Virus record (IMG/VR): IMGVR_UViG_3300006752_000023
Direction: 5' to 3' (one strand)
Origin: an uncultured virus (IMG/VR IMGVR_UViG_3300006752_000023)
Taxonomy: Duplodnaviria; Heunggongvirae; Uroviricota; Caudoviricetes
DNA length: 20,000 nt
Shown here in pieces: positions 1 to 20,000 of the stretch. Position 1 is the stretch's first letter. Every line of letters begins with the position of its first letter. The notes below the pieces were generated by a model. That model was not told the origin of the DNA and did not search any database. It saw nothing but the letters and a program-made list of their open reading frames with translations. A program made the position numbers and the translations under genes.

Positions 1-1538
1 TCATCTAAAATTAAAAGATTAGTATTAGCAGAGTTTTTAAATCTAGCAACTTCTCTCCAAGCAAAAAGAAGTGCTAGATCAATTCTCATTTTCTCCCCCT
101 CAGAAAATGAAGAGTAAGTAAACTTGTCGTGGATAGGGCTCTGAATAGTTTCTACAAATTCTTCATCCAGATTAAAATTGATATAGAAATCCATCATCTG
201 GAGATAACGATTAACTTGCTTATTAATAAGGGGAAGATACTTTTTGATTATCTTGGACTTTACTCCACCATCTTTAAGAAGAGAGTATGCAAAATCGTTG
301 TACCTGACTTCCTCGCTTTTTTCAGCAAGCTTTCCGAATACTACTTGTAGAGAATCTTTGAACCCGTCTAACTTCTCATGTTCAGAATTTCTGTTTTGCA
401 ACTGACTGGTAAGAGTTTGAATTTCCGATTGTAAATCTCTGACCTGTCTCTGATATCCAGCAATTCTAACATTGTTTTGAGAAATGTCATGTGTAAGTTC
501 AATAATCTCCGTTGAGAGTTTTTTAAAGTGACGCTCTTTATCTTCTTCTAATTGTATCGACTCCTCCAGTTTAAGAAAACCTTCTTGGAGTTCCTTTGCT
601 TTATATTGAGCGTCACTAATTTTATTTAGTCTAAGATCTTCTTGAATAGGTTGTGTGCATGTAGGGCATACCGTATTCTCAGTAAAGAACTTATGCTCCT
701 TCGTAATCGTTGATACCTTCTGAGAAATCTTACCCTTAAGACTACCAAGTTTACGAAGTTGTTGTGTAGAATTTGCTACATCTTTGAGAGATTCATTGAG
801 CAATTCAATATTTTTAGAGATGTCTTCATTCCGAAGATTAAGAATACCAGAGTCAAAAGATAACTTTTCAATTTTAAGGATATCTGCATCTATTCTATTT
901 TTATGACGGTCTTCTAAATCACCAATAAAGCATGATTGCATTTCAATTTTATCTTTGATATTACTTTTCTTCAAAGTAAGACTCTTAATCATCTCCTTAG
1001 ACTGCCTAATATCCTCCTTCAAGAAGTTATTCATAGCAGAGAAGATACGAATATCTAAAAGGTCTTCAATAACTTCTCTACGATGTGCCTGAGTCAATTG
1101 CATGAAGGGCACAAAGTTACTACTACCCAAGATAACAATTTGAGTAAAAGATTTATAGTTTAATTTAAGAATTTGATCTTCTACAATCTTCTGATTAGTT
1201 CTATCATCAGCTTCTTTATTTTTCATCTCACCATCGACTAAGATATCAAACACATTTGGTTTGATACCACGACGGATTAGATATTTTTTAGGTCCAACAG
1301 AAAACTCAACCTCTACCAAGCAACCTTTATCATTAGAAGTGTTAACAAGTTGAGGTTTATTTATTTTACGATATGGTTTATTGAACAAAGCAAAACACAA
1401 TGCATCAAGCATCGTAGATTTGCCAGCACCATTAGTACCTACGATTAATGTTGTGGAAACTTTATTAAGACATATCTCTGTCCATTGATCACCGGTAGAT
1501 AGAAAATTTTTCCATCTAATTTTTTCAAATGTTATCAT
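1..1538 (-). CDS. g46: Recombination endonuclease subunit gp46 (SbcC/Rad50-like ATPase), 3' end runs off the window
   Basis: My translation from ATG 1538 gives MITFEKIRWKNFLSTG..., Walker A GTNGAGKST, a coiled coil with Zn-hook CPTC, signature SFSEGEKMRIDLALLF and the start of Walker B (LLILD) at the edge. Not in the ORF track because there is no stop in the window. Confidence 0.96.
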   Translation of the reverse strand, partial: MITFEKIRWKNFLSTGDQWTEICLNKVSTTLIVGTNGAGKSTMLDALCFALFNKPYRKINKPQLVNTSNDKGCLVEVEFSVGPKKYLIRRGIKPNVFDILVDGEMKNKEADDRTNQKIVEDQILKLNYKSFTQIVILGSSNFVPFMQLTQAHRREVIEDLLDIRIFSAMNNFLKEDIRQSKEMIKSLTLKKSNIKDKIEMQSCFIGDLEDRHKNRIDADILKIEKLSFDSGILNLRNEDISKNIELLNESLKDVANSTQQLRKLGSLKGKISQKVSTITKEHKFFTENTVCPTCTQPIQEDLRLNKISDAQYKAKELQEGFLKLEESIQLEEDKERHFKKLSTEIIELTHDISQNNVRIAGYQRQVRDLQSEIQTLTSQLQNRNSEHEKLDGFKDSLQVVFGKLAEKSEEVRYNDFAYSLLKDGGVKSKIIKKYLPLINKQVNRYLQMMDFYINFNLDEEFVETIQSPIHDKFTYSSFSEGEKMRIDLALLFAWREVARFKNSANTNLLILD

Positions 1539-1794
1539 CTTGTGTAGGTGGAATTACGATGTCTTCGGAAGTGATTACTGAATACTTATAATTATACACC
1601 TCACACGCCTTTATTGCAAGGTCTTCTTCAATTTCAATTGTAGACATCTCAACCCCATGATCTTCTTCTAGCTGTAAAGCATATCTAATAGCATCGTCTT
1701 CTTCTTCAAAGATAAAGAGAACTTTATTACCACGCCGATCCTTTACAGCGTAGGCACCTTCTTCTTTTTTATCTTTTTCCGTTAACAAGAACAT
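1525..1794 (-). CDS. Conserved hypothetical protein, DUF3110-like
   Basis: 89 aa, overlapping both g47 and g46. The EGAYAV...VLFIFEEEDDAIRYALQLE...IVIPP pattern resembles cyanobacterial DUF3110 (from recall). Confidence 0.75.
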   Translation of the reverse strand: MFLLTEKDKKEEGAYAVKDRRGNKVLFIFEEEDDAIRYALQLEEDHGVEMSTIEIEEDLAIKACEVYNYKYSVITSEDIVIPPTQDDNI

Positions 1795-2846
1795 TACTCA
1801 ACTTCACAAGCCTTTGAATATAACGAACCAAATAAAGTTTTGATTCTAGATTTATCAATATCAGTTTCAGTTTCTTCAATGTATCTATTCAATATAGACA
1901 TAGTGTTTTCTTCTTCACTAATTTCTAAATCTTCTCCATGCAACCAACCTTGATTATAGTCAAAGTTTTCAATAACTTTTAACTCTTCTACACCAACAGT
2001 ATAAAGTTTATCAATAAATTTTTCAAAGTCTTTTGGTTTTGTTTTTTTACGAACTATAACTTTAACAATTTTACCAGCATATTCAGAGGCATTGAACATC
2101 TGATGGGGAGTATCCTCATAATAGATGTTATAAAACATCTTATTTGGATTATCAATATTAGTTAGATCGTATGTCTCAGTATCAAAGAGATGGAAGCCTC
2201 TAGGGTCATTAACATCGTTCCAATACAGTTCATAAGGATTTCCCAAATAAAAGATTTGACCGTCGTTACTGCGTGTATGATAATGTCCACTAAACACCCT
2301 ATCAAATTTTCTCAGATACTCTGCTTCGTCTCCACGATCTTGCATGAATCCACGATAAGCAGCAAACCCATTAAGTTCTAAATGACCAACGGCAAGTTTT
2401 GCATCACTATTATTAATTAACTCTATAGTATCCTTTTCATTCTCAGCATTGATCCAAGAGATAAAAGCAAACTTAGTACCGCCGATTAAATGTTCAGCAT
2501 AATCAGTGATAGGGATGATATTATCGTACTCTCGTAATAGTAAATCAATTGTATTGATTGAGTTATTGTTTTTGTAATACGCTGTGTGATTCCCAACAAC
2601 AGTATATACAGTAATCCCCATATCACGGAGACGATCGTAGTAATTTTCTTTAGCCCATTTAAGAGACCAGAAGTCAATGCTCCTACGATTGTCGAAAGTA
2701 TCCCCCATATCGATAAGAGTTGTGATACCTTCAGCAAGAAGAGTAGGAAAAAAAGTTTCATTATAAAATTTTAAAAAATAATCATGAAACAACTTACTAC
2801 CCTTACGAGCACCGAAGTGCTGATCAGTAATAATGCCAATTTTCAT
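1794..2846 (-). CDS. g47: Recombination endonuclease subunit gp47 (SbcD/Mre11-like metallophosphoesterase)
   Basis: Phosphoesterase motifs TDQHFG, GDTFD, GNH, GHLE and SGHYH; adjacent to g46. Confidence 0.96.
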   Translation of the reverse strand: MKIGIITDQHFGARKGSKLFHDYFLKFYNETFFPTLLAEGITTLIDMGDTFDNRRSIDFWSLKWAKENYYDRLRDMGITVYTVVGNHTAYYKNNNSINTIDLLLREYDNIIPITDYAEHLIGGTKFAFISWINAENEKDTIELINNSDAKLAVGHLELNGFAAYRGFMQDRGDEAEYLRKFDRVFSGHYHTRSNDGQIFYLGNPYELYWNDVNDPRGFHLFDTETYDLTNIDNPNKMFYNIYYEDTPHQMFNASEYAGKIVKVIVRKKTKPKDFEKFIDKLYTVGVEELKVIENFDYNQGWLHGEDLEISEEENTMSILNRYIEETETDIDKSRIKTLFGSLYSKACEVE

Positions 2847-3061
2847 TTTGAATGATGTGGTTTGTGTTCTCTATCCATAGGTAAGGATGAAATTACTGGA
2901 GATTTAGTTTTGTTCTTAAGGACAATAAATTTATCTGCAGCAAATGTACCAGCTATTTCAACTCTAACTTCATCACCATCTTCCCATACTGGATCACCAT
3001 TTTTTTTACGCATGTCCATAGCACATGCTATTTCATCAATTAGATCTTGAGTCAATTTCAT
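2843..3061 (-). CDS. Hypothetical protein (cyanophage-type)
   Basis: 72 aa, ATGA overlap with the g47 start, begins 5 nt after the g55 stop; contains an AGTFAADKFIV motif. Confidence 0.75.
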   Translation of the reverse strand: MKLTQDLIDEIACAMDMRKKNGDPVWEDGDEVRVEIAGTFAADKFIVLKNKTKSPVISSLPMDREHKPHHSK

Positions 3062-3066
3062 TTTAA

Positions 3067-3540
3067 TTATCTAGATGTTCTATACTGGATGTTATCTTTA
3101 ATAGTATTATAGTCGCTTGTGGATCCATTTGCACCCTCTTCAATGACCATAACTTGATCATATCCAGTTCTTTCAATAATTTTTGTTTTAATCTCTAATT
3201 GTTTTTTCTCTTTTTGAATTCTGCGAAGAAATGCATAGTAAATAATCTGAGTAAAATAAGCAAATGGATTAGTAGATTTTTCTGGATTAAAGTTGTGAAT
3301 GTATTGTACACAATTCTCAATTCCATCGCCAATCATATCCTCTCGGAACATGTAGTTGACAAAGTTTGGTTTATAAGAAAGATGTGTTGCGATCTTAAGA
3401 AAACAATCTCCTAAGTAATTACTAATAGCTGGAGGTTTAGTTCCATTCTCTTTAGCAAGTTTTGCTGCAATACGATATTCAACCATCGCATCTAACAATT
3501 CTTTATTATTTACATAATGTTCAGATCTTTTTTTAGGCAT
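3067..3540 (-). CDS. g55: Late-transcription sigma factor gp55
   Basis: HYVNNKELL, NFVNYMFREDMIGDGIENC and NPFAYFTQIIYYAFLRRIQKEKKQ are typical of gp55. Confidence 0.96.
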   Translation of the reverse strand: MPKKRSEHYVNNKELLDAMVEYRIAAKLAKENGTKPPAISNYLGDCFLKIATHLSYKPNFVNYMFREDMIGDGIENCVQYIHNFNPEKSTNPFAYFTQIIYYAFLRRIQKEKKQLEIKTKIIERTGYDQVMVIEEGANGSTSDYNTIKDNIQYRTSR

Positions 3541-3563
3541 ATCTATGCTAAGTTCGTGTTTAT

Positions 3564-3572
3564 ATTATAGCA
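3564..3572 (-). promoter_or_regulatory. Extended -10 sigma70-type promoter (TGcTATAAT) for g55
   Basis: The minus strand reads TGCTATAAT, 23 nt upstream of the g55 ATG. Confidence 0.65.
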
Positions 3573-3576
3573 CAGC

Positions 3577-3605
3577 TTGACAATCTATGCTTTTGTCTGT
3601 AGAAT
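3577..3605 (+). promoter_or_regulatory. Sigma70-type promoter on the antisense (+) strand
   Basis: TTGACA (3577-3582), 17-nt spacer, TAGAAT (3600-3605). Confidence 0.65.
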
Positions 3606-3648
3606 AACTTTGTCGAAGTTCAGAAGCACTGTATCTAAGCTTCTTAGC

Positions 3649-4080
3649 TTAAGCATGAGTTGCAATACCAGCTCTAGGGTCTGCTTCTAATTTAAATAGA
3701 TCCTCTAGATTTTTACGAGCAGACTTAACATTTCCTAGATATCCCATTTTTTCTGATGGTTTAACTTTACCAGTTGATCTTGTATTGATACCCATCCGAT
3801 CTTCAGCAGCGTCAATAATATAATTTGTATAGTATTCGACCATTTCATGATCGCATTCTACTTCTGTCATCGTAATAATTTGTGTCTTATCAATAAAATA
3901 AAACTGATCATTTGGAACATGCATCCAAGGTTCTATTCTTACAAAAGAACCTCTTGGTCCATGTACAGTTTCAATACAGACAGGATCTTGAACTATTAAT
4001 GTATCATTTTCTGAAGAAGTTATAGCGAAGAGTTCTTCGCCAGATACTAATTTGATACTTGCGTAAAAGTCATCGTTCAT
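3649..4080 (-). CDS. Conserved hypothetical protein between uvsW and g55 (possible Sm-like beta fold)
   Basis: 143 aa, overlapping the uvsW stop. N-terminal FYASIKLVSGEELFA and C-terminal MGYLGNVKSARKNLEDLF resemble the cyanophage ORF usually found at this position. Confidence 0.85.
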   Translation of the reverse strand: MNDDFYASIKLVSGEELFAITSSENDTLIVQDPVCIETVHGPRGSFVRIEPWMHVPNDQFYFIDKTQIITMTEVECDHEMVEYYTNYIIDAAEDRMGINTRSTGKVKPSEKMGYLGNVKSARKNLEDLFKLEADPRAGIATHA

Positions 4081-5551
4081 TCTTTTCTCTTAGATTAATG
4101 GTTACCATGTCATAAGTAAATTTTTCTTCCTTATAAATTTTAATTCTCTCAATGAGATGGTTTAATGTGTAATTTCGTTTTGAACGAAAGGTACAATCAT
4201 CAGCAATGTCGTACAGAGTCGCACTAAATTTGTTAGTACCTTTTCTCAGTACTCTACCAATTGATTGTAAATTCCTAATTCTTGATTTTGAAGGAGAAGC
4301 AAAGATAACATTATGTAAGTTTTTAATGTTAATTCCAGTAGAGAAAGTTCCGTATGAAGCAACAATAATAGAGTTGGTTTCATTCTCGATGATTGAACGG
4401 GCTAGTTCTCTATCCTCAACATCTACTCCACCATGAATAAAGAAGACTTTTCGATCTTCTCCTATGTTTTTATTTATCATATCAAAAAGAACCCTCCCAT
4501 GATCTTCAACTCTTGCAAAAAGAACTAGAGTATTTCCTTTAAGATCTATACTTAAATTTTTTATAAAATTATTCCTTTTCTCATGAGAAATTAAATAATT
4601 AATTTCATCTAGATAAGAATCAAATACTCTCTCATCATGTTTTAACAAAAGAATCTTAGCATTTAGTTTTGCCAGATACCCTTTGGTCATTAGTTCCTCG
4701 GTACGAACTAACTTGTAAGATGGTCCAAACAATCCTTCTAGCACCCACTTGTGAGTTTGTGTTCCGTCTAGAGTTCCAGTAAAACCAAAACGATATTTTG
4801 CTTGATGTAACTTAGTCATGATGCTGGTAAGAGACTTTGCTTTGAACAAATGTGCCTCATCACCAATTACTACATTGAAACGCTCAAAATAACTCTTCTC
4901 TAGTTTATAGATAGATTGCCATGTAGTAATGATAACGGGTGCTTTAGCTTCTCGTTCTTTACCTGCATATATTTTGTGACAATATGAAGAAGCATCCCAT
5001 CCATATTCCTCAAAGTCCTTATGCATCTGCTCTACCAGAGATGTCGTTGGAACAACTAGGAGGATATTTTGTTTGCGCTCTGTATAGTACCTCACGATTG
5101 AGTAAATCATCAAAGATTTGCCGGAGGCTGTTGGGCTTATCACTAACCTTCTATTGTGTCTTAGAGCATCGTATACTCCCTCTACTTGATAGTCACGAGG
5201 TTGACGATTACAAATAGACAACATATAATCTTTTATTCCCTCCTTAGATATAAATTCATTTTCTTCATAAGGAGTTCCATAAAATTTATTGTTTGTAAAT
5301 TCAAATTCATATCCTTGCCTTTTACAGAAAGATACTAACTTATCTAATAACCCAGCATATAGTTCTCTTGTATGCGTAGAAAATAAACGAATCTTTCCAT
5401 CCCAGTACCTTCTACGGTACTGATTCATATACTTAGCACCCTCTATATCAAAAGAGAAGTGGTCAGACAACTCCTGATATACATGAGGCTCAGATTCAAT
5501 TTTTAAAAAAACTTCGTTTTTCTTGGATACTATAAGTTTGGTCATGCTCAC
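4070..5551 (-). CDS. uvsW: UvsW SF2 DNA helicase
   Basis: Motifs SPTASGKS, DEAH, TGT and QSIGRVLR; follows uvsY. Confidence 0.96.
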   Translation of the reverse strand: MSMTKLIVSKKNEVFLKIESEPHVYQELSDHFSFDIEGAKYMNQYRRRYWDGKIRLFSTHTRELYAGLLDKLVSFCKRQGYEFEFTNNKFYGTPYEENEFISKEGIKDYMLSICNRQPRDYQVEGVYDALRHNRRLVISPTASGKSLMIYSIVRYYTERKQNILLVVPTTSLVEQMHKDFEEYGWDASSYCHKIYAGKEREAKAPVIITTWQSIYKLEKSYFERFNVVIGDEAHLFKAKSLTSIMTKLHQAKYRFGFTGTLDGTQTHKWVLEGLFGPSYKLVRTEELMTKGYLAKLNAKILLLKHDERVFDSYLDEINYLISHEKRNNFIKNLSIDLKGNTLVLFARVEDHGRVLFDMINKNIGEDRKVFFIHGGVDVEDRELARSIIENETNSIIVASYGTFSTGINIKNLHNVIFASPSKSRIRNLQSIGRVLRKGTNKFSATLYDIADDCTFRSKRNYTLNHLIERIKIYKEEKFTYDMVTINLREKNER

Positions 5552-5973
5552 CCTGCACGGAAATTATGCCAATCGATAATATTTTTAATTAGATATCCTC
5601 TATTACTTACCTGCTTAATAATATCTTCCAGGTATGTCAACATGACATCATAGTATTTAATTTTTAAAGTTGCTGACTGCACTTTCTCATCAGCCAACAT
5701 ATATCTTTGTACAGCATCCTTTTCCCTAACTTTATATGGGAAGGGATCCTTTGCATAAACTTCAGGGTCTGCTTTACCTGTGTAATACAGATGCCTATCT
5801 AATTTAATTTTATTTTCTAATGTTGTTGATCTTTCCCTGAGCAACTTAATGTTGTTGTAGATGTCAAAATACTTGGCATGTAAAGATGGAATCTTTGCTG
5901 CCTCATCATGTAAATTATCTTGATCAATCTGTGTGTCTTTGACCCACATACTTTGTATAGTTTCAAGATCCAT
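5548..5973 (-). CDS. uvsY: UvsY recombination mediator
   Basis: 141 aa with IPSLHAKY, YYTGKA and C-terminal RGYLIKNIIDW; g3-uvsY-uvsW synteny. Confidence 0.92.
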   Translation of the reverse strand: MDLETIQSMWVKDTQIDQDNLHDEAAKIPSLHAKYFDIYNNIKLLRERSTTLENKIKLDRHLYYTGKADPEVYAKDPFPYKVREKDAVQRYMLADEKVQSATLKIKYYDVMLTYLEDIIKQVSNRGYLIKNIIDWHNFRAG

Positions 5974-5976
5974 AAG

Positions 5977-6507
5977 TTAGTTTGCAACTTCAATCGTATA
6001 GAACAGATACTTAAATGTCACTGTTGCTGTAAAGTATGTATAATCAGTATCTGTGGCAGTAAAATCTAAAGAACTTAGTGAGACTGGGAATAAATCTCTA
6101 AATTTTATTCTTGCACTTACATTAAAATTACTGTTTAGGATCGCAAGAGTTCCATCACTAAATTGTTCTTTAACATCTTTAGATCCATCTGCAGCAGTAA
6201 TAAGTTGTTGAAACTCATTAACACTTTCTGGATACCCAAGACCATAGATCCAGTTATGAATCTCTAGATAATTTTCTAAATCCTCATCTACAATAAACTG
6301 CAGAGTGAGATCTTCAAATTGAATATTATCACCAGGAAGATCAATAGCCTTCAGGTAGTTTCCAACCTTTATATTCCCTAATTGGATACCAGGAATCTTT
6401 GTACTATTAGAAAAGAAATCTACTTTGGGAGTTTTTACAATATTGAATTTAAATCCTGTAGGCGACAAATAATTCTTGTTTGTTATCTGCTTGCTAAGGA
6501 ATGTCAT
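5977..6507 (-). CDS. g3: Tail completion / sheath stabilizer gp3
   Basis: NYLSPTGFKF, FIVDEDLENYLEIHNWI and FRDLFPVSLSSLDF; synteny. Confidence 0.9.
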   Translation of the reverse strand: MTFLSKQITNKNYLSPTGFKFNIVKTPKVDFFSNSTKIPGIQLGNIKVGNYLKAIDLPGDNIQFEDLTLQFIVDEDLENYLEIHNWIYGLGYPESVNEFQQLITAADGSKDVKEQFSDGTLAILNSNFNVSARIKFRDLFPVSLSSLDFTATDTDYTYFTATVTFKYLFYTIEVAN

Positions 6508-6516
6508 TTTTATTTT

Positions 6517-6523
6517 TATTTAG
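6517..6523 (-). promoter_or_regulatory. T4-type late promoter (CTAAATA) for g3
   Basis: CTAAATA directly after the terminator U-tract and 9 nt before the g3 ATG. Confidence 0.7.
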
Positions 6524-6525
6524 AC

Positions 6526-6552
6526 AAAAAAAGAGACCCTTTCGGGTCTCTC
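6526..6552 (-). terminator. Rho-independent terminator
   Basis: GAGACCC-GAAA-GGGTCTC followed by T7 on the minus strand. Confidence 0.9.
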
Positions 6553-6569
6553 ACTTCCTTCACACGGAA
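6526..6569 (-). ncRNA. Candidate ~45-nt sRNA (or structured 3'UTR) carrying GUGUGAAGGAAGU
   Basis: Lies between TTGTAA-16-(TGa)TATAAT (6602-6575) and the terminator; near-complementary to the Yfr1 motif ACUCCUCACAC. Confidence 0.35.
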
Positions 6570-6580
6570 ATTATATTATA

Positions 6581-6757
6581 TCACATAAGGACTTCCTTAC
6601 AAATTCTTTTGCATTCTGGAGCACTTAGTGAACTGCATTCAATTAGACACTCATAATAATCATTTAATCTTTCTTGTTCCTCTACGGCGAAATCGTCAAC
6701 TGGGGTTTCTGTAATTTTCCATTCGTTAAGTTGAGCCATTGATAGTAGATTGTGCAT
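6581..6757 (-). CDS. Small protein (58 aa) with two CxxxC motifs; missed by the ORF track
   Basis: MHNLLSMAQLNEWKITETPVDDFAVEEQERLNDYYECLIECSSLSAPECKRICKEVLM, with an AAGGTG RBS, an upstream late promoter and a downstream terminator. Confidence 0.8.
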   Translation of the reverse strand: MHNLLSMAQLNEWKITETPVDDFAVEEQERLNDYYECLIECSSLSAPECKRICKEVLM

Positions 6758-6824
6758 TTAAATCACCTTGGTTATTGAATATAATATAGAGATCTCAGAT
6801 CATAGTAGTAGTTAATTCTGTTTC

Positions 6825-6831
6825 TATTTAG
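6825..6831 (-). promoter_or_regulatory. T4-type late promoter (CTAAATA)
   Basis: CTAAATA about 67 nt upstream of the 58-aa ORF. Confidence 0.6.
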
Positions 6832-6871
6832 TCAGCGTATGCTAACTTAATGAAGTAAATTAAATGTATAC

Positions 6872-6897
6872 AAAAAAAAGACCCTTGCGGGTCTCTT
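6872..6897 (-). terminator. Rho-independent terminator
   Basis: AGACCC-GCAA-GGGTCT followed by a T-run, right after the stop of ORF 6900-7232. Confidence 0.9.
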
Positions 6898-6899
6898 GA

Positions 6900-7232
6900 T
6901 CAATTTAGACGAGTGCATTGATATCCGTATTGATTTAGATATCCATTATAGATCCTACGAGTAGTCCACTTGAGTCCTAGTTTCTTGAGATTAGGAGTAA
7001 GTGCAGGGCGACCTTTATCAGCATCTAGATCTTTCTTTGATACTTCTTTGAAAAAAGATCTTCCAACAGGAATTCTATCCCATGGATACCTGTGTGTTGA
7101 ACCTCCCCTGCCGCTCAGTACCCTTACTGAATCTTCCTCTTCCTTAGACATCACGGTGAACATCGGACGGACTTTCAAACTCTTATTCAAATCTTGAAAG
7201 TCTTCTTCGTGGAATAGTGAGTAGTTTGACAT
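6900..7232 (-). CDS. Hypothetical basic protein in a self-contained cassette
   Basis: 110 aa with its own sigma70 promoter and terminator; contains an RYPWDRIPVGRSFF motif. Confidence 0.8.
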   Translation of the reverse strand: MSNYSLFHEEDFQDLNKSLKVRPMFTVMSKEEEDSVRVLSGRGGSTHRYPWDRIPVGRSFFKEVSKKDLDADKGRPALTPNLKKLGLKWTTRRIYNGYLNQYGYQCTRLN

Positions 7233-7265
7233 GCGGTTTTCTAAACGCTTTGATTAACTGAAGAT

Positions 7266-7294
7266 ATTCTACCACCAAACAAACCCGATGTCAA
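7266..7294 (-). promoter_or_regulatory. Near-consensus sigma70 (early-type) promoter
   Basis: TTGACA-17 nt-TAGAAT with a TG extension (TGgTAGAAT), 33 nt upstream of ATG 7232. Confidence 0.8.
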
Positions 7295-7297
7295 CAC

Positions 7298-7326
7298 AAA
7301 AAAAGACCCCCCTTTGAGGGAGGTCT
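7298..7326 (-). terminator. g23 terminator
   Basis: AGACCTCCC-TCAAA-GGGGGGTCT followed by a T-run downstream of g23. Confidence 0.9.
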
Positions 7327-7372
7327 GAAAGAGATCCGATGGGATACTCTGGGAAACATATGGACCGATCGA

Positions 7373-8818
7373 TCACATAAGGTTCTTAACAACAGTACGC
7401 TGGTAGTAGCGGTTGCTGTTGGAGGTGATACGACCAAGACCTTGTGCAGTGCCTTCAGCATAAGGGTTAGAAACAAGACCGTAACGGGTCTTGAATCCAA
7501 TTTTGGGCTGGAAGGTGTTTTCTCCAACGGCGCGAACCATCTGGAGGGGAACATAAGGACAGTAGAAGAGACCAGCATCATAAGGGGAAGAACCCTTATA
7601 GCCGACAACATAGTACTGGTTAGCAGCAGAGTTAGCAGCGAAAGGATCGATGAATACTCTGTACTTACCGTTAATAGTACCAGCGAAGGTGTTGCCAGTA
7701 TCGTCAACCTGAAGGTTTGCGTTCAGTGCAGGGGTGTAGTCAAGTACACCAGCCATGGTGAGTGCAGAAGCAACATCAGCAGATGTCATGATGATGTTAC
7801 CCTTCCCTCTACGAGTTCTTTGGGCGATTCTGTTAGCATCTCTTTCGATGTTAAACAGAAGACCTTTGAACTTCTCAACTGACCAACGACCGTTGGAGTC
7901 AACATCGAGATCGAAGAAACCAGCATTGGCAACATTTGCCTGTGAACCAGCTTCAGCAGTCTTATAGATGGTACGAATAACTTCGCGGTTAATTTCAGCA
8001 AGAATTTCGCTAGACAGGATGTTAGCGAGTTCTGCTTCAGCGTTAAGACCGTGGATAGCACGAAGGTCTTGTGCCAATTCCATGCTGTACTCTGCTTTCA
8101 GAGCGCGGGACTTAGCGGTGACCGTGACTTTCTCGATCGAGAATGCCATCTCGTTGAAGTCGCCGTTGCTGCCGTCTCCGAGTGCCTCAGAGTCGCCAGT
8201 TGCCATACCTTGACCCAGTGAATACTGAGCTTGTACAGCGTCGGAAGCAGCGCCTTCCAGGATTGCGGGGTTAGTACCACGCTGAGTTCCAGTAGAACCG
8301 AAACCAACAGTACCGTCGTCATCACCAGCAGCGGTGTAATCACCCTGAGTTGACTGACCAATGTTTGTGCCTGCCTTGTTAGCAGAGAATGCGGAATCAG
8401 GCTCGTTGAAGAACGACTCAGTACCAGACTGATTGGTGTAGCGTGAACGCATTGCGAAGATCAGTCCAGTAGGACCGTTCATCGGCTGAACGCCAGCGAG
8501 TTCATAAGCAACCAGATTCGGCATTGAGCGGCGAATCAGGCTGATCAGAACGGGATCGAAACCGGCGGTAGGACCAGCAGCAGTAGAACCGCCACTGAAA
8601 GCACCAGAGGCACCTACAGCGTTGCCACTGTTAGTAGGGGCAGCTTCTGAAAGCATACCATTGCCGTTTTCAAAAGCAGATTGCTCTTTGAGGAAACGCT
8701 CTTGGTTCTCAAGGAGAACAGCAGTTGTAGACCGGCGATGCGCGTCCTTAATAGGATCTACGCCTTCGGCGTCGAGAAGTGGACCCCACTTCTCCATTAA
8801 TGATTCTTGATTGTACAT
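7373..8818 (-). CDS. g23: Major capsid protein gp23
   Basis: Motifs GVQPMNGPTGLIFAMRSRY, KSRALKAEYS, GLFYCPYVPL and FQPKIGFKTRYG. Confidence 0.98.
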   Translation of the reverse strand: MYNQESLMEKWGPLLDAEGVDPIKDAHRRSTTAVLLENQERFLKEQSAFENGNGMLSEAAPTNSGNAVGASGAFSGGSTAAGPTAGFDPVLISLIRRSMPNLVAYELAGVQPMNGPTGLIFAMRSRYTNQSGTESFFNEPDSAFSANKAGTNIGQSTQGDYTAAGDDDGTVGFGSTGTQRGTNPAILEGAASDAVQAQYSLGQGMATGDSEALGDGSNGDFNEMAFSIEKVTVTAKSRALKAEYSMELAQDLRAIHGLNAEAELANILSSEILAEINREVIRTIYKTAEAGSQANVANAGFFDLDVDSNGRWSVEKFKGLLFNIERDANRIAQRTRRGKGNIIMTSADVASALTMAGVLDYTPALNANLQVDDTGNTFAGTINGKYRVFIDPFAANSAANQYYVVGYKGSSPYDAGLFYCPYVPLQMVRAVGENTFQPKIGFKTRYGLVSNPYAEGTAQGLGRITSNSNRYYQRTVVKNLM

Positions 8819-8849
8819 TAGATTTTTGTGTTTAAATTTGCGGAGTTGT

Positions 8850-9893
8850 TTACTTCATCCCAAGGGCTTTCAAATACTGGGTCATTGAAGCAGATGCCTC
8901 AACACCAGTCTCTGAGGTCACGCCCTCAGACAGTGTTTCCACTTTATTAGAAACTGACCTTTGCTCACTGGGGAAATACGATTCCTTCAGTGTAACCAGC
9001 TTCTCACGATAAGATTCTTCACCCTCAAACTCAACACCTTCAGACAGTGCGACCAGTTTTTCTCTTTGTGTAACAGCAAGTCCCTCGGTTACTTCACGGA
9101 AAATTCCATCAGCTGTAGATTCGCCAAGGCGCTTGTTAAGAAAAATGTTAGCTTCGATCTGTTCGTTAAGTCTGCCTTCCATTTCATCTAGCTTGGAGAC
9201 CATACTCTCCAAAACATCATATTTGTCGTCAGCGATTGTTACATAATGATCTTCAAATAGACTCTTCATTCCAGAAAGGAATGATTCAGTCATTTCGGTC
9301 TTAAGACCGTGCTCTACTTCGATCTTGTTCTCGGAGATCCACTCTTCTGAAACATACTCAAGGTATGCATCAACGCGCTCTACAAGCTCAGACTTTACAG
9401 TCTCAAGATGCTCAGTCAAAGATGCTTCATATTGTGCAGCCATTTCTTCTTGAACTTCAGTTACTTTAGCAGTAACTACAGCCTCAAAAATAGTGCGTGC
9501 TTTTACTTGAAACTCTTCAGAAAGTTCTTCACCACCAAAAAGGGCAGAAAGATCTTCTTCAATATCAACAGCAGGAGCTGCTGCTTCAGTGGACTCATCT
9601 TCAGCTACAACCTCTTGCTCACCTTCTACTTCGGCGGTATCGCCAGCAGAAAGACTTTGCATAGGCTCAGCAGCTTTAGCGCCACGAGTTACGACATCTT
9701 TAACAGTTTTAACTTTGGGTTCTGCGAGTTTCGCTGAATCATCGTCAGCCTTGTAGTTCTCGGGGGTAGGCCCACCAAGATCTTCTACAGCAGCTAAACC
9801 AGTTCCAGGATCAGACAACTTAGGCATAGCCTCAGCGCCTTTCGCACCCCTTGTTACGGGATTTTCCATTTCTTGTAATTCCTTAGCGGACAT
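8850..9893 (-). CDS. g22: Prohead core scaffold protein gp22
   Basis: Acidic coiled coil with LSEEF..KARTIFEA, VDAYLEYVSEEW and LKESYF; located between g21 and g23. Confidence 0.93.
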   Translation of the reverse strand: MSAKELQEMENPVTRGAKGAEAMPKLSDPGTGLAAVEDLGGPTPENYKADDDSAKLAEPKVKTVKDVVTRGAKAAEPMQSLSAGDTAEVEGEQEVVAEDESTEAAAPAVDIEEDLSALFGGEELSEEFQVKARTIFEAVVTAKVTEVQEEMAAQYEASLTEHLETVKSELVERVDAYLEYVSEEWISENKIEVEHGLKTEMTESFLSGMKSLFEDHYVTIADDKYDVLESMVSKLDEMEGRLNEQIEANIFLNKRLGESTADGIFREVTEGLAVTQREKLVALSEGVEFEGEESYREKLVTLKESYFPSEQRSVSNKVETLSEGVTSETGVEASASMTQYLKALGMK

Positions 9894-9938
9894 TGGTGAA
9901 CTCTCCGATTAGATCGATTTTTAGATATAATCTATATT

Positions 9939-9946
9939 TATTTATA
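9939..9946 (-). promoter_or_regulatory. Consensus T4 late promoter TATAAATA for g22-g23
   Basis: Exact TATAAATA just after the g21 stop, with a second overlapping TAAATA at 9935-9940. Confidence 0.8.
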
Positions 9947-9948
9947 AA

Positions 9949-10599
9949 TCAAAGACTTGACAGGAACTTGTTGAACAATGCCAACTTGTTCTCCTGCAAT
10001 GCTCTTTCATCTACTAGGGTATTAATTTGCTTGTATGTCTTCTCCACGAGTTTTTCGCGGACAATACTACCATCCATTACCCAATCTTTTCCTTCCATAA
10101 TTCCTGATACAAATGCATCAGGTGCGGAGGGGTCTGCTACAATATCAGCAGCAGTTGCAAGCATAAAATCGTTAGAAACGATCTTAATACCATTCTCATT
10201 TACTGCTAAAGTTCCAAGACCACGGGAAGAAACTCCCAACTTGACACCTTCATCGATAAGATTTTGTGCAATCTTACCCATAGGGGTGTTGAGAATTTTA
10301 GCCTTACCTACAAAATTAGTTCCCTCTTCTCTGAGAGATGTAATTTTATGAGATACGCGATCCAGGTTGAGTGTAGGTCCTTCAGGATGTCCAAGTTCTC
10401 CAAGAGCTCTGCCTTTACCGACAAAACTTTCGTTGTAACGACTGACTTCTCTGCGGAGAGTTTCCATAGGATACATCCGACCATTACGGTTCTGGATATC
10501 ACCCTGTAGGAAAACTCCCTCAATATACATTGATTTCACGCCCTTGCGCTCTTCAACGATAACTTCAACCTGTTCGATTTCTTCCGTGATGAGTTTCAT
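9949..10599 (-). CDS. g21: Prohead protease gp21 (start refined to MKLITEE, 216 aa)
   Basis: Motifs NRNGRMY, ALGELGHP, GVSSRGLG and DIVADPSAPDAFV. Confidence 0.96.
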   Translation of the reverse strand: MKLITEEIEQVEVIVEERKGVKSMYIEGVFLQGDIQNRNGRMYPMETLRREVSRYNESFVGKGRALGELGHPEGPTLNLDRVSHKITSLREEGTNFVGKAKILNTPMGKIAQNLIDEGVKLGVSSRGLGTLAVNENGIKIVSNDFMLATAADIVADPSAPDAFVSGIMEGKDWVMDGSIVREKLVEKTYKQINTLVDERALQENKLALFNKFLSSL

Positions 10600-10604
10600 T
10601 TTTT

Positions 10605-10874
10605 TTATGCGGTAAATCCTACTTTTGCACCAAGTACTGCTGCATCTGCAGCAAATACACAATGTGAATATTGTTTCTCAATAATTTCTACAGAATTACC
10701 TGGAAGAGTCATTGAACCTACAACAGATCCACTTTGAGTTTCTACTACAGTAACTAAATGTGCTTGATTGGAATCATTTACAAGTCTGACTGCAGATGCC
10801 TGAGAGAAACTAGTAGCAGTACCACTTGTTGTGGGCAGAGCTGCCTCTGCACCTTTTAGTAATGTTCTTGCCAT
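10605..10874 (-). CDS. Hypothetical protein in the head-assembly cluster
   Basis: 89 aa, TAATG-coupled to the upstream ORF and ending 5 nt before g21. Confidence 0.8.
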   Translation of the reverse strand: MARTLLKGAEAALPTTSGTATSFSQASAVRLVNDSNQAHLVTVVETQSGSVVGSMTLPGNSVEIIEKQYSHCVFAADAAVLGAKVGFTA

Positions 10875-11044
10875 TATTCTGAATCCTCAGTTTCTTGAGT
10901 GGGTTCTCCAAACAAAGATGCAGCAGAAGCTGGACGCATTACATCCACTCTAGTTGCAGCTTTCTGATAAAGGAGATCCTTGATCTTATCGCTGATATCC
11001 ACAGCCGACGAATCCGTCGCAATCATATTAACTAGTTCTTCCAT
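10874..11044 (-). CDS. Small acidic protein (56 aa) between g20 and g21; missed by the ORF track
   Basis: MEELVNMIATDSSAVDISDKIKDLLYQKAATRVDVMRPASAASLFGEPTQETEDSE, with an upstream late promoter and a TAATG overlap downstream. Occupies the position of T4 g67/g68. Confidence 0.8.
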   Translation of the reverse strand: MEELVNMIATDSSAVDISDKIKDLLYQKAATRVDVMRPASAASLFGEPTQETEDSE

Positions 11045-11068
11045 TGATATAAATCAGAGATATAAAGT

Positions 11069-11075
11069 TATTTAT
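11069..11075 (-). promoter_or_regulatory. Late promoter (ATAAATA)
   Basis: Overlaps the g20 stop, 24 nt before ATG 11044. Confidence 0.65.
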
Positions 11076-12733
11076 TAGATCTCCCCTTCTGATGCTTTTG
11101 GCAATTGAGGTTGCGGAGATTGACCTGGCAATGCATTAGGATCTTCTTGTCCCTGCATCATTGGGTCTCCTGCTTCCATCTCAAGCATTTGTTGATTAGG
11201 ATCAGGGAGAACTCCAGATGCAATTTCATCTTCAATTTGTTGATCAATTTCAACAATTTCTTGATCTCTTTGACGAAGAACTTGACGGCGAATATACTCA
11301 GTAGAGTAGTAACGACCAGCATAAGGTTCAATCATTGCAAGAAGTCCAAGACGACCTTCAAGTAATTCCTTATCCTTAAGTTCTGCAAAGTGATTATCAT
11401 ATAAAAAGTCAAACTGAATATGCTCAGACATTACTTCCCAATCTGAGGGAGTAATAACATTCTTAAGAAGTAACTGCGTCTTCAGCATATCCAGGAACAT
11501 GGCACTAAAACGCTTCCGCAGACGACCAACAAACTTACTAAATTTAAGTTCGTCTCTCAGGATCTCACTAGAACGACCAAGATTAAAACCATCACCAGAA
11601 CCAGCAATTCTAGATTCAGGTACACCTAAAGATCTGTAAAGTTTAGATTGGAAGTATTCAATATCAGCAAGTTCTCCTAGATTCTGACCACCAGGAAGTG
11701 TAGTAATTTCTGTACCACGACCACCCTCTCTTCTAGGAAGCCAGAAATCTTCTAGCATGCTCATCATTTTTTTGTCGTCACGAATCTCACCGCTGTTAGA
11801 ATCATACACCAACTTATTACGATACCGCATCATAACTTCACGAAGATATTGCTCCGCCTTTACCTTAGGAAGATTACCAACATCAATGTAAAAAATACGA
11901 CGCTCTGGTGCGCGTGACAACCTATAGATGACAAGAGAATCTTCAATCATACGGAGTTGATTGAGAGATTTAATTGCTTTATGAAGATATGAAAGTCCTG
12001 ATCCTTTGTTTCTATCTACAAGACCGGAAGTGCAATATGTAATTGCATCTTTTGTAATTTTAACTCCCTTCATTGCAAGACTACCACCAGGAGCTGCAAT
12101 ATTTGTTGGGTACTGAGGTTTAGGAGTATACATGAAATACTCTTCAATCTCAGGGAAAGCTACTCTTTGCTCTTCTCTTTCACCTCTACTTGTAAAAATA
12201 TCATTTCTATCGTTGGGTCCTTTCTTTTCTTTACGCACATAGCGCATTTTGAGAGGATCAATATACCTAAGTTCTTGAATACCTTCTTCAGGTTTTTGAA
12301 GATCAATTACTTTATTGTAATATAGTCTACCATCAACATACCAATTTCTAAAAATTTCATGGGACTTAACATCAAAATCTAGCAAGTCTTTGATATGTTT
12401 AAATTCTTTACGGATGATATTTTTAATACCATCACTAGCATGGAGATTCTCTAGATCAATCTCTACAGGAGAATCATTTTGATCAGAAACAATAGCTTCA
12501 TTGACAACATCTTCAATAGCATTATCCACCTCTGGGTGGAGTGACATTTCTCTATATCTTCTAATTAGTTCGTGTTCTGATTTGTAGATACCTTCAATAT
12601 CTACAACTTGACTAGAAAAACCCCCTTGGATATAATAATCAGCCCCACCCTCACCTGTGGTGGGAATGGGACTGACTATACCCTTGGGGGTTTTTTCGTT
12701 GTCATCAATAGAAAATCCGAAGAGTTTCGCCAT
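11075..12733 (-). CDS. g20: Portal vertex protein gp20
   Basis: Motifs IYRLSRAPERRIFYIDVGNLPK and EDFWLPRREGGRGTEITTLPGG. Confidence 0.98.
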   Translation of the reverse strand: MAKLFGFSIDDNEKTPKGIVSPIPTTGEGGADYYIQGGFSSQVVDIEGIYKSEHELIRRYREMSLHPEVDNAIEDVVNEAIVSDQNDSPVEIDLENLHASDGIKNIIRKEFKHIKDLLDFDVKSHEIFRNWYVDGRLYYNKVIDLQKPEEGIQELRYIDPLKMRYVRKEKKGPNDRNDIFTSRGEREEQRVAFPEIEEYFMYTPKPQYPTNIAAPGGSLAMKGVKITKDAITYCTSGLVDRNKGSGLSYLHKAIKSLNQLRMIEDSLVIYRLSRAPERRIFYIDVGNLPKVKAEQYLREVMMRYRNKLVYDSNSGEIRDDKKMMSMLEDFWLPRREGGRGTEITTLPGGQNLGELADIEYFQSKLYRSLGVPESRIAGSGDGFNLGRSSEILRDELKFSKFVGRLRKRFSAMFLDMLKTQLLLKNVITPSDWEVMSEHIQFDFLYDNHFAELKDKELLEGRLGLLAMIEPYAGRYYSTEYIRRQVLRQRDQEIVEIDQQIEDEIASGVLPDPNQQMLEMEAGDPMMQGQEDPNALPGQSPQPQLPKASEGEI

Positions 12734-12763
12734 TTTAAATATTTCGTCTTTGATATCAAAGAC

Positions 12764-12770
12764 TATTTAT
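12764..12770 (-). promoter_or_regulatory. Late promoter (ATAAATA) for g20
   Basis: Overlaps the g19 stop codon, 30 nt upstream of the g20 ATG. Confidence 0.65.
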
Positions 12771-13390
12771 CAAGCGACATCTCCACCGTTTCCAGCAGCT
12801 TCCCACCATTGTACTTGGAGAGTAACTGTAAATTCCTCAGTTTGATCTGAAGAATCGTATGACAGATCTAGTTGAGAAATGTTTGTTGGGAATACACTGT
12901 AGAACTTATATGTTCTGAGAACAGGTAAATTCTGATCAGATTCCTGAGAGTTAGGTGCTACTGAAGATCTACCAAGTTGGTTGACATATGCGTCTCTTGT
13001 ATAATCTTCTGGATTAGTAGTACCAGAATTATCAGATACTTTTGACATGGAGTTCATCCATCTCTCAAAAGAAGAGCGGAGAGCAAAGTCAGTATCATTG
13101 ATAACGGTGATTGTCCACTCATCAAATGTTCTGTCACCAGCAATTTTTAAAGTGCGACCTCTGAAAGGAACACTAATCGGTGCAATGTTTGATGCGGGAA
13201 GAGCAGCAGCTTTTACTAGAAATCTTGCCTTAGCGTCAAGATCATTTACTGAAGAGTCTACTACCCCATCAGGGAAAGCCAAGACCACTTCAAAAAGATT
13301 AGGTCTTGCAATACCGCCAGACAGTCTTGACTTAAATTTGTCAATTGTCCTGTCTGCGGTCTTTGGGGGATTTTGTTGGTTGATAGCCAT
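12770..13390 (-). CDS. g19: Tail tube protein gp19
   Basis: Motifs GGIARPNLFEV, FRGRTLKIAGDRTFDEWTITVIND and EEFTVTLQVQWW. Confidence 0.96.
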   Translation of the reverse strand: MAINQQNPPKTADRTIDKFKSRLSGGIARPNLFEVVLAFPDGVVDSSVNDLDAKARFLVKAAALPASNIAPISVPFRGRTLKIAGDRTFDEWTITVINDTDFALRSSFERWMNSMSKVSDNSGTTNPEDYTRDAYVNQLGRSSVAPNSQESDQNLPVLRTYKFYSVFPTNISQLDLSYDSSDQTEEFTVTLQVQWWEAAGNGGDVA

Positions 13391-13425
13391 TGGAATGTTT
13401 CTCCGTTGAGTTTATGGTAAGGCGA

Positions 13426-15792
13426 TCAAACTCGACCAATAACTTCTTCAAAACTGACGCCCGTGCGTGTAGCAACGAATGTCAGACCGATGAAGTTAAT
13501 CGACCTAGCAGGTTTGATGAAGATGTCAGCAACGAATTCGTTGTTATCAATCACCGCAGCGGTGTTGTTTGTCTCATCGCAAATTACGACAAAATCGGTA
13601 ACTCCTCTCTTAGATTGTACATCTCTGAGGAAAGGTTCGACAATGTTCAAGAAGTTGATTCTTGTAATTTCATCGTTGAATTCAAAAAGTTGATCTCTTG
13701 CAGCAGCTGAAATCGCTTTTTCTAGGAAGATGAACAAACGGCGAACATTAATTCTATCGAAAGCGGAAGACTTGCCTAGAGCAGTCTTGTCACCGAATAA
13801 AACAATACCAGCTCCAGGTGAGAAGATTACTGGGTTAACTCTTGCGGAGTATAACTTGTCTCTTTCTACCTGTGAAGGATTATACGCAAGTTTTACAGCG
13901 TTGAGGATTGCGCCTCTTGTAGTACCACCTGGAGAGAACCAGGGGAAATTGTTGATGTCATTTCTAGCGCATAAGCCAGCGATGTCACCATTGAGTGGAA
14001 CATAACGGAACGCTTTACTGAAGCGATCGTACATGTACTTGTAACCGCTATCAAGGATAGCGTAAGAAGATGAAGTGACTGAAGAGTAGAATGCAGTTAC
14101 TGCAGAAGTAACAGTATCTGATTTGAGTGTTAAGTCTTCACCATCTCCAGATGTTGCTAAGAAGGCACCTCTGTATGGAGATATGCATGCAACACAATCT
14201 TTTCTTAATTCTGCAACTGCAATCAATTTGTTTGCAAGTGCTTGAGAAGCTTCTTTACCGTGAGCAGCAGATCCCATAATCAGGAAATCTAACTCAAAGG
14301 CATCTTTATTAGAAAGAAGATCGTAACCAGCAGAAAGATCTCCTACGCTTACTTTAAGCGCATTTTCACTTGAAATTCCAGTTGCGCCGCTGTAGTTAAT
14401 TCCCTTTTCAAATGTTGCTTGATAGTTTCCGATAGAAGCAAAAGAAACATTCTCAGTGTCTTGATCCCATGCAACATCAGTCTTAGGATCAAAGTCTGCA
14501 TCCAGGTCTGTTGTTACAACACCTGCAGGAGCTCCACCACCAAATGCATACTGACTAGCAGTTTCAAGAAGTTTTCTCCAGTAAGAAGAAGAACCAGCAG
14601 AGTATGCGGAATCTTTTGCTTTAGATGCTGAGATATACTTCTCAAGAAGTGTGCCAGCATTGCCAGTAATTTTACCAGCGTCGTCAATTAAAGCAACATG
14701 AACTTCATCGTTTTTGGCGCTTCTGGCCGCGGCGAATGAAGAAGTACCGGGTCTATCTGCAAGGGAGTTCCAGGCAATAGTGCTTCCATTAGATAATGTA
14801 ATACTCTGGTTATCGAACCAATCAGTGGCACCAGTGTAATCGATGTTACCATCATATGCAGCAGCTGCAACCCAGCGAGCATCTCCACTAGTAATACCTG
14901 CACCAGTCAGAGCCGTGAAGAAATCACTAGATGCAAAACTAGAACCGTAAGAAACTGTTCCTGATACCCAACCAAGTTTAGAAGAACCTACAGTGGACTG
15001 AACATGTAGTGAGAATGAACCACTATTCTGGAATTCATAAACTCCACCAGGAGAATACTCAACAGAAGTTTCTGTCCCAGCAGAACTGACATGCGATACA
15101 AGCTTAACTGAAACTTGATCAGAACCAACTTCTGTGATTACACCCTTAAGGTATCCATCAAGCAGTGAAGTAGCGCCAACACCAGCAACAACTGTTCCAG
15201 AAGGTACTGCCTGAGTGATACCCAGACCTACAGTCAGATCAATATCTGAAATACCATTTTCGTATCCGGCAACAGCAGCAAGACCACCATTAGCAGTAGA
15301 CGAAAATCCAAGAATAGCAGAGGTATTAACACCTGTAATAATCTGATCTGCAAGACCGTCTAGGAGGGCAACCTTGATTCCATTTGCCCAGGAACCAGGG
15401 TTTCTAGCAGCAATAACGACACCACTAATGTTGTCCTCAGAATATCCTTTGTTAATATAATCGTCTACACTCTTAATAGTGACACTGTTAGCAGCGCCAA
15501 CAAAAGAGTTCTTGAGTCCTGTGTCGTTAGATCTAACGACTCTCAGTACGCCACCATATGCGAGATACGATGAAGCTGTCAACCAATACTCGTAGTGGTT
15601 GCTGTCCTTATATGGCGAACCGAATGTCTCAAGGAGATCCGCTTCGGTTTCAATAAGTGTGGGTTTCTCGACTGGTCCTTTCGCAAAGGGAGCTACGAGA
15701 CCTGCGGCCTTGGTAGATGTAGGATCTACTCTACCTTGGGTCAGGTCAACTTCCCTTACGACAATTCCAGGAGATGCTAGGTTAAGCGGCAT
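13426..15792 (-). CDS. g18: Tail sheath protein gp18
   Basis: N-terminal LASPGIVVREVDLT; C-terminal FDRINVRRLF and IKPARSINFIGLTFVATRTG. Confidence 0.97.
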   Translation of the reverse strand: MPLNLASPGIVVREVDLTQGRVDPTSTKAAGLVAPFAKGPVEKPTLIETEADLLETFGSPYKDSNHYEYWLTASSYLAYGGVLRVVRSNDTGLKNSFVGAANSVTIKSVDDYINKGYSEDNISGVVIAARNPGSWANGIKVALLDGLADQIITGVNTSAILGFSSTANGGLAAVAGYENGISDIDLTVGLGITQAVPSGTVVAGVGATSLLDGYLKGVITEVGSDQVSVKLVSHVSSAGTETSVEYSPGGVYEFQNSGSFSLHVQSTVGSSKLGWVSGTVSYGSSFASSDFFTALTGAGITSGDARWVAAAAYDGNIDYTGATDWFDNQSITLSNGSTIAWNSLADRPGTSSFAAARSAKNDEVHVALIDDAGKITGNAGTLLEKYISASKAKDSAYSAGSSSYWRKLLETASQYAFGGGAPAGVVTTDLDADFDPKTDVAWDQDTENVSFASIGNYQATFEKGINYSGATGISSENALKVSVGDLSAGYDLLSNKDAFELDFLIMGSAAHGKEASQALANKLIAVAELRKDCVACISPYRGAFLATSGDGEDLTLKSDTVTSAVTAFYSSVTSSSYAILDSGYKYMYDRFSKAFRYVPLNGDIAGLCARNDINNFPWFSPGGTTRGAILNAVKLAYNPSQVERDKLYSARVNPVIFSPGAGIVLFGDKTALGKSSAFDRINVRRLFIFLEKAISAAARDQLFEFNDEITRINFLNIVEPFLRDVQSKRGVTDFVVICDETNNTAAVIDNNEFVADIFIKPARSINFIGLTFVATRTGVSFEEVIGRV

Positions 15793-15829
15793 CTTTAACT
15801 CCCAATAGAATCCAATATTTGTCTATAGA

Positions 15830-15836
15830 TATTTAG
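15830..15836 (-). promoter_or_regulatory. Late promoter (CTAAATA) for g18
   Basis: 37 nt upstream of the g18 ATG, with a GGGAG RBS in between. Confidence 0.7.
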
Positions 15837-15875
15837 AGTTTGGACCTTTTTGAGTGGGGAAACTGCTTATGAACA

Positions 15876-16106
15876 CTACCAATCTGGATATGACCACATG
15901 GTTTTTTTATCCTTTTTCTTTCGACTCATAACAACTCTTTTCCCAGTGCAGATCTTACATTCATAGGAATATGCTGATGGTGAATCGCCTCTATCCTTAT
16001 GAGTACGATAAAAATCATTCATCAAATCTTTTGTCTTACCACAGGATCTACATTTTCTTTCTATAAGATATAAGTGACTTAACCCAAATTCGTCATCTAA
16101 CTCCAT
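15876..16106 (-). CDS. Small Zn-finger protein (CxxC...CxxC), 76 aa
   Basis: Start refined to ATG 16106 (TAATG overlap with the g17 stop); RKCRSCGKTK...FY...YECKIC, ending YPDW. Confidence 0.8.
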   Translation of the reverse strand: MELDDEFGLSHLYLIERKCRSCGKTKDLMNDFYRTHKDRGDSPSAYSYECKICTGKRVVMSRKKKDKKTMWSYPDW

Positions 16107-17767
16107 TAATTGTAATCCCACATATATGACATATCTCCATATGTGGATGACATTTCTTTATCTACAGTCCATCTATCACCACCTTCCACAAATGTTTCAT
16201 CGTCTAATCCGTCGCTAATAAATCCAAAAGGTGCCATGTCTTGTTCGATTTGATCTTTCTGATCTTCATAGATTCTTTTACGAACATCATTGTCCGTCAT
16301 CTCTCTAAAATAATCTTGAGCAACTAACCATGCAAAGATAACTAGACACATAGCTAAATCATCATGGCATCCATCCTCTGCCTCCCATGATTGTTTCTTC
16401 TGAATAAATGTTGTCAGTTCAGCAATAATATCATAATCACTGGTTACTAGTTTATCTTCCTCTACCAATGCCTTTAGATTTGAGCAACCAGTCTTCTTTA
16501 CAGCAGCGGTCATTCGGACACCCATCTGGGTTTTCTTACCACTAAAACCTGTACCTACTTGCTGACCTGCTCTACCTCTCATAGAGCACATCAGCATATT
16601 CTCATATTCTAGATCGTATTGTAAAATTGACGCAACCTGCTCTCCAATATCGTTAACCTCAACCAATACATAGGCATTGTTATACGCCTTTGCCATATCC
16701 AAAATAATATTTGGGAATAGCATAGGTTTGATTTCATTGTTCTTATATCTCGCTACAGTTTTATATGGGAACTCTGAAATATCAAAAATTACAAATGCAG
16801 AATAGTCATGATCAATGCCACGCGCAGTGTCAACAGTTACGATATAGTCACGGTCTTTCTTTGGTTCTTCATATACCACGAGGCCCTTTCCATTGTTCTG
16901 TATTGGGTCATCAAAAACAAGATTTCTTAACTTAGCAACACTAATGAGAGTATCAACAGATCCAAGGAATTCGCATTCAAACTCAACTTTAAATTGCTGC
17001 TCTGAAGTATTAGCAATAGTCTGTGCTTTCCATGCAGAATCTCTACCAGGTACTTCTGACCAGTGAACTTCTGTTGCAGTATATTCGTTTTTACCTCGTT
17101 GTGCGTTATGCCAATATCTATAGAAATGGTTCATGCCGTGAGGCGTTGAAACCATAATTACCTTTGTGCTTTTACCAGAAGTAATAGTAGGATAAACAGA
17201 GGCAAAGAACGACTCTGCAATATGGTTTGGAACGAACGCAAACTCATCGAGGAAGATGATGTTAAACGACATACCTCGGACAGCACTTGCAGATGTAGAT
17301 GCTGCCAATATCTTACTGCCATTCTCTAGCTCCATACTACCTTTGTTCCAGGATAGAATACCCTGTTGCATCCACTTTGGCAAGTTCTCGTATGCAGTTT
17401 GTAACCTACTAAGAAGTTCTCTTGCTGTTGCTGCTTTGTTTGCTAGAATGCCAACATTGACACTATCGTTAAAAACAATGTAATGTAGAAGATAAGATAC
17501 GCAAGTTGTAGACTTACCAGTCTGTCTTGGCATCTTACAGATATTAAATCTATTCTCGTGAAAATTTTGAATTAGTTTCTCTTGAAAGGGCCACATTTTA
17601 AATGGCACCAAACCTTCATCAAGAGAAACAATTTTTACATAGTTCTTAGTAAAATATATTGGATCGTCTTTGCATCTCAACCACTCAAGAACTTGCTTCT
17701 GAGTAAATTGAATAGGAGTATTAGCTTTCTTTAGATTAGGATTACCAAGATAGATATCTTCAGCCAT
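16106..17767 (-). CDS. g17: Terminase large subunit gp17
   Basis: YLGNPNLK, Walker A PRQTGKST, Walker B IIFLDEFAF, nuclease motifs VDTARG and HDDLAM. Confidence 0.98.
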   Translation of the reverse strand: MAEDIYLGNPNLKKANTPIQFTQKQVLEWLRCKDDPIYFTKNYVKIVSLDEGLVPFKMWPFQEKLIQNFHENRFNICKMPRQTGKSTTCVSYLLHYIVFNDSVNVGILANKAATARELLSRLQTAYENLPKWMQQGILSWNKGSMELENGSKILAASTSASAVRGMSFNIIFLDEFAFVPNHIAESFFASVYPTITSGKSTKVIMVSTPHGMNHFYRYWHNAQRGKNEYTATEVHWSEVPGRDSAWKAQTIANTSEQQFKVEFECEFLGSVDTLISVAKLRNLVFDDPIQNNGKGLVVYEEPKKDRDYIVTVDTARGIDHDYSAFVIFDISEFPYKTVARYKNNEIKPMLFPNIILDMAKAYNNAYVLVEVNDIGEQVASILQYDLEYENMLMCSMRGRAGQQVGTGFSGKKTQMGVRMTAAVKKTGCSNLKALVEEDKLVTSDYDIIAELTTFIQKKQSWEAEDGCHDDLAMCLVIFAWLVAQDYFREMTDNDVRKRIYEDQKDQIEQDMAPFGFISDGLDDETFVEGGDRWTVDKEMSSTYGDMSYMWDYN

Positions 17768-17898
17768 TATTCCTTAGATGCTATATTTAATATGTATGCA
17801 ATATATCCTAGTGCTAATGCTGCAGCAAGAAATGTCAGAATAATTACCGACCATACGGGATCACTTGGGTGGTCTAGTGGACGCAGTAGTAAATTCAT
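17767..17898 (-). CDS. Small single-TM membrane protein (43 aa); missed by the ORF track
   Basis: MNLLLRPLDHPSDPVWSVIILTFLAAALALGYIAYILNIASKE; its stop is TAATG-coupled to the g17 start. Confidence 0.75.
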   Translation of the reverse strand: MNLLLRPLDHPSDPVWSVIILTFLAAALALGYIAYILNIASKE

Positions 17899-18085
17899 TT
17901 TTTTTCTTCCAAAGTTCTAAAAAGTAACGATCAACTTTATACAAATCACCTTGAGGTGGTTGATCTTCAATTTGAGACCATTCATTACATAATGATCTCA
18001 TTTCCAAAGTAATGTGATCTGGACGAAACATTCTACCAAAGGAAGACATGGCAAACGCATACCGCATTCTAATGCGCTGTTCCAT
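17861..18085 (-). CDS. Hypothetical protein (start probably MEQRIRMRYAF, ~74 aa)
   Basis: The 5' part of track ORF 17861-18187 overlaps the ndhP-like gene in another frame, so the true start is probably internal. Confidence 0.65.
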   Translation of the reverse strand: MEQRIRMRYAFAMSSFGRMFRPDHITLEMRSLCNEWSQIEDQPPQGDLYKVDRYFLELWKKKNEFTTASTRPPK

Positions 18086-18200
18086 TTCCTGAGTAGGCGT
18101 CGGTTTCATAATAGTTATTTTCACCTTTTCTGTACCCGAAATATGCGGTGGCACATATGAATGGTAGTGATCCGAAAAGTAGGACATGTGCTAAAGTCAT
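18069..18200 (-). CDS. ndhP: NdhP-like small subunit of cyanobacterial NDH-1L (43 aa); missed by the ORF track
   Basis: MTLAHVLLFGSLPFICATAYFGYRKGENNYYETDAYSGNGTAH: one TM helix plus a tail matching NdhP FG.R.G.(F/Y)Y(D/E)TD.Y.GNG(S/T)AH; TAATG-coupled to the upstream ORF. Confidence 0.85.
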   Translation of the reverse strand: MTLAHVLLFGSLPFICATAYFGYRKGENNYYETDAYSGNGTAH

Positions 18201-18382
18201 TAAATTTTTTCCTCGTAGATTTTAATTAACTTTATTGTCTGTTTTCTATCGCTACCACAAGGAGCATTCTTAAGACACATAAGAATTAATTCATCATCAC
18301 TAATAGTGGGTTTAATAGTAAACCCCCACTTATCAACTTCACCTTCTACAGGTGCTTCGCATGGATCAAACTCGTGTGGCAT
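18200..18382 (-). CDS. Hypothetical protein (60 aa, start refined to MPHEFDPC)
   Basis: DKWGFTIKP motif; overlaps the end of the gnd-like ORF and is coupled to ndhP. Confidence 0.7.
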   Translation of the reverse strand: MPHEFDPCEAPVEGEVDKWGFTIKPTISDDELILMCLKNAPCGSDRKQTIKLIKIYEEKI

Positions 18383-18842
18383 TACCTGGTGATAGCGATT
18401 GGAAAATTTTAGAACATACATTTACAGCATGGGGTGCTCCATATACTCCAGAGAAGATGTATGAGATACCTAACTTACTACAATACTTTTGAAGTTCCTG
18501 ACATTTTGAAATGTCATTGGTGCTGTAATCAATAACAATATCACCCTCCTCAAGTAATGGCAGCAACTCATCTAGGGTGTCTTCTGCTTTTTGTTCTGGA
18601 CATGTCATCTGAAAAATACCAGGAATCCTACCAGCACTAGTAAACTTCTTACTATCAGATTTAACTGCTTGAACAAGATACTCGATTGAAGTTACACACC
18701 CACTGATATGTCCTGCTTCATATTGTCCACAGGCATTTTCATAGTTGGTGCTACTGTAACCCCAAACTTCGATTCCTTTTTCAAGCATACGGCGAGCCAT
18801 ACCTTCACCAGTACGACCTAAACCAATCATTCCTACTTTCAT
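18366..18842 (-). CDS. Truncated, divergent 6-phosphogluconate dehydrogenase-like NAD(P)-binding domain (158 aa)
   Basis: Start refined to MKVGMIGLGRTGEGMARRM (Rossmann GxGxxG); EDTLDELLPLLEEGDIVID matches Gnd; there is no C-terminal helical or catalytic domain. Confidence 0.85.
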   Translation of the reverse strand: MKVGMIGLGRTGEGMARRMLEKGIEVWGYSSTNYENACGQYEAGHISGCVTSIEYLVQAVKSDSKKFTSAGRIPGIFQMTCPEQKAEDTLDELLPLLEEGDIVIDYSTNDISKCQELQKYCSKLGISYIFSGVYGAPHAVNVCSKIFQSLSPGNATRV

Positions 18843-18852
18843 AATTTTTAAC

Positions 18853-19008
18853 TCAACTTGATACTGTTGCTGTGCGAGACTCTGATAGTTTTTCAACAAT
18901 CACACCCAACTCATTATAGACTCTATCGCCAACTGTGTATTGACGTTGACGTTTTTTAACACATGCTATGATTGTATCATAGTCATTTTCGGTAAAATCT
19001 GGGGTCAT
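18853..19008 (-). CDS. Small hypothetical protein (51 aa); missed by the ORF track
   Basis: MTPDFTENDYDTIIACVKKRQRQYTVGDRVYNELGVIVEKLSESRTATVSS, with an AAGGA RBS; fills the gap between petE and the gnd-like ORF. Confidence 0.65.
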   Translation of the reverse strand: MTPDFTENDYDTIIACVKKRQRQYTVGDRVYNELGVIVEKLSESRTATVSS

Positions 19009-19043
19009 AATTCCTTTTTTAGAAGTCATTCATTTATATAGAA

Positions 19044-19367
19044 TCATTCTACATGGACGATTCCAGTCATACCTGCACCCTGATGAGGACCACAGAAGAA
19101 GTTATAATCACCTACATCAGCAAATACAACATCCTGTGATTCTCCTGGAGCAAACAACAGTGCTTCTCTAGAAAGATCGGGACGTGCCTCAACAATAATA
19201 TTGTGAGGAGGTAGTGCCTGATTGATAAAATGTACAGTGTCACCTGCAGAGATTGTAATCTCGTTAGGTTCAAATACTAAGTTGCCACCAGCACCCATTT
19301 GTACATCCACTGCCCATGCTGGAAGGGCAAAAATCATAGTAATAAAAATTGCAAAAAGAAACTTCAT
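19044..19367 (-). CDS. petE: Plastocyanin (auxiliary metabolic gene)
   Basis: Signal peptide ending AWA; type-1 Cu ligands in PPHN and C-G-P-H-Q-G-A-G-M. Confidence 0.96.
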   Translation of the reverse strand: MKFLFAIFITMIFALPAWAVDVQMGAGGNLVFEPNEITISAGDTVHFINQALPPHNIIVEARPDLSREALLFAPGESQDVVFADVGDYNFFCGPHQGAGMTGIVHVE

Positions 19368-19387
19368 TCGGTTGATAGTAACTAAGA

Positions 19388-19425
19388 CTATTTACCTAAT
19401 GAAGTTTCTATTTAACTAATATTTA
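19388..19425 (-). promoter_or_regulatory. Tandem late-promoter cores upstream of petE
   Basis: TAAATA three times (19389-94, 19409-14, 19420-25), two of them within a 13-mer direct repeat with one mismatch. Confidence 0.45.
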
Positions 19426-19435
19426 AGAGTCTGTG

Positions 19436-19741
19436 TCAGGGATTCATCATGCCATTTATATCGTTCATAGAATCTGTTTTTCCTTTCAATATACCATCAA
19501 TATATCCTCTTCTATATTCCCAAGTCTGCCCACCAATTTCTCCTCTCTTAGGATTGATGCACTTTGTGTAGTCGGGATTTTCTTTATTAATATTATTGCA
19601 GACTAGACCAGCAAGGTCCATCTCATTACCTTTGTTTCCAGTGCCAGTCCACATATGCTGTCCGTTAAGCCAAACGGCACCGCACTTAGCACATTCTTTT
19701 CTTTCCATAGAAAAGTTTGACACTTCTTTGGGATCAGTCAT
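19436..19741 (-). CDS. Conserved Cys-rich hypothetical protein (cyanophage/cyanobacterial type)
   Basis: ERKECAKCGAVWLNGQHMW...DLAGLVCN...CINP; four Cys suggest metal binding. Confidence 0.8.
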   Translation of the reverse strand: MTDPKEVSNFSMERKECAKCGAVWLNGQHMWTGTGNKGNEMDLAGLVCNNINKENPDYTKCINPKRGEIGGQTWEYRRGYIDGILKGKTDSMNDINGMMNP

Positions 19742-19773
19742 AAAATGCAGTATCCTACTGTAACGATTTTACC

Positions 19774-19806
19774 TATTTATTGTAACATACTGATGTAATT
19801 TGTCAA
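19774..19806 (-). promoter_or_regulatory. Composite sigma70 + late promoter
   Basis: TTGACA (19806-19801), 16 nt, TACAAT with a TG extension, overlapping ATAAATA (19780-19774). Confidence 0.65.
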
Positions 19807-20000
19807 TCAGCAATTCCACTTCCTTAATGACTTCGACAGACGGTCATCACCTGTGTTATTAGAAGGTTTCTGTCTCTTTCTCATGCCTTTCATTCTAGCG
19901 CAGAAGGATGCCCTCCTGGGATTTCCAACCTTTGTGCTTGGTGCTTTGAGGTCAGATCCTGGATTTTCCTTTTCATAAGACTTTCGTCCTTTTTCGTTAA
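19807..20000 (-). CDS. C-terminus of a basic cyanophage protein (DUF6321-like), 5' end outside the window
   Basis: ...NEKGRKSYEKENPGSDLKAP...RRASFCARMKGM...RLSKSLRKWNC*; family name from recall. Confidence 0.75.
   Translation of the reverse strand, partial: NEKGRKSYEKENPGSDLKAPSTKVGNPRRASFCARMKGMRKRQKPSNNTGDDRLSKSLRKWNC

Follow-up and report, generated by a model that had tools for sequence, protein, structure and literature searches.

A conserved non-coding element of marine cyanomyoviruses is a candidate antisense RNA gene directed against host tRNA-Val(CAC)

Results

Genes and features at the locus

The window, i.e. the whole stretch of 20,000 nucleotides analyzed here (IMG/VR record IMGVR_UViG_3300006752_000023), comes from a T4-like cyanomyovirus. 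Its distant matches are myoviruses of Synechococcus and Prochlorococcus, and a search of the phage collection returned no near-identical record. All features of the locus are on the minus strand. The window ORFs, together with annotated relatives, identify the gene of the major capsid protein gp23 (8818-7373), followed by a 110-aa ORF (7232-6900) and then by a 58-aa ORF (6581..6757) that belongs to phrog_665 and is a homolog of Syn9 gp134. The candidate RNA gene sits between this 58-aa ORF and gp3 (5977..6507), its downstream neighbor, which encodes a protein of the tail completion/tail tube type; uvsY and then the uvsW helicase gene lie beyond gp3. The end of the unit is marked by a CTAAATA box (6517..6523) located outside the RNA. 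We take this sequence to be the cyanophage late-promoter motif, and the box probably serves gp3.

The -35-like hexamer TTGTAA (6597..6602) is contained in the Cys-Lys codons of the 58-aa ORF and is separated by a 16-nt spacer from an extended -10 element, TGaTATAAT (6575..6583). The TG of this element is supplied by the last codons of the same ORF, ATG TGA, of which TGA is the stop codon. A second TATAAT is found at 6575-6570; UCCGUGUGAAGGAAGUG comes after it and is in turn followed by a hairpin. The original prediction had described this promoter, including the second TATAAT, and a consensus scan indeed lists it, with 10/12 matches and the TG present. The extended -10 ends 7 nt ahead of the 15-mer CCGTGTGAAGGAAGT (6567-6553), hereafter the motif, which is unchanged in all copies. 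The motif is part of a 5' seed, UUCCGUGUGAAGGAAGUG (6552..6569, predicted transcription start ~6568), that is antisense to nt 25-42 of tRNA-Val(CAC). Next come a GC-rich hairpin of nine pairs, GAGAGACCC-GAAA-GGGUCUCUU (6531..6552), which would serve both as terminator stem and as the structural body of the RNA, and a U tract (6524..6530), the predicted RNA 3' end.

That a strong terminator hairpin closely follows the promoter was also borne out. The consensus scan identifies an intrinsic terminator, in which a stem of nine pairs (five GC) capped by a GAAA loop precedes a U run. The hairpin has an energy of -15.3 kcal/mol, and the fold (-21.3 kcal/mol, z = -4.1) is more stable than any of 200 shuffles, with at most three seed bases paired in the MFE structure. 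The locus displays the features of trans-acting sRNAs with a 5' seed, namely, a promoter at a fixed distance, a conserved unpaired seed and a terminator hairpin. The expected transcript would begin some 7 nt downstream of the extended -10, either with CCGUGUG or with the base preceding it, and would end at the hairpin with its U tract. Taken together, the predicted start and end would yield an RNA consisting of a 16-18-nt single-stranded 5' seed and one stable hairpin. The window contains 65 promoter-like sites compared to 56 +/- 7.4 expected, so that a lone promoter match means little and the case rests on the comparison of phages.

The transcript was thought to have no ORF, and we agree. Among 62 relatives, its GTG-started frame varies in length from 4 to 45 codons, and 27, 23 and 12 of them have the downstream TAA in the respective frames without any preference, which led us to reject a small-protein gene. 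A mini-ORF (MKEV...) running through the hairpin was in frame in the first four phages and was ruled out on the 62 relatives. We also discarded an anticodon-stem-loop mimic (a UUCC/GGAA hairpin presenting GUG as the 'anticodon'), because conservation does not extend to its 5' arm, where either T or A occupies position -1 and the preceding bases vary. A Shine-Dalgarno-like reading of AAGGAAGUG, based on the 16S 3' end, was abandoned, as there is no start codon at a usable distance.

Conservation across phages

The feature is real, widespread and unannotated. Exact copies of CCGTGTGAAGGAAGT are present in at least 120 viral contigs (IMG/VR scan) as well as in phages Syn9, Syn19, Syn33, S-RIM2 and S-PRM1. 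The Syn9 copy is located between gp134 and gp135, and in S-PRM1 the element comes directly after gp23. In S-RIM2, Syn33 and S-PRM1 the motif stands just ahead of a terminator, the stem sequences of which differ. S-SM2 has a shifted variant, AGGTGTGAAGGAAGTGCG, behind a TTGACA-17-TAATAT promoter. Each of nine records searched, including three virus genomes estimated to be 99-100% complete, contains one exact copy. Likewise, the window has a single copy of the motif within three mismatches, and neither a second copy nor a complement of the seed was found in the phage genomes searched. Covariance model R1, used to look for hidden variants, matched only plain terminators in P-SSM2, P-SSM7, P-RSM4, S-PM2, S-SSM7 and S-RSM4, and nothing in P-SSM4, P-HM1 and P-HM2.

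The motif is conserved in related phages relative to its flanks. In near relatives, the identity of the flanking coding DNA declines to 52-68%, compared to 15/15 positions in the motif and 23-30 of 30 in the hairpin. Among the matches listed, we found 63 motif-plus-hairpin sequences and, after dropping one chance coding hit, retained 62 distinct versions. In an alignment of 48 sequences, the only invariant columns are the 15 columns of the motif. Upstream of it, semi-conservation (T or A) is limited to the first base, and the hairpin sequence that follows varies between phages. Since MAFFT loses the stem register, hairpins were judged by folding each sequence individually. Because the transcribed 15-17 nt are invariant while both flanks and hairpin sequence change, the comparison supports a tiny independent RNA of ~43-45 nt with a predicted start near 6568 and a 3' end at the terminator, as originally proposed. 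The other suggestion, that the element attenuates read-through into g3, found no support: the terminator is followed by CTAAATA, which resembles a late promoter, and we observed no alternative structure.

Genomic contexts of the motif

We classified 106 unique contexts of the motif among the matches listed. In 42 of them, a sigma70-type -10 box precedes the motif, which is followed by a hairpin and a U tract; in another 19, which likewise have a hairpin and a U tract, the motif lies 5-7 nt downstream of a late-type NTAAATA box. Of 56 sigma70-type contexts, 49 have their -10 box ending at a distance of 6-8 nt from the motif. Ten contexts have a hairpin that lacks a U tract, and a tRNA gene, mostly tRNA-Gly(tcc), follows 18-33 nt after the motif; most of these have a TTGACA-17-TATACT promoter. 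In eight others, the motif comes immediately after the 3' terminus of a gene for either tRNA-Thr(tgt) or tRNA-Asn(gtt). About 11 contexts have neither promoter nor hairpin and look like chance hits in coding DNA or in tRNA-Val genes, whereas the remaining ones are mixed.

Judging by these arrangements, the motif would be placed at the RNA 5' end in each setting, through either transcription initiation or tRNA 3' processing, and the motif-plus-hairpin unit would be freed by termination or by RNase P. Such a constant 5' position suggests that the element behaves as a small RNA gene rather than as a mere terminator. The comparison of phages thus supports the small RNA reading.

Complementarity to tRNA-Val(CAC)

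The seed UUCCGUGUGAAGGAAGUG is a perfect antisense of nt 25-42 of tRNA-Val(CAC) from Synechococcus WH7803, covering the anticodon loop, the 5' strand of the anticodon stem and positions 25/26. The energy of the seed-tRNA duplex is -32.7 kcal/mol, a value reached by none of 5000 shuffles, the best of which attains -24.1 kcal/mol. The computed net gain of the RNA-tRNA interaction is -17.5 kcal/mol, an estimate that takes neither tertiary structure nor modifications into account. By simple arithmetic, 0.005 occurrences of a random 15-mer are expected in a 2.4-Mb genome, and the tRNA arm is the single exact site in WH7803. In bacteria, with one genome taken per species, the 15-mer occurs at 119 or more loci. 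Among the 119 listed, 75 are complete tRNA-Val(cac) genes read antisense, including those of WH7803 and other marine Synechococcus, three are such matches cut by contig ends, and 41 are scattered.

When the WH7803 tRNA was used as BLAST query on 15 reference genomes of phages, antisense matches were detected to nt 24-40 in Syn9, 25-43 in S-PRM1, 24-42 in Syn19, 24-39 in Syn33 and S-RIM2, and 22-37 in S-SM2. A near-match of P-SSM2 to the antisense of tRNA-Val(GAC) was discarded, as it sits in coding sequence. S-RSM4 lacks the motif of the window (type 1) and has a different 16-mer, which is antisense to nt 33-48 of the same tRNA and lies on the strand of a tRNA-Gly gene (type 2). Type 2 is found at 46 viral loci representing 38 unique contexts, and in 29 of the latter it is placed directly after wcaG RNA (RF01761, 90-92 bits), ~90 nt ahead of tRNA-Gly. 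One contig (L366) carries yet another arrangement (type 3), in which the antisense of approximately nt 32-71 comes after tRNA-Thr and is followed by a terminator. Types 2 and 3 thus resemble the window seed in being perfect antisense to tRNA-Val(CAC), and they reside in phage tRNA-Thr/tRNA-Gly neighborhoods. In contrast to the seed, which covers nt 25-42, they cover nt 33-48 and ~32-71, and type 2 is inside a longer transcript instead of at its 5' end. The overlap of all three types is confined to CCGUGUG, which is antisense to C34-G40, a segment comprising the anticodon with its 3' neighbors.

Distribution in phages and hosts

Among the 15 reference genomes, type 1 or type 2 elements are present in seven of nine phages isolated on Synechococcus and in none of six isolated on Prochlorococcus (Fisher p = 0.007; the genomes are related and the value is uncorrected for relatedness). 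S-PM2 and S-SSM7 are without the element though their hosts should have tRNA-Val(CAC), indicating that the element is optional. On the host side, the exact tRNA arm is present in 122 of 201 genomes of the GTDB family of WH7803. According to a hand count, these comprise 108 of the 117 genomes of at least 2.0 Mb versus 14 of the 84 smaller ones. In all five small low-GC genomes of the family that were inspected (35-41% GC in the sampled loci), the tRNA finds its best matches in Val(gac) and Val(tac), and there is no Val(cac). We infer from size and GC content that such genomes are Prochlorococcus-like.

Codon usage differs as well. Of the 363 Val codons in 17 window ORFs, 22 (6%) are GUG, compared to 483 of 1114 (43%) in 43 crude ORFs of WH7803 (60 kb). 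All element-bearing phages checked, namely S-PRM1, three contigs (L004, L005 and L080) and Syn9 (PMC11726456, Table 1), have tRNA-Val(tac). A search pattern for phage tRNA-Val(UAC) matched 3 of 15 genomes, but it was too narrow, missing the known gene of Syn9.

Discussion

A putative anti-tRNA small RNA

We consider it about an even chance (a probability of roughly 0.5) that the window holds a single-copy gene for a phage small RNA of ~43-45 nt directed against tRNA-Val(CAC). The anatomy of the element, its conservation, its single copy, the alternative contexts, the perfect complementarity and the presence of other antisense pieces of the same tRNA are direct observations. From these we infer that the RNA is made and that it would bind the tRNA in the cell. 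The RNA may pair with tRNA-Val(CAC) or its precursor, beginning at the 7-nt anticodon loop and then invading the stem, and the pairing would either mask the tRNA or mark it for cleavage. tRNA-Val(CAC) reads only GUG. With GUG making up 43% of host and 6% of phage Val codons, loss of this tRNA would be expected to hurt host translation far more than that of the phage. The proposed mechanism faces two demands. Folding and modification of the mature tRNA leave no more than the 7-nt loop freely accessible, and a duplex of 16-18 bp requires opening of the stem. In addition, tRNAs are abundant, so stoichiometric masking would need a very strong promoter.

A broader and more tentative proposal is that cyanophages possess anti-tRNA RNAs of at least three architectures. 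By disabling the GUG reader of the host, these RNAs would starve GUG-rich host messages and spare the GUG-poor phage messages, with the help of tRNA-Val(UAC). Although possible, this is a doubtful extension of the reading of the window element itself.

Alternative explanations

Of the alternatives, the one that survives best is an ordinary base-pairing sRNA that uses a short part of its seed to act on mRNAs of the host or the phage, the tRNA match merely recording its birth from a tRNA-Val fragment. A 5' seed joined to a terminator is the classical architecture of seed-type sRNAs, and in many contigs the element is in or beside phage tRNA clusters, as such an origin would suggest. However, WH7803 shows no excess of candidate sites: there are three at up to two mismatches compared to five for a reversed-pattern control, and one versus none for exact matches, the only site standing out being the tRNA itself. 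The lack of a second copy or complement in the phage genomes searched also speaks against such an sRNA. Moreover, a relic would not stay invariant over 15-17 nt, nor would it arise three times from different parts of the tRNA. We therefore regard this explanation as unlikely.

A cis-acting role comes next and appears slightly less probable still. In this scenario, the element would be a cassette similar to the promoter-plus-stem-loop elements known as PeSLs, providing an insulating terminator for the gp23 operon together with a promoter, and the 15-mer would act as an initial-transcribed or 3'-end stabilizing element. The location right after the major capsid operon and ahead of a late promoter fits such a role, as does the finding that the downstream gene differs in one relative (L036; 55/139 identity), which is expected at a shuffling junction. 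PeSLs are documented in T4-type phages (PMC2839356, PMC4122927), where they are described as densely populating hyperplastic regions and as conserved in promoter and stem. Like the element of the window, they are intergenic, stand at the borders of variable genes and consist of a sigma70-type promoter together with a GC stem-loop terminator. PeSLs drive a downstream ORF with a Shine-Dalgarno sequence, and the stem-loop is usually within or before the promoter. The window element differs in being present once rather than in many copies (one exact copy in each of the nine records), in being conserved only in the first 15-17 nt of the transcribed stretch, and in serving no ORF, as a terminator and the separate CTAAATA box stand between its promoter and gp3. 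Furthermore, motif and hairpin also occur without a U tract before tRNA genes, and after tRNA 3' ends without a promoter. The exact complementarity to tRNA-Val would be left unexplained by a cis-acting cassette.

The third alternative concerns the cyanobacterial sRNA Yfr1, initially named as the target of the RNA. For duplex energies we used Yfr1 of Synechococcus WH7803, identified with Rfam (71.6 bits). The reported near-complement with two single-A bulges is real: seed and Yfr1 form 11 pairs (6+3+2) with two bulged A residues and an energy of -15.7 kcal/mol. Controls gave a divided answer. Only 0.64% of 5000 shuffles of the 18-nt seed reach this energy, but 45 of the 39,964 18-mers of the window, from about ten places, pair with Yfr1 as well or better. 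The match to Yfr1 is therefore real but ordinary. As the best partner, Yfr1 is unsupported, given the two bulges, a duplex less stable by 7.6 kcal/mol than the one formed by the host Yfr2 5' end, and its unexceptional rank within the window. tRNA-Val(CAC) fits the seed far better and, as judged from complementarity, displaces Yfr1 as the candidate partner.

A more specific version of this idea is that the phage RNA copies the 5' motif of Yfr2 and acts as a decoy titrating Yfr1 and Yfr10 during infection. Yfr2 of WH7803 (Cyano-1, 52.8 bits) begins with AUUCGUGUGAGGAGUG, a perfect complement of Yfr1 (-23.3 kcal/mol), and this start, which like the seed stands at the extreme 5' end of its RNA, equals the phage seed minus two extra A residues. 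With the Yfr1 motif ACUCCUCACAC, host Yfr2 pairs perfectly and the phage seed with two single-A bulges. The resemblance (CGUGUGA-GGA-GUG plus two extra A) makes a role directed at Yfr1/Yfr10 possible. There is a host precedent: Yfr2 was shown to bind Yfr1/Yfr10 and to relieve Yfr1 repression (Lambrecht 2019, PMC6778093). Like this natural antagonist (RF01701), the phage RNA has a conserved single-stranded motif at its very 5' end, nearly the same in sequence (CGUGUGAGGAGUG versus CGUGUGAAGGAAGUG), and both RNAs end in an intrinsic terminator. The predicted net gains are close, -10.5 kcal/mol for phage RNA-Yfr1 and -11.7 kcal/mol for Yfr2-Yfr1.

Nevertheless, we find such mimicry improbable, marginally more so than the cis-acting role. 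The two extra A residues, which make the seed an imperfect complement of Yfr1, are invariant in all copies though a perfect complement would bind better. Their invariance fits a partner that pairs with them, whereas the resemblance to Yfr2 leaves it unexplained. The phage RNA is half the size of Yfr2, is phage-encoded, lacks the first stem-loop and the conserved loop, and is not matched by the covariance model. At Rfam gathering thresholds (41 bits for Cyano-1), the window has no hit to Cyano-1, to Yfr or to any other family, and none of the nine weak, insignificant Rfam hits at E up to 10 in 6450-6650 belongs to these families. As a control, the Cyano-1 model found two copies in WH7803 (52.8 and 47.9 bits). 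In addition, Yfr1 and Yfr2 are described as almost universal in cyanobacteria (PMC6778093), yet all six Prochlorococcus-isolated phages are without the element. Finally, type 2 and type 3 elements have the tRNA in common and not the Yfr2 motif. Different pieces of one tRNA in different architectures suggest that it is the tRNA, and not Yfr1 or Yfr2, that is seen by selection.

A DNA-level site, i.e. an att-like or recombination target copying the anticodon-arm DNA of the host tRNA-Val gene, is highly improbable: truncated 3' parts of tRNA-Val(CAC) with the same boundary (..AAGGAAGT) in three contigs (L121, L370 and L380) do resemble attachment-site remnants, but only one arm of the anticodon-stem palindrome is conserved, identity covers nt 25-42 only with the rest of the tRNA 3' half absent (hence no identity block reaching the tRNA 3' end and no second palindrome arm, as attP/attB pairs would have), the orientation is always co-directional with the promoter or tRNA operon, the hairpin always comes next, and we know of no integration by T4-like cyanophages.

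Significance and relation to known systems

Few small RNAs encoded by phages are known. The non-coding RNAs named in two cyanophage genome papers are only CfrI, PhotoRC-II, wcaG, manA, glnA and abiF, and our search of the searchable literature found no published report of the motif or of the anti-tRNA idea, nor of any phage-encoded small RNA aimed at a tRNA. Even without the tRNA link, the element is among the most conserved non-coding elements of marine cyanomyoviruses, unannotated in the records examined. If the anti-tRNA reading is correct, a virus would control host translation at the level of codons by means of a 45-nt RNA, which would amount to an RNA-based, codon-selective host shut-off, and tRNA would be a new class of sRNA target. 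This reading would also help to explain the tRNA-Val(UAC) genes of these phages. The idea is directly testable, since Syn9, a laboratory model, has the element, which is also abundant in ocean viromes.

The proposed anti-tRNA RNA shares features with several known systems. RybB, with its 5' domain, and AgvB and AsxR of EHEC prophages represent sRNAs or sponges built from a seed and a terminator. The likeness lies in a short conserved 5' or single-stranded seed joined to a terminator hairpin, and in the rewiring of host RNA networks by a mobile element that encodes the RNA. The partners of these RNAs, however, are mRNAs or sRNAs, and to our knowledge none of them targets the anticodon arm of a tRNA. 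Watson-Crick pairing with a specific cellular tRNA is known from T-box leaders, whose large cis structures base-pair with 3-4 nt at the anticodon and with the CCA end, and from retroviral primer-binding sites, which pair with the tRNA 3' end. In contrast to both, the RNA proposed here would act in trans, with only 45 nt, and pair with 16-18 nt of the anticodon arm. A functional parallel may be found in T-even phages. tRNA-Leu1 of E. coli, the reader of CUG, is cleaved after T2/T4 infection, and host tRNA degradation has reportedly been proposed by Yang in 2021 as a driver of phage tRNA genes. In both cases, a T4-type phage would remove the isoacceptor for a G-ending codon that is common in the host and rare in the phage, the agent being a protein nuclease in the T-even case and, as we propose, an antisense RNA in cyanophages.

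Arrangement of the module and its surroundings

The module, consisting of promoter, seed and terminator hairpin (window 6526..6602, minus strand), overlaps the end of the coding sequence that precedes it. Here this is the 58-aa ORF, whose conserved C-terminal codons (..ICKxxLM stop; window 6581-6602, minus strand) include the -35-like TTGTAA and whose terminal ATG TGA supplies the TG of the extended -10. In some phages the module directly follows gp23, and there the ..NLM stop of gp23 has the same role.

We compared the window with locus L036, in which the ORF, promoter, seed and hairpin are all shared but the downstream gene is unrelated (55/139 identity, compared with window 6300-6507). This comparison places the module at a gene-replacement junction. 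Two further loci, L048 and L081, combine a TTGACA-17-TATACT promoter and the seed with a longer common sequence, and have no simple hairpin.

The window carries other strong terminators on the minus strand, one after gp23 (7304-7326) and one after the 110-aa ORF (6876-6897; AAGAGACCCGCAAGGGTCTTTT). The latter nearly repeats the module's hairpin and lies about 350 nt from it; unlike that hairpin, it does not have the seed motif upstream.

Other viral sequences related to tRNA-Val(CAC)

In a second cyanophage element, a 16-mer is antisense to nt 33-48 of this tRNA; it is found in S-RSM4 (NC_013085, 29609-29624; L348) and also in IMG/VR loci L362-L407. The element lies directly 3' of a wcaG RNA (RF01761), with tRNA-Gly(tcc) some 90 nt downstream, an arrangement present in 29 of the 38 unique contexts. 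The stretch separating the 16-mer from tRNA-Gly(tcc) is itself conserved. A longer antisense copy, covering about nt 32-71 of tRNA-Val(CAC) and lacking 5 bases of the T loop, is carried by L366, an IMG/VR contig of 60,780 bases, where it follows tRNA-Leu(taa) and tRNA-Thr(tgt) and is succeeded by a terminator and a TATAAATA box.

In six viral contigs (L121, L370, L380, L381, L363 and L392) the tRNA-Val(CAC) gene is present as its 3' part only, and in half of them (3/6) the gene is truncated where the anticodon stem begins. These partial genes resemble attachment sites left behind by elements that use the tRNA-Val(CAC) gene for integration.

Relation to host Yfr1 and Yfr2

The host sRNA loci considered here, L260 (1497-1566) and L257 (1481-1537), are from Synechococcus WH7803. 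The tRNA-Val(CAC) stretch ACUUCCUUCACAC, less two U, equals the Yfr1 motif, a likeness that may or may not be meaningful. In the same host, the 5' end of the sRNA Yfr2 (Cyano-1) is an 11-nt perfect complement of the Yfr1 motif.
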